Source: Thermoplasmata archaeon (GTDB lineage: Archaea > Thermoplasmatota > Thermoplasmata > GCA-020350865). From it: a stretch of 64,000 bases of DNA. The stretch covers positions 3,843,765-3,907,764 of the forward strand of contig CP070751.1 in assembly GCA_020348445.1 (NCBI GenBank), in the 5' to 3' direction. Positions 1 through 64,000 of the stretch are shown one piece after another. The notes beneath the pieces were generated by a model that ran no database searches, was not told the origin of the DNA, and was given only the letters and a program-made list of their open reading frames with translations. The translations under genes and the position numbers were made by a program. Each line of letters opens with the position of its first letter. Positions within the stretch are counted from its first letter, which is position 1.

Positions 1-921
1 CTGGGGCATGAAGTCACAATGTTCGAGGCACTTCATGTGGCAGGCGGCGTTCTGATGTATGGTATTCCTGAGTTTCGGTTGCCGAAGAAGATCGTCCAAA
101 GTGAGGTGGATTACGTCAAATCCTTGGGTGTGGATCTCAAACTTGATTCTGTGATTGGAAAGATCGCCTTGGTTGACGAGCTCTTTGAAGAAGGTTACGA
201 TGCCGTCTTTTTGGGAACGGGTGCTGGACTTCCCATTTTCATGAAACTTCCTGGGGAGAACCTCAATGGTATCTACTCTGCAAATGAATTTCTCACAAGA
301 ATCAACCTCATGAAGGCCTATCAGTTTCCAAAATATGATACACCTATTATGGTGGGGAAAAGGGTGGCTGTGATAGGAGGAGGTAATGTTGCCATGGACT
401 CTGCCCGATGCGCTCTTAGGCTGGGCGCCGACGAAGTATACATCGTGTACCGCAGATCAGAAGCCGAGCTTCCTGCAAGACGCGAAGAAGTGGAGAATGC
501 CATGGAAGAGGGAATTGTTTTCAAATTCCTAACTGCTCCTGTAAAGTATCATTCAGACAAAAGAGGTTGGGTTCGCTCAATGGAATGTATACAGATGGAG
601 CTGGGGGAGCCTGACGATTCAGGAAGAAGAAGACCCATTCCCATTGAAGGCAGCGAATTTACCTTGGATGTGGACGTGGTTGTGATAGCAATAGGCAACC
701 GCCCAAATCCACTTGTCCCTTCTACAACCGAGGGGCTTGATACCACGAAGTGGGGAACCCTGGTTGCTGATGAGGAGACTGGAAAGACAACAAAAGAGAT
801 GGTATGGGCAGGTGGTGACATAGTAACTGGTGCTGCCACCGTGATTTCGGCGATGGGAGCGGGAAAGAAAGCCGTGGATTCAATGCAAAAAAAACTTATG
901 CATATCGAAGGTGAAAAATAG
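1..921 (+). CDS. NfnB/SudA/GltD-like NADPH-dependent flavin oxidoreductase (5' truncated by window edge)
   Basis: Frame is open from base 1 (LGHEVTMFEALHVAGGVLMYGIPEFRLP); GGGNVAMD-YRRS NADPH motif; WAGGDIVTGAATV C-terminal FAD motif. Confidence 0.85.
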   Translation: MGHEVTMFEALHVAGGVLMYGIPEFRLPKKIVQSEVDYVKSLGVDLKLDSVIGKIALVDELFEEGYDAVFLGTGAGLPIFMKLPGENLNGIYSANEFLTRINLMKAYQFPKYDTPIMVGKRVAVIGGGNVAMDSARCALRLGADEVYIVYRRSEAELPARREEVENAMEEGIVFKFLTAPVKYHSDKRGWVRSMECIQMELGEPDDSGRRRPIPIEGSEFTLDVDVVVIAIGNRPNPLVPSTTEGLDTTKWGTLVADEETGKTTKEMVWAGGDIVTGAATVISAMGAGKKAVDSMQKKLMHIEGEK

Positions 922-3900
922 GTGAATGATAAAGCCGACAAAGTCATAGTGATAGGAGGAGGTATTGCAGGGGTTCAGGCTGCACTTGACCTTGCGGACT
1001 CTGGTATAAAGACTTACATCATAGAAAAATCCCCATCCATCGGAGGAAGGATGGCACAGCTTGATAAGACCTTTCCCACCAATGACTGCTCAATGTGCAT
1101 ACTCTCTCCAAAACTGGTTGCTGCAGGAAGGCATCCAAATATCACGATTATCACACATGCTGAATTGAAGGAGCTTTCTGGAGAGGAGGGCAACTTTAAA
1201 GCTAAAATATCTAGAAGGCCAAGATATGTGGATTTTGAAAAATGTACTGCCTGTGGATTGTGCGCCCAGGCATGTCCCGTTAAAATAGAGAGTGAATTTG
1301 ACCAGGGATTAGGATCGCGATCCGCAGCGTACATTCCCTTTCCCCAGGCTGTTCCTCTCAAATACTCAATACAAAGAAGGGGGACACCCCCCTGTCAGAC
1401 AACATGTCCAGCAGGTGTTCATTCCCAGGGTTATATTGCCCTGATTTCCCAAGGCAAATACAAAGAGGCCCTGGAATCACACAGGGAGTACAACCCTCTA
1501 CCCCTGATCTGCGGAAGGGTATGTCCCCATCCCTGCGAGGATGCATGCAACAGAGGGGAGGTGGATTCTCCCATTGCAATTTCAGCATTAAAACGGTTCA
1601 TGGCTGACTGGGAATTGGAACATAGGGATGAAGACTTTATCCCTTTTGAGAAAACAAGCGAGAAAAAGGTGGCTGTAATTGGGTCAGGGCCCGCAGGTCT
1701 TTCATGTGCATACTATGTTGCCAAGCAAGGACACACACCCACCATTTTCGAGTCACTTCCTGTGGCCGGGGGTATGCTTGCAGTTGGAATTCCCGAGTAT
1801 AGATTGCCCAAGGATATTCTAAATGCCGAAATCGATTACATAAAAAAGAAAGGCGTGGAAATAAGACTAAATACAGAATTTGGAAAGGATATCACGTTGG
1901 AAAGCCTAAAAACTGAAGGTTACGATGCCGTGTTCTTGGGAGTGGGAGCACACGGCTCAAAGAGGCTGGCAATATCAGGAGAGGACTTGGAAGGTGTGAT
2001 TCCAGGTGTGGAATTTCTAAGGAGCGTTAACCTGGGAAAAGAGGCGCCAATTGGCAAGCGCGTGGCCGTAATTGGTGGAGGGGATGTGGCAATAGATTCG
2101 GTGAGAGTTGCAACCCGAAAGGGTAGCGATGCTTTTATTTTATACAGAAGAACAAGAAATGAGATGCCCGCTCATAGCTCAGAAATAGCAGCCACTGAAA
2201 AGGAGGGAATTGAGATTCAATTCCTTACCCAACCAGTTGAGATCCTTGGTGAAAACGGCAAGGTAGTCGGTGTAAAATGCATTAAAATGGAACTTGGAGA
2301 ACCAGACGAATCAGGAAGAAGAAGACCTGTTCCCATCGAGGGCTCGGAGTTCACAATTGAAGTTGACACGATCATGCCGGCAATTGGCCAGGTTCCCGAT
2401 TTGAGTTTTGCTGAGGAACTGGATTTGAATTTATCCAAACAGGGCACCATTATTGTGGATGAGAAAACTTATTCCACAAATATCGATGGTGTCTTTTCGG
2501 CAGGTGATGTGCAGTCAGGACCCTCAACAGTTGTTTCTGCAGTTGGTGCTGCAAGAAGGGCGGCCTCTGCAATTGAAGCATATCTGGGGGGCGAGAAGTT
2601 CCAAGGTGAGGCCGAGATCGAGGATGTTGTTGCCTTTGAAGACCTTGAACTTGACGAAAAAATCGAAACCAAACAAAGGGTTATGGAACCCGAACTTCCC
2701 CCACAGAAAAGAAAAGGTAATTTCAAAGAGGTTGTATCTGGCCTTTCAGAAGAGGAGGCAAAATCCGAAGCTCTGCGGTGCCTCAATTGCGGAATATGCT
2801 CAGGATGCTATCAGTGTATAGCTGCATGCGAGCCAAAAGCAGTGGATTTCACACAAACTGAAGAAGAGATAAAGCTTGCAGTAAGCTCTGTTGTTGTCAT
2901 GCCTGGCTATGATGATCTGAACCCAATGACTAGACCGGAATATGGATATGATCGATATGATAATGTAATTACGGCCCTTGAGTTTGAACGAATTCTTTCC
3001 GCTTCTGGACCCTTTGTAGGTCATATAAAAAGAATTTCTGATTCCGAAGAACCAAAAACAATGGCATTTATTCAATGCGTTGGCTCTCGGGATAGAAACC
3101 GTGGAGTTGGTTACTGCTCGTCTGTATGTTGCATGTATGCTATTAAAGAGGCAATAATTGCAAAGGAGCATTCCCCGGGTCTTGATGTCACCATATTCCA
3201 TATGGACATTCGAGCCTTTGGAAAGGAATTTGATTATTATTATCAGAGAGCCCAGGACATTGGAATCAAATTTGTACGGTGTAGAGTCGCGAATATTACA
3301 GAGAATACTGATAGAAATCTCATTGTTAATTTTGTGGATGAGAAAAAGGAACCGAAACATAAAACTTTTGACATGGTGGTTCTTTCCAACGGAATCGGAA
3401 AACCCGAAAGTTATGAGAAATTGGGCAATGCCCTTGGAATTGATTTAAATGAATACGGATTCTGCAAAACATCCACATTCGAGCCCCTGGCAAGTAGCAG
3501 AAAGGGAGTTTATGTAGGGGGTGCATTTTCCGAGCCAAAGGACATTCCAGACAGTGTTGCCCAGGCTTCTGGTGCTGCAGGACAGGCCTCAGTCGCAATA
3601 TCGGTTGCGGGATTGAGAATTCCCCAATCTCGTGAGGAAATCCCAGAAAAAGATATATCATCTGAAGAACCAAGAGTCGGTGTGTTTATTTGCCACTGCG
3701 GGATAAATATTGGAAATACTGTTGATGTTCCTGGTGTTGTTGAATATGCCAAGACCCTCCCAAATGTTGTATACGCCGAAAACAATCTTTACACCTGTTC
3801 TGTTGATACCCAGGGAGCTATCAAAGAGAAAATTGCCGAGCACAACCTCAACAGAGTTGTTGTGGCTGCATGTTCGCCAAGAACCCATGAGCCGCTTTTT

Positions 3901-5334
3901 CAGAGCACGCTGTATGAAGCCGAATTAAACAGGTATCTCTTTGAGATGGCTAACATAAGAGATCAGTGCTCGTGGGTGCATCAGAAGGACCCAGAAAAAG
4001 CCACAGCCAAGGCCAAGGACCTTGTTAGAATGGCTGTTGCCAATGCCAAGTTACTTTCACCACTTTACAAAACCAAAATACCTGTTGTGCAATCAGCTCT
4101 TGTAATCGGGGGCGGACTATCCGGGATGAACGCCGCCTTGGGCCTTGCTGCACAGGGATATGAAACACATCTTGTGGAGAAAGAATCCCAGCTCGGAGGT
4201 AATCTGAACAATCTGTATTTCACAGTGGATGGTGAGGATGCCCAGAAACATCTTAATGATATTATATCAAAGGTAGAGGTAAATGATGGGATCCATGTTA
4301 ATATGGAATCTGAGGTTGTGAGTGTGGATGGACATATTGGAAATTTTAAAGTAACAATAAAATCAGGTGAAGAACAAAACACGATTTATGTGGGTGCAAT
4401 AATCGTATCCACGGGAGCAAAGGAGTACAAGCCAAAGGAGTATCTCTATGGTGAGCATGAAAATGTTATGACCCAACACGAGTTCGAAGAGAAACTTGCT
4501 AAAGGAGAGTCGGATTTTTCGAATGTGGTTATGATACAATGTGTGGGCTCCCGAAACGAGGAAAGACCGTACTGCAGCAGGGTGTGCTGCACCCATGCTG
4601 TAAAAAACGCCCTGAAGTTGAAGGAACTGCGACCCGATTCCGAAATTTTCGTTTTATACAAGGATATGAGAACTTACGGTTTTCGTGAGGATTACTATGC
4701 CAAAGCCTCTGATTTGGGTGTGAAATTCATAAGGTATGATGACGAGAAACTGCCAATTGTTGAAAAGGGTGAGAATGGGAACATTAAGATATCAGTTATG
4801 GACCGGGTTCTAGAAAAGCCCCTGATATTCACACCTGATGCACTTGTACTTTCTGCAGCAATCATTCCCAATGAGGACAACCTGAAACTATCACAGCTAC
4901 TAAAGGCCCAGCTTTCAAGAGATAAATTCTTTTTAGAGGCCCACATGAAACTGAGCCCAGTTGATTTTTCCACAGAAGGGATGTTCCTCTGCGGTCTTGC
5001 ACACTCCCCCAAATTCGTCAATGAATCCCTATATCAGGCCTCGGGTGCTGTGGCAAGGGCATGCACAATTCTTTCAAAGGATCACCTTGAGGTGGGTGGT
5101 GTAATCTCAGAGGTTGAGGAAGGAAAATGCGTAGCCTGCCTCACATGTGTTAGAACCTGCCCCTATTACGTTCCTTCTATTAATGAAAAAGGTGTGGCTA
5201 AAATCGATGTCGCAACTTGTCGTGGGTGCGGAATATGCGCAGCCGAGTGTCCCGTGAAAGCAATACAGCTTAAGCATTACACTGATTCCCAGATTCTACA
5301 GAAGGCTAAAGCACTGTTTGAGGAGGGAGGATAA
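922..5334 (+). CDS. hdrA: Heterodisulfide reductase A-like flavoprotein with inserted GltD-type NADPH module (HdrL-type)
   Basis: GGGIAG and DKTFPTNDCSMCI HdrA motifs; ferredoxin CxxCxxCxxxC motifs; internal GSGPAGL / GGGDVAID-YRRT module; second HdrA half with QCVGSR; 1470 aa. Confidence 0.9.
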   Translation: MNDKADKVIVIGGGIAGVQAALDLADSGIKTYIIEKSPSIGGRMAQLDKTFPTNDCSMCILSPKLVAAGRHPNITIITHAELKELSGEEGNFKAKISRRPRYVDFEKCTACGLCAQACPVKIESEFDQGLGSRSAAYIPFPQAVPLKYSIQRRGTPPCQTTCPAGVHSQGYIALISQGKYKEALESHREYNPLPLICGRVCPHPCEDACNRGEVDSPIAISALKRFMADWELEHRDEDFIPFEKTSEKKVAVIGSGPAGLSCAYYVAKQGHTPTIFESLPVAGGMLAVGIPEYRLPKDILNAEIDYIKKKGVEIRLNTEFGKDITLESLKTEGYDAVFLGVGAHGSKRLAISGEDLEGVIPGVEFLRSVNLGKEAPIGKRVAVIGGGDVAIDSVRVATRKGSDAFILYRRTRNEMPAHSSEIAATEKEGIEIQFLTQPVEILGENGKVVGVKCIKMELGEPDESGRRRPVPIEGSEFTIEVDTIMPAIGQVPDLSFAEELDLNLSKQGTIIVDEKTYSTNIDGVFSAGDVQSGPSTVVSAVGAARRAASAIEAYLGGEKFQGEAEIEDVVAFEDLELDEKIETKQRVMEPELPPQKRKGNFKEVVSGLSEEEAKSEALRCLNCGICSGCYQCIAACEPKAVDFTQTEEEIKLAVSSVVVMPGYDDLNPMTRPEYGYDRYDNVITALEFERILSASGPFVGHIKRISDSEEPKTMAFIQCVGSRDRNRGVGYCSSVCCMYAIKEAIIAKEHSPGLDVTIFHMDIRAFGKEFDYYYQRAQDIGIKFVRCRVANITENTDRNLIVNFVDEKKEPKHKTFDMVVLSNGIGKPESYEKLGNALGIDLNEYGFCKTSTFEPLASSRKGVYVGGAFSEPKDIPDSVAQASGAAGQASVAISVAGLRIPQSREEIPEKDISSEEPRVGVFICHCGINIGNTVDVPGVVEYAKTLPNVVYAENNLYTCSVDTQGAIKEKIAEHNLNRVVVAACSPRTHEPLFQSTLYEAELNRYLFEMANIRDQCSWVHQKDPEKATAKAKDLVRMAVANAKLLSPLYKTKIPVVQSALVIGGGLSGMNAALGLAAQGYETHLVEKESQLGGNLNNLYFTVDGEDAQKHLNDIISKVEVNDGIHVNMESEVVSVDGHIGNFKVTIKSGEEQNTIYVGAIIVSTGAKEYKPKEYLYGEHENVMTQHEFEEKLAKGESDFSNVVMIQCVGSRNEERPYCSRVCCTHAVKNALKLKELRPDSEIFVLYKDMRTYGFREDYYAKASDLGVKFIRYDDEKLPIVEKGENGNIKISVMDRVLEKPLIFTPDALVLSAAIIPNEDNLKLSQLLKAQLSRDKFFLEAHMKLSPVDFSTEGMFLCGLAHSPKFVNESLYQASGAVARACTILSKDHLEVGGVISEVEEGKCVACLTCVRTCPYYVPSINEKGVAKIDVATCRGCGICAAECPVKAIQLKHYTDSQILQKAKALFEEGG

Positions 5335-5787
5335 ATGACAGAAGCTCAGGAGAAAAATATCCCCGACGTTTCTTCAGATTTCGAGCCAAAGATCGTGGCC
5401 TTCTGCTGTCATTACTGTTCATATGCCGCAGCCGATTTGGCAGGCTCAATGCGCCTTGATTATCCAACTAATATCAAGATCCTCAAGATCCCTTGCACTG
5501 GCAAGGTGGATGTGCTTTACCTTCTTCGGGCTTTTGAAGATGGTGCCGATGGGGTAATTGTAGCAGGCTGCGAAGAGGGCACCTGCCACTTCATAAACGG
5601 GAACATCAAGGCTAAAAAGAAGGTGAAGTACACAAAAAAGATCCTTGATGATATCGGTCTTGGCGGTGACAGATTGGAGATGTACAATCTTTCAGCTGCA
5701 ATGGGACAGAAGTTTGCAGATTTGGCAAAGGAGATGACAGAAAGGATAAAGAAACTGGGTCCAAGCCCTGTTAATTCTGGAGCGTGA
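5335..5787 (+). CDS. mvhD: MvhD/FlpD [2Fe-2S] hydrogenase iron-sulfur subunit
   Basis: FCCHYCSYAAADLAG, PCTGKVD, GCEEGTCHF motifs; abuts hdrA. Confidence 0.92.
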   Translation: MTEAQEKNIPDVSSDFEPKIVAFCCHYCSYAAADLAGSMRLDYPTNIKILKIPCTGKVDVLYLLRAFEDGADGVIVAGCEEGTCHFINGNIKAKKKVKYTKKILDDIGLGGDRLEMYNLSAAMGQKFADLAKEMTERIKKLGPSPVNSGA

Positions 5788-6512
5788 AATTCATGATCGT
5801 AGGAGAGCAAAAACCTATTGAAGAGATAAGCAAGATGATAGCAGAATACAAAACTGTTTTGGTAATGGGGTGCAACACGTGCATTGCAGTATGCCATGCA
5901 GGGGGAGAGAAAGAGGTTGGTATCCTGGCCTCTGCACTTCGCATAAAGAACAAGGTGGAAGGAAGGGAACAGAACATCGAGGAAGCAAGCATGGAAAGGC
6001 AGTGCGAGCGAGAATTTGTGGACGAGCTTGCAGACAAGATCAAGGAAGCTGACTGTGTCCTTTCTTTAGCCTGCGGAGTGGGGCCTCAAACCATTGTGGA
6101 GTTTTATCCTGATACCATTGTCCTCCCAGGCATCAACACCACCTTCTACGGTATGCCAAAAGAACAGGGCTTCTTTGTTGAATTCTGTGGAGGATGCGGT
6201 AACTGCGTGCTGGATATGACAGCGGGAATATGCCCCATTGTTAGGTGCTCCAAGAGCATGCTCAACGGACCTTGTGGCGGCTCCCAGGAGGGTAGATGCG
6301 AGGTGAACAAGGATATTGATTGCGGCTGGCAGCTTATACATGACAGACTTAAAGCCCAGGGAAAGCTGGATTTCATGGACGAGATTCTACCCCCCAAGGA
6401 TTGGAGTCCTGCAAGGCACGGCGGGCCCAGGAAGATGGTAAGGGAGGATTTGAAAATCGATGAGAAACCAGAGGATGAAATTGAAGGGATTACCAAGGAG
6501 GGGGAGAAATGA
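5784..6512 (+). CDS. metV: Methylene-THF reductase small Fe-S/Zn subunit MetV
   Basis: GCNTCIAVC, ERQCE, LACGVG, CGGCGNC-CP-RCSKSMLNGPCGGS-CEV-CGW motifs; overlaps metF start. Confidence 0.88.
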   Translation: MKFMIVGEQKPIEEISKMIAEYKTVLVMGCNTCIAVCHAGGEKEVGILASALRIKNKVEGREQNIEEASMERQCEREFVDELADKIKEADCVLSLACGVGPQTIVEFYPDTIVLPGINTTFYGMPKEQGFFVEFCGGCGNCVLDMTAGICPIVRCSKSMLNGPCGGSQEGRCEVNKDIDCGWQLIHDRLKAQGKLDFMDEILPPKDWSPARHGGPRKMVREDLKIDEKPEDEIEGITKEGEK

Positions 6513-7426
6513 AGGCGGGAAGCAATCTTGAAAAGGTTCTCGAAGCAGGTAAGTTTGCGGTGACGTCTGAGCTGGGACCACCTAAATCAGCTGATGCTGA
6601 GAACATAAAAAAGAAAGCCCAATATATGAAAGGAAATGCAGATGCCGTAAATTTGACAGATAACCAGACCTCCATTGTTCGACTTTCAAGCATTGCAGCT
6701 GCACAGCTCATCATGAACGAGGGGCTTGAGCCTGTGATGCAGATGGTGGTTCGGGACAGAAACAGAATAGCCCTGCAAAGCGATATTCTTGGAGCCTCAG
6801 CATTGGGTATTAAGAACATGCTCTGCCTCTCAGGGGATCACCAGACCTTTGGAAACCATCCTCAGGCAAAGAACGTGTTCGACATCGATTCCATGCAGCT
6901 TATTCAGATGGTCAAAAATATGAGAGACGAGAAGAAATTCCTAAACGGTGATGAGATCAAGGTGGAGCCCAGGATGTTCATTGGAGCCGCCGTAAATCCC
7001 TTTGCAGATCCCTTTGATTATAGAGTAAAGAGGCTTGCTAAGAAGATCAAGGCTGGCTGCGACTTCATCCAGACCCAGGTTATTTACGATATGGAGAAGT
7101 TCGAGAAGTTCATGGCCGAGGCAAGAAAGGAGGGGCTAACTGAGCAGGTGTACATCCTTGGGGGTATCACCCCCCTTAAATCTGCAAAGGCGGCAAAGGC
7201 CATAAACAAATTCGTTTCGGGAATCACCATTCCCCAGGCTATTATCGATAGAATGGCCAAAGCAGAGGATCAGAAGGCCGAGGGCATAAACCAGGCCGTG
7301 GAGACAATCGAGCATCTGAAAACCATAGAGGGAATAAAAGGCGTGCATGTCATGGCAATTGCCTGGGAGAGCAAGGTTCCAGAGATAGTCGACCGGGCAG
7401 GGCTTTTACCAAGACCAAAGATGTGA
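6509..7426 (+). CDS. metF: 5,10-methylenetetrahydrofolate reductase MetF
   Basis: TSELGPPK, VNLTDNQ, RDRNRIALQ, LSGDH, IQTQVIYD motifs. Confidence 0.92.
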   Translation: MKAGSNLEKVLEAGKFAVTSELGPPKSADAENIKKKAQYMKGNADAVNLTDNQTSIVRLSSIAAAQLIMNEGLEPVMQMVVRDRNRIALQSDILGASALGIKNMLCLSGDHQTFGNHPQAKNVFDIDSMQLIQMVKNMRDEKKFLNGDEIKVEPRMFIGAAVNPFADPFDYRVKRLAKKIKAGCDFIQTQVIYDMEKFEKFMAEARKEGLTEQVYILGGITPLKSAKAAKAINKFVSGITIPQAIIDRMAKAEDQKAEGINQAVETIEHLKTIEGIKGVHVMAIAWESKVPEIVDRAGLLPRPKM

Positions 7427-7531
7427 AATATATTCACTTTTCCAAAACTCACCCTATTTGCCTAATCCTTTTATATTGAGGGAGGGGAAGAGGGCTTGGT
7501 TGAAATCCAAGATTCCAACAACCCAAAAAGA

Positions 7532-7539
7532 TTTATATC
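7532..7539 (+). promoter_or_regulatory. BRE/TATA box of the 7568 gene
   Basis: AAAAG-A-TTTATATC about 30 nt upstream of the ATG. Confidence 0.5.
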
Positions 7540-7567
7540 TATTAGGCTCTAAAGTGGCTGAGAGGCA

Positions 7568-8338
7568 ATGAAAGTCAAAGCTTTGGTGTTGGGTTTAATT
7601 CTGGTAATCCTTACGTTCCCAATTTCTGCTGATGCAGACGACTATGTGAGTCACCCGGGAAATATTCCACTTTTTGATGAATTTAAAACACCCCAGCTTT
7701 CACCAGGTGAGAGCGGAGCATTTGGATTTTCCATTGATAACAGGTATGATAATGAGATGACGAATGTCTTGTTAACTGCGGGCATTTATGCATGTGGCTC
7801 ACCTTACTTTTACAAACAAATAAGGGATGTAGATAATCCTCCAAAAATCGACAATGAAGGAGTGGAGAAAGTCTTCGATTTACAATCTATAGATAACGAA
7901 ACCCTGGTTTATGTCAATTTCACGATAAGCAGCTCCCATGACACCACCCAAGGTACGTATTTTGTAAGATTTCAATTGACCTTTAGGTACAACAACACAG
8001 ACTTTATCATGAGATCCAGGGGATATTTCACTAATTACCAATGGGATAATGCAACAGCAGGCGCAGATGACGCCGATCCTGGTAAAGTTGATATTGAATT
8101 CCTTGGAGTAGATGGCATCATCCCAGATTCATCATTTAAGGTGTGGGAGCCCATTCCAATTTGGCCTCTTTATGTTTGCATAATACCCATTACCGTGATG
8201 CTTTGCATATTGGCTGTTTTATTCTACTGCCAAGAGGAATACAACATGTTCCCATGGCTAGATCAGGGATTTAAGTACTGGTCCGGCAAACTTCATCAGT
8301 CTTGGCGCCTTTTTAAGCACCGCTTTCGTAAGGCCTGA
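7568..8338 (+). CDS. Secreted, membrane-anchored hypothetical protein (S-layer/Ig-like)
   Basis: N-terminal signal peptide, beta-rich body, C-terminal TM helix; upstream TATA. Confidence 0.7.
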   Translation: MKVKALVLGLILVILTFPISADADDYVSHPGNIPLFDEFKTPQLSPGESGAFGFSIDNRYDNEMTNVLLTAGIYACGSPYFYKQIRDVDNPPKIDNEGVEKVFDLQSIDNETLVYVNFTISSSHDTTQGTYFVRFQLTFRYNNTDFIMRSRGYFTNYQWDNATAGADDADPGKVDIEFLGVDGIIPDSSFKVWEPIPIWPLYVCIIPITVMLCILAVLFYCQEEYNMFPWLDQGFKYWSGKLHQSWRLFKHRFRKA

Positions 8339-9448
8339 GGGATAGTCGATATCACCCCTTTTACCTATTAAAGAAAGGACTTTTTTATCGGCTAGGATCT
8401 TAAAACCCTCTTCGATATGCTTGTCTTTTAGCCCCAAGTATATCTTCCTAAGCTGAAACGCTCTTTTTAGCTCCTTTCCAACATCAGCCTGAACCAGTTG
8501 GGGATATTTTCTCAAGCTCTTTTCAGATACATCCTCATATTCCAAAGCCCCGGCCGCCACATTGGCTGCATACCCCCCCGAAAGGAGCCCAAGATATATG
8601 CCCCCTCCCGAAAGTGGTTTTACCTGGCAGGCTGAATCACCCACCAGCATTACCCCATCTGAGACAATATTTTTTGTAGGTCCTATGGGGATTGCACCAG
8701 TAATATAGGTTTCGATTTTTACATCTTTCAACCTGGATCTGACTGCTTTATGTGTAAGAAGGTTTTCGAAGTAGTGACGTGTATTTTTTTTATCATGTGC
8801 CGTGCATAGACCAAGCCTTGCCCCACCTTCCCCTGTAGGTATGAGCCAGGCAAAGAATCCCGGAGCGATTTTATTGCCAACAAAAATATCAACGTATTCA
8901 ATATCAAAATCCGTATTTACGATGCATTCAGCCCCAAATCCCGAGAGCACCTCTTTGGGTTTTGGAAATCCAAATGATCGAGCAACAATGGAACCTAAAC
9001 CATCGCATCCTACTATCAAATTCGCTGTAAAATCCTCTTTTTTCCCTTTTTTACTCTCCTGAATGTGGATTTTACCATTCTTTCTTTTGACCTCCTTCAC
9101 CTTTGATCCCAAGTGAAGGTCACAACCAGAGTCCACGGCATTAATCACTATAGAATTGTCAAATTCCGCCCTGTCGATTACGCACGCTTTAGGTGAATTG
9201 CTGTGAATGTCCAGGATTTGGTCTGAGGGAGAGTGGACCTTTGCTCCTTTAATCTCGTTTAAGACGCCCTTTTTATTTCCTAGTATATCAAAAACCCTAA
9301 GGGAAACAAGGCCAGCACATTGAATTGGCCTTCCTATTTCGTTGTGCTCCTCAAAAAGACCCACGTCAAAGCCCTGACTTCCGAGGAGATGGGCCACATG
9401 ACCTCCTGCGGGACCCGCACCAACGACAATAACGTCATAATGTTTCAT
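8258..9448 (-). CDS. Geranylgeranyl reductase family (digeranylgeranylglycerophospholipid reductase-like)
   Basis: VVGAGPAG, QCAGLVS, IDRAEFD, FAWLIP, GDSACQVKPLSGGGI motifs. Confidence 0.88.
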   Translation of the reverse strand: MKHYDVIVVGAGPAGGHVAHLLGSQGFDVGLFEEHNEIGRPIQCAGLVSLRVFDILGNKKGVLNEIKGAKVHSPSDQILDIHSNSPKACVIDRAEFDNSIVINAVDSGCDLHLGSKVKEVKRKNGKIHIQESKKGKKEDFTANLIVGCDGLGSIVARSFGFPKPKEVLSGFGAECIVNTDFDIEYVDIFVGNKIAPGFFAWLIPTGEGGARLGLCTAHDKKNTRHYFENLLTHKAVRSRLKDVKIETYITGAIPIGPTKNIVSDGVMLVGDSACQVKPLSGGGIYLGLLSGGYAANVAAGALEYEDVSEKSLRKYPQLVQADVGKELKRAFQLRKIYLGLKDKHIEEGFKILADKKVLSLIGKRGDIDYPSGLTKAVLKKAPRLMKFAGPVLKSLI

Positions 9449-9705
9449 AGCGAAAAGGCTGAACGAATTAAGCGTATTTTAGGGTATGGGTTGTTAGAAT
9501 CCTCGGTCTTTAAGTTTCGAGAATTATAAGAAATAAACATATAAATAAGAAATGATATGGTGCTGAGAGATTCTCAGGGAAATTCAAAATTGTTAAAATC
9601 AAAATAAGGCAAATAGGAAAAAATCATAGGGGGATCTTAGATTGGTATTTGAATTGGGCCAGGTGTAGCCAAAAATCAATGAGATCGAAAAAGGATTTGA
9701 ATGCT

Positions 9706-11661
9706 ATGAAATTGAAAAAGGAACTGGGATTGCTTGAGGTCTTCTGCATATCATCAGGCGCCATGATCAGCTCTGGTTTATTCGTGTTGCCAGCCATTGC
9801 TTATTCAAAGGCAGGACCCTATGTTATTTTTGCCTACATGTTGGCAGGTATCTTGGTTATTCCTACTATTTTATCAAAAGCTGAGCTTGTCACCGCCATG
9901 CCCAAAACAGGCGGAGTTTATTACTTTACCGACAGGAGCATGGGCCCCATGATGGGGACCTTGGGGGGACTTGCGGCATGGTTCTCACTTGCGTTCAAAT
10001 CTGCCTTTGCCTTGCTGGGAATAGGAATATTTGCCCTGTTGTTCAATCCTGGTCTTACGATATTGCAGATAAAGATAATCGCTGTCATATGCGTTTTAAT
10101 ATTCACTGTAGTCAATCTTTTGGGCGTGAAACTCGCAGGGAGAATCCAGACATTTATCGTTATCACACTCCTTGTTCTGCTTACACTGTATGTAATCACA
10201 GGTGTCTTTTTTATTGATTCATCGCGGTTCCGCCCTGAAACATCAATTGGCTTAGGCTCGGTATTTGCCACCGCAGGTCTTGTTTTTGTCTCCTATGCTG
10301 GGACCACGAAAATCGCGGCTGTGGCAGGGGAGGTCAAAGATCCTGGGCGAAACCTACCTCTAGGCATGTTCTTTTCCTGGGGTGTTGTGACGATGCTTTA
10401 CATCATGGTGATCTTCGTAACTGTGGGTACTGTTGCGCCAGGGGAACTCAGGGACACCCTAACACCCATTACATTGGGTGGAGAGGTTTCAATGGGCCTT
10501 TTCGGCATTATAATAATGAGCTTTGCTGCCATCTTGGCCTACATTTCCACTGGTAATGCGGGTATCTTGGCTGCATCCCGCGATCCAATGGCCATGGGGA
10601 AAGATGACCTATTACCCAGGACTTTTGGGAACGTATCTAAGCGGGGAACACCATGGGTTGCGATCCTTTTTACTTCTGCATTCATGATTGTTGTTGTGCT
10701 GTTTCTGGATCTCGAAGATTTTGTAAAGACAGCCTCCACATTGAAACTCATATTGTTTATCCTGGCGAACCTTGCCCTTATATTTATGAGGGAGAGTAAC
10801 ATAAGACACTATCGCCCCAAATATAAGGCACCTTTTTACCCTTATGTTCAGATATTTGGGATTATCGGATACGGATTTCTCATCTTTCAGATGGGGAGCG
10901 TTCCCCTCATGATAACTGGTATCTTTCTTGCCTGCGGATTGGGCTGGTATTTTATTTATGCACATGGGAAAATCAAACGCGAATACGCTCTTCTTCATGT
11001 GGTGGAAAGGGTAATAGGCATCAAATCCACGGATCACCTACTAGACGAGGAATTAAGAGAAGTACTGATAGAGAGAGACAATATCCTAGAATCCAGATTT
11101 GAACAGAACATAAAGAAGTGTACTGTTTTGGACCTCAAATATTTTGTTCCGCCAGAGGAGTTCGCTGAAAAGGTGGCAGAGCCCTTGGCTAAACACTTGA
11201 ATATGAGCGAGGATGAACTGTATTTTCGGTTAATTAACCGAGAAAAAAAATCCAATATAATGGTAAGACCAGGATTTGCGGTGATCTCCTTTCATATCAA
11301 AGGACGAAACAAGTTTGAAATTGAATTGGTGCGAACAAAAAGAGGTGCCCGCTTCTCAGACGAATTCCCAGCAGTTCGTGCAGCTTTTATAGTGGTTTCT
11401 TCCTCTGATGAGCAGAATTTCTATCTTCACTCCCTTATGTGGATGGTTCAAATCGCAGAAACAGTGGATTTTGAAAAAGAATGGATAAATGCAAAAGACA
11501 GCAATGAGTTACGGGAAATTATCTTAAAATCGTGGAGAAAGCGAGGAATTGAGTCGTTAGATATTAAGGAAATTGAAAAGGGGAGCCAGGAGATTATCAA
11601 AATAGAGGAAAAAAAAGAAAGCAAAGAAATCAAAGGAGATATTGATGAAGAAGACAGGTAA
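9706..11661 (+). CDS. APC-family amino acid permease with C-terminal PTS EIIA-like domain
   Basis: GAMISSGLF TM1 motif, AELVTAMPKTGG, about 12 TM helices, soluble C-terminal domain; start placed at ATG 9706 (track start 9649). Confidence 0.85.
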   Translation: MKLKKELGLLEVFCISSGAMISSGLFVLPAIAYSKAGPYVIFAYMLAGILVIPTILSKAELVTAMPKTGGVYYFTDRSMGPMMGTLGGLAAWFSLAFKSAFALLGIGIFALLFNPGLTILQIKIIAVICVLIFTVVNLLGVKLAGRIQTFIVITLLVLLTLYVITGVFFIDSSRFRPETSIGLGSVFATAGLVFVSYAGTTKIAAVAGEVKDPGRNLPLGMFFSWGVVTMLYIMVIFVTVGTVAPGELRDTLTPITLGGEVSMGLFGIIIMSFAAILAYISTGNAGILAASRDPMAMGKDDLLPRTFGNVSKRGTPWVAILFTSAFMIVVVLFLDLEDFVKTASTLKLILFILANLALIFMRESNIRHYRPKYKAPFYPYVQIFGIIGYGFLIFQMGSVPLMITGIFLACGLGWYFIYAHGKIKREYALLHVVERVIGIKSTDHLLDEELREVLIERDNILESRFEQNIKKCTVLDLKYFVPPEEFAEKVAEPLAKHLNMSEDELYFRLINREKKSNIMVRPGFAVISFHIKGRNKFEIELVRTKRGARFSDEFPAVRAAFIVVSSSDEQNFYLHSLMWMVQIAETVDFEKEWINAKDSNELREIILKSWRKRGIESLDIKEIEKGSQEIIKIEEKKESKEIKGDIDEEDR

Positions 11662-12211
11662 GATATCAAAGGAAGAGCTGATATACAAAGCGCATAAGGA
11701 TAAGGAAAAGCATGTAATGGATTTGAAACTCCGGGAGCGGGGAATGTGGGTCCATTATCTTTTTCAGAGCCTTTTAGCCACATTTTCGATATTCCTGGTA
11801 TTGCTCGTTCTCCAACTTGCCACACCTGTCATTGTGGCAGCCTTGGGTGCAACGGCTTTTGTCTGTTTTGCCATGCCAAAGAATATAACAGCCCAACCAA
11901 GAAATGTAGTAGGAGGGCACATGGTGGGTGTTCTGTCAGGAGGTGTGTGTGCATTATTGTTCATCTCATTTGGGGGGGATTCAACGTTTATCCACATAAT
12001 TTTCGCAAGCCTTTCCGTTGGTGTTACCATCTTTATCATGGTGGTTACAGATACAGAGCATCCGCCGGGATGCAGCACTGCCCTGGGTTTGGTAGTTCAT
12101 CCCGCAGTGCCTTTGGATGTGGCCCTTTATGGAGGATTCATTTTAATCAGTGCCTCGATCATCGCTTTTGTAAAGCATGCACTTGACCCAAAGTTAAAGG
12201 ACCTGGTATGA
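11642..12211 (+). CDS. HPP family membrane protein
   Basis: ALGATAF, AQPRNVVGGH, TDTEHPPG motifs. Confidence 0.88.
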   Translation: MMKKTGKISKEELIYKAHKDKEKHVMDLKLRERGMWVHYLFQSLLATFSIFLVLLVLQLATPVIVAALGATAFVCFAMPKNITAQPRNVVGGHMVGVLSGGVCALLFISFGGDSTFIHIIFASLSVGVTIFIMVVTDTEHPPGCSTALGLVVHPAVPLDVALYGGFILISASIIAFVKHALDPKLKDLV

Positions 12212-12711
12212 TGGAGAAAAAATTCAATATAATCGGCTGCAGGGGCAAAATCGATTCTGTTGAAGAATTCATAAAAAAGGCCCGAGATTTTGTGTCAAAT
12301 AACGATCTTTTGCTGCAATTTTTAGATGCTGATAAAATAATTGGCAAAGAGCATATCCTCTTGGCAATTGAGCATGCAATCCGGGCATTTGAAAGAAAGG
12401 ACAACATCTCGGAAACCCTGGCCATGGAAATCCTTATCTATGCTGCAGGCGAACCCCAGATAAACAACGCACTGGCCGCAATTGGATTAAAAGATGGATG
12501 TGAAAAAGTGGCGGTTATTGCCGATAGTTCCATGGATATTGGATCATTGTTGGCCCACTTGAACCTGAGCCGAGATGACGAGGTCTTGACATTCAACAAA
12601 TCAAAACTTCGAGAATTTGGAATAACAGATACAGAAATTTCCACAGTGGACGAAAGCAAAATCAAGGATTTGGTGCTGGAGAGGGTGGCCATGGTAGATG
12701 TTAAGAAATGA
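12208..12711 (+). CDS. cgi121: KEOPS complex subunit Cgi121
   Basis: QFLDAD-IIGKEH, LAMEILIYAAGEPQINNALAAIGLK, LVLERVA. Confidence 0.88.
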   Translation: MMEKKFNIIGCRGKIDSVEEFIKKARDFVSNNDLLLQFLDADKIIGKEHILLAIEHAIRAFERKDNISETLAMEILIYAAGEPQINNALAAIGLKDGCEKVAVIADSSMDIGSLLAHLNLSRDDEVLTFNKSKLREFGITDTEISTVDESKIKDLVLERVAMVDVKK

Positions 12712-12815
12712 TTTTTATCTAACTTTTCCTAAACGCTACCTCAATTTTCATTTGATTATAGCAAATATATAGATTTTTATCATGCATTTTGGATTTGTTG
12801 AGTATTGTTACTAAA

Positions 12816-15323
12816 TCAAGGAGGAACATCCCAAACCCGCTCATACTTTGAGTTAATATAGTATCCTCTTCCCACCTCGAAATAATCGAACTCCTCGATT
12901 TCATCCCAAGTTTGGGTGGAGGCATCGTAAGTCCAGATCGCATTTAGATCTTGCTCAAAAATTATGTTATTCAAAGCCATGGTTCTGGTTTTATTGCTAG
13001 AAGATGGATATCCCACAAGATTCCAACCAGGATATAGGGTAATTATCATGTTTTCGAAGGGTGGGATTCCAAAGTATTCGAATGAAATACCACCTTGCTC
13101 GGTGATATATATCCAAAAGCCAATGGTGTGGTCTATGTCATGAAAATCGTTCAAATGAGATGGTTTTAAGGAACAGTTATGCTTCCAATGGTCGTTATCA
13201 TCCATTGTATTATACCATTGGACTGCTTTGTATGAGCCGTTTATTGAAGATAAAACATCGCCTACGTTTGTGTTGGATTGAATATACGGGATTGAGATAA
13301 GATTCCAACCCTCATATAGAAAGATGTAATTTCCAATGGGGACAACTAACGGGTAGTTATCCCGGGAATCATCATCTATTGCATAAGGAGTATCCCCTAT
13401 TCCATCACCGCCTAAGATATCTTGATTAGGCCCTTTATAGTAATCAACACCATCATAATCAGACCAATAATTACCACCGCTCGGATAACCGTTATCCCAT
13501 TGATTACCGAAATTCGTATCATCGTAGGCTTGATTGAGGTTATTAATAATATTGTTGTGATAAATTTTATTGTTTGATGATGAGCTAAGATTGATGCCTT
13601 CTACATTGTTCGATGATATTTTGTTGCTTATTATCATATTATTATTCGATGATGAAAGAACTCGTATGCCGTATTTATTGTTCGAAACATTGTTATCGGC
13701 AATCGTGTTGTCATTGGATTGAAAATCAAGTTGGATGCCCTCTCCATTGTTCGATATATTGTTGTTTGTTATGGTGTGGTTTGACGACCATCTAAGATAG
13801 ATGCCTTCTTCAAGATTCGATGAAATATTGTTGTTTGTTATGCTGTTATATGATGAAGGGGGGCCATGAATAGTGATGCCGCGCATCTTATTCGAAGAGA
13901 TATTGTTATTTATTATGTCAACGCTTGAGCAAAACCAACTTTTGATACCATCATTAAGGTTCGATGAAATATCGTTGTTTGTTATGTCAATGTTAGATGA
14001 TGAATAAAGTATGATGCCTATCAATTCATTCGATGAGATATTATTGTTAGTTATTTTAGTGTTTGATGCTGAATCGAGATAGATGCCGAGAACATCGTTA
14101 TTTGATATATTGTTGCCTGTTATGTTTATATTCATGGAGTAAGCAAGCTCGATTCCCACATCTGTTTTATTTATTTGCAAATTTTTTACATTCACGTTTG
14201 TGCAATTGGCAAGAATTACCTGCCCAAGTGATATCCCATCGATATTTATGCCGTTGCTATCCTTATAATAGAACAAGGGTCTATCGTTTACTGTATTGTT
14301 GTCAGGAATTGTGTGGGTGTTATAGTGGGAGAGTTGGTTTCCTTTTATGAAAACACCATCATTGGTGATATTGTTGTTTGCTATGGAGTTGTTTGATGTG
14401 CGGTAAAGCCAGATGCCCCACTCGTTGTTCGATAAGACAGTGTTGTTTGTTATGATGTTGTTTGATGAATAGGCAAGATAAATGCCGCAATAACTGTTTG
14501 ATGAGACATTGTTGTTTGTTATGATATTGTTTGATGGAAACCACCAAAAATAGATGCCCGCTCCCTTGTTTAAAAATATATTGTTACCATTTATCATGTT
14601 GCTGTTTGAGGAGAATAGAAGATAGATGCCCTCATAGTTCGATGTAATATTGTTGTTTATTATATTGTTGTTTGATGATGAGTCAAGCAAGATACCAACG
14701 CCATTAGAATGGTTGTAGATTTGGTTTGAAGTTATGTTGTTGTTTGATGATGAGTAAAGATATATGCCATCACCACTACTGTCAGATTGGTTGTAGATTT
14801 GGTTTGAAGTAATATTGTTATTTGATGATGAGTCGAGATAGATGCCAGAATAGTCGTTCGAATGAACTTTATTATTTGTTATGTTGTTGTTTGACGATGA
14901 GTCAAGATAAATGCCGCAACTGCCGTAGGTTATATCACAGTATTTAATCTCCGCATGTCCCGTAGAATTTATCTGAATATTTCTCCAATCCGAAAGCAGG
15001 GGCGTTATTTTGTTCGATGTTATGTTAATTCCGCTAATTTTGTTACCAACAGCACTCAGGTTTCCATCAACATATATGCTGTAGTATCCATCGAATTTTA
15101 CCTCCACACCTGGCTCAATAGTTAATATCGCGCCGCTTAAAACAATCACATCGCCAACAACAATATAAGGGCTACCTGCTAGGTCCCAGATTTCACCAGG
15201 AGGTGATATAGGTCCTCCGACTAAAGTTCCATGTGCATTCTCGCTCTCAAAATTAAAAAAACCAACAAATCCTACGATCACCAAGAGGCATACGATACCA
15301 ATCGAGGGCAATCTATTGATCAT
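12816..15323 (-). CDS. Secreted right-handed parallel beta-helix (NosD/PbH1) surface protein 1
   Basis: Signal peptide; many GIYLxSSSNNNITxN repeats; GGNYWSDY motif; C-terminal double GWNL domain. Confidence 0.85.
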   Translation of the reverse strand: MINRLPSIGIVCLLVIVGFVGFFNFESENAHGTLVGGPISPPGEIWDLAGSPYIVVGDVIVLSGAILTIEPGVEVKFDGYYSIYVDGNLSAVGNKISGINITSNKITPLLSDWRNIQINSTGHAEIKYCDITYGSCGIYLDSSSNNNITNNKVHSNDYSGIYLDSSSNNNITSNQIYNQSDSSGDGIYLYSSSNNNITSNQIYNHSNGVGILLDSSSNNNIINNNITSNYEGIYLLFSSNSNMINGNNIFLNKGAGIYFWWFPSNNIITNNNVSSNSYCGIYLAYSSNNIITNNTVLSNNEWGIWLYRTSNNSIANNNITNDGVFIKGNQLSHYNTHTIPDNNTVNDRPLFYYKDSNGINIDGISLGQVILANCTNVNVKNLQINKTDVGIELAYSMNINITGNNISNNDVLGIYLDSASNTKITNNNISSNELIGIILYSSSNIDITNNDISSNLNDGIKSWFCSSVDIINNNISSNKMRGITIHGPPSSYNSITNNNISSNLEEGIYLRWSSNHTITNNNISNNGEGIQLDFQSNDNTIADNNVSNNKYGIRVLSSSNNNMIISNKISSNNVEGINLSSSSNNKIYHNNIINNLNQAYDDTNFGNQWDNGYPSGGNYWSDYDGVDYYKGPNQDILGGDGIGDTPYAIDDDSRDNYPLVVPIGNYIFLYEGWNLISIPYIQSNTNVGDVLSSINGSYKAVQWYNTMDDNDHWKHNCSLKPSHLNDFHDIDHTIGFWIYITEQGGISFEYFGIPPFENMIITLYPGWNLVGYPSSSNKTRTMALNNIIFEQDLNAIWTYDASTQTWDEIEEFDYFEVGRGYYINSKYERVWDVPP

Positions 15324-15480
15324 ATTGACCCTTCTCCGTCTTAAATTGCTGTTATTATCTATATTGGTGCTGTATATTATATATGTTTTGTAATCCCAAA
15401 TAAAAGGGAAAAAAATATGCGTAGGAACTTATCCGCTCCCGGCAATTAAGAACATAGTGCGTGAAATGTTTGGTTTGTCT

Positions 15481-15957
15481 CTACCAGCCAACAGCATCGA
15501 CTTCTGGTCCGTAGATTGAATCACCAAAACCAGTCTGACCCGTTGCACCAGTGATATAAACGTATTGCCACACCTCTCCTGGGTCCGACGGTGTTTCAAA
15601 GGTTAAATTCTCTGTATCCCAACCATTCCCCAAAACAGCCTCAGTCAAGTTAGCTGACTCTATCTGTATCCCATATGATTCATTTATAGTAGAACTGGCG
15701 TAAACCGTGAAAGTTGTGCTGGGGGGGATCCCATCGCCCTCATCAAAAGCGAGCCTCAGCATTCCGAGTCTTTTAGGATTATTTTGCCCTGCGGTAGCAT
15801 GGACACCGTCTGGGGCACCGATTGCTTCATTTGCATTTGTACAGTACATGGAACCAGTTGTAGATACTATCCAAGGAGCAACTGATGAACCGCTCATAAA
15901 GATGGTAACGGCTAGTACAATTCCAAATATTATGACAAACCTCTTCATTTTTTTCAC
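15481..15957 (-). CDS. Small secreted hypothetical protein A (ends GPEVDAVGW)
   Basis: GAGGTGA RBS, signal peptide, paralog of 19027-19527. Confidence 0.75.
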   Translation of the reverse strand: MKKMKRFVIIFGIVLAVTIFMSGSSVAPWIVSTTGSMYCTNANEAIGAPDGVHATAGQNNPKRLGMLRLAFDEGDGIPPSTTFTVYASSTINESYGIQIESANLTEAVLGNGWDTENLTFETPSDPGEVWQYVYITGATGQTGFGDSIYGPEVDAVGW

Positions 15958-15980
15958 CTCCCTTCAACCTGGTATTTATT

Positions 15981-15996
15981 CCGCGCCCCACCTCGG
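15981..15996 (-). promoter_or_regulatory. Conserved 16-nt leader motif CCGAGGTGGGGCGCGG, copy 1
   Basis: Identical to 19572-19587; both lie upstream of the paralogous small genes. Confidence 0.5.
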
Positions 15997-16191
15997 CGCG
16001 TTATCATCTCGCAGCCCAAAAATATCAAAGGGCCGGTTCTAGAAAGTTTCAACTGGAATATCGTATTATTATCCTTCCTCTCCCGCCTTTTTATCACCCC
16101 CGCCCTCTCCGTGTTTTTTGATGGAGTCGTCACATCTCAGGTGGTAACGTTTCCTACAATACATTCCTTTGCATAACAGTTGCTAAGTGGT

Positions 16192-16235
16192 GTATAAAAA
16201 CGTTTTGTGGAACGTTCCGCAAAAGATTTTTATAC
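16192..16235. repeat. 44-bp imperfect palindrome with outward-facing TATA boxes
   Basis: GTATAAAAA-CG-TTTTGTGGAAC|GTTCCGCAAAA-GA-TTTTTATAC; 19 of 22 positions complementary. Confidence 0.8.
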
Positions 16236-16301
16236 TAGAAAATGTCCAGATAAAAAGAATATACCCAATAACGGAGTGGTGAGGAAACAATAAGTTTTAC
16301 A

Positions 16302-18860
16302 TCAAATCCCAATAAACATGAATTTCGTGGAGTTTGAAGTGGATATTTGGTATCCTTTCGTCATTTCTAAAACGGTATCAAAAGCACCCTCGGGCATTCT
16401 TATGGAATGCCAGCACCATCTCTGCCCAGTGTAATCAAAATAATTAATCCCAACTGTATCGGGGATGTTATCACAATACCAATCAGCAGTGTGGTTAACA
16501 TCCAATTTCAGCGGTATCCCCATTGTATCGTATCCCTCAGAATATTCCTCAGTCCAGATTCCCACGCTGTATGTGCTCGCACCCTGGGTACCGAGAGCAT
16601 TGAAAGGAACCACCATGTAATACAGCCTCGATCCGGGATTGTTAGCCCCTGCACCGAAATGGGTGGTGGTATTGGTTTCAAAATTAACAGGAGGTTCAAC
16701 CCGATAATAATTGAAATCAATGTCTCCAAAAAAACCATCCCTTGTATAAGAATAATAAATCTCGTAATAATCTCCGGGAGCCATAGTTGGAGGCTCCCAC
16801 CAGGTCAAGTTCACATCCCCGTTAGGCTCAACCCAAACCTCAAGGCTCTTCGCCTCGAACATCGGGTCAAATCCTAAAAAGGTAATATCATCTTCGAAAA
16901 TGATCATAGCACCTGGAAAACCGCAGAAGGTGTACTTGGTTGTGTTCTCGAATTTTATTTCATAAGCTTCACCGAGCTCTACGAGTGTATTATTATCAGG
17001 AAGTCCCCTGCTATGCTGCATCCAATTGTGCGTTGTCGGACTCATCCATTTGATAAAACTGGCGTTCATGTCTTGACAATAAAACTCGGTATCATGTTCA
17101 ACAAAAGGTTCCAAGGGCAAGGAGAATGTGGATACCCCGGGTTGAAAAGTCCTTGTCCAAATCCCTGCCGTGTTGGTTGTGGTGCTTATATCGGACTCAT
17201 CGAAATTAGCGGCGCGGACGGCGTAATAGAAATCATCATCGACTGCTGTCACAATGGGATCTGGATCAATCCAGTTCGTGCTCAATGGATTTGACCAAGT
17301 TATACTGCTGTTAAGTGGTGCGAAAAAATCGAATTCTGTGGCTGAATCAGCCCTATATATCAGATAATGGTCCACCTCAGATGAAGTAGAAGGGTCCCAT
17401 TCCAACTCCACATTCTCACCGTTATTAACGACCTTTGTTCTCAAGTTCTTGGGCGGCAATAGATAAGTTGGTGCCCCAAGCACGATGACCACAACCTTAC
17501 TAACATCCATAAAAGGGTCGGCAAAGCCCCAAAGCAGGCCATCGGTGGCTGAAACACTGTGAGGCGTGAAATATGCTCTATCGCCTATGTTATCGCCATT
17601 AATGTCCTGTGCTACATATTCGGTTACAGTAATCCATCTTGCCCATCCATTAAAATCAGCCAGGTCTCCAAATAATTCAAGATCGTAATAATCTCTTACC
17701 CAAATGTTTGCATAGCTCACAGGATCTCCGTTGAAGTAGATCACATTCACATGCATGAACCATTTAACAGTCAATGTTGAATCCATATCGCCAAAGAAGA
17801 CCTTGTTCTTGTTAAAACTCGTATTGAGTGCGATCGCATGGGAATCATCAGTCAAATTAAAATCATAATAAGTAGGATTTGATAGAGTGCAGTTAATGAA
17901 ATTATTGCCGCTGGACTGAGAGTCCATATACACGTTGTATTTGTTATTGAAGATTGAGTTGTCAATGAATGTGTTATTTATTGCGGCGATAAGTACAATC
18001 CCACTATCATCATTATTGTAAACTTTATTTCCACTGATATAATTCTTTGAGGTACTATAAAACTTATACCAGATGCTTTCGAAATAAATGCCATTATCGT
18101 TGTTGTACACTGTGTTCCCCATGACAACATTGTCATTAGACCGTATAATTCGGATACCTGCCCACGGGGTGATACTACCTAATCCATTATTGTAAACGAT
18201 ATTGTCAATAATAAAATTACTGCCCCCTTGGTCTATATAATTACCGGTCCCTTGCGCAATATGTATACCATCATTTGTATTATTATAAACTATATTGTTA
18301 ATAATGCTATTATTTGAAAAATATTCTTCGTCAACTGAGCTATCTTCTTCAAACTTTATTCCAACTTGATTACTATATACAATGTTTCCTATAATCTTGT
18401 TATTGAAATATGGGTCTCCTGTGAAATAGAAACCATGAAATGAGTTGTCGTGAACTATATTGTTTATAAAAGCATTGTTTGAACATTGGTTAGAATAAAT
18501 GCCAAAACTACCATTTGTAAGGGTAAAGCCAGTTATATTCACCCAATCTACAGATGAAAGCCATACCACTGTCTTACCTATACCATCTATAATTGTGGTA
18601 TTCTTATCTTCTCCAATCAGGTTTATTGTTTTATCTATCAAGAGGGCCTCTGTATAGACGCCGCCGTAAACAAAAACGGTATCCCCGGGGTTTGCTAGGG
18701 CTATGCCTCCACTTATAGAGGTTGAGTCGTTCCCAACACCTGAACCTACATAGATTATGGTACTTGCCCTCACAACTTTAGACTCAAAGGTGATCAATCC
18801 TAAGAATCCTGCGGTGACAATTAGGAACGCGATTCCAACCGAGATTAATCTATATTTCAT
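16302..18860 (-). CDS. Secreted beta-helix surface protein 2 with FnIII-like and C-terminal domains
   Basis: PbH1 repeats; PPKNL-VELEWDP FnIII-like segment; start placed at MKYRLISVG (18860) by homology with the start of protein 1. Confidence 0.85.
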   Translation of the reverse strand: MKYRLISVGIAFLIVTAGFLGLITFESKVVRASTIIYVGSGVGNDSTSISGGIALANPGDTVFVYGGVYTEALLIDKTINLIGEDKNTTIIDGIGKTVVWLSSVDWVNITGFTLTNGSFGIYSNQCSNNAFINNIVHDNSFHGFYFTGDPYFNNKIIGNIVYSNQVGIKFEEDSSVDEEYFSNNSIINNIVYNNTNDGIHIAQGTGNYIDQGGSNFIIDNIVYNNGLGSITPWAGIRIIRSNDNVVMGNTVYNNDNGIYFESIWYKFYSTSKNYISGNKVYNNDDSGIVLIAAINNTFIDNSIFNNKYNVYMDSQSSGNNFINCTLSNPTYYDFNLTDDSHAIALNTSFNKNKVFFGDMDSTLTVKWFMHVNVIYFNGDPVSYANIWVRDYYDLELFGDLADFNGWARWITVTEYVAQDINGDNIGDRAYFTPHSVSATDGLLWGFADPFMDVSKVVVIVLGAPTYLLPPKNLRTKVVNNGENVELEWDPSTSSEVDHYLIYRADSATEFDFFAPLNSSITWSNPLSTNWIDPDPIVTAVDDDFYYAVRAANFDESDISTTTNTAGIWTRTFQPGVSTFSLPLEPFVEHDTEFYCQDMNASFIKWMSPTTHNWMQHSRGLPDNNTLVELGEAYEIKFENTTKYTFCGFPGAMIIFEDDITFLGFDPMFEAKSLEVWVEPNGDVNLTWWEPPTMAPGDYYEIYYSYTRDGFFGDIDFNYYRVEPPVNFETNTTTHFGAGANNPGSRLYYMVVPFNALGTQGASTYSVGIWTEEYSEGYDTMGIPLKLDVNHTADWYCDNIPDTVGINYFDYTGQRWCWHSIRMPEGAFDTVLEMTKGYQISTSNSTKFMFIGI

Positions 18861-19026
18861 ACCAACCCTTCTTGGTTTTGAACTCCTACTATCACAAACA
18901 TTGGTATTGTTCCTCAAATACTTTTCCATTTTCCCCTTAAAAAAAAGGGAAAAAAGAGAAGATGCTTAGAAGCAAATCTTCTCCTAGCAATGACTAGTGA
19001 ATTTCAATGGAATATTTCGTTTGTCT
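18757..19026. repeat. Direct repeat copy 1 (intergenic region plus signal-peptide region of surface protein 2)
   Basis: Near-identical to about 21897-22167, e.g. GAACTCCTACTATCACAAACATTGGTATTGTTCCTCAAATACTTTTCCATTTT in both. Confidence 0.9.
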
Positions 19027-19527
19027 CTATGGTTTATCCCAGCCGACTGCATCAATGTCTGGACCGTAGACGTAATCTCCTCCTTCAAAGGCAGTAAGGC
19101 CTGATGTAGCCTCGATATAGATATATCGCCATGAACCATTAAAAGGCTGTGATGGTGTTGTGAAAATTTCATCATCTAAGTCTGAACCATCACCTACATA
19201 TGACATAGTTGCTTTTTCTGTAGTTTCGCCTACCCACACAGAATAATTTTCCTCCATAGAAGAATCGGCGAACACCGTGAATTCCTGGCTGAATGGCATC
19301 TCATTGCCTGATCCTAGATCGAGTAATACCCATCCGAGAACGGGTGGAGGACCATCCTCCCCAAGACTCGCATAGTTATCATCCGGAGCACCATTTATAT
19401 TATCTGTATTACTAGTATTATCTTCATCAATCCATGTGACGTAGACCCATGTTGCAACTGCAGACCCACTAATAATGATCACCATGGCTATTAGTAATGT
19501 TCCTAATATTGCGATGAATCTTCTCAT
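19027..19527 (-). CDS. Small secreted hypothetical protein B (ends GPDIDAVGWDKP)
   Basis: GGAGGTGA RBS, signal peptide, paralog of 15481-15957. Confidence 0.75.
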   Translation of the reverse strand: MRRFIAILGTLLIAMVIIISGSAVATWVYVTWIDEDNTSNTDNINGAPDDNYASLGEDGPPPVLGWVLLDLGSGNEMPFSQEFTVFADSSMEENYSVWVGETTEKATMSYVGDGSDLDDEIFTTPSQPFNGSWRYIYIEATSGLTAFEGGDYVYGPDIDAVGWDKP

Positions 19528-19549
19528 TCTTAATCACCTCCTCCCATTC

Positions 19550-19660
19550 TCAGGGTTTATTGGTATTTGACCCGCGCCCCACCTCGGTGTGACCCATTCT
19601 ACTTATTACACCATAACCTACGATAACAGCTAATATGACCTGAATCATGGTCATTACCAT
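19550..19660 (-). CDS. Putative 36-aa hydrophobic micropeptide MVMTMIQVILAVIVGYGVISRMGHTEVGRGSNTNKP
   Basis: AGGTGA RBS immediately upstream of the ATG; CGAAAACC-TTATATATA promoter near 19750; single hydrophobic stretch. Confidence 0.4.
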   Translation of the reverse strand: MVMTMIQVILAVIVGYGVISRMGHTEVGRGSNTNKP

Positions 19661-19814
19661 CTTTTCACCTTTGGACCTCTTAGGATGGCGCCCTCGCATA
19701 TGAAGAGTTGAACTTTCCCGCAACTCCCTTCCATTTACAAATAGGGATATATATAAGGTTTTCGACTTTGAAATGTAGAAAGGACATAGGTTACAATAAG
19801 AAGAGTAATATCTC

Positions 19815-22001
19815 CTAAATAGGGACATCCCAAACACAATCGGATGTTGCGTGAACATAGTATCCCTTACCAACCTCGAAATAATCAGATGGTCCCATCT
19901 TTTCCCATCTTTGCACCCGAGAATTATAGGTCAAGATAGCATCCACATCGTTAGGGAAATCGATATTGTTCAAGGCCGTGGTTCTGTCCCTATTGCTCAG
20001 TGAGGGATAGCCCACCATGTTCCAGCCTGGGTAAAGGGTGATGGTCTGATTCTCGGTGAATCTTTTCCCATTATAGAAGAATATCGTATCTCCAGGTTGA
20101 GTGATATGAATCCAAAAACCCATGGTCTCGTTTATCTCGAAAAGGTCGTTTCCATAGGGCTTACCAACTTTGTAATGCTTCCAGAGGTCGTTTTTATCAG
20201 TAATATTGTACCATTGGACAGCATCATACAGGCCATCAATGGATTCCAATACTTTTATGAGGTTTTGCTCTTCTTGAATCAAAGGTAGAGAAATAAGGTT
20301 CCAGCCCTGTTTTAAGATCATGAAATTCTTGGTGGGCTCGATAAGCGGGTAATTGTCCCGGGAATCTGAATCGATAATATAGGGATTCTTACCACCACCT
20401 CCAATAGTTCCTTTATCAACTTTGCCGTCGCCTCCCAGTACATCTTGATCCGGCCCATTATAATCATCATACGCGCCCTCGCTTGATTCATCAAAATCGG
20501 ACCAATAATTCCCACCTGAAGGGTAGCCATCATCCCAGAAATTATCATTTCGATTATCATAACTCTGATTTGAGTTGTTTATGATGTTGTTGTGGTAAAT
20601 GTGATTGTTTGGTGAATTCCTAACATAAATACCCCAAGTATTGTTCGAAACAAGGTTATCAAAGATGTAATTTTCACTGTTGGAACTCCAGAGACGGATA
20701 CCATAATCGTTATTCGAGACTTTATTACCGATAATGTTGTTCGAGTTGGCCGAAGTGAGAGTGATGGCGCGAAAAAAATGGAACGAGAATGTGTTGTATT
20801 TGACGGAATTACCAATGGAATAACCGAGCTTGAGGCCAACGTAGGAGTTTGAGAAAACATCATTGTTAATAATTGTATTATAGTTGCATATTTGATTACA
20901 GACGATGCCGTTGTCATTATAAGACATATTATTGTTTGTTAGGGTGTTGTTGCTGGAATGATATAAGAAGAAGCCATTGGCGCCGTTTGAAAAAGCGGTG
21001 TTATTGGTAAGGGTATTGTAATCCGAGAAATAGAGATTGATGCCGTACATGTTGTTTAAAAACGCAGTGTTGTTAGCGATGTAATTATTGTTAGAGAATC
21101 CCAGCTGGATGCCCACTGAGCCATTAGAGACATTCTGGTTCTCTATCTTTACATTGTTGCAGTTAGCAAGGATTACCTGTCCTGCACCTGGAGGAATCGT
21201 GCCGCTATTCTGGTTCTTCCAGTAGAAAACAGGCTTTCCGTTGACTGTGTTCGAAGTGTCAATAGAGTGAGTGTTCCACACATTGGGGTCTGCGCCACTT
21301 ATATGGATTCCACATTGTAGCATCGAGTTGTTGACGAGGGTGTTACCCTCTGAGTATTCGAGATGGATGCCGTAACGATTGTACGAGATATCATTGTTGA
21401 CAATGATATTATAACTGGAGTAAGAGAGCATGATTCCATCGCTGTTGTTCGATAATGTATTGTTGGTAATAATGTTAAAGTTGCAATCGATATCGAGAAG
21501 GATGCCATTCATACTGTTTGAGATTACCTTGTTATCAGTAATGGTGTTATTGTTACAAGATTGAGTGAGGTAGATGCCATTACTATTGTTAATCATATTG
21601 TTCCCAGAAATCGAATTATTATCTGAAATTATTCGTAGTCCTTCCCCATCTGTAAAAAGTCCGATATTGGTGATCGTGAATCCTGAGACATTGACCCAAT
21701 CTACTGTAATCTGAACAACATCCCCACTCCCACCACCATCAATTATTGTATTTTCCCTATCCTCTCCTGTTAAATTTATGGTCTTGTTCACCACCACATG
21801 TTCATAGTATGTGCCGCTGTAGACATAGACCGTATCCCCGTCTTTGCTCGCATTTATCGCATCCTGTATTTTGGGATAATCTGTGGGAACATAGATTGTA
21901 GTACCTGCCCTTACAACATTAGACTCAAAAGTGATGAACCCTAAGAATCCTGTGGTGACAATCAGGAACACGATTCCAATCGAGATTAATCTATATTTCA
22001 T
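19815..22001 (-). CDS. Secreted beta-helix (NosD) surface protein 3
   Basis: YPKIQDAIN-GDTVYV NosD N-terminus, PbH1 repeats, GGNYWSD, double GWNL C-terminal domain; start at MKYRLISIG. Confidence 0.85.
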   Translation of the reverse strand: MKYRLISIGIVFLIVTTGFLGFITFESNVVRAGTTIYVPTDYPKIQDAINASKDGDTVYVYSGTYYEHVVVNKTINLTGEDRENTIIDGGGSGDVVQITVDWVNVSGFTITNIGLFTDGEGLRIISDNNSISGNNMINNSNGIYLTQSCNNNTITDNKVISNSMNGILLDIDCNFNIITNNTLSNNSDGIMLSYSSYNIIVNNDISYNRYGIHLEYSEGNTLVNNSMLQCGIHISGADPNVWNTHSIDTSNTVNGKPVFYWKNQNSGTIPPGAGQVILANCNNVKIENQNVSNGSVGIQLGFSNNNYIANNTAFLNNMYGINLYFSDYNTLTNNTAFSNGANGFFLYHSSNNTLTNNNMSYNDNGIVCNQICNYNTIINNDVFSNSYVGLKLGYSIGNSVKYNTFSFHFFRAITLTSANSNNIIGNKVSNNDYGIRLWSSNSENYIFDNLVSNNTWGIYVRNSPNNHIYHNNIINNSNQSYDNRNDNFWDDGYPSGGNYWSDFDESSEGAYDDYNGPDQDVLGGDGKVDKGTIGGGGKNPYIIDSDSRDNYPLIEPTKNFMILKQGWNLISLPLIQEEQNLIKVLESIDGLYDAVQWYNITDKNDLWKHYKVGKPYGNDLFEINETMGFWIHITQPGDTIFFYNGKRFTENQTITLYPGWNMVGYPSLSNRDRTTALNNIDFPNDVDAILTYNSRVQRWEKMGPSDYFEVGKGYYVHATSDCVWDVPI

Positions 22002-22167
22002 ACCAACCCTTCTTGGTATTGAACTCCTACTATCACAAACATTGGTATTGTTCCTCAAATACTTTTCCATTTTCTCCTTAAAAAAAGGGAAAAAAGGAGA
22101 AGATGCTTTGAAGCATACATCCTCTTAGCTATGACTTGTTAAAATCCATGGAATATTACCCTGTCTC
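21897..22167. repeat. Direct repeat copy 2
   Basis: Near-identical to 18757-19026. Confidence 0.9.
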
Positions 22168-22282
22168 GGGAAAATATAGCATCGACAACATATTTTTTAA
22201 TACTACTTTATTGGGGCTCGGCAATCCTATCTGAAAGAGGACCTTTTGCCTTTATTGAAAATAAGATGGTCTAGATAATGGA

Positions 22283-22753
22283 TTAAAACTCCTTCCGCAC
22301 CCAGGCACCTTGCCCTTTTCCCTCATCAATGCCGATCTCAATGGCATTCACGTTCTTGGGAACTTCCACTAAAGAGATAAGCCTTTTTAGTATAAAACCC
22401 GCCAGTTCCTCTGCTGAGGCCAGGGCGATATCCATAACCACAACATCGTCTAATGGAAACTGATAGTTTTTCTCCCCTACCTTTACCTTCAAGTCATCCC
22501 CAATATCTATTTCTATATCCTTGCACTCTCCGGGAATCAGGACACGATGGTCCAACTCCTCTGCCAGGCTCCTAAGGGCGTTTTTCAGGGTTATGAAATC
22601 CCATACCATGCCACTTTCGCTTTGCTCCCCAAATACCCGGGCATGAATTGCATAGATATGGCCGTGAAGGCGAGCGCACTTGTCATGACCGGGAATGAAA
22701 TGACAGGCCGAGAATTTAATGCCTGCGTCCCAACCATCGATTACGATATGCAT
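22283..22753 (-). CDS. queD: 6-carboxy-5,6,7,8-tetrahydropterin synthase QueD
   Basis: FSACHF, CARLHGHIY, LDHRVL, SAEELA motifs. Confidence 0.88.
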   Translation of the reverse strand: MHIVIDGWDAGIKFSACHFIPGHDKCARLHGHIYAIHARVFGEQSESGMVWDFITLKNALRSLAEELDHRVLIPGECKDIEIDIGDDLKVKVGEKNYQFPLDDVVVMDIALASAEELAGFILKRLISLVEVPKNVNAIEIGIDEGKGQGAWVRKEF

Positions 22754-22929
22754 CTATACCAAAGGCTCTACACATTTATTAGGGTATTAAGTTTGCGATA
22801 AGAGAAGATTGTTGCCATTTATTAAACAAATCTTGTAGTTACCATCGAGAACAACGAAAACTATAAGTCTAACTAAATTCAATGAAGGTTAGATAGAGTA
22901 ATGTCTTAAAACAAAAATAGAGGTGAAGT

Positions 22930-23805
22930 ATGGGCTTTCCTAGGCTAAAACTGGCTATTATGTTCCTAGTACTATGGTTCATTCTCGTAGGAATAGCATT
23001 GGCGATAAGTGCAATCTTAGGTTATGGAAGTTACAGCTGGGTGTTTTTGGCTATTATCAGCATATTTGTGATTCTTCTCAATCTAATCACATATTTTTAC
23101 AGCGATAAGATGGTGCTTAAGGCTTACAAAGCAAAGATCGTTACTGAGAGGGAATCACCAAGACTCTATAAAACCGTGCAAAGGGTTGCCAATATGGCGG
23201 AGCTGCCCATGCCTAAGGTGGCCATCGTTCCAACCCAAACACCCAATGCTTTCGCAACTGGCAGGAATCCAAATAACGCCGTGGTTGCAGCCACAGAAGG
23301 CATACTAAAAACACTGGATGATGACGAGCTTGAAGGTGTTATCGCGCATGAGATGGCCCATATAAAGGACAGGGACATTTTGGTGATGACCATCGCAGCA
23401 TCTGTGGCCATGATCATTGCCTTTGCTGCTAGAATTATTCTCTTTCAGATGTTCTTCTCAAGAAACAGGAATGTAAATCCGTTGCTGATCATTGTGGTTG
23501 CCATCACAGCTCCAATTGCCGCTGCTCTAGTACAGTTCGCAATATCAAGAAGCAGGGAGTATAAAGCAGACAAGGTCGGTGCCATGACCATCTATAAACC
23601 ATTGGCACTTGCCAAGGCATTGGATAAACTGGATAAAGGTAACAGAAGAAAGCCCTTTAGAAAGGGTAACCCAGCCACATCCTCACTCTTCATAGTCAAC
23701 CCATTCAGCGGTGGATCATTTGTAAGTCTATTTTCTACGCATCCCCCAATGAAGGAGCGTATAAAACGGCTGGAAGGCATGGCAAGGGAGATGGGCCATT
23801 ACTGA
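22930..23805 (+). CDS. htpX: Zinc metalloprotease HtpX (M48)
   Basis: PNAFATGRNP, HEMAH, SRSREYKAD, FSTHPP. Confidence 0.93.
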   Translation: MGFPRLKLAIMFLVLWFILVGIALAISAILGYGSYSWVFLAIISIFVILLNLITYFYSDKMVLKAYKAKIVTERESPRLYKTVQRVANMAELPMPKVAIVPTQTPNAFATGRNPNNAVVAATEGILKTLDDDELEGVIAHEMAHIKDRDILVMTIAASVAMIIAFAARIILFQMFFSRNRNVNPLLIIVVAITAPIAAALVQFAISRSREYKADKVGAMTIYKPLALAKALDKLDKGNRRKPFRKGNPATSSLFIVNPFSGGSFVSLFSTHPPMKERIKRLEGMAREMGHY

Positions 23806-23815
23806 TTTCATTTCC

Positions 23816-24787
23816 TTACTTTCTTTTTCTTGAGCGATAAACAATTATTCCAATGGCCACAAGTACAATAAGAATTCCCAAAGCTGCCAGGTAATTCCCA
23901 CTTTGATCCTCATCCTCAGATTTACTCTCAATATCATCGGTTTTATTGGTTAAATTTTCAGGGATTAAGATGGCCTCCTCTATACCTTTTGGGAAAAAGG
24001 TCAGCATCTCATGATCTGTTCTTAAAACAAAAACATCATCCTCTATCCTGACTCCGAACTTTTCTTCCAAGTAAATCCCTGGTTCTATTGTAAGAGCCAT
24101 ATCACCACTTTCAAACAATATATGATTGCTACTGGGATCTAAAAGAGGATACATATGAATGTAAAGTCCTATTCCATGGCCCAAACCATGAATAAAATTC
24201 TCACCATAACCATAGTCAGAGATGACATCCCTTGCTGCCTTATCTACCTCGCTTCCTATAGCTCCAGCAGAAACAGCTTCAAATGCCGCTTCCTGTGCCT
24301 CCATGGTAATATTGTATATTTCCATCATCTCCTCTGTGGCGTTTCCTATAAAGAAGGTCCTTGTCAGATCTGTGCAGTATCCTCTGTACCTGGCACCCAA
24401 ATCAACTACCACCACCTCACCCAGTAATATCTGATTGGTTTCGTCATCACTGGTATCTCCATGAGGTAAAGCGGACTGTTCTCCCGAGGCTACAATAACT
24501 CCAAATGCCTCGACGTATTCACTTGAGCCGTTTTCTGTCATGGCATCGTTTATAGCTCTGACAACATCCGCCTCGGTAATGTTCTCAAAAAAAGCCCTAA
24601 GCAGCGTGTCCTTTGCTGCCTGCATACCGATGTCCGATATCTCGGCAGATTGTAGCAGGAATTGATTCTTAACGATGTCGAGTTCAGAATCGTAATTACT
24701 ATCGGCACGGGCATAAATCTGAACCATATCCCCTAAAGACAATGTAATTAGTATAAACATAACAATGATCGGGACCATCTTCTTCAT
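23816..24787 (-). CDS. Secreted, C-terminally anchored M24 (Xaa-Pro) peptidase
   Basis: Signal peptide; D/D/H/E/E ligands (VDLG, TDLTRT, HGLGHG, IEPG, RIEDD); C-terminal TM plus basic tail. Confidence 0.85.
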   Translation of the reverse strand: MKKMVPIIVMFILITLSLGDMVQIYARADSNYDSELDIVKNQFLLQSAEISDIGMQAAKDTLLRAFFENITEADVVRAINDAMTENGSSEYVEAFGVIVASGEQSALPHGDTSDDETNQILLGEVVVVDLGARYRGYCTDLTRTFFIGNATEEMMEIYNITMEAQEAAFEAVSAGAIGSEVDKAARDVISDYGYGENFIHGLGHGIGLYIHMYPLLDPSSNHILFESGDMALTIEPGIYLEEKFGVRIEDDVFVLRTDHEMLTFFPKGIEEAILIPENLTNKTDDIESKSEDEDQSGNYLAALGILIVLVAIGIIVYRSRKRK

Positions 24788-24923
24788 ATGATATCAACAG
24801 GGGTTTTCAAAAATATATATTTTTGGTGGATTATAGGCAGGGAATCCAAATCACAATTATTCTCAATGATAACCAATTCACAATAAATATTAAATACCTT
24901 CCCCATTACCCCCTGGGATTTGT

Positions 24924-25310
24924 ATGTCCAAGACAGTAGCAGAGGTTAGAACCTTAAAACCCAACAGATACATGATCATCGATGGAGAGCCTTGCAAGAT
25001 CGTGAACATCACAACATCCAAACCTGGGAAGCATGGAGAAGCCAAAGCCAGGATAGAGGCATTCGGTATTTTCGACGGGCAGAAAAGAAGCATAGTCCAC
25101 CCTGTGAAACACAAGGTTCAAGTTCCCCTCATTGACAAAAGGTCTGCACAGGTTATCGCCGTCATGGGCTCTGAGGTTCAACTCATGGATATGGAGACCT
25201 ATGATACCTTCAATCTTCCCATACCAGAGGAACTGGAAGGTGAGCTGGAGCCAGGAAAGGAAATTCAGTACCTGGAGGCCCTGGGTCGGAGGAAGATAAC
25301 CAGGACTTAG
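24924..25310 (+). CDS. eif5a: Translation factor aIF-5A
   Basis: [10 protein letters not shown] hypusine loop. Confidence 0.96.
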
Positions 25311-25367
25311 GATCCAATTTGAGTGGCATAATTGAATCCCAAAAAGTGTGAGGAGTACGTGGTTGAA

Positions 25368-26210
25368 ATGGAGTCAGATAAAATTCTTTTTGCTGATGCT
25401 GAGTCCTCATTCGATTATGCAGAATTCGCAATCTTGGGAGTGCCTTTTGAGGGTACCACCTCTTTTAGAAAGGGGACAAGGTTGGCGCCAACAAGCATAA
25501 GAAAGGAATCTTATAATTTTGAGACCTACCTTTTTGATCACGGAACAGATTTAGAGGACGTGGCATTCCACGATATGGGCAATATCAAATGTGAGGGTCT
25601 TGAAGAGATGATGGGGGGTGTTGGCGATGAAGTAGGACGCATTCTTCAGGAAAAAAAGTTCCCCATTATCGTTGGTGGAGAGCATTCCCTAACTCCACCT
25701 GCCGTAAGTAAGTTCGGGAAGGTTGGGGTCTTAATTCTTGACGCCCATCTTGATTTCAGAAATAAGTACCTGAATGAATCCAACAGTCACGCCTGTTCCG
25801 CAAGAAGGGTGGCCGAGCATGTAGGAGTGGGAAACGTCCTCATACTTGGAGTAAGATCCATGGAGAAACAGGAGAGGGAAGATGCACATGATTTGGGATT
25901 GAGGTACATACATGCCAATAGAGTGAGAGAGTTGGGAATAAAAAGGATCCTAAAAGACCTTCTTTGGAACAGGATATACCTAAGCCTCGATATGGACTTC
26001 TTAGATCCTGCCTATGCCCCTGGTGTGGGAAATCCCGAGCCTTTTGGCCTTTCTCCCTTGGATGTTAAGGACTGCATCAATGTCCTGGCTGGCAAACTTG
26101 TTGGATTCGATGTTTGCGAGGTGTCCCCGCCTTTTGATTCGGGCAACACTTCATCTTTGGCTGCGAGGTTTGTTAGGGAGTTGATTGCCTCGGTTTGGAA
26201 TACAAGGTAG
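25368..26210 (+). CDS. speB: Agmatinase / ureohydrolase
   Basis: GGEHSL, DAHLD, SLDMDFLDPAYAPGVG motifs; start uncertain (25332 or 25368). Confidence 0.9.
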   Translation: MESDKILFADAESSFDYAEFAILGVPFEGTTSFRKGTRLAPTSIRKESYNFETYLFDHGTDLEDVAFHDMGNIKCEGLEEMMGGVGDEVGRILQEKKFPIIVGGEHSLTPPAVSKFGKVGVLILDAHLDFRNKYLNESNSHACSARRVAEHVGVGNVLILGVRSMEKQEREDAHDLGLRYIHANRVRELGIKRILKDLLWNRIYLSLDMDFLDPAYAPGVGNPEPFGLSPLDVKDCINVLAGKLVGFDVCEVSPPFDSGNTSSLAARFVRELIASVWNTR

Positions 26211-26224
26211 GAACGTTTTTTGAA

Positions 26225-26962
26225 TTAAGGGAATTCCTTAACCCTAAAATATAAAATCCCAATTGCTAAAAAGAATATTGTAATTCCCACAAGCACCGAA
26301 GATGAGTATCCAATCCCAGAAGCGTTATATCCGGATATACTGCCGTGAGATATCCAATCTGAACCTATACTCCTTATGTAATGCTTTATTGCGACCTCCT
26401 GAATCCTGCCGCCAAGTGATCCAATAAAACCTTCCCATATGAATGCATAGAACAATCCTAAGTACAGCGGTCTTTTAAATGGAAGGCTTATGAGTAGGAA
26501 AAGAGAGGAATAGACCATCGAACCTATAATAGAAAGAATGCACACACTGAAATAGATGCCCAGGGCATCACTATCGATTCCAGTCTGCCCAAAGAAGGAC
26601 AGGAATCCTACAGTCACTATCAAAACCATGACTATGCTGAGGGAGATGACCAGGGAGATATAATACCCTAGGTAGGCAAAGGTCCTATCCAGAGGTGAGG
26701 TTAGAATCTGTGTGATGCTCTTGTCCTCTATCTCATCCCGGATTATTGAAGCACCGTAGATCATTGCAATTATGGGCATGAAGAAGAACAGGATTAGGGC
26801 ATCCATGAAATCTGCCCCGGCAGGCAACCTTTCGAGATCCTGTGTTGCCGCGTAACCCATTACCGCGGCGATAAATATGGCAATGAGAACACTGACGACG
26901 GCCTTCCTGGAAAACAGTATCTTTTTTGTGGAGTACCTGATTATCGCCATCATTCCGATCAT
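26225..26962 (-). CDS. ABC transporter permease
   Basis: Six TM segments, IRDEIEDKSITQILTSP motif; start uncertain. Confidence 0.8.
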   Translation of the reverse strand: MIGMMAIIRYSTKKILFSRKAVVSVLIAIFIAAVMGYAATQDLERLPAGADFMDALILFFFMPIIAMIYGASIIRDEIEDKSITQILTSPLDRTFAYLGYYISLVISLSIVMVLIVTVGFLSFFGQTGIDSDALGIYFSVCILSIIGSMVYSSLFLLISLPFKRPLYLGLFYAFIWEGFIGSLGGRIQEVAIKHYIRSIGSDWISHGSISGYNASGIGYSSSVLVGITIFFLAIGILYFRVKEFP

Positions 26963-26981
26963 GTTCGCCCTTATGTCCACC

Positions 26982-27914
26982 CTACCACCCCACCAGGTAT
27001 CTGAACACGGCCTCGAGATTATCGTCAAGGCTATGCAGTCTTGTTATATCGCAGTCCATGTCTGCCACTATCTGGGGAAGGTCATTGAAGAACGAATCGG
27101 GTTTGAGGACCTGTACATGAATCGAGCTCTTGTCCTGGGAAAAACCAACAGACACAATATAGTCCATATCCAGAAATCTCTTTGCCAGTTCCAAAAGGCC
27201 TTCTCCCTCGATCACTATGTTATGAGGGTGCTTGTCAATTAGTCCCCGAATTTCGGAAATGTGACCAGAAGCTACTGCCCTTCCCTTGTAAACAAGTGCC
27301 ACGTTCTTGGTCATTCTCTCCACTTCGAAAAGCACATGGGAACTTACAATTATGTCGTGACCGTGCTCCCTGTGCAGGGAGAAAATGAGGTCAATTATTT
27401 CCTTGCGCGCAAGGGGATCCGTACCTGCCAAAGGTTCATCCAAGAGGAGAAGGCTGGGATCGTGCAAAATTGTTACTGCAATCTTTATCCTCTGTCTCAT
27501 ACCCTTGCTGTAACCCCCGATCTTTCTACCTATAGCATCTGTCATGCCCACTATTTCAGATACCTCGGAGATCCGCTTATCTAGGCCTGCACCGCTCATG
27601 GCGTGAAGCCCTCCAGAAAGTTTCAGGAATTCCCTACCTGTCATGTCATCTGAGAGATTGTCATAATCAGGACACAATCCGAACTTCGCGTGGATGGCTG
27701 TGTTCATCCATGGTTTCTGATCCAGAACCTGAAGTTCACCCACATTGGCCTTGATCATTCCCGTGATAAGCTTGAAGAACGTGGTCTTTCCTGCTCCGTT
27801 GGGACCAACGATTCCCGTTATCCCAGGCATAATATCCAGATTGAAATTGTTCAGCCCTATGACCTGACCGTACCATTTGGAAAGGTTCTTTGCGGAAATA
27901 ATGGGGGCTTTCAT
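26982..27914 (-). CDS. ABC transporter ATP-binding protein
   Basis: GPNGAGKT Walker A, YSKGMRQR signature, LLLDEP. Confidence 0.93.
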   Translation of the reverse strand: MKAPIISAKNLSKWYGQVIGLNNFNLDIMPGITGIVGPNGAGKTTFFKLITGMIKANVGELQVLDQKPWMNTAIHAKFGLCPDYDNLSDDMTGREFLKLSGGLHAMSGAGLDKRISEVSEIVGMTDAIGRKIGGYSKGMRQRIKIAVTILHDPSLLLLDEPLAGTDPLARKEIIDLIFSLHREHGHDIIVSSHVLFEVERMTKNVALVYKGRAVASGHISEIRGLIDKHPHNIVIEGEGLLELAKRFLDMDYIVSVGFSQDKSSIHVQVLKPDSFFNDLPQIVADMDCDITRLHSLDDNLEAVFRYLVGW

Positions 27915-29104
27915 TTGCCCACCGCCTTGCGATATATCCTAATATACACCACGATCAGAGGGATTATTATAATACTGACCAGGATCGCACCTAAAAGACC
28001 TGCATTGATTCCTTCAGGAACAGAAAAACCGTATATTATATCATACGAATAAAAAAGAATCCGAGTGGGGTCAATAAGCGCCCAGTTCTTGTCGAAATTC
28101 TGGAAGATGCCGCCAATTATTATGAGCACGAAAAATGACATGAAGATTCCTATAGTGGCATATGACTTTCTTTTGGTCATGGAGGATATGAGTATCCCGT
28201 AGGGGATGAAGAAAAAGGTGGTTAGAAGTCCTGCCCCAATTGTTGCACCAAGGACCCTAAGACTGGTTCCGTAATCACCACCGCTTTGAGTTCCCATGGC
28301 AGCGAGGCAGTATATGATTAGAGGTAAAAAACAGAAGATGCCCATTATCCAAAGAGCCCCGATTATCTTTCCTGCAAGGTAATCCCTGGGTTTTATTGGT
28401 CTAGAAAAGAAGAGAATAAAGGAATTATCACCTAGGTCCTCGGCAATCAGATCTGCACATACCAGGGATGCGAGTAGTAAAGTGAAGATTACAAAGAAAA
28501 AATTCTTCAGATATCCTCCCTGCCTCTCGCTAATATATGGGCCCTCCTCGCCCACTTCAGCCCTCTCTTCAATTCTTCCAAATCCGACTATTGTGCAGTT
28601 GCCTTTAAGATATCCAGTTCCCCCCAGACTTCCTATTATTTCCATTTCACCATATATTATGACTGTGCCATTTACATAGACTGCACCATCATCCGTTATA
28701 GTGAGAGGTGGAAGGGGTGTTCCGTCGCCTACAATGGTTCCTAACCCGATAAGGTCCCCATCCACATCCATTCGACCTTCCAAACTAATGGAGCCGTTTA
28801 GATCAAATGCACCCCCCATATCCATGGAACCTTCGACAAAGATTTCCCCATTTATGTCATAATTACCCTCTTCTGGAGGATCATCTCCCACCATCATCTC
28901 AGGAGTGAGTTTTTCATGGGGTACAGTGACTGCGAAAATTATAAAAAACACATGGGCTAAAATAAAACCTATGATAAGTATGGCAAGAACCCATTTCGAT
29001 TTCAGTTTTTGCCTGAAAACAGTTAATGAAATCACGAGGAAGCGGAGGTAGTTTTCAGTCCTTTTTCCTTCCCAGGGCCTATATTCAATAGGGGTCACAC
29101 CCAT
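27911..29104 (-). CDS. ABC transporter permease with Gly-periodic hexapeptide-repeat insertion
   Basis: TM segments, FFSRPIKPRDYLAGK motif; about 130-aa repeat loop after TM1. Confidence 0.8.
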   Translation of the reverse strand: MGVTPIEYRPWEGKRTENYLRFLVISLTVFRQKLKSKWVLAILIIGFILAHVFFIIFAVTVPHEKLTPEMMVGDDPPEEGNYDINGEIFVEGSMDMGGAFDLNGSISLEGRMDVDGDLIGLGTIVGDGTPLPPLTITDDGAVYVNGTVIIYGEMEIIGSLGGTGYLKGNCTIVGFGRIEERAEVGEEGPYISERQGGYLKNFFFVIFTLLLASLVCADLIAEDLGDNSFILFFSRPIKPRDYLAGKIIGALWIMGIFCFLPLIIYCLAAMGTQSGGDYGTSLRVLGATIGAGLLTTFFFIPYGILISSMTKRKSYATIGIFMSFFVLIIIGGIFQNFDKNWALIDPTRILFYSYDIIYGFSVPEGINAGLLGAILVSIIIIPLIVVYIRIYRKAVGK

Positions 29105-30082
29105 CTAGTCACCCTCCTTGAATGCCCCAATGAATATGTCCTCAAGTGATAGGGTTGCAGGTCCGAATTCCCTGATCTGAATACCTGCTTCAGATGCCAG
29201 TTTAAAGAGCTTCTTTCCGCTTTCTGTTCCTTTGATGACCAAGGACTGCTGACCTTCTTCATCTTCAGTAGATACGATATTGAAAAGCTTTTCAAGCTCC
29301 TTTCCAAAATTCTCAATTCCTTGTTGTGAACCCCTAACCCTCAACTTGAAGACGTTCTTCTCACCCACCATGAGGGTTTTAATTTGCCCCTCCTTTACCA
29401 GAGCACCTTCATTGATAATAATTACATATTGACTTACCTTTTCAACTTCCTGTAAGATATGGGAGGATACAAGTATGGTCTTACCTGAGGCTCCAATCTT
29501 TGTTATCAGCTCCAGCATCTCCTCCCTTCCCTGGGGGTCCATGCCGTTTGTGGGTTCGTCGAGAAACAGTATCTTAGGATCATGCACTATGGCCTGGGCA
29601 AGTTTTACCTTCTGCTTCATTCCTGTTGAATAGGATGAAATTATCCGATACCTCTCCTCCCCCACCCCAACAAAATCTAAAACCTCGTGGGTTCTCTGTA
29701 TGGCATCCTTTGAGGACATGCCCGAGATCTGCCCCATATATGATACAAGCTCCACTGCATTCATGTAATTTATTAGACAGTCGTGCTCGGGAAGATACCC
29801 CACCATGTCCCTTACCTGGGTAGTATCCTTTCTTGGATCAAGACCATCGATTTTTATGGTTCCCTCGTCAGCTTCCACGAGCCCTAAAACAGCTTTTATG
29901 AACGTGCTTTTTCCTGCACCGTTTGGACCTAAAAGACCCACGATGCCTTTGGGAACACCCACTGAAAATGAGTTAAGTGCCACGATTGGCCCAAATCTGA
30001 CTACCAATCCATGAGTATCTATCCGAATATGGCGCTCAGCAAGTTTTTCTTCGCCATCCTGTTCATTTGGTTTTGACTCCAT
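29105..30082 (-). CDS. ABC transporter ATP-binding protein
   Basis: GPNGAGKS, YSTGMKQK, LFLDEPTNG. Confidence 0.93.
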   Translation of the reverse strand: MESKPNEQDGEEKLAERHIRIDTHGLVVRFGPIVALNSFSVGVPKGIVGLLGPNGAGKSTFIKAVLGLVEADEGTIKIDGLDPRKDTTQVRDMVGYLPEHDCLINYMNAVELVSYMGQISGMSSKDAIQRTHEVLDFVGVGEERYRIISSYSTGMKQKVKLAQAIVHDPKILFLDEPTNGMDPQGREEMLELITKIGASGKTILVSSHILQEVEKVSQYVIIINEGALVKEGQIKTLMVGEKNVFKLRVRGSQQGIENFGKELEKLFNIVSTEDEEGQQSLVIKGTESGKKLFKLASEAGIQIREFGPATLSLEDIFIGAFKEGD

Positions 30083-30147
30083 ATCAAGGCACCGAAAAGG
30101 TCGTCTCCATATAAATATATATATTTCCCGCGATTATGATTTTCATT

Positions 30148-32103
30148 TCATTCTTTTTTGTCAAATCCCTCTCTTATCTTGACTGCGATTCCGCGATTGA
30201 AAGCCAGCATCTCTTCCCTGTTCATCATGAGCCTTCCAAATGCGATCAATTCGTCATTTTTATCCACCACAAGGGCCTCATCCATTGGTCTTAGCTCTTT
30301 ATCACAATCCAAAACAAATTTTGCAAAGACATTCTTACCTTCCCTGTTGAACTGTACAGAATCCTCCTCTACTACCACCCTCAAACCAGGGGCAGAAAAT
30401 CCTCTATGAAGTCGTCTTGCACCTTCTTCCTTCAATGTGAATAAGCCATCTGAGGCGCGCATGGATAACACATGTTTTCCCTCACTTATCACATTTCTTA
30501 TCTTACCTGTTCTTTTGGATTTGACTAATTCCACCTCTCCCTTAATAAGAACATCAGCAGCACCTGATCCGAACTGCATGTCAGCTACACTTTTTACCCT
30601 CTGCATATCTATATCAAATGTACCGCCTTTCCCCATCCCAGTTAAAAATTGCAATGTCTCATCACCGTCGTACATTACAGCCAACTCAAATAGACCCCTG
30701 TGTGAATGCCTTTCCATTAGCCTTCTCATCCGATCCAATGTTTCAGGCTCCAGTTCATCAGGAATTATGGATTGTGCAATTGGATACATCTCATCAAGCT
30801 CAATGGGTACAGGTCCAAAAACCGAATTCACAATAAAGTGAGCATCACAAACGTCTAAGATTTTATCAATCTCCTTTTTGTAGAACCTCGAATAGGGCCG
30901 ATTCCCTTCATCAAAGCCCACTTGAACCCTGGTTTTAGGATGCTGGTACCTATCAAAAAATCTCTTTTCATAGCGATAAACAATGGGTCTGTGCATTGAT
31001 TCGGGTCCAGTATAAAAAAACGCGCTGCTTTTGCTGATGGTCTCAAATCTTTCTAGATATTTCTTGTGGTGTCTGAGAGCTTTTAATGCCGATAAAAGAT
31101 TTGGATGGGCTCTGCATCCTTTCTCAACGTATTCCCAAAGGTTTCCCTCGTAAATTGCCTGTTTGATCCTATTGATTTCGGCAAAGGTCACATAAAGGTT
31201 GTGCATTGCAATGGCCTTATAATCCCCGTTTTTGTGCATCTCAGTTAGAATATCAACACAATGTTTACTGCAGATGGGACAAGAGCACGGCAATTCCACA
31301 ATCTCTTCAAGCTTTCTTGTTCCATCCGAAAATAACATTCTCCCATCCTTGGCAAATTTCGCATATGAGGCTGAATCAAATAAATCGCAGCCCAAGAGCA
31401 CAGCCAGACCAAGGAACATGGGATGACCTGCCCCAAATAGATGAACTGGTCTGGAAGGTAAAAGTCCCCTTTTAGAGGCGATTATTATATTCACTACCTC
31501 TTTGTATCTGTAGTCTTCCATCAGTGGGACCACACCACCAATTGGATGAATTTCACAATCTAGGCTCGATAACTCCTTTGAACAATCCAATCTGAGCTTG
31601 GGGAAATTTCCTCCTTGAACTGTGCAGGCCAGAGCCATATCGCCTTTGATTTCTGTTGCCTTTGAAGCTCTTTGTATTGTCTTTTTCATGTCCTCCTGAA
31701 CCTTTTCAATATCATCATCCACTTCTGAAAAAATGTCTAAAATGGTGCCCATGTCAGATCCGATTTTCCTTTGAAACTCCACAATCTCTTGGGGATCAAC
31801 ATCAACATCACCATATACATGGCTTTGAAAAGTGCCAGAGTCCGTCATTATTGCTCCTTGGAAATTCAGTAGGTCATGGACTCCGCTTTCCAATGCTTTT
31901 TTTTTCAATTCCTCATTCTTGTAAATGATATAGGCATTTGTAATCACCATCTTAGCCTTAAAATATTCTTTCATCTCTTGGGGTGATATTATCATCTGAT
32001 TTGGATTGATAACAGGCAAAAGCACAGGAGTTTCCACATCCCCATGTTTTGTATGAAGCAAGCCTATTCTTCCCAATCCATCCCTTGCCTTGAGCTCGAA
32101 CAT
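30148..32103 (-). CDS. tgtA: Archaeosine tRNA-guanine(15) transglycosylase with C-terminal PUA domain
   Basis: ETPVLLPV, MTDSGTFQ, HLFGAGHP, DLFDSASY, CSCPIC zinc site, PUA domain. Confidence 0.93.
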   Translation of the reverse strand: MFELKARDGLGRIGLLHTKHGDVETPVLLPVINPNQMIISPQEMKEYFKAKMVITNAYIIYKNEELKKKALESGVHDLLNFQGAIMTDSGTFQSHVYGDVDVDPQEIVEFQRKIGSDMGTILDIFSEVDDDIEKVQEDMKKTIQRASKATEIKGDMALACTVQGGNFPKLRLDCSKELSSLDCEIHPIGGVVPLMEDYRYKEVVNIIIASKRGLLPSRPVHLFGAGHPMFLGLAVLLGCDLFDSASYAKFAKDGRMLFSDGTRKLEEIVELPCSCPICSKHCVDILTEMHKNGDYKAIAMHNLYVTFAEINRIKQAIYEGNLWEYVEKGCRAHPNLLSALKALRHHKKYLERFETISKSSAFFYTGPESMHRPIVYRYEKRFFDRYQHPKTRVQVGFDEGNRPYSRFYKKEIDKILDVCDAHFIVNSVFGPVPIELDEMYPIAQSIIPDELEPETLDRMRRLMERHSHRGLFELAVMYDGDETLQFLTGMGKGGTFDIDMQRVKSVADMQFGSGAADVLIKGEVELVKSKRTGKIRNVISEGKHVLSMRASDGLFTLKEEGARRLHRGFSAPGLRVVVEEDSVQFNREGKNVFAKFVLDCDKELRPMDEALVVDKNDELIAFGRLMMNREEMLAFNRGIAVKIREGFDKKE

Positions 32104-32273
32104 GCTTTGAGAATGGAAGTGGAGGATATTATATTTGTTGTGAAGGAACTTAACTTGCTATGTACTGTTTTAAGAAATATATTTCATCATGGGGGGGCCC
32201 CTGAGAAAAGAATAATTACATATTATCACTTTGTAATCGATAAGGACAGCGTAAAATATAACATCAGTTCATA

Positions 32274-34214
32274 TCATTTCTTTATAGCAAAAAAATATAC
32301 CAATAGAAACACTACAACTATTATCACAATCACAATGAGGATGATAATCGGTGTTTCAATTCCAGATTCTTCACCCTTATCACCGCTTTCACTTGACGCA
32401 CTTGAGGTTGTGAATGTGAATGTATAATCAGAGGCGATGTTGTTTCCGGCTGCATCCCTAGCATTTGTGGATATCTTTACAGTGTAGGTGGTTTCTGGTT
32501 GCAGATTAACTGAAAGTGTAACCCGGGTTCCACCATCTCCCCATGTTCGTTTTGTAATTGAACCAGGTGATATGGATATCGCAGTCTGTGTTAGGGTCAG
32601 GTCCATGGATTCGCTGAAGGTGATTGTGATTTCTGAATCCAGTGCCACGCTATTTGCATTGCTAGCAGGATTTGTACTGGAAACAGTAGGAGGAGTTGTA
32701 TCCACCGTAGATCCTGTAGTAAAAGAGAACTCATAAGATAATTCAAGGTTCAAATCATCTGTACTTACCGCTGTCGTATCTAATGTGATTGTATACTCAG
32801 TTTCAATATCCAGGTTCTCTGAGGGGGTGAGCGTAACTGAGGTATCACCTGGACTCCAAGTGGCACCCCATACAAAATCTGGTGATATTGAAATTGCGCC
32901 CTCGGTTGCGGTCCTATTCATGGCCTCACTGAAAGTAATGGAAATTCCGGTATTTAGTGCAACATTTGTTGCATCGTCAGCAGGAGATGTTGTACTGATG
33001 ACAGGAGGTATAGGCTCGCCGCCCAGGTTTTTCCAGACTTCAAGGCCGCCTCCATTGTACCTGCCAAAAAGAAGATCTATTGCACCATCACCATTTAGAT
33101 CGCCCACATCATTACCTATATATTGGTTTCCTGTTGGTAAGTTCTCAGAATTTTCGGTCCATGCTCCTATCCCATCCCCATAGAAAATGTGGATGCCATA
33201 TGTTGATCCATAGCTTCCTCCTGTAGCAATATCGGTGTTCCCGTCGTCATTGAAATCTCCTGTTGAGACTTCTATATAATCTCCCGATGTGGGAAGTCCT
33301 GATGATATGCTTGTCCAAGATGCAGCATTGTTCTCATTCTTATACACACGCACACCCACTCCTGAGCCTACATCATATGCCGACAGAACAATATCCAATG
33401 AATCATCATTGTCAACATCCGCGGCTGCAACTCCTGAGAATCTATTTGAGGGCAATCCCGAGGAGGAGTCTGTCCAGGACATAGAGCCTCCACTTCCCCC
33501 ATCACCAAGATAAACTGATACACCTGCACCGCCACCGGCTGCAACATCCAAATTACTGTCGCCATTAAAATCTGCCAACACTGCATTGCTGTCCCGGCTC
33601 TGACTCGTGGGAAGGCCGTTGGAGTTGTCTGTGAATGTCCCTGTACCGTCCCCCGTATACACATGTATTCCATCTGAAGAACCGTATCCGCTTGTTGCGG
33701 CCAAATCGAGGTTGCCATCTTTGTTGACATCGCCTACATCCACACCTCTCCATTTACCTGATGTAGGGAGTCCCGAAGAGGCAGTAACCTCTGTGAATCC
33801 TCCGGCCCCATCACCCTTAAAAACATGAAGACCAGTTGGTGAGCCTGCGCTGTTGCCAGGGGATCCCGCAAATATGTCCAGGTTCCCGTCCTTATCATAA
33901 TCTCCCAAAGCCACGTCACCGTAACCACCGCTTGTGGCAGGATGTGATGCAACTGCTGTCCAGGATCCTGCTCCATTACCCAAAAACACACGAAGGCCAT
34001 TTCCATCCGAGGCCGCCACTATATCTAGATTATCGTCATTGTCCACATCACCAAAGGCAACACCAAAATACGTTCCAGAGGTGGGCAGGCCGGTTATTGC
34101 CTCGGCCCAAGATACAATATCCCCCTTTGCATTGGAATGAAGAAAAGTCCCAGAAACCATTGTAAAAATCATGATTATTATCATAAAAAGCACATAATGC
34201 GGTCTTTGTCTCAT
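32274..34214 (-). CDS. Secreted FG-GAP/VCBS repeat protein with two Ig-like domains and C-terminal TM anchor
   Basis: GDVDNDDNLD, GDYDKDGNLD, GDFNDDGNTD repeats; two PxVxSTxPA-xV-I-ITFSExM Ig domains. Confidence 0.85.
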   Translation of the reverse strand: MRQRPHYVLFMIIIMIFTMVSGTFLHSNAKGDIVSWAEAITGLPTSGTYFGVAFGDVDNDDNLDIVAASDGNGLRVFLGNGAGSWTAVASHPATSGGYGDVALGDYDKDGNLDIFAGSPGNSAGSPTGLHVFKGDGAGGFTEVTASSGLPTSGKWRGVDVGDVNKDGNLDLAATSGYGSSDGIHVYTGDGTGTFTDNSNGLPTSQSRDSNAVLADFNGDSNLDVAAGGGAGVSVYLGDGGSGGSMSWTDSSSGLPSNRFSGVAAADVDNDDSLDIVLSAYDVGSGVGVRVYKNENNAASWTSISSGLPTSGDYIEVSTGDFNDDGNTDIATGGSYGSTYGIHIFYGDGIGAWTENSENLPTGNQYIGNDVGDLNGDGAIDLLFGRYNGGGLEVWKNLGGEPIPPVISTTSPADDATNVALNTGISITFSEAMNRTATEGAISISPDFVWGATWSPGDTSVTLTPSENLDIETEYTITLDTTAVSTDDLNLELSYEFSFTTGSTVDTTPPTVSSTNPASNANSVALDSEITITFSESMDLTLTQTAISISPGSITKRTWGDGGTRVTLSVNLQPETTYTVKISTNARDAAGNNIASDYTFTFTTSSASSESGDKGEESGIETPIIILIVIVIIVVVFLLVYFFAIKK

Positions 34215-34388
34215 TTATATGACCCCCGTCTATTTCAAATAGCAATGATATTTTTAGAAATCCACCAGGATATAGATATGATTTTTCATAAGAATGTATT
34301 ATTTGATAATAATGTATAGAAACTCTAAACAACAAAACTGTTTTTTCTGAGTTCGAAATAACCTTTGAAATGGACAGGAATCCGCGAT

Positions 34389-35108
34389 TTAGAGCCGAAA
34401 AGTACGATCTTTTTCAGGAAGCATCATATCGATTTTCATTTGAAGTAAATCCTGATAATCCTCAGATGATATGTAGAAGTTAGGGAGGGCATCCGGATCT
34501 CTATGATAGTGCATAGGGATGCATTTACATCCAGTTCCTAGCTCTAAAAATTCTTTTTTCTTAGCTTCTTCACCCAATACTGCCCACATGGGAAACAAAA
34601 CCACATTTGGTTTTTCCATAATCATTTCTTTTGTTGCCACTGAGTCTCCCATAAAAAGTAATTTCTTGTCGCCATAATTGAATAAAAAGGATACTCCTTC
34701 AGAGGCTGCCAAACATTTGACACTTATCCTTTCTATTTCAAATACCTCATCATTTTTTATAGGAATTACCGATTCTTTGAGAGCCTCTAGCTCCGTTTGA
34801 TTTTGGGCCTCAAATGTCATTCTATGAGCCAATGAATTTGCAACAGAATATGGGCAATATACATCAGTTGTGGGGGATAGAAGTGCCATTATGGTCTCAA
34901 CATTAAAATGGTCCCAATGATCGTGGGAGATGAAAATTGCTTTAGTATTTTTCTCATTAAAAGGATCCAATGTTGTGCCCAACATTTTGTTTTTTCTAAC
35001 AGGGTCAAGAAAGAAAGATAAGTCTTTGATGTTGATTCTGAAACATGAGTGCCCAAACCACTCCAAAACCAGTTCATTTTTATTTTTTTCCTGATTCAAT
35101 ATTTTCAC
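34389..35108 (-). CDS. MBL-fold metallo-hydrolase
   Basis: WFGHSCF, ISHDHWDH, FMGDS, PMHY. Confidence 0.85.
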   Translation of the reverse strand: MKILNQEKNKNELVLEWFGHSCFRINIKDLSFFLDPVRKNKMLGTTLDPFNEKNTKAIFISHDHWDHFNVETIMALLSPTTDVYCPYSVANSLAHRMTFEAQNQTELEALKESVIPIKNDEVFEIERISVKCLAASEGVSFLFNYGDKKLLFMGDSVATKEMIMEKPNVVLFPMWAVLGEEAKKKEFLELGTGCKCIPMHYHRDPDALPNFYISSEDYQDLLQMKIDMMLPEKDRTFRL

Positions 35109-35273
35109 ACCCGAAGAAGAGGGATACTTTTTTCGTATTAAATCCTATCCCTTAGATATGGATTTGCATCTTTTTTTAATGTCCTCTTTATTGTTGGGCA
35201 CTATTATCAGAATGCTTGTTTTTTTAAGTAATTATTATATACCTGCGCCAGAATCTTCCTTTTGGCTGTTATT

Positions 35274-35486
35274 ATGAAAGAAAAGGTTTGCTGGACCTTG
35301 TCAGGACGCAAGAAGGTTTTTCTCGTGGACGATAATAATCAGGTCATTAAGGAATTGCGTGATTTGGGGCCGCTTTCCAAAATGGAGATGAAGTGGGTAA
35401 AATCCAATTCCGGAATGCCATACGAGCAGTGGCTCAAAACTCAAAAGGAAATACCTGAGGAACAAGCTGAAGAAGAGGCTAATTAA
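35274..35486 (+). CDS. Small hypothetical protein
   Basis: TATA (TATTATATAC) about 35 nt upstream of ATG 35274; isolated ORF. Confidence 0.55.
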   Translation: MKEKVCWTLSGRKKVFLVDDNNQVIKELRDLGPLSKMEMKWVKSNSGMPYEQWLKTQKEIPEEQAEEEAN

Positions 35487-35507
35487 ATATGGCTTGGAAT
35501 TGATATA

Positions 35508-36743
35508 TCATTTTTCTGCCACGAGCTTTGATATCTCTATAATCACTTCCACAGCTTTTTCCATGGATGGAATTGGTATAAATTCTTTTTTACCGTGAAA
35601 GTTCAACCCCCCAGCAAAGATGTTGGGTGTGGGAAGGCCCATAAAACACAATCTGGCCCCATCGGTCCCACCTCTGATGTTTTTTAGTTTTGGTTCGATA
35701 CCCGCCCTCTTTACGGCCTCAAGGGCTGTTTCTAAGACATGAGGATGTTTATCCAATACGACCTTCATATTCTTGTACGATTCCTTGATATTCACCTCGA
35801 TTTCTATATCAGGATATTTTTCAGCCGCCTTTTTCTTGATATCAGAAAGCATTTGCTTTTTTTCCACCATCCCTTGATCCTTGAAATCACGGATTAGAAT
35901 CTTAATTTTCGTCTTCTCCACCTCGCCAGAAAAACTATTTGGGTGAAGGTATCCCTCCCATCCCTCTGTTGTCTCCGGAGCCATATCCTTGGGCAATAGG
36001 GTTATAAAATATCCAGCGGCTCTTAAAGAGTTTTTCATTTTATTCTTTGCATAGCCTGGATGTACGTTATAGCCCTTTACGATCACAGTGGCAGTGGCTG
36101 CATTGAAGGTCTCGTTTTCAACCTCCCCGATCTCACCTCCATCTATTGTATAAGCAAAATCACAGGCGAACTTATCAACATCAAAGAATTCTGTTCCTTT
36201 GCCCACCTCCTCATCTGGAGTGAAAGCCACCCGGATTTTTCCATGTTTGATTGATGGATCATTTACCATTTTTTCCAACGCAGTCATGATCTCGGCCACG
36301 CCTGCCTTGTCATCGGCACCCAGAAGGGATTCCCCATTGGAAGTGATGATATCCTGTCCAATGTAATCCTTTAGTTCAGGGTTCTCATTTGGAGATATTA
36401 TCACATTCCCCCCAGGAAGCTTTATTTCCTGGCCATCATAATCCTTCCATATCTTTGGATCTGTTGCACCAGAAACGTCTGGAGATGTATCCATGTGAGC
36501 CATGAAACCCACGGTGGGTTTATCCTCGTATCCAGGACTGGCAGAAAGAGTTGCCATGACATAGCAATGCTCATCTACTTGTACATCCTCAAGGCCAATT
36601 GCTTTTAATTCATCTGCCAATAACCTTGCAAGGTCGAGCTGCTTCTTTGTGGATGGAACATCATCCTTCTCGTACTGAGATTGTGTATCGATTTTAACGT
36701 ATCTCAGAAACCTATCAACTACCGATTTTGCCATTGATATCAC
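35508..36743 (-). CDS. pepT: Peptidase T (tripeptide aminopeptidase, M20B)
   Basis: AHMDTS, LLGADDKAG, FTPDEEVG, YTIDGG, HPGYAK, IRGGTDGA. Confidence 0.95.
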   Translation of the reverse strand: MISMAKSVVDRFLRYVKIDTQSQYEKDDVPSTKKQLDLARLLADELKAIGLEDVQVDEHCYVMATLSASPGYEDKPTVGFMAHMDTSPDVSGATDPKIWKDYDGQEIKLPGGNVIISPNENPELKDYIGQDIITSNGESLLGADDKAGVAEIMTALEKMVNDPSIKHGKIRVAFTPDEEVGKGTEFFDVDKFACDFAYTIDGGEIGEVENETFNAATATVIVKGYNVHPGYAKNKMKNSLRAAGYFITLLPKDMAPETTEGWEGYLHPNSFSGEVEKTKIKILIRDFKDQGMVEKKQMLSDIKKKAAEKYPDIEIEVNIKESYKNMKVVLDKHPHVLETALEAVKRAGIEPKLKNIRGGTDGARLCFMGLPTPNIFAGGLNFHGKKEFIPIPSMEKAVEVIIEISKLVAEK

Positions 36744-36807
36744 CGTTCATTTTGTGCTGTGGGTAAAACATGGTTTTGTCTTTTATAATTTACCTTGTCA
36801 TTTTGTA

Positions 36808-36838
36808 AAAAAAAATAAAAGGGAAACTCCCCTCCCTT
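36808..36838 (-). terminator. Hairpin plus T-run downstream of small basic protein gene
   Basis: Minus strand GGGA-GGGGAGTT-TCCC-TTTTATTTTTTTT. Confidence 0.4.
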
Positions 36839-36977
36839 AATATTGAATTTTCCTACGAGCAGACATTCTCTTCCACAGACGATATCCATGGATAATAGTC
36901 TGGGGCCTGAAATCATAGGCCCCGTGGACGTTTTATGTTTGCTTTTAAGAAAATGGCCCAATTAGATTGTATATTGT

Positions 36978-37193
36978 TTATTTCCTGGCCATCTTCGCTT
37001 CAGCTACATATCCAGCTTTGTCCAGGTAGTACATGTAGCCTTTCTTCTTCTTGACTTTCTCGGTTCCGACTTTCTTCTTTCTGCCGCGCTTATTTGATTT
37101 CATTGGTGCGCGCCAAACATACCCATCTTTACCTATGTAATATAAGTAACCGGGTTCACGCTTGACTTTTTCTTTACCTATTCGCTTTCCCAT
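36978..37193 (-). CDS. Small highly basic protein with two internal repeats
   Basis: AAGGAGG RBS; IGKEKVKREPGYLYYIGKDGYV / VGTEKVKKKKGYMYYLDKAGYV repeat. Confidence 0.8.
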   Translation of the reverse strand: MGKRIGKEKVKREPGYLYYIGKDGYVWRAPMKSNKRGRKKKVGTEKVKKKKGYMYYLDKAGYVAEAKMARK

Positions 37194-37384
37194 TGGAAAA
37201 CCTCCTTAATATACACCCCATAACGCGTTCGGGGTATATTAACTTTTTACCGACGGTGAAATAGAGGGAAACCATAAGAAAAGCCGCGATTCACCCACTT
37301 AGAGCCACTTTTTACCTTAATTCATCGGTAGAAAATCAATTCTTCGAACCGTAAGTTTTTTCCCGTAAGAAATGGATATATGAA

Positions 37385-37552
37385 ATGATGTATACCTGCT
37401 ATGACTGCGACCATTTCGGCACAGACTGCGAGGGAATAATTCCACCTGATAAATACAGAAATAATGTTGAGAGTTATTGTAAAAAATTCGTTATCGTCAG
37501 TTGGAGAAGGGATATGTTCAAAGACGGAGGAACCGGAAGATTAAGTAAGTAA
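37385..37552 (+). CDS. 55-aa Cys-rich small protein (below ORF-track cutoff)
   Basis: Translated by hand: MMYTCYDCDHFGTDCEGIIPPDKYRNNVESYCKKFVIVSWRRDMFKDGGTGRLSK. Confidence 0.55.
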   Translation: MMYTCYDCDHFGTDCEGIIPPDKYRNNVESYCKKFVIVSWRRDMFKDGGTGRLSK

Positions 37553-37563
37553 ACATCGACAAT

Positions 37564-38118
37564 TCAATAAAGTATATCCTCGATAGGCAGGTGTTTTTTG
37601 ATATAGCCTTGGAACCTGTGAAGGTTCTCCTGGTCGATCTTACCAATGATTTTTATGGTGATAGGAGGTTTTTTTCGAAGATGTACCTTTTTTATCTCGA
37701 TTTTAGCACTACAGTTTCCTTTATGTTCAGCCGAAATCTTCACCAATCCAAATAATGCGCCTTCGAATTCCTCATCATTTAGAAGATTCATTATATCCTT
37801 GAAAGCTCTTTTTTCTGAGTCTAAATCGTAAATCACTTCGCGATCAGCAGAGATTCTTGTAATTCTTTTGAATTTGGCGTGATGAAGAGCCCTCAGTAGC
37901 GTTTCTGCAACGATAACCGGATTGAAATCCTCCTCTATTTTACCCCCTGAGAGCTTTGTAAAGATACTACCTTTCACAGTTTTTTTCTTGACCTTCATAT
38001 CAATGTTCAAAACAATATTTTCTAATTTCTTAGGTTTCTGTCTTCTGCCCTTATCCTTCCTTTTCCCCTTGCCAGCCACCGATACCTGCCATTCATAAGA
38101 AGCGCGAGGATCTCCCAT
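37564..38118 (-). CDS. Hypothetical basic protein
   Basis: Long ORF; GAGGTG RBS before ATG 38118. Confidence 0.6.
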   Translation of the reverse strand: MGDPRASYEWQVSVAGKGKRKDKGRRQKPKKLENIVLNIDMKVKKKTVKGSIFTKLSGGKIEEDFNPVIVAETLLRALHHAKFKRITRISADREVIYDLDSEKRAFKDIMNLLNDEEFEGALFGLVKISAEHKGNCSAKIEIKKVHLRKKPPITIKIIGKIDQENLHRFQGYIKKHLPIEDILY

Positions 38119-38368
38119 TACCCAAGGCACCTCTGGTAGGGATTTATTACGTGAAGACAGAGCAGAGCGACATATCATCAAACAAAAGAGGGAATTGGAT
38201 TATTTAATCTTTCTTGATAAAATGATAAAACGAGATGAATGCATGATAATATCTGAAAACGACGAGAACCATCAAATATACGATGAGATGCGGCTACATA
38301 TTCTCAGCAAATGACGATAATTTTTATATATCCATAATTGTATGCCCCGCAATACAGGGGAGGTAATA

Positions 38369-40087
38369 ATGAAATCAGACCTTGAAATAGCACAAGAAGC
38401 TAAGCTAAAACCAATTGTAGAAATCGCAAAATCCATAGGACTTGAAGAGGACGATATTGAATTCTACGGCAAGTACAAGGCGAAAATCAAACTGGAAGTT
38501 ATGGAAAAGTTTAAGGACAGACCAGACGGCAAACTCATTGATGTGACAGCGATTACACCAACGCCCCTCGGAGAAGGGAAGACCGTCACACTGATTGGCG
38601 TCTCAATGGCTCTTGCGAAACTAGGCAAGAAGGTAATAACGACCATCCGAGAACCTTCAATGGGTCCCACATTTGGCATAAAAGGAGGGGCAGCAGGTGG
38701 AGGATACTCTCAGGTCGTACCGATGGAGGACATAAACCTCCACTTCACTGGAGACATCCACGCTGTTGGAGCAGCGAACAACCTTCTTGCATCAATGATA
38801 GATAATCAGATGTTCCACCCGACTTTCAAAAGGAAGAATCCGCTGAATATCGATGCGTCCACAATTTCATGGAACAGGGTGGTAGACCTGAATGATTCGG
38901 CTCTGACCAATATCAACGTTGGCAAGGTATCCAAACACCAACCTGAAGGTTATCCCAGAGATTCAGGCTACGACATAACAGTGGCATCCGAAATCATGGC
39001 CATCCTTGCGCTGGCATCGGATTTGAAGGACCTCAGAAAGCGCCTTGGAAGAATCGTCGTAGCACAGACAAAGGATGGAAAACCTGTAACAGCTGAGGAC
39101 TTGAAAGCCGCTGGTGCAATGACCGTAATCCTGAAAGATGCCCTGAAACCCAATCTCATCCAAACGTTGGAAAACACACCAGCAATAATGCACTGCGGCC
39201 CTTTTGCAAACATCGCTCAGGGGAACAACTCAATCATAGCTGACAAGATGGCCCTAAAGCTCGCTGATTACGTTGTGACAGAGAGCGGTTTTGGAGCTGA
39301 CTGCGGTGCAGAGAAGTTCTTGAATATCAAATGTCGAGTTGCTGGCTACGAGCCCAACTGCGTGATTTTGGTCGCAACCATCAGAGCCCTGAAGCTGCAC
39401 GGTGGTGCCTTTGAGTTCCCACCAGGTAAAACCCCACCCAAGGAGGTTCTTCAGGCGGAGAATGTAGAAGCTGTAGAAAAGGGATGCGAGAACTTGGCAA
39501 AGCACATAGAAAATATGAAGAAATTCGGTGTTCCGGTTGTGGTGGCAATTAACAAGTTTGCCTCGGATACAGACGCTGAGGTAGAAGCGGTAAGAAAGAA
39601 AGCCTTGGAGGCGGGTGCAGATTCTGCGGTACCTGGCGATTTCCATGCACGAGGCGGTGATGGCGCAATTGAGATCGCAAAGGCCGTAGTTGAGGCATGT
39701 GAAAAGCCCAGCGAGTTCAAGCTGCTCTATCCGGATGACATGCCCATTGCAGAAAAGATAGAGACCATCGCAAAGGAAATTTACGGCGCCGATGGCGTGG
39801 AGTTCTCAGAAGAAGCGAAGAAAAAGATAAAGATGTTCACAGAATTCGGGTATGACAAGCTGCCCCTCTGTATGGCAAAAACACATCTTTCCATTTCGCA
39901 CGACCCCGCTCTGAAAGGACGGCCCACAGGATTCACACTGCCCATCAGAGATATAAGACCCTCCATTGGGGCTGGTTTCCTCTATCCTCTCTGCGGTGCG
40001 ATGAGAACCATGCCAGGGTTACCATCAGTACCTGCAGCTGAGGCGGTGGACATCGACGAAACAGGTAAGACAGTTGGATTGTTCTAA
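38369..40087 (+). CDS. fhs: Formate--tetrahydrofolate ligase
   Basis: TPTPLGEGKT, REPSMGPTFGIKGGAAGGGYSQV, GPFANIAQG, VTESGFGAD, MAKTHLS, MPGLP; GGAGGT RBS. Confidence 0.96.
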   Translation: MKSDLEIAQEAKLKPIVEIAKSIGLEEDDIEFYGKYKAKIKLEVMEKFKDRPDGKLIDVTAITPTPLGEGKTVTLIGVSMALAKLGKKVITTIREPSMGPTFGIKGGAAGGGYSQVVPMEDINLHFTGDIHAVGAANNLLASMIDNQMFHPTFKRKNPLNIDASTISWNRVVDLNDSALTNINVGKVSKHQPEGYPRDSGYDITVASEIMAILALASDLKDLRKRLGRIVVAQTKDGKPVTAEDLKAAGAMTVILKDALKPNLIQTLENTPAIMHCGPFANIAQGNNSIIADKMALKLADYVVTESGFGADCGAEKFLNIKCRVAGYEPNCVILVATIRALKLHGGAFEFPPGKTPPKEVLQAENVEAVEKGCENLAKHIENMKKFGVPVVVAINKFASDTDAEVEAVRKKALEAGADSAVPGDFHARGGDGAIEIAKAVVEACEKPSEFKLLYPDDMPIAEKIETIAKEIYGADGVEFSEEAKKKIKMFTEFGYDKLPLCMAKTHLSISHDPALKGRPTGFTLPIRDIRPSIGAGFLYPLCGAMRTMPGLPSVPAAEAVDIDETGKTVGLF

Positions 40088-40107
40088 GGGATATTTCAAA
40101 GGAATCT

Positions 40108-40172
40108 ATGGGTCCCCGCAATTCATAACTTGTGTCTTATGGGGGCCATTTCTTTTCTTTATTTTTATTTTT
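40108..40172 (+). terminator. Hairpin plus long T-rich tract after fhs
   Basis: ATGGGTCCCC...GGGGGCCAT followed by TTCTTTTCTTTATTTTTATTTTTT. Confidence 0.55.
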
Positions 40173-40273
40173 TAACTGAAAAACCAAAAAAATACAGTGA
40201 TTTATAGAAATTTTTAAGCCTTCCTTACACAATAGGGTAAGTAAGAGAATATTTCCTATCTGGGAGGAGAACT

Positions 40274-43021
40274 GTGAGACAACAAAAAGGTTTGACTTTT
40301 GTATTGGCTTCTTTACTTGTTACCGTGATAATCTGTTTGATACCCACAGCCCAGGCAAAGGTCACAGTACACAGCGTCACTGTTTCCACAGACAAAACCA
40401 CCTATACCATAGGTTCAGAGGCAATCGCCATGGGTGTTTTGGATTATACAGGCTCCAAAAAGGACCTACTTGGTGTAAATTTTACATGGTACTATCCCAA
40501 CGGAACCCTGGCGAAATTTGATCCTAATATCATGCCATATGGAAGTGGTACAGCTTACAGTTCCTTCTGGCCTGATACCCTTGGTAATAATTACATTGTC
40601 AATGCCACATATTCTGGTGATGTAACGATATTCGACGAAACAAGTTTTGATGTTGTGGAATCATCTCCGGGTAACGAGGTTGGTGGTCCCATTAATTCCG
40701 ACGAAACTTGGACCCTGGCGGGAAGTCCTTATATTGTCGTGGAGGATGTGTTCGTGGAGCAAGGTGTTACTTTAACTATCGAACCAGGTGTTGTAGTGGA
40801 ATTCAAGAGCCACAAATGTTTGAGGGTCAATGGTACCCTCATTGCAATTGGTGATGAAATGAATATGATCACCTTCACCTCCAACAACTCAAATCCCCAA
40901 CCAGGGGATTGGGAGGGTATAGATTTCATTGATGCAGGGGCCGATTCTGTGCTGAGTTATTGCAGGATAGAGTATTCCTTTCTCCATGCAATTTATATAT
41001 TCAATTCCTCCCCTGAAATCACGTACAACTTGATCAGAGATGTGAATCGCACAGGGATTATAGCCGAGAAGAGCTCGTCCTACATAGCCTATAACACAAT
41101 AACCGAGATCTCACATGACCTAGCTAGCAATAAGGGCATTTATTTGCAAGGGGATTGCGATACAACAATATACGGAAATGCCATATCTGATGTGCAGGAA
41201 TACGGCATAAAAATCACAAACTCGAATCCAATGATTTCTGAGAATTATATCTCAGGCAGTTATTATAACATCGATTGCCAAGATTCTGAGGCAACCATTA
41301 CAAATAATACACTTTTTGATGCCTCAATTGCTGGAATAAGATTGATGGACTGTAATAACGTGATGATTGTAAATAACAGCATTTTTGACAACGCCCGAAA
41401 AGGTATCGAATGTATAAGATCATCGCCAAAAATATTTAATAATCATATCTCACACAACGGAGATTCTGGAATCGATGAAGCGGGCATATATTTCTTTATG
41501 TCTGAAAATGTAGAGATTTTAAACAATATATTAGAGGGGAATAGATATGGGCTTTATGCAAAAGATCTGAGTGACTCCATAATATCCCAAAATAAGTTCT
41601 ACAACTGCACAAAAGACGGAATTTATGTAAAGGATTCATATAAACTCGATATTTTAGAAAACATAATAATGTGGGGTGAAAACGGAGTTCATTTAATCGA
41701 TTCCAGAGATTTCATCCTTATAGCCAATACCGTCTCCGATAGCACTGAAAAAGCTCTATTCATTTACAACATAACAGACTTTTCAATTGTGCAGAATATT
41801 TTGACTTCAAATAAATATGGAACCTATATGCACTCCTCAACAGGTACCATGACGAACAGCACGATTTTGAATGGTATTGAAAGAGATATATATCTGATTC
41901 AAAATTCCAAACTATTAAGTATAAACTCAACGTTCGGAAAAGAAAAAGTCCAAGTTTCAGGTGGTTGCGAGTTTATAGTTATGAACTATCTGCATGTGTT
42001 CGTACAAAATGAGAGTTACATGCCCTTTCAAGAAACAGATGTGACCATAAAGGACAACGAAAAAGTTGTATATTCAACCCAAACTGATAGCGAGGGTTTA
42101 TGCAGGTTTCTGCTTTTGACTGATAGAATTTACCATGGCAGTAATACACCCACAGAAAATATTACTAATGTTGAGGTTGAAAACGGCAGTGTCTATTTAC
42201 TTAACAACCCAAGGGAAGTGGACATGTCGTACTCTCATACAGAGGTGTTCTGTCCAGGCAATCCATTGTCTATCTCTATTAACAATCCCAGACATGCCTC
42301 CTTAGTTTTTGATAGCCTCAACATCACGGGCACTGCTTTTAGCATGGGTGGCGAGATAGTCAAGGTGGAGGTGAATGTGGATACAGGAGAATGGTTATCT
42401 GCAACTCAGATAAATGGACAATGGTCACAATGGAAATTTGAACTGGATACTCGAGGGCTTTTTGATGGCCCCCATATCATCTCAGCTAGGGTTTCTACAC
42501 TTTATCATAAAAAAGAAGTTTACGTTCAGGTTTTGGTGGACAATATAGGAAACAAACCCCCTTTGGTTAATATAACCTCCCATAATTCCAGTGATGCTGT
42601 CAAGAATACCACCACCTTGGAAGGCACGAGCTTTGATTATGATGGCGATGTTGTCTCTGTAGAAGTCAGAATAGACAACGGAAGTTGGATTACAGCCAAT
42701 AATCCCGAAGGCGATTGGTCCAAATGGAGTATTGAGATAAATACAAGAAACTATACCAACGGAGAACACAACATAACAGTTATGGTGATCGATAATGCAA
42801 CCGAAGCCACGGCTATAGATATTGTACTTATCTTCGATAATGAAGACACTGATGAAATAGATGATGGAGAAGATGGGGGTGAGGGAGATGGTGCTGATAG
42901 CGGATTTGGTTTGGAGAGGATACCTTGGAAAATATGTATAATTTGGATTGTTGTAATATTTATAATTTTGATGGCATTCTTTAAAAATGTACGAGATAAA
43001 AAGAAAAGAAAGAAGAAATAG
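40274..43021 (+). CDS. Secreted beta-helix surface protein with Ig-like domains and C-terminal TM anchor
   Basis: Signal peptide, WTLAGSPYIV-LTIEPGV motif, PbH1 repeats, two VEVxVDxGxW-WxxWxxExDT Ig domains, TM plus poly-K tail. Confidence 0.85.
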   Translation: MRQQKGLTFVLASLLVTVIICLIPTAQAKVTVHSVTVSTDKTTYTIGSEAIAMGVLDYTGSKKDLLGVNFTWYYPNGTLAKFDPNIMPYGSGTAYSSFWPDTLGNNYIVNATYSGDVTIFDETSFDVVESSPGNEVGGPINSDETWTLAGSPYIVVEDVFVEQGVTLTIEPGVVVEFKSHKCLRVNGTLIAIGDEMNMITFTSNNSNPQPGDWEGIDFIDAGADSVLSYCRIEYSFLHAIYIFNSSPEITYNLIRDVNRTGIIAEKSSSYIAYNTITEISHDLASNKGIYLQGDCDTTIYGNAISDVQEYGIKITNSNPMISENYISGSYYNIDCQDSEATITNNTLFDASIAGIRLMDCNNVMIVNNSIFDNARKGIECIRSSPKIFNNHISHNGDSGIDEAGIYFFMSENVEILNNILEGNRYGLYAKDLSDSIISQNKFYNCTKDGIYVKDSYKLDILENIIMWGENGVHLIDSRDFILIANTVSDSTEKALFIYNITDFSIVQNILTSNKYGTYMHSSTGTMTNSTILNGIERDIYLIQNSKLLSINSTFGKEKVQVSGGCEFIVMNYLHVFVQNESYMPFQETDVTIKDNEKVVYSTQTDSEGLCRFLLLTDRIYHGSNTPTENITNVEVENGSVYLLNNPREVDMSYSHTEVFCPGNPLSISINNPRHASLVFDSLNITGTAFSMGGEIVKVEVNVDTGEWLSATQINGQWSQWKFELDTRGLFDGPHIISARVSTLYHKKEVYVQVLVDNIGNKPPLVNITSHNSSDAVKNTTTLEGTSFDYDGDVVSVEVRIDNGSWITANNPEGDWSKWSIEINTRNYTNGEHNITVMVIDNATEATAIDIVLIFDNEDTDEIDDGEDGGEGDGADSGFGLERIPWKICIIWIVVIFIILMAFFKNVRDKKKRKKK

Positions 43022-43112
43022 TTTTATGCTTGGTATTTCACCATAACCATTACTCGTTAGCCCCCATATCAAAATATCCCAGGTCTAAACATTACATTAT
43101 GCTGCCCAAAAT

Positions 43113-45047
43113 CTATACCCCATTTTTTATGGATCCAAAAAATTCGTTACAATCATTGATTATATTCAAGCTCAGCTTTAGGTCTGGAATATAATCCTTA
43201 AAATGGCTGGCTCTTTTATCAAGAATTACAGCAACACCCCTATCCTCTTGATCCCTGATGAGCCTCCCTATGGTTTGCAAAAGCCTTCTTGTGGTTGGGG
43301 CCTTCACTGCGTATTCCCAACCCTTGCCAAACTTTCTATCATAGAATATCTCCTGCGCCCTTTGCTTGGCCGAGGGTTTGGGATAGGGTATACCCACCAC
43401 TACCAAAATTTCCATCTGCTCTGCTGGATAATCCATTCCCTCGCTGAGTCTGCCCCCTACAACAGATAAAAGAGTCGCCCCATAATCAGAACCTGATTTG
43501 AAACCCTCCGCTACATCCATTACCTCGGCCTGGGTCATACCCTGCTGCTCCACGTAACATCTTTTATCAAGGCAAAACTGTAATCCATTGGCAAGAAATA
43601 GGTTCATCAATCGAAAACTAGGAAAAAAGAACGCTGTGTTTCTTTTGAATTCCTTGCTTAAATCGACGAGGTAATCACCCATTCTCGGAATAAGGGATGA
43701 ATCCTTTGTCATATCCTCGAATCTTGTTGTGACATCATCTAAGTACAATACTATCCTATTTTCCTTTGGAAAAGGTGAGGGGAAAGTGGCTAGAAGGGAA
43801 TTTGAAGGAAGCCCTATTGTATCCCTGAACTCCTCCAAAGGTGAAAGTGTTCCTGACATATGAACAGAAGAATGACATAAAAGTAGGGCTTCTGTGGCTA
43901 CAGCGGGCTCTAGGCAGTATATCTCAAGCTTCGTTTTTTCGTGGTTATGAATCAACTTCACAAAGTTCTCGTCCTGCTGATCCATCCAGAATAATAAAAA
44001 ATTCCCAACTGAATTGATGTAGGATCGTGGTAGAACACCATCTTTTAACCTCACATCCTTTATGATTTCACCATGGATAACAAGGTCGCTTGCCATGGCC
44101 TTTATCTTCCTGCTGGTGGTATTGTAGGCCTGCATCAACTCGGAAAGAAACTCTCCTGGGGGAATGAAGGCATCTGCATCTTCTTCTTGTAGGTATTCCC
44201 TTTTAAGTTCCAATATGACCTCCTCTATCTTTCCCATCAAATCTGCTATAAAAATGCCGTTAGAGGTGCGCAAATTTCCAAACTCGTGAGCCTCCTTTTT
44301 TGCATTCTCAAGGGTTTGAATCCCCAGTTCCATTGATTCCAGCTCCCTTGCATAATCAGGGAGGTTGTGCGCCTCGTCAACTATCAGTATCATATCAGAA
44401 AGCCCGCAGCCCATCCATTCCAGAATACGCTGTCTTATAAAATGATTGAAAAAATAGATATATGGAGCCGTAACCAAAGTCGCATCACTGAGCATAGATT
44501 TATTAGCCTCGTAGGGGCAGAACCCGAGCTCTTTGCATCTGATGGTGAACTCTTCCACAGTTGGAAGCTCCTTTTTGGCCCAGTCTCTTATAGTTGATAT
44601 ATCCCCAGTGCATACCTTTGCATAATATCTGCAGGATTTTGGGGGCGAACCTTGGGAAATGGATTTTAAAACCTCCATCTTCTTCTTACCACAAACCTTT
44701 GAGAGCTCGTCCGAAGAGCCCTTCGCGAACTTAGAATCCTGTGCAAGCAACGGGCACATCTGATGTCTTCCCTGAACGCCCAGACCAATAATTTCCTTCT
44801 TGGAATTGATCTTCCTGAGCTCGATGATGACCTGTTGCTGTTGGGAATTTGTCCTGGTGAGATAAAGCACCTTCTTGTCATGCTCCAATGCGTATTCCAA
44901 TGTTGGTGTTAGGGCACAAATGGTCTTGCCTGTGCCAGTGCCTGATTCAAGTACAAGATGCAATTTCCCTTCCACAGCCTGATCTATGAGCTTTAGGATC
45001 TCAGGCTGGTTCTTTCTGAACTCGTATGGAAATAAAGAATGGGCCAT
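43113..45047 (-). CDS. xpd: XPD/Rad3 Fe-S DNA helicase
   Basis: ESGTGTGKT, Fe-S cysteines, IVDEAHNL, SGTLSP, GRLSEGMD, QTIGRLIR. Confidence 0.9.
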   Translation of the reverse strand: MAHSLFPYEFRKNQPEILKLIDQAVEGKLHLVLESGTGTGKTICALTPTLEYALEHDKKVLYLTRTNSQQQQVIIELRKINSKKEIIGLGVQGRHQMCPLLAQDSKFAKGSSDELSKVCGKKKMEVLKSISQGSPPKSCRYYAKVCTGDISTIRDWAKKELPTVEEFTIRCKELGFCPYEANKSMLSDATLVTAPYIYFFNHFIRQRILEWMGCGLSDMILIVDEAHNLPDYARELESMELGIQTLENAKKEAHEFGNLRTSNGIFIADLMGKIEEVILELKREYLQEEDADAFIPPGEFLSELMQAYNTTSRKIKAMASDLVIHGEIIKDVRLKDGVLPRSYINSVGNFLLFWMDQQDENFVKLIHNHEKTKLEIYCLEPAVATEALLLCHSSVHMSGTLSPLEEFRDTIGLPSNSLLATFPSPFPKENRIVLYLDDVTTRFEDMTKDSSLIPRMGDYLVDLSKEFKRNTAFFFPSFRLMNLFLANGLQFCLDKRCYVEQQGMTQAEVMDVAEGFKSGSDYGATLLSVVGGRLSEGMDYPAEQMEILVVVGIPYPKPSAKQRAQEIFYDRKFGKGWEYAVKAPTTRRLLQTIGRLIRDQEDRGVAVILDKRASHFKDYIPDLKLSLNIINDCNEFFGSIKNGV

Positions 45048-45079
45048 ATGGGTGAATCAGAAGATGTGGATAAAAAAGT

Positions 45080-45508
45080 TTACTCTTCCTCTTCATTATT
45101 CCTTTTCCATATATCCTCAGGTATCTCAGAGTACACGAGGCTCTCTTCTGCCGCCTCTCTGCGCTCCTTCTCCTCCGCAGCTTCCACAAGCTCCCTGATC
45201 TTCTCCTTTCTAAACAGCCAGTAATGTATTCTCCATTCCCTTCCATCATAGAGAGTGGTCTCTTCCCTTTCCGTGGTGAGAAGACCTGAGTCCTCAAGCA
45301 TGTAGAAAGCGTCCCTATCCTCAGGTTCCAACACATTGTCTATGATCCTGTCACTGTAACCAAAGAAGTTCAAAACGTGGTTTGCCATGGCCCTCGCAGC
45401 CTTGGTCTCCATGCCGCTCTTGTCTATGCTGTTCTTTATCGCCTTGGTCAGGTCGTCCACTGTCAAAGTGTCGCCTGGTTCTTTCTTGAGTTTTGTCATA
45501 TATGCCAT
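45080..45508 (-). CDS. Conserved Thermoplasmata protein (DUF6015-like)
   Basis: FFGYSDRIIDNVLEPEDRDAFYMLEDSGLL-EWRIHYW; family recalled from memory, not searched. Confidence 0.65.
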   Translation of the reverse strand: MAYMTKLKKEPGDTLTVDDLTKAIKNSIDKSGMETKAARAMANHVLNFFGYSDRIIDNVLEPEDRDAFYMLEDSGLLTTEREETTLYDGREWRIHYWLFRKEKIRELVEAAEEKERREAAEESLVYSEIPEDIWKRNNEEEE

Positions 45509-45633
45509 TTCAACAGCTCCTTACCCCACATATCAAACGTCGGTTATTTATATCACGCAACAGATATTACTAACTAGGTGTATTTATAGTTTTCGCGATG
45601 GGACTCACGGTTTTCGAAATATGAAATCTGTAT

Positions 45634-46374
45634 TTATCCTTTTTTTCCCATCCTATTTAGGATTTTCTCCAAATTATCGCTATTATTAAAGTCTGCGATC
45701 CCACTCTTCATCATATCTTCGCTTTCTTCTTTTTTTCTTATTTCTTCTATATATGATATCATCTTCGGCAGGGCTCTGACAACATCATCCACTACTGTAA
45801 CATCTGCAGCCTTGGAAGTCCTTGAGAGGGGATTTAGGTCCACAGCGATTATCGTTTTTCCCATTTTCTTAAGAGCAGAAGCCCTGTCTCCATCCTCCAA
45901 GGGTATTATAATCACATCGGCCTCTATGGTGCCTTCCTTGGTGCACAACGCCCTCTTATGGTCCAAACCCGGGATCTCGGCATCGGGATTTTCTCCCAGA
46001 ATCTCTTTTGCACCATGATCTCTAAGAAGGTCAGCTATTTTCTTTACCCGCTCTTCATTCCTGTAAAAGAGGTTTATTTCCAGTTTTGCAGGAATGATTT
46101 CTGATAGTTTTATCATATCATCAGGAACTAAAACAGCAGTGTTACCATTAACAGATACCACGGGATTTTTTGCTAAAAGCAGATGGTATGCCGCGATTTT
46201 TTCCGCTAAATCCGCCTCTAAAACCGTTTTTTCACCTAAAAGGTAATCAAAGGCCTCACCACGGCCGTGGGCAATCAAACCTGCTTCTGCCACAATACCC
46301 ATCTTCATGCCTTCTATGATCTTTTCCCTCTTCATAAGGGACTCGTATCTTGGATGGGTTTTTGGAATTTGCAT
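45634..46374 (-). CDS. 4-phosphopantoate--beta-alanine ligase (archaeal pantothenate synthetase)
   Basis: IPKTHPRYESL, GLIAHGRGEAFDYLLGE, SVNGNTA, PLEDGDR, DLNPLSRT. Confidence 0.92.
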   Translation of the reverse strand: MQIPKTHPRYESLMKREKIIEGMKMGIVAEAGLIAHGRGEAFDYLLGEKTVLEADLAEKIAAYHLLLAKNPVVSVNGNTAVLVPDDMIKLSEIIPAKLEINLFYRNEERVKKIADLLRDHGAKEILGENPDAEIPGLDHKRALCTKEGTIEADVIIIPLEDGDRASALKKMGKTIIAVDLNPLSRTSKAADVTVVDDVVRALPKMISYIEEIRKKEESEDMMKSGIADFNNSDNLEKILNRMGKKG

Positions 46375-46435
46375 AATAAGGTGATTGTCATAGCATAAAT
46401 TAATGCTTTTTTATCAGGAATTATTCTAGAAACAC

Positions 46436-47428
46436 CTATACATTCCAAACGTACTCGATTCCACCTGCGATCCGGAGGTGCATATATGCCTCACCGTAAA
46501 GTGTTATAGTTAAACTCAATTCATCGGAATTACAGGCAATTATACCAAGAGAGCTTTCATACGTATTTGAACTAAAGGACCGCTCTGTACCTCCCTGGGG
46601 TGTTATGGGGTCTCTTATTATCAGTGCTCCTCCTGAGTTATCTTCAGTTTTTATTTCAAAATGGTAGATCCAAGAGTCGAAAGCTCCCCATTCAGGGTGG
46701 CCTTCTATGTGGCTTTTATAAGTTTCAGAATAAGGTGAATTATAGAGTTGACCAATAATATCATAGCCACGAACAAAGTACACATTACCTGCAAACCCTT
46801 TGTTATGCGTAACTAAGGTCATCTCAAGCTGCGGAATTCCAGAGGAATCTTCAAAGACAAGAGAGTTTATCCATTTAGCAGAGTCGTCATATGAATAAAT
46901 GAGTTTCTCACCAGTTGGAGCAGTGGCTTTGATATTCACCAGGATTGTATTCCCACTTTCAGGTAAATCGACATTTTTAATGGAGGTGACCTTGGCGCTA
47001 AATCCCTCAATTTTAAACAATGAGAAGCTCCATTCCTTGTTTTTCTTTAACGGAAATGAGAATAATGGTTGTGGTATCCCCTGCTCGTATATTGATAAAT
47101 CCTCGATCGTAATTCTTCCCAGCATGGGATTGTAATTCAAAACTGCATGGCGTTGTGCATCTTGCAGAGTTGCTACACCCACCAAGTAATTATCTTCCTC
47201 CTCGGAAGCCACCACCATCTGAGATATGGCATCCTCAATATCTGGAGTTTTAAAAGAATATTTCCAGTATTTCCCTGGTATCCAGGTAGGGGCAGAGATT
47301 TCATCGGGAATGGAGGATTGTTCAGAGAGCTCCACATATCCTGCAAGTAGGGCAGCCCCGAGAACGAATCCTATAATAAATATACCTATAAGGGTTAATA
47401 TTGAGACTGACATCTTCTCTTTTAAGTT
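46436..47428 (-). CDS. Membrane-anchored/secreted hypothetical protein
   Basis: N-terminal hydrophobic helix, beta-rich body; start uncertain. Confidence 0.65.
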   Translation of the reverse strand, partial: NLKEKMSVSILTLIGIFIIGFVLGAALLAGYVELSEQSSIPDEISAPTWIPGKYWKYSFKTPDIEDAISQMVVASEEEDNYLVGVATLQDAQRHAVLNYNPMLGRITIEDLSIYEQGIPQPLFSFPLKKNKEWSFSLFKIEGFSAKVTSIKNVDLPESGNTILVNIKATAPTGEKLIYSYDDSAKWINSLVFEDSSGIPQLEMTLVTHNKGFAGNVYFVRGYDIIGQLYNSPYSETYKSHIEGHPEWGAFDSWIYHFEIKTEDNSGGALIIRDPITPQGGTERSFSSNTYESSLGIIACNSDELSLTITLYGEAYMHLRIAGGIEYVWNV

Positions 47429-47547
47429 CATTGCCCTCAACCGCAAAACACCTATTTGTTGTGCTTAATTATAAATGTTTCCATTTCCTGGTAAACCCCC
47501 CGCTTTCTCGCATAAATTACATAAACTAGAAAGCTATTATCCCAATA

Positions 47548-48615
47548 ATGGTTGCGGAGAACGAGGTTTCAAATTGGCTTACGGAATATGACAGAGATGA
47601 GCTGGTAATCGCCACGTTGTGTTCCCATACAAGCCTTCAGATTTTTGATGGTGCTAAAAAAGAGGGTTTCAAGACCCTTGGCATTTCCGTGGGCCCACCT
47701 GCTAAATTCTACGATGCCTTTCCAAAGGGAAAACCTGATGAATTTTTTGTTGTGGATAATCATTCGGACATCCCGGAAAAAGCCGAAGACTTGCGCCAAA
47801 GAAATGTGATATTAATTCCCCATGGCTCCTTTGTTGAGTACCTTGGCCCAGACAACTTTGAGAAACTCCAAGTACCGACCTTCGGGAACAGAAAAGTCCT
47901 GCGATGGGAATCCTCAAGGATCAAGGAAAGGGAGTGGCTAGAAAGTGCGGGAATAGAAATGCCTCAATTGTTCAAAGAACCAGAACAAATCGACAGGCCT
48001 GTTGTGGTTAAGTTCGATGGAGCAAAGGGAGGCAGGGGTTTTTTCATAGTAAAGAATTATAGGGAATTTGAAAAGGTGAATCCCACACAAAGATACACCA
48101 TACAGGAGTACGTCCTTGGCACCAGATATTATCTTCATTATTTTTACTCTCCAATAAAAGAGGATGGCTACAAGCTCTCAAAAGGTATATTGGAGCTATT
48201 GAGTATCGACAGACGTGACGAGACCAACATCGATGAAATGTATAAATTGGGTTCACAAGAGGAATTAAAAAAACTGAGTATTTATCCAAGTTTTGTCGTT
48301 ACTGGGAATGTTCCATTGACAATACGGGAATCACTTTTGGCTGAAGTCTTCGACATGGGGGAAAAGGTCGTTGAAAAATCCTTTGAGCTTTTTGGAGGCA
48401 TAATTGGACCTTTTTGTCTCGAAACAATTGTGAACGATGAGCTTCAGTTCAAGGTTTTCGAGGTCTCGGCCAGAATAGTCGCAGGTACGAATCCTTTTAT
48501 CTCCGGCTCACCATACTCCGAGTTTTTAGAGTCAAATCTCTCCACAGGCAGAAGAATTGCCCAGGAGATAAATATGGCCAATGAAATGGACAGGCTCGAT
48601 GAAATACTTAGCTGA
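47548..48615 (+). CDS. purP: Archaeal FAICAR synthetase PurP (formate + ATP dependent)
   Basis: TLCSHTSLQI, PHGSFVEY, GAKGGRG, EVSARIVAGTN, STGRRIA. Confidence 0.93.
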   Translation: MVAENEVSNWLTEYDRDELVIATLCSHTSLQIFDGAKKEGFKTLGISVGPPAKFYDAFPKGKPDEFFVVDNHSDIPEKAEDLRQRNVILIPHGSFVEYLGPDNFEKLQVPTFGNRKVLRWESSRIKEREWLESAGIEMPQLFKEPEQIDRPVVVKFDGAKGGRGFFIVKNYREFEKVNPTQRYTIQEYVLGTRYYLHYFYSPIKEDGYKLSKGILELLSIDRRDETNIDEMYKLGSQEELKKLSIYPSFVVTGNVPLTIRESLLAEVFDMGEKVVEKSFELFGGIIGPFCLETIVNDELQFKVFEVSARIVAGTNPFISGSPYSEFLESNLSTGRRIAQEINMANEMDRLDEILS

Positions 48616-48629
48616 TTTTTATTTTGGTA

Positions 48630-50195
48630 TCAATGTTTAAAGAGCCTTATTCCCGAAAACACCATGGACATACCGTGCTCGTTGGCTGCCGCAATAACCT
48701 CATCGTCCCGAACAGATCCTCCTGGCTGGATTATTGCAGCTACTCCGAACTTCGCTGCTGCGTCCACACCATCCCTGAACGGGAAAAATGCATCCGAGGC
48801 CATAACACTACCCTTGGCCTTCTCTCCTGCCTTGCGGGCAGCTATCATTGAAGCATCCACTCTACTCATTTGGCCTGCACCAATTCCCACTGTCTGCTCA
48901 CCTTGAGCTAGTAAAATGGAGTTTGACTTCACATGCTTCAGAACCTTGCAGGCGAAAACCATGGTTTTCAGCTCCGCCTCCGTGGGTTTCTTATCTGTAA
49001 CTACCTTCAAGCTCCTTGGATTGATTTCGGGGAAATCCCCTGTCTGAATCAAAAGACCGCCCTTGACCTTCATCATCTTGTGTTCTACAGGTGATTCTCT
49101 TTTAATAGGAACACCGGTTTTTAGCAGTCTTATGCTTTTTTTCTTAGATAGCAGATCCAGTGCATCTTTGTCAAATTCAGGGGCAATTACAGCTTCTACA
49201 AAGTGTTTCTTGATCTCTTCTGCCGTGGCCAAATCACAATCTCTGTTCAGACCTACTACACTGCCGAAAGCAGAAAGAGAATCTGCAGCTTCACCAATAC
49301 TATAAGCCTCAGAAATTGTATCAGCACTGGCGACACCACAAGGATTCGTGTGCTTTATTACAGATGCAGTGGGTCTATCAAAGTCCATAACGATATCTAA
49401 TGCTGAATCCAAATCGATGATATTGTTGAAGGATAGATCCTTTCCATGGAGCTTGATGGCGTTGCCAACACAAACTCCCGAAAATCTCGTGTTCATATAA
49501 AACGCAGCCTGTTGATGCGGATTTTCTCCATATCTAAGGTCCAACGCCTTTTCATATCCCAAACCTATTACATCTGGGAAGGGCTTTGAAGGTGTGAATT
49601 TCTTGTGGAGAAAGTCAGAAATCACACTGTCGTATTTTGCAGTGTGTTCAAAGGCTTCCAATGCCAGCTTGGAGGAGAAATCAGATGATATCCCTCCACC
49701 GTTAGTTTTCAGTTCCTGTAGTATATCATCATATCTTTCTGGATTTACAACAACAGCCACACCGTTGTGGTTTTTTGCAGCAGAGCGTATCATGGTGGGG
49801 CCACCGATATCTATGTTCTCAATGGCCTCATCTATGCTTACATCTTTTTTCTTAATGGTAGCCTCGAAAGGATAGAGATTAACGATCACCATGTCAATTG
49901 GCGTTATGCCATGCTCCTTTAATTGGGTCATATGTCTCTCAGAATCTCTAATGGCAAGTATACCCCCGTGGACTTTGGGGTGGAGCGTTTTTACCCTTCC
50001 ATTCAGCATCTCTGGGAACTTGGTATACTCTGATACAAGTTTAACGGGAACTCCATTTTCCTTAAGCAGTTTTGCTGTTCCACCTGTTGAAAGAATTTCC
50101 ACTTTAAGATCTGCAAGACCTCTTGCGAATTCCACAATACCCTGCTTGTCCGATACGCTAATTAATGCTCGATTTATCTTGATCAAGTTTCTCAC
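48630..50195 (-). CDS. purH: Bifunctional AICAR formyltransferase / IMP cyclohydrolase
   Basis: ALISVSDK, STGGT, GRVKTLHP, IDIGGP, LRYGENPHQ, KHTNPCG, GQMSRVD, ASDAFFPF. Confidence 0.96.
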   Translation of the reverse strand: MRNLIKINRALISVSDKQGIVEFARGLADLKVEILSTGGTAKLLKENGVPVKLVSEYTKFPEMLNGRVKTLHPKVHGGILAIRDSERHMTQLKEHGITPIDMVIVNLYPFEATIKKKDVSIDEAIENIDIGGPTMIRSAAKNHNGVAVVVNPERYDDILQELKTNGGGISSDFSSKLALEAFEHTAKYDSVISDFLHKKFTPSKPFPDVIGLGYEKALDLRYGENPHQQAAFYMNTRFSGVCVGNAIKLHGKDLSFNNIIDLDSALDIVMDFDRPTASVIKHTNPCGVASADTISEAYSIGEAADSLSAFGSVVGLNRDCDLATAEEIKKHFVEAVIAPEFDKDALDLLSKKKSIRLLKTGVPIKRESPVEHKMMKVKGGLLIQTGDFPEINPRSLKVVTDKKPTEAELKTMVFACKVLKHVKSNSILLAQGEQTVGIGAGQMSRVDASMIAARKAGEKAKGSVMASDAFFPFRDGVDAAAKFGVAAIIQPGGSVRDDEVIAAANEHGMSMVFSGIRLFKH

Positions 50196-50359
50196 TTCCC
50201 TTTGATTTTACCCCCCTTATCTGGGCGTGTAGGGTAATGATTTGTAATTAAAAAAACTTGTCGTTGATTTAATATATATATTCAGATTAAACTAAGCATC
50301 CTCGCCGAAGCCTATTTAAATATAAAAGCCATTAGCGTGACCCAAGGAGAGGAGAAAAA

Positions 50360-51136
50360 ATGATCGTGATAAGCGAACGCATCAACGGATTGTTCAAGTC
50401 CGTTGGCAAAGCCATTGATGGTAGAGATGCAAACGCCATACAACAACTGGCATTGGACCAGGTAAAGAAAGGAGCCGATATATTAGATTTGAATACCGGA
50501 CCAGGCATGGATAATGAGCCTGAGGTTATGGAATGGCTCGTGAAAACTATTCAGGATGTAACGGATGTCCAGCTTTCCATTGATACCCCAAAACCCGAAG
50601 CCATGGAGGCTGGACTTAAGGCCGTGAACAAGAAAGCCATGCTGAATTCTACTACAGCGGAGCAGAAAAGGATGGAGGCCCTTTTTCCGCTTGCCAAGGA
50701 GTATGATGCCGAGATAGTATGCCTGACATTGGATGAGAAGGGCATTCCCAACGATGCAATGAGGAGAAACGAGCTTGCCATGCTCATGATTACCCAGGCC
50801 ATGGAATACGACATTTCAGTTGAGAATATCTACCTCGATCCGTTGATTCTTCCTGTGGGTGCGGCACAGAATCAGGGTCCTGCTGTAATCGAGGCAATAA
50901 ACATGTTCAAGATGCTATCTGATCCCACACCCAAAACAGTTGTAGGATTGAGCAATATTTCCAATGGAGCAAAGCAAAGATCTCTTTTAAATAGGACTTA
51001 TTTGGCCATGTTAATGGGTGCCGGTCTTACCGCTGCAATCATGGATCCAAATGACCTGGATTTGATGCATATAGCAAAAACTGGAGATATATTACTAAAC
51101 AAGAAACTTTATGCCCATGATTATCTCCAGGTTTAG
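50360..51136 (+). CDS. acsE: Methyl-THF:corrinoid protein methyltransferase (AcsE/MeTr-like pterin-binding barrel)
   Basis: ISERING, DLNTG, SIDT, LNST, YLDPL, GLSNIS, IMDP motifs; TTTAAATA box at about 50315. Confidence 0.8.
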   Translation: MIVISERINGLFKSVGKAIDGRDANAIQQLALDQVKKGADILDLNTGPGMDNEPEVMEWLVKTIQDVTDVQLSIDTPKPEAMEAGLKAVNKKAMLNSTTAEQKRMEALFPLAKEYDAEIVCLTLDEKGIPNDAMRRNELAMLMITQAMEYDISVENIYLDPLILPVGAAQNQGPAVIEAINMFKMLSDPTPKTVVGLSNISNGAKQRSLLNRTYLAMLMGAGLTAAIMDPNDLDLMHIAKTGDILLNKKLYAHDYLQV

Positions 51137-51206
51137 TGGGAAGGCCAAATCTCCCTTTCTTTGTTTTTCTTTTTATATTTTTTTCAGAGCAGTTGAACCT
51201 TTACAA

Positions 51207-51644
51207 TTATTTCTCTCCTAGAATGTTTGCGGCAAATTCGTCTAGTTTTTCCTCGAAACCATCTTCAAGAGGGCCTTTCATGCCTGTTACTTTGATTTTA
51301 AGGCCATCAGATGCCTTTGTCAATCCCTTGGGTTCGAGGAGCGCCTCCATTTTTTCGATTGTTTTGGTATTGGGGTCCATATGGGTTGTAATTAGAGCGT
51401 ACTTTGCTTCCTTTTTACCTATCTCCATCTTTTTCAGGAATTTCTTCATTTTTCCAGGAGGGCCTCCAACATGGGTTGGAGAACTAAAGACATAGATATC
51501 TGCTTGCGGCAGCGAATTTGGCTTAACATCTCGAATAGAAAATACCTCTGTCTCATGTCCTATCTTTGTAATTGCTCCACTTAAATAATGTGCACATTTT
51601 TCTCCATTTCCGAATTTGGATTCATAAGCAATACATACCTTCAT
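51207..51644 (-). CDS. Flavodoxin-like protein
   Basis: YESKFGNG FMN loop, SSPTHVG. Confidence 0.8.
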   Translation of the reverse strand: MKVCIAYESKFGNGEKCAHYLSGAITKIGHETEVFSIRDVKPNSLPQADIYVFSSPTHVGGPPGKMKKFLKKMEIGKKEAKYALITTHMDPNTKTIEKMEALLEPKGLTKASDGLKIKVTGMKGPLEDGFEEKLDEFAANILGEK

Positions 51645-51712
51645 ACCAACACCCAGACACTGTATATGATATAACTAAATAAATTTTTCATAAACAGGGA
51701 TTTTCCCAACAG

Positions 51713-52600
51713 TCATTTTATTTGGATATCCCCTTTATTATGTTTCTTTTTCCAGGCCCCATAGGCCTCATAAGCCGAAAAGAAGAACAATGAATTAGCG
51801 ATAAAAAGTTCTCTAATCTCGAATGCTCTGTTACCATTTAAGCGATATGCGGTGTCCAAATTGATATTTATTGCAATAACGAGCAAACCCATTATCATAA
51901 CCAAAGAGAACTGAAAAAAGGGATACTCGAAGTTACTGAAGAAAAGCCGAAATTTCCCTGAGAGTATGATTATTGTTGGGAGAGATACCGCTATTATCAT
52001 TAAGGAAATATACCAATGAAAACCAGGGTTGGAGTAGAAGACAAGTGCCATATAAAAGCATGCAATAAGATCAGGATTCACAATAGGGAGCTTGAGCCTA
52101 TCAAAAAACAAATCAGCCTTTTTCCATCCCAGTTTAAGAATTGGTAATATGATTCCTACAGAGATAACAAAAAGAGCCATGAGAATATGAATCCACATCA
52201 TTGAGTTCTCGATTCCGATGTTATGAACATTGGCCTCATCCTGCACATTTACATCTCGGAGGGTTTCTGGTGTTGAGTAACCAAAGAATCTCTGCCCCCA
52301 GCTGATCTCCTCAAAGAAAAAGAATAGAAATAGACCCAGAAATAGAATGTAAAAGAGGAACTGTCGCTTCTGACTTCCTTTGACTTTCGAAGTCATAAAG
52401 ATTGCGAAACCCCACACAGCAGCCCCTATTAGATAAAATACCGCCTGCATATTCTCTATTGCCCCGTCCTCTTTTACTAGGTCCTTTACTGCGTCTAAAT
52501 CCAAAAAGGCATATATGATCATAAAAAGACCGAATAAGAAAAATATGATGATGATAATACTTGCAGGAAATTTTCCTATGAATCTTTTTGTTTCGTTCAT
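51713..52600 (-). CDS. Multi-pass membrane protein (EEISWGQR family)
   Basis: About 8 TM helices, EDGAIEN and FFEEISWGQR-NVHN motifs. Confidence 0.7.
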   Translation of the reverse strand: MNETKRFIGKFPASIIIIIFFLFGLFMIIYAFLDLDAVKDLVKEDGAIENMQAVFYLIGAAVWGFAIFMTSKVKGSQKRQFLFYILFLGLFLFFFFEEISWGQRFFGYSTPETLRDVNVQDEANVHNIGIENSMMWIHILMALFVISVGIILPILKLGWKKADLFFDRLKLPIVNPDLIACFYMALVFYSNPGFHWYISLMIIAVSLPTIIILSGKFRLFFSNFEYPFFQFSLVMIMGLLVIAININLDTAYRLNGNRAFEIRELFIANSLFFFSAYEAYGAWKKKHNKGDIQIK

Positions 52601-52661
52601 CTTCAATCGTCTTTGAGAATGAAGATTCATATAAATCTAATTTGCTATCCATAATAAACAA

Positions 52662-52876
52662 TAGCTCCGGGCCGAAGAAATACGATATAATTGATATGTC
52701 ATTATATTTCTAGGCAAGGGGCTACTCTGGATGACGACTAGAAAAAGATAAAGAGTAGCTCCGGGCCGAAGAAATAAGACCTAATTGATGTTCTATTATA
52801 TTTCTAGGCAAGGGGCTACTCTGGGGGAAGACTAGAAAAAGATAAAGAGTAGCCCCGGGTGGATTCGAACCACCGC
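52662..52876 (-). repeat. Tandem array of tRNA-Gln 3'-end copies (two 94-bp units plus a T-arm/acceptor fragment)
   Basis: Plus-strand TAGCYCCGGG at 52662, 52756, 52850 and 52981; the units share TATATTTCTAGGCAAGGGGCTACTCTGG. Confidence 0.9.
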
Positions 52877-52980
52877 CTAAACCTTTTGGCATCTCCCTCC
52901 GCTGGGCAACCCCTCACAAAAGGTTTTAGGGTCATCCCAAAACTCGGGGTCGTCCTGCTCACTCGATGATAAATAAAGAG

Positions 52981-53054
52981 TAGCTCCGGGTGGATTCGAA
53001 CCACCGTCACGGGATCCAGAATCCCGCATGATTGACCACCTACAATACGGAGCT
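52981..53054 (-). tRNA. tRNA-Gln(CUG), archaeal type, A1-U72, discriminator A73
   Basis: AGCTCCG-TA-TTGT-AGGTGGTCAA-TCAT-G-CGGGA-TTCTGGA-TCCCG-TGAC-GGTGG-TTCGAAT-CCACC-CGGAGCT-A; TTTAATA box about 33 nt upstream. Confidence 0.93.
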
Positions 53055-53233
53055 ATGTTTGTAACTTCTATGGACGAAATAGGTCCGTATTAAAGTGGAA
53101 AAACGATATTATTTATTTTTGCACATTTTTCCACGGGAATACGAAGCTTTTACTATTAATTTTGATATATTTCAATTAAGGTTTGTAAAAGCAAAACATG
53201 AACATAAAGTTTTATCGTATAAAAAGGGCGAAT

Positions 53234-54925
53234 TTAAGTTGTTTTTTGTTGCTGCTGTTTTTGAATCTTGGCCCATGTGTCCCTCAATCCGACGGTTCTG
53301 TTGAAAATCAGCTTCTCTGAGTTGGAATCTGGGTCCACACAGAAATAACCAAGTCGCTCGAATTGGATTCGATCCAACGGTTTAAGGTTCTTTACTGCAG
53401 GTTCTATCTTACATGATGTTAGAACTTCGAGGGAATTAGGATTAATGAAATCCTTAAAGTCCGCATCCTTATGTCCCGCGGGGTCCTTCTCTGTAAAAAG
53501 CTTGTCGTACAACCTAACCTCGGCATCCATTGCGTGGCGAGCTGAAACCCAATGCAATGTGGATTTTACTTTACGACCATCAGGTGCATTGCCCCCTCGC
53601 GTATCGGGATCCACGGTACATCTGAGCTCAACGACCTTCCCATTCTGTTTAATAGCCTCCTTGCACTTAACAAAGTACGCATATCTGAACCGCACCTCAC
53701 GACCTGGTGCTAAGCGGTAGAACTTCTTGGGAGGTTCCTCCATAAAATCCTCTTCCTCGATGCAAAGCTCCCTGGAAAAGGGTACCTTTCGAGTCCCTGC
53801 TGATGGGTCCTCTGGATTGTTTACAGCCTCCATCTCCTCCACCTTATCATCGGGGTAATTTTCAATAACCACCTTGAGCGGTTGAAGTACACCCATGAAC
53901 CTTGGGGCTGTTTTATTCAAATCTTCCCTTATACAATATTCAAGAAATTCGAAGTCAACCATACTGTTTACCTTGGCCACGCCGATTCGCTTGCAGAAAT
54001 TTCTAATTGCAGCTGGAGAATAACCTCGTCTTCTCATTCCGCTTATCGTGGGTAACCTGGGATCATCCCACCCATTGACGTGACCCTCATCCACCAATTG
54101 TTTGAGCATACGCTTGCTCATTACAGTATAGGTAATATTCAACCTGGCGAATTCAATTTGTTGTGGATGATAGACCTCTATTTGATCCAAGAACCAATCG
54201 TATAAAGGTCTGTGATTCTCGAACTCTAAAGTGCAGATGGAATGCGTGATGTTCTCGATTGAATCTTCAAGCCCGTGTGCCCAGTCGTACATGGGATAGA
54301 TGCACCATTTTTCACCTGTGTTGTGATGACTCGCATGTAGGATTCGATATACAATTGGGTCCCGCATATTCATATTTGGGTGCGACATGTCTATCTTGGC
54401 CCTAAGAACCTTTTCACCATCTCCAAACTCACCAGCCCTCATTCTTGTGAACACATCAAGGTTTTCTTCTATTGACCTATCACGATAGGGACTTTTCTGT
54501 CCGGGACTTGTAAGGGTTCCTCTTGTTCTGCTGATTTCATCTGCAGTTGAATCATCTACGTATGCCTTACCTCTTTTAACCAACTCAACAGCATAATCAT
54601 ACATTTGATCAAAGTAATCCGAAGCAAAAAAGAGCCTATCCTCCCAGTCAAATCCAAGCCATCTTACATCCTCGATTATAGATCTAACATATTCCTCTTC
54701 CTCTTTTGCTGGATTGGTATCATCGAATCTGAGATTGCACTTGCCCTTGTAATCCTCTGCTATGCCAAAGTTCAGGCAGATAGACTTTGCATGCCCAATG
54801 TGCAGATAGCCGTTGGGTTCGGGTGGGAACCTTGTATGAACTCGACCACCGTATTTATTCGTCCTTAGGTCTTCATTGATTATATCGCGAATGAAATCGT
54901 GAGCCTCTGCCTCTTCACTGGGCAT
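53234..54925 (-). CDS. glnS: Glutaminyl-tRNA synthetase, bacterial type
   Basis: [69 protein letters not shown]; AAGGTGA RBS before ATG 54925. Confidence 0.97.
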
Positions 54926-55075
54926 ATCTTTCACCTTAATGAGTTTGGGTTAGTAACATTTACTATTATAATTATTTTGTTAAAAGTTTTGATCTATGAA
55001 ATAAATATATTCACTCTCCCCTTACACACAAATATATATATAAAAAACAAATTCTGTTTTTATGGAGGTTAATAA

Positions 55076-55435
55076 ATGGCAAGAGTAGTACATTTCGATA
55101 TTAGTGCAGAAAATCCACAAGAATTGAGAAAATTTTATGAAACTGTTTTTGGATGGAGGTTTGAGAAATGGGAAGGCCCCATGGAGTACTGGATGATCAT
55201 GACAGGGGAGGGACCTGGAATCGATGGAGGAATGTCAAAGAGGGGAGAGCAGAACATGGACATAAATACCATCGACGTCCCAAATCTGGATGAGTTTATT
55301 CAAAAGGTTCAGGAAAAAAGAGCCACCATTGTTGCGCCTAAGATAGCTATTCCGGGAATTGGCTGGTATGCGGTTTTCAAGGATTCCGAGGGTAACATAT
55401 TCGGCATGATGCAGGACGACAAAGAAGCGAAATGA
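55076..55435 (+). CDS. VOC/glyoxalase family protein
   Basis: VVHFDI, FYETVFGW, IPGIGWYAVFKDSEGNIFGM; GGAGGT RBS. Confidence 0.88.
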   Translation: MARVVHFDISAENPQELRKFYETVFGWRFEKWEGPMEYWMIMTGEGPGIDGGMSKRGEQNMDINTIDVPNLDEFIQKVQEKRATIVAPKIAIPGIGWYAVFKDSEGNIFGMMQDDKEAK

Positions 55436-55464
55436 GTAAAAAGCCCCGGCCCCGAGAAACAGAT

Positions 55465-55770
55465 TCTATCAGCCCCGGCCTCTTCGTGCTTAAGAACCCA
55501 ACATATCCAAGCATAACACGAAGAGAAAGGGGCTGTTTCGTTTCTCTACAATTTAAATTAGAGAAACAGCCCCGGCCAGAATCGAACTGGCGCCAAGAGA
55601 TCCAAAGTCTCTGATGCTACCTCTACACCACGGGGCTATTTGGTTGGAACATTAATTCAGTCAAATAGCCCCTTCGTAGTAAGAAAAGCTTTGGGTTCTT
55701 GCTAGGTTTTCTTTTCTTCCTACCACGGGGCTATTTTACCACCACGGGGCTTCTTAGTTTTATTTATACT
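55465..55770. repeat. 406-bp-period direct repeat unit A (contains tRNA-Gln UUG)
   Basis: Landmarks recur at exactly +406: 55471/55877, 55529/55935, 55567/55973, 55662/56068, 55721/56127. Confidence 0.92.
55567..55637 (-). tRNA. tRNA-Gln(UUG), atypical, discriminator G73
   Basis: AGCCCCG-TG-GTGT-AGAGGTA-GCAT-C-AGAGA-CTTTGGA-TCTCT-TGGC-GCCAG-TTCGATT-CTGGC-CGGGGCT-G. Confidence 0.9.
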
Positions 55771-55870
55771 TTGATACGAATCCCCTTAGCATTAAGAAAA
55801 GCGTTCAAATTCTAATGGGAATTCTTTTCTTAATACCACGGGACTACTTTACTTTTATTTATTCAATTCT

Positions 55871-56176
55871 ACTTTCAGCCCCGGCCTCCTCGTGCTTAAG
55901 ATCCAAGCGTTTTTAAGCATAACGCGAGGGGGAAGGGGCTGTTTCGTTTCTCTACAATTTAAATTAGAGAAACAGCCCCGGCCAGATTCGAACTGGCGCC
56001 AAGAGATCCAGAGTCTCTGATGCTACCTCTACACCACGGGGCTATTTGGTTGGAACATTAATTCATTCAAATAGCCCCTTTGCAGTAAAAAAAGCGTTGG
56101 GATAGTGTTGTGTTTTCTTTTTTTACTACCACGGGGCTACTGCACTCTTAAACAACCTCGGGGCTTATTTGATGCA
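55871..56176. repeat. 406-bp-period direct repeat unit B (contains tRNA-Gln CUG)
   Basis: See unit A. Confidence 0.92.
55973..56043 (-). tRNA. tRNA-Gln(CUG), atypical, discriminator G73
   Basis: Same body as 55567-55637 except anticodon CTG and T-loop TTCGAAT. Confidence 0.9.
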
Positions 56177-56229
56177 AGAGAATGCATAAACAATTATAAA
56201 AATCATTGGTTGTGAAAAATATGTTTTAG

Positions 56230-57792
56230 CTATTTGGCTACTTCCCCGATTCTTCCCACAACAAATCCCTTGTCCAAGGTGGATAAAAAATAACCTAGCC
56301 TAGGCCCATGCTTCTGATCGAGTATTGCCTGATATACCAGTTGAAAGGCCGTTTTAGACTTGATATTCTGGATCTGAGCCAATTCATAAATCGCATTATG
56401 GATGGCATCAGGTGCCCATTCCTCTTGGGTGAGCTTGATTGATAGGTCTTCAAGGTATTTCTTATGGTCGGATTCCAAGGTTATCTTAGGAGTTTCCTTT
56501 GCGATTGAGAACTTAACCTTTTCAGGTGCAAAATTGTCAAGCCAGAACTTCACACATCCTATTCTCTGCTTTAGGTGATTCTCATCCTCTTTGCTGAGAC
56601 TTTCAAAATGCTCTGCCCTCTTCAAGATATCTAGGATTCCTTCAAAGTCCTCATTGATCTGAACAACACTTACAAGATGTCTATAAGGTATTTGCAAAGG
56701 AAGTTTAGAGGGAAGGGAAAAAGGCTGAGAGAGTTCATAGGTTCTCGCCAATTCCTCCTCAATCTTCTCGATTCGTTTGGACTTGTCATCTGCGCTACCT
56801 TCGAAATATCTTTTCTCTGTTGAGTCGTATTCGTCCACGAGGTTTAGAATTCCAAGGCCTGGATCAAAATCAAGATGCTTAATTGGATTGTTTCTAAGAA
56901 CAAAGTACCTGAAAACCTCGGGAGGGGTCATCTTAAGCATTTTGGCTGCGCTGATCACAACACCAGTCGAGGATGACATGGCACCCTTACCCTTTAACTG
57001 AATCCATTCGTAGACAACATATTGTGGAGCCTTCCTATCAAAGACCTCCTCTGAAATCCTCTTTGCTGTGTCGTACGATCCTCCAGCTGCTGCATGATCT
57101 TTACCAAAAGGTTCGAATGTAACCCCTAAAAACCACCACCTTGCAGGCCAATCAACCCTCCACGGTAGCTTGCCATCGTCTTTTCGCAAATCCGCTTTAC
57201 CTTCATGACCACAAGAGCAAGTATAATTGACATATGGAAATTCATAGCCAATGACCTTGGTTGTGGTAAGCCGCCCACATTCACTGCACTTCGGATTGTA
57301 AGGAAACCAGTCATCGGGAAGATCACGTTTTGAAATATCCTGGAGTATCTCCTTTATCCTATCTTTATTGTCCAGCACCTTTCTAGATGCCTCTGTGTAC
57401 ATTCCCTGAGCGTACATTTCATGGGAGAGAAGGACATTGGCCTCTATCCCAAGAGTTTTTGCAGCATCGAGAAATGGAGTAAGAAAATGCTCGGCATAGG
57501 ACTTGTGGCTACTGCATGGACAGGGAATTTCGGAGAGAGGTTTACCCACGTGCTCCTTATAGCTTTCATCTAAAAAAGGATAAACCTTACGAAGGGGGTC
57601 GATGGTATCGCCAATGTATATCAATTGGGCTTCAACATTCTTCTGTTTAAGACCCCGAGTTATTACCTCACCTGTAAGAATCTCCCGCATATTGCCAACA
57701 TGGATGTCTCCAGAAGGGGTAATCCCTGTAGCTATCACATGCCTTTCAGAAAAACTTTGGAGCCTCTTACTCTCAACGTCAACCCAGTGCAT
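56230..57792 (-). CDS. lysS: Class I lysyl-tRNA synthetase
   Basis: MHWVD, TGITPSGDIHVGN, GKLPWRVDWPARW, GKDHAAAGGS, MSSSTG, GPRLG. Confidence 0.95.
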   Translation of the reverse strand: MHWVDVESKRLQSFSERHVIATGITPSGDIHVGNMREILTGEVITRGLKQKNVEAQLIYIGDTIDPLRKVYPFLDESYKEHVGKPLSEIPCPCSSHKSYAEHFLTPFLDAAKTLGIEANVLLSHEMYAQGMYTEASRKVLDNKDRIKEILQDISKRDLPDDWFPYNPKCSECGRLTTTKVIGYEFPYVNYTCSCGHEGKADLRKDDGKLPWRVDWPARWWFLGVTFEPFGKDHAAAGGSYDTAKRISEEVFDRKAPQYVVYEWIQLKGKGAMSSSTGVVISAAKMLKMTPPEVFRYFVLRNNPIKHLDFDPGLGILNLVDEYDSTEKRYFEGSADDKSKRIEKIEEELARTYELSQPFSLPSKLPLQIPYRHLVSVVQINEDFEGILDILKRAEHFESLSKEDENHLKQRIGCVKFWLDNFAPEKVKFSIAKETPKITLESDHKKYLEDLSIKLTQEEWAPDAIHNAIYELAQIQNIKSKTAFQLVYQAILDQKHGPRLGYFLSTLDKGFVVGRIGEVAK

Positions 57793-57796
57793 TCTC

Positions 57797-58393
57797 TCAC
57801 GCAATCGTACGGGCTCTAATAAGCGATCTAGTGGGCACACCATCCATTTCGTACATAGGTGTCTTGTTCACAATAACCACGGACAACAAAGGATTGGCTC
57901 CCTGCTCCTTCAAATCGGCAATGGCACACTTCATAACATGTCCGGTGCTTATCACGTCATCCACAATTACTACATCCTTGCCCTCCAAGGTAGCATAATT
58001 CGAACTAAAGGTACCCTTGCCTTCATCGGTAACTGGTGGCCTGTAAATACCAAGCTCCAGTCCCAGATCCTCGGCAACCATTGTAGCAAAAGGTATTCCA
58101 TTAATTGCTATACCCACCACGCAATCCACCTTTTCTATCTCCTGCTTTTCCATCTCCTCGAGGATGACATCGGAAAACAAACCCGCTATTAAACCGATGC
58201 GACCTCCGTATACACCGATTGATCTCCAACCAACCTTCACATCTATGGGAGGCTTCTCAACCTTCACATTCCTTGTCAAAAGCCAAGATACAGTATCAAC
58301 AGAAAGGTGCAGTTCATGAGATATTTCACTCTCACTGAGACCGTTTCTCTTGAACTCTAGAGCCTTTTCTACGAGAGCATCGATACTTTTCAT
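57797..58393 (-). CDS. Orotate-PRTase-like protein with N-terminal HTH (GfcR-like)
   Basis: N-terminal EISHELHLSVDTVSWLL HTH, DVKVGWRSIG, FSSNYA, VIVDDVISTG. Confidence 0.85.
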   Translation of the reverse strand: MKSIDALVEKALEFKRNGLSESEISHELHLSVDTVSWLLTRNVKVEKPPIDVKVGWRSIGVYGGRIGLIAGLFSDVILEEMEKQEIEKVDCVVGIAINGIPFATMVAEDLGLELGIYRPPVTDEGKGTFSSNYATLEGKDVVIVDDVISTGHVMKCAIADLKEQGANPLLSVVIVNKTPMYEMDGVPTRSLIRARTIA

Positions 58394-58460
58394 AATCAAC
58401 CCTCCCAACCTAATCGGCTAATGTCTATATTAGATTTTGCTTATAATTATTTCGAGGATA

Positions 58461-59330
58461 TCATTTGCCAAATTCTTTTTTAGAATCCATTGTTGCGGAT
58501 CGAATGTCCTTTTCTAGAAGCCTTTGAAGTTCTGAAAAAAGTTCCATTCTCGTATCCCTTATAGTAGGGCGAAATTCCCTTGCAGTGGAAAGCTCCTTCA
58601 GATCTATATCACATTTTACGACATCTTCCTTGAAATATTCACCTTTTGCTTTAACATCCCCCCTTGGGCCGATTGCGGTATTACCGCCCCAGTATACCAT
58701 ATTCAACTCGGTTCCCACCAGATTAGTGTAAGTGAAGAAAATCGTGTTCTCAATGGCTCTGGAAACGATCACCTTTTCAAAAAATGGTCTCGTAGTCGAG
58801 GGGGAGGCAGAAATACACACCAAGATGTCTGCTCCTTTCAGAGCATATATCTTGGACACCTCTGGGAAGAAACAGTCAAAGCATATCAACATTCCAATTT
58901 TCCCGATCTTGGTTTCAAAAACGGGTAGCTCATTACCATAACCAAAGTATTGGTGTTCCTCAAATGGCCCAAAATTGGCAAGGTGCAATTTTCTGTAACA
59001 GCCTACCTCTTCATTTGGATAGACCAAAACAGAGCTGTTGTAATATAGGCCCTCTGGCTCCATTGCCTTCTCAGGCATGCCGAAGACGATGTGCGTGTCA
59101 TATTCTTTCGCAATCCTTGCAACCTGCATAGCTGAGGGGCCATCAAGAGGTTCGGCAAGCTTCGTGAGGTTGTCACGGCACATATAGCCAGAAAGGAACA
59201 ATTCCCCAAATACAACGATATCTGAATCCGAAGTTTTTACTACATTCTCTATTTTATCCAGATTTGTTTTTTTATCCCCTAAAGCGCAAAATTGCTGTGC
59301 AAGAGTTAATTTCATTACCGTCACCACCAA
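58461..59330 (-). CDS. Carbon-nitrogen hydrolase (nitrilase family)
   Basis: E (FGELF), K (YRKLHL), C (ICFD) catalytic triad. Confidence 0.9.
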   Translation of the reverse strand: MVVTVMKLTLAQQFCALGDKKTNLDKIENVVKTSDSDIVVFGELFLSGYMCRDNLTKLAEPLDGPSAMQVARIAKEYDTHIVFGMPEKAMEPEGLYYNSSVLVYPNEEVGCYRKLHLANFGPFEEHQYFGYGNELPVFETKIGKIGMLICFDCFFPEVSKIYALKGADILVCISASPSTTRPFFEKVIVSRAIENTIFFTYTNLVGTELNMVYWGGNTAIGPRGDVKAKGEYFKEDVVKCDIDLKELSTAREFRPTIRDTRMELFSELQRLLEKDIRSATMDSKKEFGK

Positions 59331-59520
59331 TAACTTTAGATAGGAATTGCGTTAATATATAATATCTATTATGTTGTATATGCTTGAATAAAATGAGATA
59401 TAGTATTGAGGAATAAAGGAGATTGAATCTGAAAATCAAAATATTACATCCACAAAGAAAATTCTAAATACCAACGATAAATTGTAGATAGGGAATAATT
59501 CGCAAAAGAGGTTTAAAGCC

Positions 59521-60522
59521 ATGGTAATCGCTTTGGAAAGCAAGGAATTGAGGGAAAAGATACTGGCCAATCCAAAAAGGATCCTGAATATTGCGAAGAA
59601 CATGGGTGCCAATGTAAGGCATTCCGAAAAGCTCTTCGACGCTTTAATGAACGATTTTTTAAGTGCAGATGAGTGGCATAGCAAGTTAGAGGAAATGATC
59701 GACCTCACTTCCCTGGCGATAATTGAATCCCTCAGAGCCGAGTTCAAAAAGCAGGGTCTTGGAGAGTTCGATGTAGAGAAATATTTTCTTAGAGCGATGC
59801 TGCAACTGAAGCAGTCCACCCCAGATAGTATAAAAAAGGCTCAGGAATCGATAAAGAGGGCAAAGACCGAGGCGAAAAGGCTTCAAAGTGCAAAAAAGGA
59901 GACTTTGAAAATTACCCTTGAAATAGAGGCTATGCTAAAGGAAGCAAAAGAGCAAAATAAAGCTAGATCACCCAGAAATGAATATCAAAAAATAGCGGGG
60001 GGCCTCAAAGAGACCTTGAAAGTTTTGGATAGTGGTAACTATGAACTTGCGCTTTACATGGCCAAGAGACTTTCAAAAGAGGCTGAAAATCTCAAAGATA
60101 TCAAGCTCATAGCTCTGAGAAACGCGGCGAAAGCAGGACATGTGGTTTCAAAGGTGAAGGGGGAGGATCCTGGGTCTTTACCTTCAAATGCCCTTACAAA
60201 ATTAAACACCTTTTTAAGCACGATAAAATATCTTCTGGAAGAGGAGGACTATCAAACCGCTACACTTCTTGCAAGAGAGGTGAAGTGCGAGGCCGAGAAG
60301 TTTCTGCCTCCCGATAAGGTGGGCATTTCCAAATATGTCTGTCCCATATGTTTTGACTTAAATTGTCCCAATGTACTTTGCAATCTCAGTATTTCACCAT
60401 CGCCACTGGCAAGGGAAACCTGCAGAACTTACTGCACTTGTGGAATGCTCTATCATATCTGTTGCGTTCAAAAGGGAGCCCATTTAACTTGCGTTTCGTG
60501 TTTGAGGCCTTTGAAGGGATAA
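59521..60522 (+). CDS. Hypothetical coiled-coil protein with C-terminal Cys/His-rich zinc finger
   Basis: Helical K/E-rich body; CPIC...C...C...C..YCTCGMLYHICC...CVSC. Confidence 0.7.
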   Translation: MVIALESKELREKILANPKRILNIAKNMGANVRHSEKLFDALMNDFLSADEWHSKLEEMIDLTSLAIIESLRAEFKKQGLGEFDVEKYFLRAMLQLKQSTPDSIKKAQESIKRAKTEAKRLQSAKKETLKITLEIEAMLKEAKEQNKARSPRNEYQKIAGGLKETLKVLDSGNYELALYMAKRLSKEAENLKDIKLIALRNAAKAGHVVSKVKGEDPGSLPSNALTKLNTFLSTIKYLLEEEDYQTATLLAREVKCEAEKFLPPDKVGISKYVCPICFDLNCPNVLCNLSISPSPLARETCRTYCTCGMLYHICCVQKGAHLTCVSCLRPLKG

Positions 60523-60608
60523 GGATCTAATTATATACACAAATTTTATTTTTCTTTAAACCACAAATCACATAATACCAAAATACAAGTGATTTAAATG
60601 AGTATAAA

Positions 60609-61220
60609 TCAGGAAAAAAACCGTTCTATTTCATTAATAATGGTTACTTTAATGCTCTCTGCCTTCTTTTGAAGATTATCCATGTCATTTTTCGTTTTGC
60701 TTACGAAATCCTCATCTTCAATATATTTCAGGTTCACCTTCACATTCAAGATAGCCCCCGAAAAACCTGAATATGCTAAAAGAGCTCCTACACCAGAGTC
60801 TGTTATGGCATTTTGGTTACCCTTTGCTGTAGTAAATTGCCCTAATTCTATGACCCTAAGGCATTTTTTCGCCACTAAATAAGGTACACTAGCTGCCCTC
60901 TTGTAGGCACTTTGTAGTTTCTCATTTCTTATGGCCTCATCCTTGATTTTGAAGGCTTCCATAACTTCACAGAAAGCCTCCATATCCTTTTTGGAAAGGC
61001 CAAATAGTTCCTCTCTTAGGGCCTCGGCTTCTTCCAAAATCCTTTTCATTTCGTCCTCAACAACCCCATACTTTTTCTTTCCAATGGTGAGATTGCATAC
61101 CATCGAGATCAGGGCAGCGCCAAAGCTGCCTGCAAGGGCGGCCACACTTCCTCCCCCTGGGGCAGGGGAGTCGGAAGATATTTCCTTTAGTAAATCTTCG
61201 ATGTCGGATTCGATATCCAA
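60609..61220 (-). CDS. Formiminotetrahydrofolate cyclodeaminase / FchA-like cyclohydrolase
   Basis: SDSPAPGGGSVAA, GNQNAITDSGVG, NVKVNL; TTG start after GGAGTGAG. Confidence 0.88.
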   Translation of the reverse strand: MDIESDIEDLLKEISSDSPAPGGGSVAALAGSFGAALISMVCNLTIGKKKYGVVEDEMKRILEEAEALREELFGLSKKDMEAFCEVMEAFKIKDEAIRNEKLQSAYKRAASVPYLVAKKCLRVIELGQFTTAKGNQNAITDSGVGALLAYSGFSGAILNVKVNLKYIEDEDFVSKTKNDMDNLQKKAESIKVTIINEIERFFS

Positions 61221-61224
61221 AAAC

Positions 61225-62124
61225 TCACTCCCACAACCTGTTCTCAAGAATCTGGGATTTATCAAAATTCTCAATTCTGAGGTAATAATCTGCAGCATCC
61301 ACAAGGGCGTTCATTGGGATTAAACCCACAATCTCACTACCCAAGATTTCAACACCATATCTTTCAGCTTCCTTCTTAATCATCTCAAAAACCCTGAAGA
61401 TCGGGGTTTGTTGATAATTTGTCAGGTTCATGGAGACCTGAACAATTCCTCGCTCCTTGATCTCCAGCCCAAGGGCCTTGACATATCTGAGACCCCCGCT
61501 GGAGTGCCTTATTGCTTTTGCAATAGATTTTGCTACATTTATATCATTGGTGCTTAGATTGACATTGTACGCCACAAGGGGCATTCTTGCCCCGATTACA
61601 GTTGCACCGGCAGTTGGATGCAGACTACTTGGTCCAAAATCGGGTTTTCTATCAGGATCCTTTGAGATAGCTTCCTTTAGGCCTTCATATTGCCCTTTCC
61701 TGATATTAGCAAGGTTCTGTCTTGTCGGTTTTATGGCCGCGTGTTCATAGAGGTATATAGGTATCTTCAATTTATCTGCTACCTCTTGTCCCAGTTCTTT
61801 TGCCATATTCACACAGTCGTCAATAGTAACTCCTGAAATGGGTATAAAAGGCACAACATCTGTGGCCCCGATTCTGGGATGTTCACCAGAATGCTCGTTC
61901 ATATCAATTAGTTCTGCTGCCTTGGATATGGCGGAAAATGCGGCTTTTTTTACACCTTCAGGTTCTCCCACAAACGTGAAAACACTTCTGTTGTGGTCCT
62001 TGTCAGATTCGTAAGCCAGGAGTCTTACTTTTTCGGTATTCTTGATCTGCTGTGCAATGGCCTCTAAAACTTCTTTATTCCGCCCTTCACTGAAGTTCGG
62101 AACGCACTCCACTATTTTTATCAT
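61225..62124 (-). CDS. ftcD: Glutamate formimidoyltransferase
   Basis: VECVPNFSEGR, DKDHNRSV, HSGEHPRIGATDVVPF, GARMPLVAYN. Confidence 0.95.
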   Translation of the reverse strand: MIKIVECVPNFSEGRNKEVLEAIAQQIKNTEKVRLLAYESDKDHNRSVFTFVGEPEGVKKAAFSAISKAAELIDMNEHSGEHPRIGATDVVPFIPISGVTIDDCVNMAKELGQEVADKLKIPIYLYEHAAIKPTRQNLANIRKGQYEGLKEAISKDPDRKPDFGPSSLHPTAGATVIGARMPLVAYNVNLSTNDINVAKSIAKAIRHSSGGLRYVKALGLEIKERGIVQVSMNLTNYQQTPIFRVFEMIKKEAERYGVEILGSEIVGLIPMNALVDAADYYLRIENFDKSQILENRLWE

Positions 62125-62222
62125 GATATTCGGCCCTCCAAGGGAATGGATAAAAGGGAGAGTTGATATATACGTTTTGGTGTTCTATTAAAAATATACA
62201 ATTTGATAAGGAGTCGGCTGAA

Positions 62223-62828
62223 GTGAAGAAAAAAGCACTGGAGATGACTTTACAAAAAATACCATCTCATCCTGAGCCAAAACCTCGTTTGGAACAGTAT
62301 GCAACACCTGCCAATATCGCAGCAGATGTGCTTTTTCTTGCCCACTCCTTTGGGGATATTGAAAATAAAGTGGTATTTGACCTAGGATGCGGAACCGGGA
62401 CCTTTGCTATAGGTGCTAAGCTACTTGGAGCAAGGGAGGTAATGGGAATAGATATTGATTCCAAAGCCATTGAAATAGCGACTGAAACGGTAGAGAATTT
62501 CGGTTTGGAGGTGGATTTTCGCATATCTGAGATAAAAGATTTTAATATGAAGTGCGATACTGTGCTACAAAATCCGCCTTTTGGGGCGCAGAAAAAGCAT
62601 GCAGATAGACCCTTTATAAAAGTGGCATTAGACATTGCTAAGGTTGTCTATTCGCTTCATCTTGAAAAAACCCGAGAATTCATCGAAGAAGAAGCAAAAA
62701 AACAAAAAGCAAGGGTAACACATACAAAAAGTTACGAATTCGAAATTAGACATACATTCAAATTTCACAGCAAGGAAAAAAAATTCTTTGATGTGATGAT
62801 GTTCAGAATGGAAAAATTGAGGGAATGA
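62223..62828 (+). CDS. METTL5-family SAM methyltransferase
   Basis: LEQYATPA, DLGCGTG, NPPFGAQ. Confidence 0.88.
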   Translation: MKKKALEMTLQKIPSHPEPKPRLEQYATPANIAADVLFLAHSFGDIENKVVFDLGCGTGTFAIGAKLLGAREVMGIDIDSKAIEIATETVENFGLEVDFRISEIKDFNMKCDTVLQNPPFGAQKKHADRPFIKVALDIAKVVYSLHLEKTREFIEEEAKKQKARVTHTKSYEFEIRHTFKFHSKEKKFFDVMMFRMEKLRE

Positions 62829-62829
62829 G

Positions 62830-63393
62830 ATGAACAAGGAGAAGAAAATCGTAATACCAGGGGAGGAGATCGCCACAACTGAGGAATTCCTTGCGGGTGA
62901 GGGAACCTACGAGCAAAAGGGCAGCATTTTCTCGTCCTATTTGGGAAGGTTGAATCTCGATGCTGAGGAGATGGTGGCTAAGGTAGAACCCATAAATCCC
63001 CTGGTGAGGTTAAATGTTGGGGACATGGTCTTGGCCCGTGTGGGTGATGTAAAAAGTAGCATGGTCATCGCAGATGTGGTGCGCGTGGAGGGTAATACCA
63101 GAGCAGTAAGTGGTGAGACTTTAGGTTCTATCCATATTTCCAAGATATCAGAGGGGTATACCGCTGACGTATGGAAGGAGTTCAGAATAGGTGATATTAT
63201 CAGGGCAAAAGTGGTGCAGGTAAAACCCTCTCTTCAACTATCCACGGACAGGCCAAATCTTGGTGTGTTACTTGCATTGTGTACACGGTGTAGAATGCCT
63301 TTGGAAAAAAAGGACAAAACCTTGTTCTGCGAAAACTGTCAACGCTCCGAGTTGAGAAATATAGCCCCTGATTATGGGAGATACGGGCATTAG
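62830..63393 (+). CDS. csl4: Exosome complex RNA-binding protein Csl4
   Basis: VIPGEEI, GEGTYE, S1 domain FRIGDIIRAKV, CTRC...CENC zinc ribbon. Confidence 0.93.
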   Translation: MNKEKKIVIPGEEIATTEEFLAGEGTYEQKGSIFSSYLGRLNLDAEEMVAKVEPINPLVRLNVGDMVLARVGDVKSSMVIADVVRVEGNTRAVSGETLGSIHISKISEGYTADVWKEFRIGDIIRAKVVQVKPSLQLSTDRPNLGVLLALCTRCRMPLEKKDKTLFCENCQRSELRNIAPDYGRYGH

Positions 63394-63481
63394 AAAACAT
63401 CCAGTATTTCTAATATTTGAACCAAGGAAAAGCATAATAATAACCTAAGATATTAACGTAATAACGCAGGGTGAATATGAT

Positions 63482-63667
63482 ATGAGTGCAAGCACAGAGG
63501 AACTTATTAAGGCTGTCAATGAGCTGAAAGTGGAGATTCAACGCATACGGGAAGTTGTGGATATCCTGCTCAATGTGGTGATAGAAGGGGAGTTGGAGGA
63601 GGACGTTCGATTGGAACTCCAGATGAGTTACCTAAAAGACATGGACCCCTTCGGAATGTATAATTAA
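63482..63667 (+). CDS. Small acidic coiled-coil hypothetical protein
   Basis: GGGTGA RBS; heptad-like N-terminus. Confidence 0.55.
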   Translation: MSASTEELIKAVNELKVEIQRIREVVDILLNVVIEGELEEDVRLELQMSYLKDMDPFGMYN

Positions 63668-63980
63668 AAGGATACAAACATTTACTCTGCCACATCCCTT
63701 TTATAAATAGGATATAGGTCTCCTGCAGGATAGCTGATATCACGTGATTTCTGGTATGTAGCGCGGATATAATGTCTAAACAAAAATACCGTGATTCAAT
63801 TATTCATCTTATTACTGATTTGATTCTACAACAGAAAAAACCTTATTTAACCCCTACCTTATCCGTAACTCCAATGAGTATTTCGAGTAACCTCTGAAAA
63901 AGGAGAGTGGAACCGAGGTATCCTTATAATGAACACTTATACCATACAGTTGGTATCTAGCGGGAGGAAAGTTGATTGAT

Positions 63981-64000
63981 ATGGACCTTGAAGAAGCCGC
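63981..64000 (+). CDS. Probable gene start truncated by window end
   Basis: GGGAGG RBS then ATG GAC CTT GAA GAA GCC. Confidence 0.3.

Follow-up and report, generated by a model that had tools for sequence, protein, structure and literature searches.

A glnS gene in an archaeal genome raises two questions: whether its host charges tRNA-Gln directly with glutamine, and how the gene came to be there. Reviews up to 2022 describe all or almost all archaea as being without glutaminyl-tRNA synthetase (GlnRS); the reason they give is that archaeal tRNA-Gln, which has A1:U72 and A73, is incompatible with the enzyme (PMC9499178, PMC8007984, PMC8762117, PMC3439900). One 2022 review writes 'almost all archaea', citing Di Giulio 2020, and one group asserts GlnRS transfer to Archaea without giving detail. 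No description of a Thermoplasmata GlnRS, of its tRNA cassette or of GatDE loss was found in the literature searched. Di Giulio 2020 may, reportedly, list archaeal GlnRS genes.

The gene lies in a window of 64,000 nucleotides (the whole stretch of DNA that was analysed) within a single-contig 5.16 Mb Thermoplasmata genome with 82% completeness and 3.8% contamination. The same contig encodes an archaeal GluRS, two GatD, two GatE and one AsnRS; GatA was not found on it. Among public records, those nearest to it are MAGs named as Thermoplasmata or Methanomassiliicoccales, three closed chromosomes among them. Given the archaeal GluRS, GatD and GatE and the names of these relatives, the host is an archaeon.

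As an enzyme, the GlnRS is ordinary. It is unusual in its host, in the remodelled tRNAs linked to its gene and in the presence of direct and indirect routes side by side. We are confident of an explanation in which a functional GlnRS was acquired once, long ago, from a bacterium by a Thermoplasmata ancestor, was then inherited and spread within the class, and coexists in this genome with the ancestral route.

Identity of the glnS product

The glnS frame is open from 53234 to 54934 (minus strand). The GTG start at 54934 given by the ORF lister falls within the GGTGA motif; the start is most likely the ATG at 54925, five bases downstream of that motif (Table 1). This start Met is kept in 22 of 29 archaeal GlnRS orthologues. 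The ribosome-binding site and the gene end of 54925 proposed in the earlier note both agree with this placement.

Sequence comparison confirms that the window protein is a true GlnRS of bacterial type, as had been claimed from the letters alone. It scores 755.4 bits against the NCBIfam glnS model TIGR00440 (cut-off 425.8); against the archaeal GluRS model gltX_arch it scores 365.8 bits, under the cut-off of 401.75. Pfam identifies the class I Glu/Gln catalytic domain (PF00749, 374 bits) and both beta-barrel anticodon-binding domains (PF03950, PF20974). The alignment with E. coli GlnS is collinear over the full length at 58% identity, and the HIGH and VMSKR motifs align with their E. coli counterparts. 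Among solved structures, P. aeruginosa and E. coli GlnRS match best (718-739 bits), ahead of eukaryotic GlnRS at 431-491 bits (human and yeast 442-491) and GluRS at 185-289 bits.

The motifs that the earlier note listed as specific to GlnRS are all in the translation, among them Cys in place of Arg, RGTLT with the E. coli Leu136 wedge, QFER, HIGH and MSKR. In the GluRS of this genome, Arg occupies the alignment column of GlnRS Cys229. The glutamine-selecting residues R30, Y211, C229 and Q255 (E. coli numbering) are present in the window GlnRS. Across the archaeal orthologues, R30, E34, D66, Y211, C229, F233 and Q255, which form the glutamine and ATP site, are invariant (29/29), as are the anticodon-reading R341, R402 and R410. 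Anticodon-reading Q517 is found in 28 of the 29; the remaining sequence has a gap at both Q517 and R520. Given this conservation and the loss of GatDE in relatives (see below), the enzyme very probably works.

Several substitutions are typical of the archaeal clade. Those at E. coli positions 318, 325 and 326 neighbour the G10-reading residue (G10 being in the D-stem). Others are found at 342, 411, 483 and 510; positions 342 and 411 adjoin anticodon-reading arginines. The proximity of 318, 325, 326, 342 and 411 to tRNA-reading residues is suggestive. At the known acceptor-stem contact residues, no archaeal-clade-specific change reaches an 85%/85% conservation criterion. D235N was considered as an adaptation to C3:G70 and rejected, as it is equally common in bacterial relatives. 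The variants at Leu136 (V, Y, W, T) were likewise rejected as a correlate of the discriminator; they do not track base 73. This genome's GlnRS retains the E. coli Leu136.

Table 1. Features of the glnS locus, in window coordinates
Feature	Position	Strand	Details
PurP-like gene	47548-48615	+	DUF1246/DUF1297, ATP-grasp; archaeal
purH	48630-50195	-	bifunctional, bacterial-style
94-bp tandem units	52654..52859	-	2.2 copies; each with a copy of the A73 tRNA 3' acceptor strand
tRNA 3'-half remnant	52842-52875	-	34-nt copy of the A73 tRNA-Gln T-arm and 3' end
tRNA-Gln(CUG), 74 nt	52981..53054	-	A1:U72, long D-loop, A73 (ordinary archaeal type)
glnS, glutaminyl-tRNA synthetase	53234..54925	-	563 aa from ATG 54925
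GGTGA Shine-Dalgarno-like motif	54931..54935	-	5 nt upstream of ATG; read from the sequence
Small glyoxalase/VOC-like ORF	55076..55435	+	PF00903, weak; between glnS and the G73 tRNA pair
Tandem duplication holding the G73 pair	55466-56139		406-bp unit; 268 nt, 90% identical
tRNA-Gln(UUG), 71 nt	55567..55637	-	A1:U72, 7-nt D-loop, G73; ARAGORN, RF00005 59.9 bits
tRNA-Gln(CUG), 71 nt	55973..56043	-	A1:U72, 7-nt D-loop, G73; tandem duplicate of the UUG gene
lysS, class I archaeal-type LysRS	56230..57843	-	TIGR00467, 552 bits; upstream neighbour of glnS

Comparison with known GlnRS types

The window protein resembles E. coli GlnS (PDB 1GTR/1QTQ/1O0B) and P. aeruginosa GlnRS (PDB 5BNZ, 739 bits) in its domain set, in HIGH/MSK and in the residues that select glutamine and read the anticodon. 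It differs from them in its host, an archaeon, and in the setting of its gene, which lies in a tRNA-glnS-tRNA cassette.

The top NCBIfam model is NF011291, the Deinococcus-type GlnRS/YqeY fusion (PDB 2HZ7), at 872 bits against a cut-off of 681. Of the 769 model positions, 9-566 are matched, and the protein stops at that point; the C-terminal YqeY/GatB-like domain of the fusions (about 200 residues) is missing, and the window GlnRS does not belong to the fused type. The nearest bacterial relatives include GlnRS/YqeY-fused forms, with longer matches (loci L074 and L075). Nor does the window GlnRS belong to the eukaryotic type: it has no N-terminal extension (about 200-250 residues), it scores 718-739 bits with bacterial GlnRS against 442-491 with human and yeast, and trees nest it among bacteria.

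A GlnRS gene is also mentioned in passing for Heimdallarchaeia, next to cox genes (bioRxiv 10.1101/2024.07.04.601786). By the description in that preprint, it is likewise a GlnRS in an archaeal lineage, contrary to the reviews; it differs from Thermoplasmata glnS in phylum and in gene neighbourhood.

Distribution of glnS and loss of GatDE

Of 41 close relatives, 14 have a TIGR00440 match over the cut-off. In a sample of 251 species spread evenly across the class Thermoplasmata, glnS is found by the same measure in 36 species belonging to 16 of the 84 genera. Some families carry it in all sampled members; by TIGR00440 it is absent from the largest sampled families (0/30, 0/27, 0/29, 0/33 and 0/27). 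A glnS gene with tRNA-Gln genes beside it is also present in three other closed archaeal chromosomes.

A search of the 251 genomes with TIGR02153 (E <= 1e-60) did not find gatD in 26. Sixteen of these are glnS-positive, of which 14 were listed and 2 inferred from family tallies. Over all sampled species, gatD is not found in 16/36 glnS-positive versus 10/215 glnS-negative genomes; among genomes at least 90% complete, the figures are 6/18 versus 1/154. Two unpublished genomes (G097 and G211) are counted in these tallies; both are glnS-negative and gatD-positive, and the conclusions are independent of both. The class-wide association of glnS with GatDE loss, which emerges from the survey of relatives that the earlier note suggested, is new. 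The surveyed genomes are interrelated, and the counts overstate independence: GatDE loss among glnS-positives amounts to roughly three or four independent families or losses, not sixteen.

The pattern is clearest within families. No gatD is found in any of the five sampled genomes of family f20 or in either of the two of f29, all of which are glnS-positive. In family f9, seven genomes have only glnS, three have only gatD and none has both. Four glnS-positive genomes that are 92-96% complete (G044, G048, G113 and G120) have none of gatD, gatE and gatB by the searches made, and the same three genes are not found in glnS-positive G012. In G183, also glnS-positive, no gatE is found, and the lack of gatD was deduced from the tally for its family. 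In at least three families, GatDE has apparently been replaced outright by GlnRS. The amidotransferase-free genomes contain only short-type tRNA-Gln, with A73.

Loss has also occurred within the window's own genus, where a closed 3.2 Mb chromosome retains gatD only as a 56-aa remnant. In the closed same-genus genome the G73 tRNAs are lost, with a 26-nt remnant left upstream of glnS; a 74-nt A73 tRNA is kept beside the gene.

The genome analysed here retains the GatD and GatE genes, two of each, at C1:3724387-3729503, 4116284-4117471 and 2877665-2879575 (outside the window). It keeps both pairs despite the presence of AsnRS and with GatA not found. Several glnS-negative Thermoplasmata also have a second, lower-scoring GatD/GatE set.

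tRNA-Gln genes linked to glnS

In the earlier note, a tRNA figures only in the proposed read check across lysS-glnS-tRNA. The window in fact has three tRNA-Gln genes around glnS (ARAGORN; Rfam). The genome has five tRNA-Gln genes: the G73 pair, two ordinary A73 genes and one of bacterial type. One ordinary gene lies immediately downstream of glnS and the other at C1:223988. The members of the G73 pair, which lie within a tandem duplication, differ at the anticodon wobble base.

Throughout, tRNAs were numbered from the T-loop, and the acceptor stem and position 73 were derived on that basis. In nearly all fetched archaeal loci, a tRNA-Gln(CUG) gene lies just upstream of glnS and/or a tRNA-Gln(UUG) gene lies just downstream; most bacterial glnS loci checked have no tRNA-Gln nearby. 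The archaeal glnS-linked tRNAs are 71-72 nt long, with a 7-8-nt D-loop and a perfect 7-bp acceptor stem that begins A1:U72, G2:C71, C3:G70. That glnS is almost always flanked by tRNA-Gln combining the archaeal A1:U72 stem with a short, bacterial-sized D-loop is a new observation.

The tRNAs of glnS-negative Thermoplasmata differ in size. They are 73 nt long in all 12 cleanly delimited genes, with a 9-nt D-loop and, with one G73 exception, A73; 71-72 nt tRNA-Gln occurs in 11 glnS-positive genomes. The few bacterial tRNA-Gln genes in the fetched loci have 71 nt, a 7-nt D-loop, U1:A72 and G73. The glnS-linked tRNAs share 82-85% identity with the ordinary tRNA-Gln found in glnS-negative Thermoplasmata. 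This identity, the archaeal stem and the bacterial-sized loop mark them as native archaeal tRNAs trimmed to bacterial D-loop size; an import of these tRNAs from bacteria was rejected on account of the same identity and the archaeal acceptor stem. As discriminator, this genus and several other lineages have G73; the others have A73. G73 was rejected as a general mark of GlnRS-linked tRNAs, as the GatDE-less lineages have A73.

The identity set of tRNA-Gln is known from E. coli. The archaeal glnS-linked tRNAs depart from it at two pairs: the E. coli set includes U1:A72 and G3:C70 (PMC9976931), in place of which they have A1:U72 and C3:G70.

The bacterial-type tRNA-Gln(UUG) gene lies outside the window, at C1:1131962-1132035 (locus L216:7963-8036), and has U1:A72, G2:C71, G3:C70 and G73. 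It is about 750 nt downstream of a gene for a P22-like portal protein (PF16510, 291 bits), and the surrounding region looks like a head-tailed provirus. A tRNA-Gln carried by a provirus in this way would suit the imported GlnRS rather than GatDE.

Both sides of glnS bear further traces of tRNA sequence. Around the G73 pair, 20-nt copies of the tRNA 5' acceptor strand (CACCACGGGGCT, plus strand) are scattered at eight sites. On the other side, the 94-bp units and the 34-nt tRNA remnant, which is 131 nt downstream of the A73 tRNA-Gln gene, look like leftovers of repeated insertion or duplication at that gene.

Probable direct and indirect charging in one genome

The archaeal indirect route, as described for M. 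thermautotrophicus, uses a non-discriminating GluRS and GatDE (PMC2943598, PMC2978374). It yields the same end product as GlnRS, Gln-tRNA-Gln, but in two steps via Glu-tRNA-Gln, and it is mechanistically unrelated to direct charging. This route is also encoded in the genome analysed here, and the ordinary A73 tRNA-Gln genes fit it.

In the explanation preferred here, GlnRS would attach glutamine directly to tRNA-Gln. Its preferred substrates would most likely be the tRNAs whose genes travel with glnS, in which an archaeal A1:U72 stem is combined with a bacterial-sized D-loop and length and, in this genus, with the bacterial discriminator G73. The direct route would coexist with the non-discriminating GluRS, GatDE and the two ordinary A73 tRNA-Gln genes. 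This genome would thus represent an intermediate state, and other families would have dropped the GatDE route altogether. The idea that direct charging replaces GatDE fits the relatives, which are often without GatDE, but not this genome, which keeps it. Since two GatD and two GatE are kept here, GlnRS need not be essential in this genome.

How strictly the tRNAs are divided between the routes is a separate matter. One possibility, which we regard as somewhat doubtful, is two parallel, partly insulated charging systems: GlnRS for the G73 short-D-loop pair and GluRS/GatDE for the A73 long-D-loop pair. The short D-loop and G73 would then be GlnRS determinants and/or GluRS/GatDE antideterminants. 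If true, this would be a natural snapshot of one aminoacylation route replacing another, and a provirus with a bacterial-type tRNA-Gln would exploit the imported GlnRS. It would also directly answer Tumbula et al. (2000), who are said to have proposed that archaeal tRNA-Gln identity blocks GlnRS transfer. Two findings speak against a strict partition: the A73-only state of the sister closed genome, and the unchanged acceptor-stem contacts of the archaeal enzymes. As the closed sister genome is without G73 tRNAs or gatD and still has an A73 tRNA, the enzyme probably also accepts the ordinary 74-nt A73 tRNA.

A weaker possibility is that GlnRS, in this genome, is a paralogue that is redundant or has become specialised. 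GluRS and GatDE would still supply the bulk of Gln-tRNA, and GlnRS would charge only the linked G73 tRNAs, conditionally, for example during growth at plentiful glutamine or for decoding in particular conditions. The two full GatD/GatE sets and two ordinary A73 genes retained here speak for it, as does the G73 pair, a recent tandem duplication that has stayed next to glnS. We consider it unlikely. Relatives with the same orthologue have no amidotransferase, which indicates that the enzyme can carry the whole load; the closed sister genome is already without gatD, and the protein bears no sequence sign of changed activity.

With the preferred explanation of an old, functional acquisition, three observations bear on the incompatibility account of why archaea have no GlnRS: a GlnRS of bacterial type has become fixed across a good part of Thermoplasmata, at least three families have apparently exchanged GatDE for it completely, and the reshaped tRNA-Gln linked to its gene keeps A1:U72. 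Together they make the question of why there is no archaeal GlnRS directly testable with natural enzyme/tRNA pairs, which represent different stages of route replacement. These archaeal GlnRS/tRNA pairs are also candidate orthogonal sets for genetic-code engineering.

Origin of the archaeal GlnRS

The closest non-archaeal homologues of the window GlnRS are bacterial, with 70-74% identity. Trees were built from archaeal, bacterial and giant-virus GlnRS, and used as outgroups 20 giant-virus sequences from IMG/VR, which are closer than GluRS; all ten giant-virus genes that were scored score higher on the glnS model than on GluRS models. All 27 archaeal GlnRS group in a single clade (SH-aLRT 96) whose sister is an Ignavibacterium sequence (SH-aLRT 95). 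Together these lie within a crown of Planctomycetota, Chloroflexota, Nitrospirota and others; E. coli-like GlnRS and other viral-contig bacterial GlnRS clades diverge earlier. A data set of 46 sequences without GluRS gives the same picture (archaeal clade SH-aLRT 99). Support for the nesting in bacteria is given as SH-aLRT throughout.

The trees fit the horizontal acquisition proposed in the earlier note, and the clustering with GluRS that it named as a refutation is not seen. As the archaeal GlnRS form one clade nested inside bacterial GlnRS, the trees indicate a single old transfer from a bacterium to Thermoplasmata, and do not pin down the exact donor. The transfer is lineage-wide and old rather than specific to this genome. 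Placements within the clade are partly off the genome groupings; for example, G005, a 'same order' genome, groups with family f17. Later GlnRS transfers among archaea are possible.

The reverse direction is very improbable. In that case this archaeal lineage would have had GlnRS ancestrally and its clade would be basal, with bacteria obtaining the enzyme from archaea. This view draws on the tree rooted on the genome's GluRS alone, where the root falls among archaeal sequences and all bacteria form one clade (100). That root sits on a branch of about 10 substitutions/site and was rejected as a textbook long-branch artefact; once the 20 giant-virus outgroups are added, two data sets place the archaeal clade deep within the bacteria. 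In addition, no GlnRS was found in most sampled Thermoplasmata families.

The IMG/VR loci (L177-L206) include many giant-virus-sized contigs (up to 476 kb) that encode GlnRS. Some of the giant-virus-contig GlnRS branch within bacterial GlnRS and not with eukaryote-like viral ones.

Genomic context of glnS

The gene order CN-hydrolase, lysS, tRNA, glnS, tRNA, 305-aa ORF, purH is repeated in an independent MAG, with neighbour proteins 56-87% identical to those of the window. The nearest neighbours of glnS also recur in the closed chromosome CP070739.1 of the same genus. The distance of glnS from the genome mean in codon usage ranks at the 38th percentile, and the gene has a GC content of 44.7%, versus 42.5 +/- 3.8% for the long genes of the genome. 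The synteny in independent MAGs and closed chromosomes, together with the native codon usage, establishes that glnS is native to the genome and not an assembly artefact. With its presence in 36 of 251 species, this also upholds the description of the gene as domesticated.

The idea that the archaeal contig gained a stray fragment of bacterial glnS through chimeric assembly or bin contamination could appeal to the bacterial identity of the closest non-archaeal homologues and to a genome only 82% complete with 3.8% contamination, but it is effectively refuted by the single 5.16 Mb contig, by independent MAGs of different studies that repeat the order, with archaeal lysS, purH and tRNA-Gln of archaeal type to either side, by the three other closed chromosomes with glnS and adjacent tRNA-Gln, by native codon usage and GC, and by an archaeal GlnRS clade that is 26-30% diverged from any bacterial sequence.

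The neighbouring genes are archaeal, as had been noted: the class I LysRS and a PurP-like gene are both in the window. Linkage of lysS and glnS is conserved across several families, and a class I lysS adjoins the tRNA-Gln/glnS cassette in loci L015, L016, L019, L026, L027, L032 and L038. Beyond the genus, the LysRS next to the cassette shares only 28-32% identity with the window LysRS; this could reflect an old linkage or two distinct LysRS types. A 91% identical copy of the small glyoxalase/VOC-like ORF occupies the same place in a closed genome of the same genus.

The archaeal PurP-like gene adjoins a bifunctional purH of bacterial style. The genome thus holds both solutions for the AICAR formylation step.

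Follow-up and report, generated by a model that had tools for sequence, protein, structure and literature searches.

Flanks of a tandem tRNA-Gln gene pair in a Thermoplasmata archaeon as members of a repeat family that copies tRNA gene ends

The flanks of two tandem tRNA-Gln genes with a G discriminator (G73), located in a 64-kb window of a Thermoplasmata archaeon genome (the window is the whole stretch of DNA that was analyzed), are, judging by their sequence, local members of a repeat family that copies tRNA gene ends. Their downstream modules, designated H2, match the core profile of the family, their arms are copies of the ends of the adjoining tRNA gene, and upstream modules of their type, designated H1, are found at other tRNA genes as well. 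A preliminary description of this region had proposed that copies of the acceptor strands (“decoys”) and their complements (“anti-strands”) bracket each G73 tRNA as a precursor folding switch. The strands are real, but they are the arms of H1 and H2 modules, which flank most dispersed tRNA genes of the genus, and not a switch special to G73 tRNAs. The explanation that we prefer, and to which we give about an even chance, is that the modules originated and are maintained as repeats at the DNA level, with incidental effects on RNA, and that they are not a device for gating G73 tRNAs.

Organization of the G73 tRNA-Gln units

tRNA genes were identified with ARAGORN and Rfam. tRNA-Gln(UUG) (55567-55637) and tRNA-Gln(CUG) (55973-56043) are both on the minus strand, and each has an A1-U72 pair, G73 and no encoded CCA. 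A third tRNA-Gln gene in the window, a CUG gene with A73, is at 52981-53054, also on the minus strand. The G73 genes and their flanks form a 406-nt tandem repeat consisting of unit A (CUG) and unit B (UUG), which are 90% identical over 268 nt, versus 76-80% identity to orthologues. The window contains 15 occurrences of the acceptor 5'-strand 7-mer (4.3 expected), a count reached by none of 100 shuffles, and 11 of them fall inside the ∼730-nt stretch of the G73 units.

The neighbor genes of these units encode LysRS, a glyoxalase-family protein and GlnRS. Class I lysyl-tRNA synthetase (56230-57843, minus strand) is directly upstream, and the gene order LysRS, tRNA-Gln units, GlnRS is common to the genus (genomes G000 to G004). 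A small glyoxalase-type gene in the opposite orientation lies between tRNA units and GlnRS in G000 and G001. The GlnRS gene (53234-54934, minus strand) is positioned between the G73 tRNA-Gln pair and the A73 tRNA-Gln gene; it is intact, encodes a bacterial-type enzyme (TIGR00440, 755 bits versus a cut-off of 426) and is 66-74% identical to enzymes of Planctomycetota and Chloroflexota. All archaea have been stated to be without GlnRS (PMC3439900). Two copies each of GatD and GatE are kept in the genome, and both routes to Gln-tRNA thus coexist. The G73 pair presumably serves the adjacent bacterial-type GlnRS. Because the modules surround this pair, an effect on its expression would bear on how the archaeon runs its direct and indirect Gln-tRNA pathways together.

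All flanking features are on the minus strand and are given here in transcript order. Unit A begins with a TATA-like box, assigned by motif position, at 56193-56200. Next is an orphan copy of the tRNA 5' end (the acceptor 5' strand) at 56156-56165, located by motif position and the 7-mer count, whose partner arm is absent. The H1-A fold-back (56072-56139, inverted repeat I8) has 23-nt arms that are 87% complementary and folds at −28 kcal/mol (z −6.0). In it, a copy of tRNA nucleotides 1-12 forms the 5' arm, an A/U-rich inner stem comes next, and the “anti-5'” strand serves as the 3' arm. A transcript starting ∼27 nt downstream of the TATA-like box, a distance taken from where promoter motifs lie at simple tRNA-Gln genes of relatives, would include both the orphan copy and H1-A. 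Junction helix A (56036-56080, inverted repeat I24; 11 bp, 19-nt loop, −20.4 kcal/mol, z −5.6) pairs the H1 3' arm plus 5 nt with five leader nucleotides and tRNA nucleotides 1-6, and so rivals both H1 closure and the acceptor stem. Behind the tRNA, an AT-rich 23-nt spacer with a small 9-bp hairpin (55946-55972, from motif position and genus comparison) leads into the H2-A module (55876-55945; −30.8 kcal/mol, z −4.1), which matches the family profile at 55881-55931 (E = 2.5e-7). In H2-A, the tRNA 3' end is present first as an inverted copy, together with a 4-nt complement of the trailer; a conserved core hairpin and a direct copy of the 3' end follow in that order.

Between the units is a decayed H1 copy (55780-55845, repeats D3 and I6) with mutations in both arms (−26.1 kcal/mol, z −5.5). 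The TATA-like box of unit B (55761-55769) lies in the AT-rich spacer after this copy and is followed by a second orphan 5'-end copy (55742-55751; motif position, 7-mer count). H1-B (55660-55739, inverted repeat I3) has the design of H1-A, with 29-nt arms that are 86% complementary (−26.7 kcal/mol, z −4.4). The H2-B module including its spacer spans 55470-55566 (−32.6 kcal/mol, z −4.9; profile match at 55475-55529, E = 1e-7) and is composed of the 23-nt spacer (55540-55566), the inverted 3'-end copy (55529-55539), the core hairpin and the direct copy (55471-55480). At 55438-55451 the tRNA 3' end is copied once more, in a terminal position (direct repeat D4, motif position), and five T follow. 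Since this is the only run of five T on the minus strand between the unit A promoter and the downstream gene, it is likely to be the terminator of the array.

An exact motif search recovered every motif listed in the preliminary description, with positions off by at most 2 nt. Copies of the 5' strand start at 56165, 56138, 55751 and 55732, with a degenerate copy at 55845. The anti-5' 11-mers are at 56068-56078 and 55662-55672, and their partners at 56038-56048 and 55632-55642. On the downstream side, the arms of the small trailer hairpin are at 55965-55973/55946-55954 and 55559-55567/55540-55548, the anti-3' 11-mers at 55935-55945 and 55529-55539, and the 3'-strand copies at 55877, 55471 and 55442. 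Each 5'-strand copy forms a single 66-nt hairpin with the next anti-5' strand, and each anti-3' strand forms the second hairpin type, H2, with the next 3'-strand copy; inverted repeats I3, I8, I10 and I14 comprise both types. None of 200 shuffles folds as well as the module hairpins, whose energies are −26 to −33 kcal/mol (z −4.1 to −6.0). In both window units, the inverted 3'-end copy can form an 11-bp helix with the tRNA end across a 23-nt loop. The array is thus a row of three domains (H1, tRNA and H2), each closed by an identical acceptor-type stem, with the consequence that the 3' strand of one domain can pair with the 5' strand of the next.

Good promoter motifs are found only upstream of H1, which suggests that H1 is probably part of a 100-130-nt leader. 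Separate promoters for the individual hairpins are one possibility, but the TATA-like runs in the spacers are ∼12-25 nt from the next element, too close for sensible transcript starts. The spacers of the G73 genes contain no run of four or more T, and the sequence of the Gln spacer is a divergent version of the family spacer consensus.

The module family across the genome and among relatives

To survey the 5.16-Mb genome, the ends of each tRNA were searched in the flanks of its own gene (n = 66), with the flanks of other tRNAs as the control. A copy of the tRNA's own 5' end was found upstream of 20 of the 66 genes, a copy of its own 3' end downstream of 23 and an inverted 3'-end copy downstream of 19. 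The mismatched-flank controls gave means of 1.7-2.7 and a maximum of 7. At least one own-end copy is present at 35 of 47 dispersed tRNAs, and the number of modules ranges from 0 to 6 per tRNA gene. In a dense array at genome positions 4,640,570-4,643,566 (about 19-26 tRNA genes in 3 kb), own-end copies occur at only 3 of 19 tRNAs.

A profile of the H2 core was searched against the genome using nhmmer; note that both window copies are among its 22 seed sequences. Of 44 matches, 35 are downstream of a tRNA on the same strand, typically 34-41 nt from the tRNA end. Most of the others are beside tRNAs missed by ARAGORN or are cores flipped between their arms, of which there are four. Two near-identical matches, at 70,962 and 2,191,825, have their own hairpin arms and lie beside no tRNA. 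The conserved core and spacer recur at about 20 different tRNA species. Both the unpaired motifs of the core and the sequence of the spacer (the loop) are conserved across tRNA types, and the family spacers carry runs of 4-6 T. Perfect inverted own-3'-end copies of 7-11 bp were found at 20 tRNAs, with a 24-nt loop at 15 of them. Perfect inverted 5'-end copies are rarer (five tRNAs, including both G73 tRNA-Gln genes). H1-type upstream units, in which a copy of the first ∼11 nt of the tRNA is joined to its complement, also occur at Ala, Thr, Tyr and Leu genes. Both module types, with arms in the sequence of each particular tRNA, are exemplified by Ala, Ile, Tyr, Leu and Thr genes.

The link to G73 drawn in the preliminary description is therefore not supported, since the layout is shared by A73 tRNA-Gln genes and most other dispersed tRNA genes. 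The A73 tRNA-Gln(CUG) gene of the window (52981-53054) has downstream units of the same logic as the G73 flanks, and another A73 gene, tRNA-Gln(UUG) at genome position 223,988, is accompanied by an H2-like unit, three H1 hairpins and the junction helix known from the G73 units. The region behind the window's A73 gene (52662-52980, minus strand) starts with a partial copy of T arm, acceptor 3' strand and trailer; two tandem units of ∼94 nt follow, in each of which the tRNA 3' end is copied once inverted and once direct and the core is a variant unlike that of the G73 units. A bacterial-style tRNA-Gln(UUG) with U1-A72 and G73 (genome positions 1,131,963-1,132,034) is without flanking modules. 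The surrounding stretch is provirus-like and includes a P22-like portal, a Cpn10 gene and a match to a terminase domain that is weak and below threshold.

The tRNA-Gln units recur in the four other genomes of the genus, where segments of differing length are 76-95% identical to unit B. H1 is missing from the plain leader of the G004 CUG gene, which follows LysRS. In G003, additional copies of H1 and H2 are present, and the CUG gene contains an intron. In G002 there is a single G73 gene, and an insert of ∼100 nt separates the tRNA from its H2/anti-3' strand, with 17 nt of the tRNA end duplicated. The insert (L006:1400-1520) is an element with an internal A/T hairpin, placed precisely where the tRNA ends at its 3' side, and copies of it follow tRNA-Gln genes in three genomes of the genus (also in L022 and L023, downstream of A73 tRNA-Gln). 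The small 9-bp trailer hairpin is absent from the units of G003 and G004, and in G001 and G002 it has a broken 3' arm.

At about 18 other Thermoplasmata loci, bacterial-type GlnRS is flanked by tRNA-Gln(CUG) and tRNA-Gln(UUG), many of them G73, and H1 or H2 is confined there to members of this genus; the G73 genes beside GlnRS in other genera have neither. The flanks are present but variable within the genus and absent from orthologous G73 genes beyond it, and for these outer orthologues this is the outcome that the preliminary description had named as refuting its switch. In three other families of the class (L008, L011 and L014), A73 tRNA-Gln genes are followed by flanks of similar design whose cores are unrelated. 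For the two units, Rfam searches returned only the two tRNAs, and literature searches found no account of tRNA-flanking modules of this kind.

Pairing within modules and competition with the acceptor stem

Several comparisons indicate that pairing is maintained. Ten aligned Gln H2 copies have a mean column identity of 81%, and their stems are 84% paired, with compensatory pairs; at one pair, five copies have U-A, four have C-G and one has G-C. Their covariation score is 0.152 versus 0.092 for shuffled alignments, and only 1 of 500 shuffles reached it. In a set of 22 modules from different tRNAs, with 17 distinct arm sequences, pairing in the mid stem amounts to 85%, versus 62% when partners are shuffled. 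An alignment of the trailer hairpins of the two window units confirmed the compensatory change noted before (U-A versus C-G) and also the two disruptive ones. The 4-nt extension of the anti-3' helix fits the real tRNA trailer, and not the 3' flank of the module itself, in all six copies compared (from G000, G003 and G004), in four different versions; this bears out the covariation across related genomes that had been suggested as a check. The partner base of the discriminator likewise switches between A73 and G73.

On the tRNA-sense strand, G·U does not exceed A·C among the imperfect stem pairs: 225 pairs across the family include 1 G·T and 4 A·C. In the Gln copies there are 3 G·T and 13 A·C on this strand, counts that are not independent because the copies are related. 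With A·C exceeding G·T in the Gln H2 stems (55872-55945 and relatives), it is the opposite strand that would fold better as RNA.

Competition between modules and tRNA was assessed with constrained ensembles, because plain minimum free energy folds of whole units have many equivalent pairings and are uninformative. In nearest-neighbor ensembles with the leader hairpin attached, the helix between the anti-5' strand and the tRNA 5' strand has a probability of 0.98-1.0, and that of the canonical acceptor stem is near 0. The upstream H1 5' copy pairs with the tRNA 3' strand (probability 0.68-0.76). Forcing the acceptor stem in H1-tRNA-H2 transcripts costs 4.7-6.4 kcal/mol of ensemble energy, in a calculation that ignores tertiary folding, modifications and co-transcriptional action of RNase P. 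Folding of successively longer prefixes predicts that H1 forms first and that the 11-bp junction helix replaces it once the tRNA 5' strand appears, freeing the H1 5' copy for pairing with the tRNA 3' strand (probability 0.68-0.99), with the acceptor stem remaining near 0. Suboptimal and co-transcriptional folding, a check proposed with the preliminary description, accordingly gave the swapped fold over the acceptor stem, and the mutually exclusive helices that it postulated are favored in silico. The competition follows automatically from the direct-inverted-direct layout, and it would also hold for Leu and Ala genes with upstream helices of 10-13 bp. An A73 tRNA-Gln gene on a contig resembling G003 (L022:5700-5915) has C at position 2 and therefore a C·C mismatch with position 71. 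The upstream inverted strand has the matching change, so that the junction helix and “swapped” pairing are perfect, and acceptor stem and H1 closure are both mismatched.

Origin and possible roles of the modules

Under the preferred explanation, H1 and H2 would be DNA-level repeats that are either selfish or made by recombination or template switching. Their arms would derive from the end of the tRNA gene that they adjoin, and the complementarity of the arms would be kept at the DNA level. The modules would have moved along with the tRNA-Gln genes, and the two units would have been homogenized in this genome. We favor the DNA level because cores are flipped, copy number and completeness vary, orphan and decayed pieces are present, and other small inserts occur at the same junction. 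The closest known repeats are REP/BIME extragenic palindromes, which are mobilized by Y1 transposases of the RAYT type, and MITE-like repeats. Like the modules, these are short, gene-less hairpin units in many copies, often tandem, with hairpins kept by compensatory change and occasional inversion. The arms of the modules, in contrast to those of REP/BIME, are not constant but are remade from the adjoining tRNA gene end, and the modules are tied to tRNAs in a fixed orientation; they also flank no Y1 transposase gene, and terminal inverted repeats were not seen. If such repeats do rebuild their arms from the target tRNA, an as yet unknown mechanism of copying or homing would be indicated at tRNA genes.

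Some observations weigh against a DNA-level origin. The perfect inverted copy at a fixed 24-nt distance, together with an extension that covaries with the trailer, resembles a selected helix with the tRNA end. Modules that are co-transcribed would, by the folding predictions, be costly to the acceptor stem unless they are used. The repeated design with other cores in L008, L011 and L014 fits a functional design and independent element families equally well. A DNA-level origin also does not by itself account for the re-templating of inverted arms at each tRNA, and no mobilizing enzyme was identified among those looked for: Cas1 has no match in the five genus genomes (G000-G004), and of five Y1 transposase matches in the genome none is within 10 kb of a core copy.

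Less probable, and second in rank, is an RNA-level role that serves tRNA genes generally, with the modules acting as processing or termination signals, as stable small RNAs or, through spacer T run and hairpin, as a terminator cassette. Such a role would account for the stability of the hairpins, the compensatory changes in their stems, the conservation of unpaired core motifs and spacer across tRNA types, the runs of 4-6 T and the like design, with different cores, in other families of the class. It also has a documented archaeal precedent in t-elements (PMC4326828), which are tRNA-like structures that RNase P and tRNase Z cleave (PMC4326828, PMC1920247). The t-elements of the Haloferax 5S rRNA leader and of plant mitochondria are, like the modules, non-tRNA hairpins with an acceptor-like closing stem beside RNA genes, and by this analogy the modules are plausible predicted substrates of tRNA end-processing enzymes. 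Unlike t-elements, however, the hairpins have no T-arm-like part, nothing outside the two genes matches the tRNA covariance model at E values up to 1, and the modules form tandem arrays that use the sequence of their own tRNA. Flipped cores, moreover, are tolerated, the sense-strand G·U signature is absent, copy number ranges from 0 to 6 per tRNA gene, and modules are missing at the same tRNAs in other genera and in the 19-tRNA array. Were an RNA role true, most tRNA precursors of an archaeal genus would carry competitors of the acceptor stem, which would amount to a new layer of tRNA maturation. We regard as improbable two stronger proposals: a genus-wide RNA device in which leader and trailer strands keep the acceptor strands of almost all tRNAs in placeholder helices, with maturation by strand exchange, and a homing element that re-templates its arms from the end of the target tRNA.

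The folding switch itself, in which anti-strands open the G73 acceptor stem, decoys absorb them and maturation is gated, is in our judgment very unlikely. The swapped fold is the predicted ground state with the leader, co-transcription of H1 is probable from the position of the good promoter motifs, read-through into H2 is plausible given spacers without a run of four T, and the anti-3' extension covaries with the trailer. These points would fit a switch, but the nearest-neighbor energies omit tRNA tertiary folding and co-transcriptional RNase P, and there is no apparent signal or effector. Attenuators and riboswitches likewise have mutually exclusive helices in one transcript, here predicted; the modules differ in having no sensed signal or downstream decision, in being generic to the tRNA genes of the genus and in being dispensable in orthologues. 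Helices of comparable stability that exclude each other were obtained in silico, but across orthologues they vary within the genus and are absent from the G73 tRNA-Gln genes of other genera. Gating of G73 tRNA maturation is also disfavored by the orthologous G73 genes of other genera, which lack the flanks, by the natural partial deletion or separation of the flanks in G004 (no H1) and G002 (insert), by the poor conservation of the small trailer hairpin and by the lack of a sense-strand G·U excess. A device specific to Gln or to G73 was rejected, because the layout extends to A73 tRNA-Gln genes and, in all, to 35 of 47 dispersed tRNAs.

We are equally doubtful that the copies are attL/attR scars left by repeated integration and excision of mobile elements at tRNA gene ends. 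Archaeal integrases use attachment sites at tRNA 3' or 5' ends (PMC8371274), which can be as short as 14 nt (PMC8371274). The att repeats of SSV-, pNOB8-, pTN3- and SNJ2-type integrases resemble the modules in that a direct 3'-end repeat lies downstream or a 5'-end repeat upstream of an intact tRNA (PMC8371274). Direct copies of both tRNA ends are indeed present, and the G002 insert with its 17-nt duplication at the tRNA end and the partial T-arm/acceptor copy behind the A73 gene would also fit. The copies, however, are 29-100 nt apart with neither integrase nor cargo between them, duplication of an attachment site gives no inverted copies at a fixed 24-nt spacing, and the same core and spacer are shared by about 20 different tRNA species.

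The remaining candidates were rejected as well. A casposon at the 3' end of tRNA-Pro in Aciduliprofundum boonei (PMC5137440), a member of the same phylum, is inserted with a target duplication of about 15 bp and can be in tandem, but only 5 bp of that duplication lie within the tRNA gene, and an inverted target copy is absent (PMC5137440). A casposon or Cas1 origin was rejected since Cas1 was not found in the five genus genomes, and inspection of the module ends showed no terminal inverted repeats. Mobilization of the RAYT type was rejected because the Y1 genes that are present are not associated with modules, and their distribution in the class does not cleanly track module-like flanks. Pseudo-tRNAs or a known RNA family are excluded by Rfam, which reports only the two tRNAs besides two matches to microRNA models that are far below gathering scores and reflect generic hairpins. 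For a bulge-helix-bulge intron or a split or permuted tRNA, non-exhaustive inspection revealed no such motif, and both genes are complete; within the duplicated 11 nt, a single 4-mer can pair with the copy (two G-C and two G·U pairs), with no flanking helices.

Follow-up and report, generated by a model that had tools for sequence, protein, structure and literature searches.

Reviews published up to 2022 hold that no archaeon encodes GlnRS, attributing this absence to archaeal tRNA-Gln, whose A73 and A1-U72 are a mismatch for the GlnRS of bacteria and eukaryotes (PMC9499178; PMC7373986). The bacterial GlnRS identity set comprises G73, U1-A72, G2-C71, G3-C70, G10, U34/U35/G36, A37, and U38 (PMC9976931), A73 is the canonical discriminator of archaeal tRNA-Gln (PMC9499178), and GatDE reportedly recognizes tRNA-Gln by its first base pair (A1-U72) and its D-loop (PMC2811023). 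No description of an archaeal GlnRS, or of a tRNA linked to one, was found in the open-access papers and preprints searched.

The described systems closest to the locus presented here are the GlnRS/tRNA-Gln couple of E. coli (PDB 1GTR, 1QTQ; TIGR00440), the archaeal non-discriminating GluRS acting with GatDE (M. thermautotrophicus, PDB 2D6F), the bacteria that combine GlnRS with a tRNA-dependent amidotransferase (Deinococcus radiodurans, Thermus thermophilus, and Bdellovibrio; PMC4206432) and the pylS-pylT cassettes. The locus lies in the window (the whole 64-kb stretch of DNA that was analysed), which falls inside one 5.16-Mb contig of a member of the class Thermoplasmata. Its genes are the following:

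52981..53054, minus strand: resident long-D-loop tRNA-Gln(CUG) with A73, U10 and a 10-nt D-loop (ARAGORN, Infernal, structural parse)
53234..54934, minus strand: glnS, bacterial-type GlnRS of 566 aa (TIGR00440, 755 bits; PF00749, PF03950, PF20974)
55076..55435, plus strand: glyoxalase-like ORF between the tRNA pair and glnS (PF00903, 23.3 bits)
55567..55637, minus strand: tRNA-Gln(UUG), short-D-loop type (ARAGORN, Infernal 59.9 bits, structural parse)
55973..56043, minus strand: tRNA-Gln(CUG), short-D-loop type (ARAGORN, Infernal 59.1 bits, structural parse)
56230..57843, minus strand: lysS, class I lysyl-tRNA synthetase, upstream neighbor and synteny anchor (TIGR00467, 552 bits)

As in E. coli, the synthetase is a full-length, bacterial-type enzyme (718 bits against E. 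coli GlnRS) in which the residues matching Ile129, Leu136, and Arg341 are conserved, and the tRNA pair resembles E. coli tRNA-Gln in its YUG anticodon (including U35 and G36), G2-C71, G10 and the weakness of its 1-72 pair, to which this genome adds G73. The pair, whose scaffold is archaeal, departs from the bacterial identity set in having A1-U72 instead of U1-A72 (still a weak pair), C3-G70 instead of G3-C70, and, at positions 37 and 38, G and A instead of A and U, and from E. coli tRNA-Gln also in its 7-nt D-loop; the enzyme has Asn where that of E. coli has Asp235. Among canonical archaeal tRNA-Gln features, A1-U72 is present whereas A73 and the D-loop of 9–10 nt are not. The genome has also kept the archaeal GluRS, gatD and gatE in two copies each, and tRNA-Gln genes with a long D-loop, A1-U72 and A73. 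Unlike the substrates of the GluRS/GatDE route, the short type, which shares their A1-U72, combines a shortened D-loop with G73 in this lineage, and related lineages have dropped GatDE. The bacteria listed above likewise hold GlnRS and an amidotransferase in one cell, but their GatCAB serves Asn and they have one kind of tRNA-Gln, whereas the present genome combines a GatDE specific for Gln with two structurally distinct sets of tRNA-Gln. With the pylS-pylT cassettes the locus has in common that a synthetase gene lies beside the gene of its tRNA and that the two occur, or are missing, jointly; in contrast to those cassettes, the locus concerns neither a new amino acid nor a new codon, its tRNA stems from the recipient lineage rather than the donor, and orthogonality is putative.

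The GlnRS and Its Origin

The score of the window enzyme lies far above the TIGR00440 cut-off (426 bits), and the catalytic and both anticodon-binding domains are present together with the motifs HIGH and MSKR. These motifs, the key residues and the full set of domains indicate an intact and complete GlnRS. Comparison with individual enzymes gave 739 bits for that of P. aeruginosa and about 490 bits for the human one. Homologs are labeled Thermoplasmata, Methanomassiliicoccales or Thermoplasmatales archaeon, and the nearest named non-archaeal relatives, at 66–74% identity, belong mostly to Planctomycetota and Chloroflexota. The archaeal sequences form a single clade both in a tree of 20 of them with 127 cluster representatives (support 100) and in one of 21 with the 59 nearest bacterial sequences (support 99), so that one acquisition of a bacterial glnS would be the simplest reading.

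In E. coli GlnRS, Asp235 reads the 3-70 pair, and the classical mischarging mutant D235N is altered at this position. The window enzyme has Asn at the equivalent residue 240 and therefore scores slightly higher against the chain of PDB 1QRS, which has Asn at 235 in the alignment, than against the wild type. An archaeal adaptation to C3-G70 was considered, as 118 of 120 archaeal homologs have this Asn, and was rejected; Asn is the commonest state at this position among GlnRS representatives (30 Asn vs. 27 Asp), the nearest ones included, and is thus inherited.

The tRNA-Gln Genes of the Locus

Within the window ARAGORN detected three tRNA-Gln genes, all on the minus strand (CUG, 52980–53054; UUG, 55566–55638; CUG, 55972–56044). 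The scores of the upstream pair with Infernal against RF00005 (E about 1e-11, complete coverage of model positions 1–71) exceed the gathering score of 29, and each gene folds into a cloverleaf with UUG or CUG in a 7-nt anticodon loop with U33, as expected of Gln isoacceptors. Both genes are 71 nt long and share the acceptor pairs A1-U72, G2-C71, and C3-G70, discriminator G73, U8, G9, a D-stem GUGU/GCAU (hence G10), the D-loop AGAGGUA and a 4-nt variable loop; position 34 (U/C) and position 59 of the T-loop (U/A) are their sole differences. In the short tRNA of a congener (G002; G, L, f, and g denote genomes, loci, families, and genera) the anticodon stem is preserved by a compensatory change from A29-U41 to G29-C41. 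The scores of about 60 bits and this compensatory change argue that the pair represents real tRNAs under structural constraint.

An earlier note on this DNA had described two 71-nt tRNA-Gln genes upstream of glnS on the same strand, alike except at position 34 and one T-loop base, with A1-U72 yet G73 and G10, with C3-G70 in place of the G3-C70 of E. coli, and a further tRNA downstream of glnS with A73, U10 and a 10-nt D-loop. Gene prediction, alignment and structural parsing bear out this description, and the distance to glnS, estimated there at about 640 nt, is 632 nt from the UUG gene to the start of glnS.

This gap holds the glyoxalase-like ORF (119 aa, opposite strand), for which the spacing between tRNA and glnS is too small in the other archaeal loci examined. 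The order lysS, short tRNA, glnS, long tRNA is also found in two genomes of family f22 (G155 and G279), and the position of the long-D-loop tRNA-Gln(CUG) downstream of glnS is common to families f1, f15, f21, f22, and f29. The arrangement between lysS and the long tRNA seen in genus g34 thus recurs in the window, enlarged by the inserted ORF and by a 406-nt tandem duplication; the duplicated unit carries the UUG gene, and its two 268-nt copies are 90% identical.

Each tRNA of the pair is accompanied by hairpins of 66 nt:

55470..55535, minus strand: hairpin downstream of the UUG gene, equivalent to that at 55876..55941
55667..55732, minus strand: hairpin upstream of the UUG gene, equivalent to that at 56073..56138
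55876..55941, minus strand: 66-nt hairpin downstream of the CUG gene, ending with a copy of the tRNA 3' end, GGCCGGGGCUG
56073..56138, minus strand: 66-nt hairpin upstream of the CUG gene, starting with a copy of tRNA positions 1–11 and ending in GGGGCU

The upstream hairpin is conserved in the genus with three compensatory pairs, and the downstream one, represented by eight copies in five genomes, also has three. These elements, which flank each short-type tRNA within positions 55442–56167 and have further copies at 55782–55857, start or end with the tRNA's own acceptor strands; they can thus be described as acceptor-stem mimics, and are kept in five genomes of the genus. The stretch 52654–52951, downstream of the long-type tRNA-Gln(CUG), holds two tandem units of 94 nt, each with acceptor-strand copies, and then 49 nt that partially copy this tRNA in its T-arm and 3' acceptor strand.

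A Short-D-Loop Class That Travels with glnS

Across the class, it is a tRNA-Gln class with a D-loop of 7–8 nt that tracks glnS, and not G73. This short class was searched for with a pattern combining a D-loop of 7–8 nt with the tRNA-Gln scaffold of Thermoplasmata; the conserved acceptor and D-stem are needed for a match, so that a very divergent tRNA-Gln (e.g., that of f6) could escape. The pattern matched in 40 of 301 class genomes, against one match for the reversed control, and glnS occurs in 40 of the 301. The short class is present in 36 of the 40 glnS-positive genomes, comprising 33 found by the pattern, two with acceptor variants outside it (G117 and G145) and one in which the gene is partly masked by N (G029). 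The remaining four (G011, G016, G080, and G207) have tRNAs with a 9-nt D-loop beside glnS and no short type. Seven matches come from genomes without glnS; five represent the short class (5 of 261 glnS-negative genomes), all in 61–83% complete members of the glnS-bearing families f9 and f17, and the two from the glnS-lacking f25 were discarded as tRNA-Glu(CUC). In all tRNA-Gln read from genomes of glnS-free families the D-loop has 9 nt. The short and long classes also differ at pairs 29-41 and 50-64 and at position 46. The acceptor of the short class, AGCCCCG, is that of the tRNA-Gln of Thermoplasmata itself, unlike that of bacterial tRNA-Gln.

Physical linkage is equally pronounced. A tRNA-Gln adjoins glnS in 21 of 22 archaeal loci vs. 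2 of 58 loci of the nearest bacteria, and the linkage is on this ground an archaeal innovation; usually the short tRNA lies 0–65 nt upstream of glnS on the same strand. In genus g34, G155 and G279 have lysS, a short tRNA(CUG), glnS and a long tRNA(CUG), whereas in G176 lysS is followed after 232 nt by a long, intron-bearing tRNA, with neither glnS nor the short tRNA, and both are likewise absent from the lysS/long-tRNA site of G057. The short tRNA and glnS thus appear to have been gained or lost as a single block of about 1.9 kb. Related genomes are not independent observations, and this is the one clean within-genus contrast found; much of the co-occurrence of glnS with the short class could be shared ancestry. 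A genome from the genus of the window's own genome that seemed to have glnS without the short tRNA and gatD (G029) was set aside as a counterexample, as the 5' part of its tRNA is N-masked and a gatD fragment and two gatE genes are present.

G73, G10, and U10

Approximately 130 tRNA-Gln genes gathered across Thermoplasmata allow positions 73 and 10 to be compared. G73 is the resident discriminator of tRNA-Gln with a 9-nt D-loop in f14, f19, and part of f18, and in f14 and f19 it was seen for both anticodons; these three families are without glnS (0/5, 0/33, and 0/3) and all have gatD. With identical sequences counted once, 19 of 45 tRNA-Gln of the short-D-loop type and 17 of 47 of the long-D-loop type have G73; for G10 the corresponding figures are 44 of 45 and 44 of 47. 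The tRNAs adjacent to glnS carry A73 in f9, f15, f20, f21, f22, and f23, which include the GatDE-lacking f20 and most of f9. Since G73 resides in families lacking glnS, and A73 is found on most glnS-linked tRNAs, those of lineages without GatDE among them, G73 is neither required by this GlnRS nor peculiar to it; f20, with A73 genes only and no gatD or gatE found, implies that the enzyme works with A73. The occurrence of G73 in GatDE-only relatives also means that A73 does not define the family within this class. G73 and G10 are thus best regarded as inherited lineage states rather than as the adaptation.

The earlier note had interpreted the pair as archaeal tRNAs remodeled at G73 and G10 for the imported enzyme, and proposed to check whether G73 tRNA-Gln accompanies glnS across Thermoplasmata. 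This interpretation does not agree with the comparison, as G73 resides in the GatD-bearing families without glnS, G10 is nearly universal, G73 is divided almost evenly between short and long types, and six families have A73 beside glnS; the note had itself named an equal frequency of G73 in glnS-lacking relatives as counterevidence, and this is what the class displays. Its more general idea, a distinct tRNA-Gln tied to the imported glnS, holds in the linkage and co-occurrence of the short-D-loop class, and fails in taking G73 and G10 as the mark of that tRNA.

In the GlnRS tree the short-type tRNAs with G73 map to one sub-clade. This sub-clade includes the present genome, and all four genomes in it for which both types were seen (G000, the genome studied here; G002/L128; G029/L129; L133) combine a G73 short type with an A73 long type. 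U10 is found in the long type of G000 and L133 and in one long-type gene of G002, and is missing from that of G029 and from the second gene of G002. A role of U10 as an anti-determinant against GlnRS was considered and is weakened by this inconstancy within the genus and by the presence of U10 in tRNA-Gln(UUG) of f16, which lacks glnS.

Genomes with One or Both Routes

Besides GlnRS, GluRS and the duplicated gatD and gatE, this genome has a second long-D-loop tRNA-Gln, with anticodon UUG, A73 and U10, at genome positions 223988–224062. Both anticodons are thus present in the short as well as in the long type, giving two full sets of tRNA-Gln; in this respect the earlier suggestion that two parallel routes of Gln decoding may coexist is supported by the gene content. 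The gatD/gatE paralogs are located at genome positions 3724387–3729503, 4116284–4117471, and 2877665–2879575, one pair being divergent neighbors, and the presence of two gatD genes in the glnS-lacking f10 indicates that this duplication is not tied to glnS.

Two further tRNA-Gln genes occur elsewhere in the genome. A bacterial-type tRNA-Gln(UUG) with U1-A72, G2-C71, G3-C70, G10, and G73 (L126:7964–8035; genome 1131963–1132034) belongs to a prophage-like region, where it neighbors a P22-like portal gene, and was not found in 20 relatives. On these two grounds it was rejected as a partner co-transferred with glnS; a virus-borne tRNA of bacterial type would suit the bacterial-type GlnRS of the host. 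The other is part of a dense array of 19 atypical tRNA genes (L125:4571–7567; genome 4640571–4643567), in several of which ARAGORN predicts introns, the longest of about 76 nt; this member, itself intron-bearing, has a 7-nt D-loop and an unusual T-loop and can be read as a tRNA-Gln(UUG).

In the class as a whole gatD was found in 271 of 301 genomes, a tally that, like that of the long-D-loop pattern, includes two unpublished glnS-negative genomes of f11 (G097 and G211), used for class-wide counts only. Among glnS lineages it is scarce in some, with 0 of 5 genomes in f20, 0 of 2 in f29, and 3 of 13 in f9, and no gatE was found in the three f20 and f29 genomes examined (0 of 2 for f20). In f20 the sole tRNA-Gln genes found are two short-type A73 genes that flank glnS, and the short type seems to be the only one retained in f20 and f9; the long-D-loop pattern, which also picks up tRNA-Glu, was for that reason used only for absence in f20. 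In f29 GatDE was not found while long-type tRNA-Gln genes are kept, so that GlnRS probably charges both types there, and this family would argue against strict insulation of the two tRNA types.

Long-type genes in f15 and f29 that looked like pseudogenes proved to be intact genes with an intron in the D-loop. These introns of tRNA-Gln(CUG) are about 28 nt long in f15 and f29, that of G176 has about 20 nt and occupies the canonical 37/38 site, and ARAGORN miscalls the intron-bearing genes (L013:1284–1400, L093, L062, L228:606–702). In glnS-carrying families the first pair is broken in several tRNA-Gln genes, as A-A in G033, G103, G138, and G152 and as A-C in G016 and G183 (L090, L094, L212, L213, L015/L145, L062), and some of these genes also encode the CCA end; disruption of the 1-72 pair should favor GlnRS and disfavor GatDE.

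Weighing the Explanations

Taken together, the genomic evidence shows that a separate tRNA-Gln class with a D-loop of 7–8 nt is linked to glnS, and makes it probable that this class is archaeal-derived and that the pair in the window are GlnRS substrates that provide a direct route beside GluRS/GatDE. A single bacterial glnS would have entered Thermoplasmata, the short-D-loop class would then have arisen from archaeal tRNA-Gln, and the short tRNA would have stayed physically attached to glnS ever since. In the common layout, one short tRNA just upstream of glnS on the same strand, both are probably part of one transcript; in the present genome the tRNA would have been duplicated with a switch of anticodon, and the opposite-strand ORF inserted before glnS. 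The pair is most likely charged directly by GlnRS in one step, and the ancestral GluRS/GatDE route here probably serves the long-D-loop tRNAs. As GatDE reportedly recognizes the D-loop along with the first pair (PMC2811023), any discrimination between the routes would most plausibly reside in the shortened D-loop. The short type keeps A1-U72 and GatDE-only relatives use G73 tRNAs, so that the pair may also enter the indirect route. The stricter proposal that in this GlnRS sub-clade there are two insulated pools, short G73 tRNAs charged by GlnRS only and long A73 tRNAs via GluRS/GatDE only, is considered doubtful; if true, it would represent an intermediate stage at which a horizontally acquired synthetase with its own evolved tRNA is displacing the ancient indirect pathway.

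Other explanations have to be weighed against a dedicated class. It is rather unlikely that the pair are redundant copies whose proximity to glnS is a historical accident, with both types feeding both pathways without preference. Redundancy of tRNA genes is common, both types retain A1-U72, f29 keeps long-type genes without GatDE, and the co-occurrence lies mostly between related genomes; this account is at odds, however, with a linkage maintained over at least 10 families at tens of nucleotides, with the gain or loss of tRNA and glnS as one block within a genus, with the loss of the long type where GatDE has been lost in f20 and f9, and with distinct class signatures kept in the same genomes over long divergence. 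That G73 and G10 were installed on archaeal tRNAs for the imported GlnRS, creating an orthogonal pair beside an A73/U10 set for GluRS/GatDE, is improbable. Both nucleotides belong to the E. coli GlnRS identity set (PMC9976931), the four genomes with both types share the G73/A73 division, U10 marks the long type of G000, L133, and one gene of G002, and the confinement of G73 short tRNAs to one GlnRS sub-clade implies a state long kept. Against this stand the G73 tRNAs of GatD-bearing families without glnS (f14, f19, and part of f18), the A73 short tRNAs that serve the GlnRS-only lineages f20 and f9, the near universality of G10, the erratic distribution of U10 (present in f16; among long-type genes, missing in G029 and in the second one of G002) and the departure of C3-G70, G37, and A38 from the bacterial set. 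A mobile element that integrated into tRNA-Gln with glnS as cargo, leaving the tRNA copies and acceptor-stem fragments as scars, is very improbable indeed: the block directly adjoins the resident tRNA-Gln(CUG), both tRNA ends, 5' and 3', recur around the genes as 11-nt copies and the block is an indel within g34, but the fragments, unlike simple direct repeats, form hairpins that are conserved and show compensatory changes, gene order is constant across families, and searches of Pfam, NCBIfam, and PHROGs found no integrase or mobile-element genes beside the block.

Implications for Thermoplasmata

With a dedicated short-D-loop class as the preferred reading, the barrier between tRNA-Gln and GlnRS would have been crossed once in Thermoplasmata, and the transfer of glnS would have been accompanied by a dedicated, physically linked class of tRNA-Gln. 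GlnRS would work with A73 tRNAs in lineages that later discarded GatDE, and the natural series of genomes with GatDE only, with both routes and with GlnRS only makes the mismatch hypothesis directly testable.
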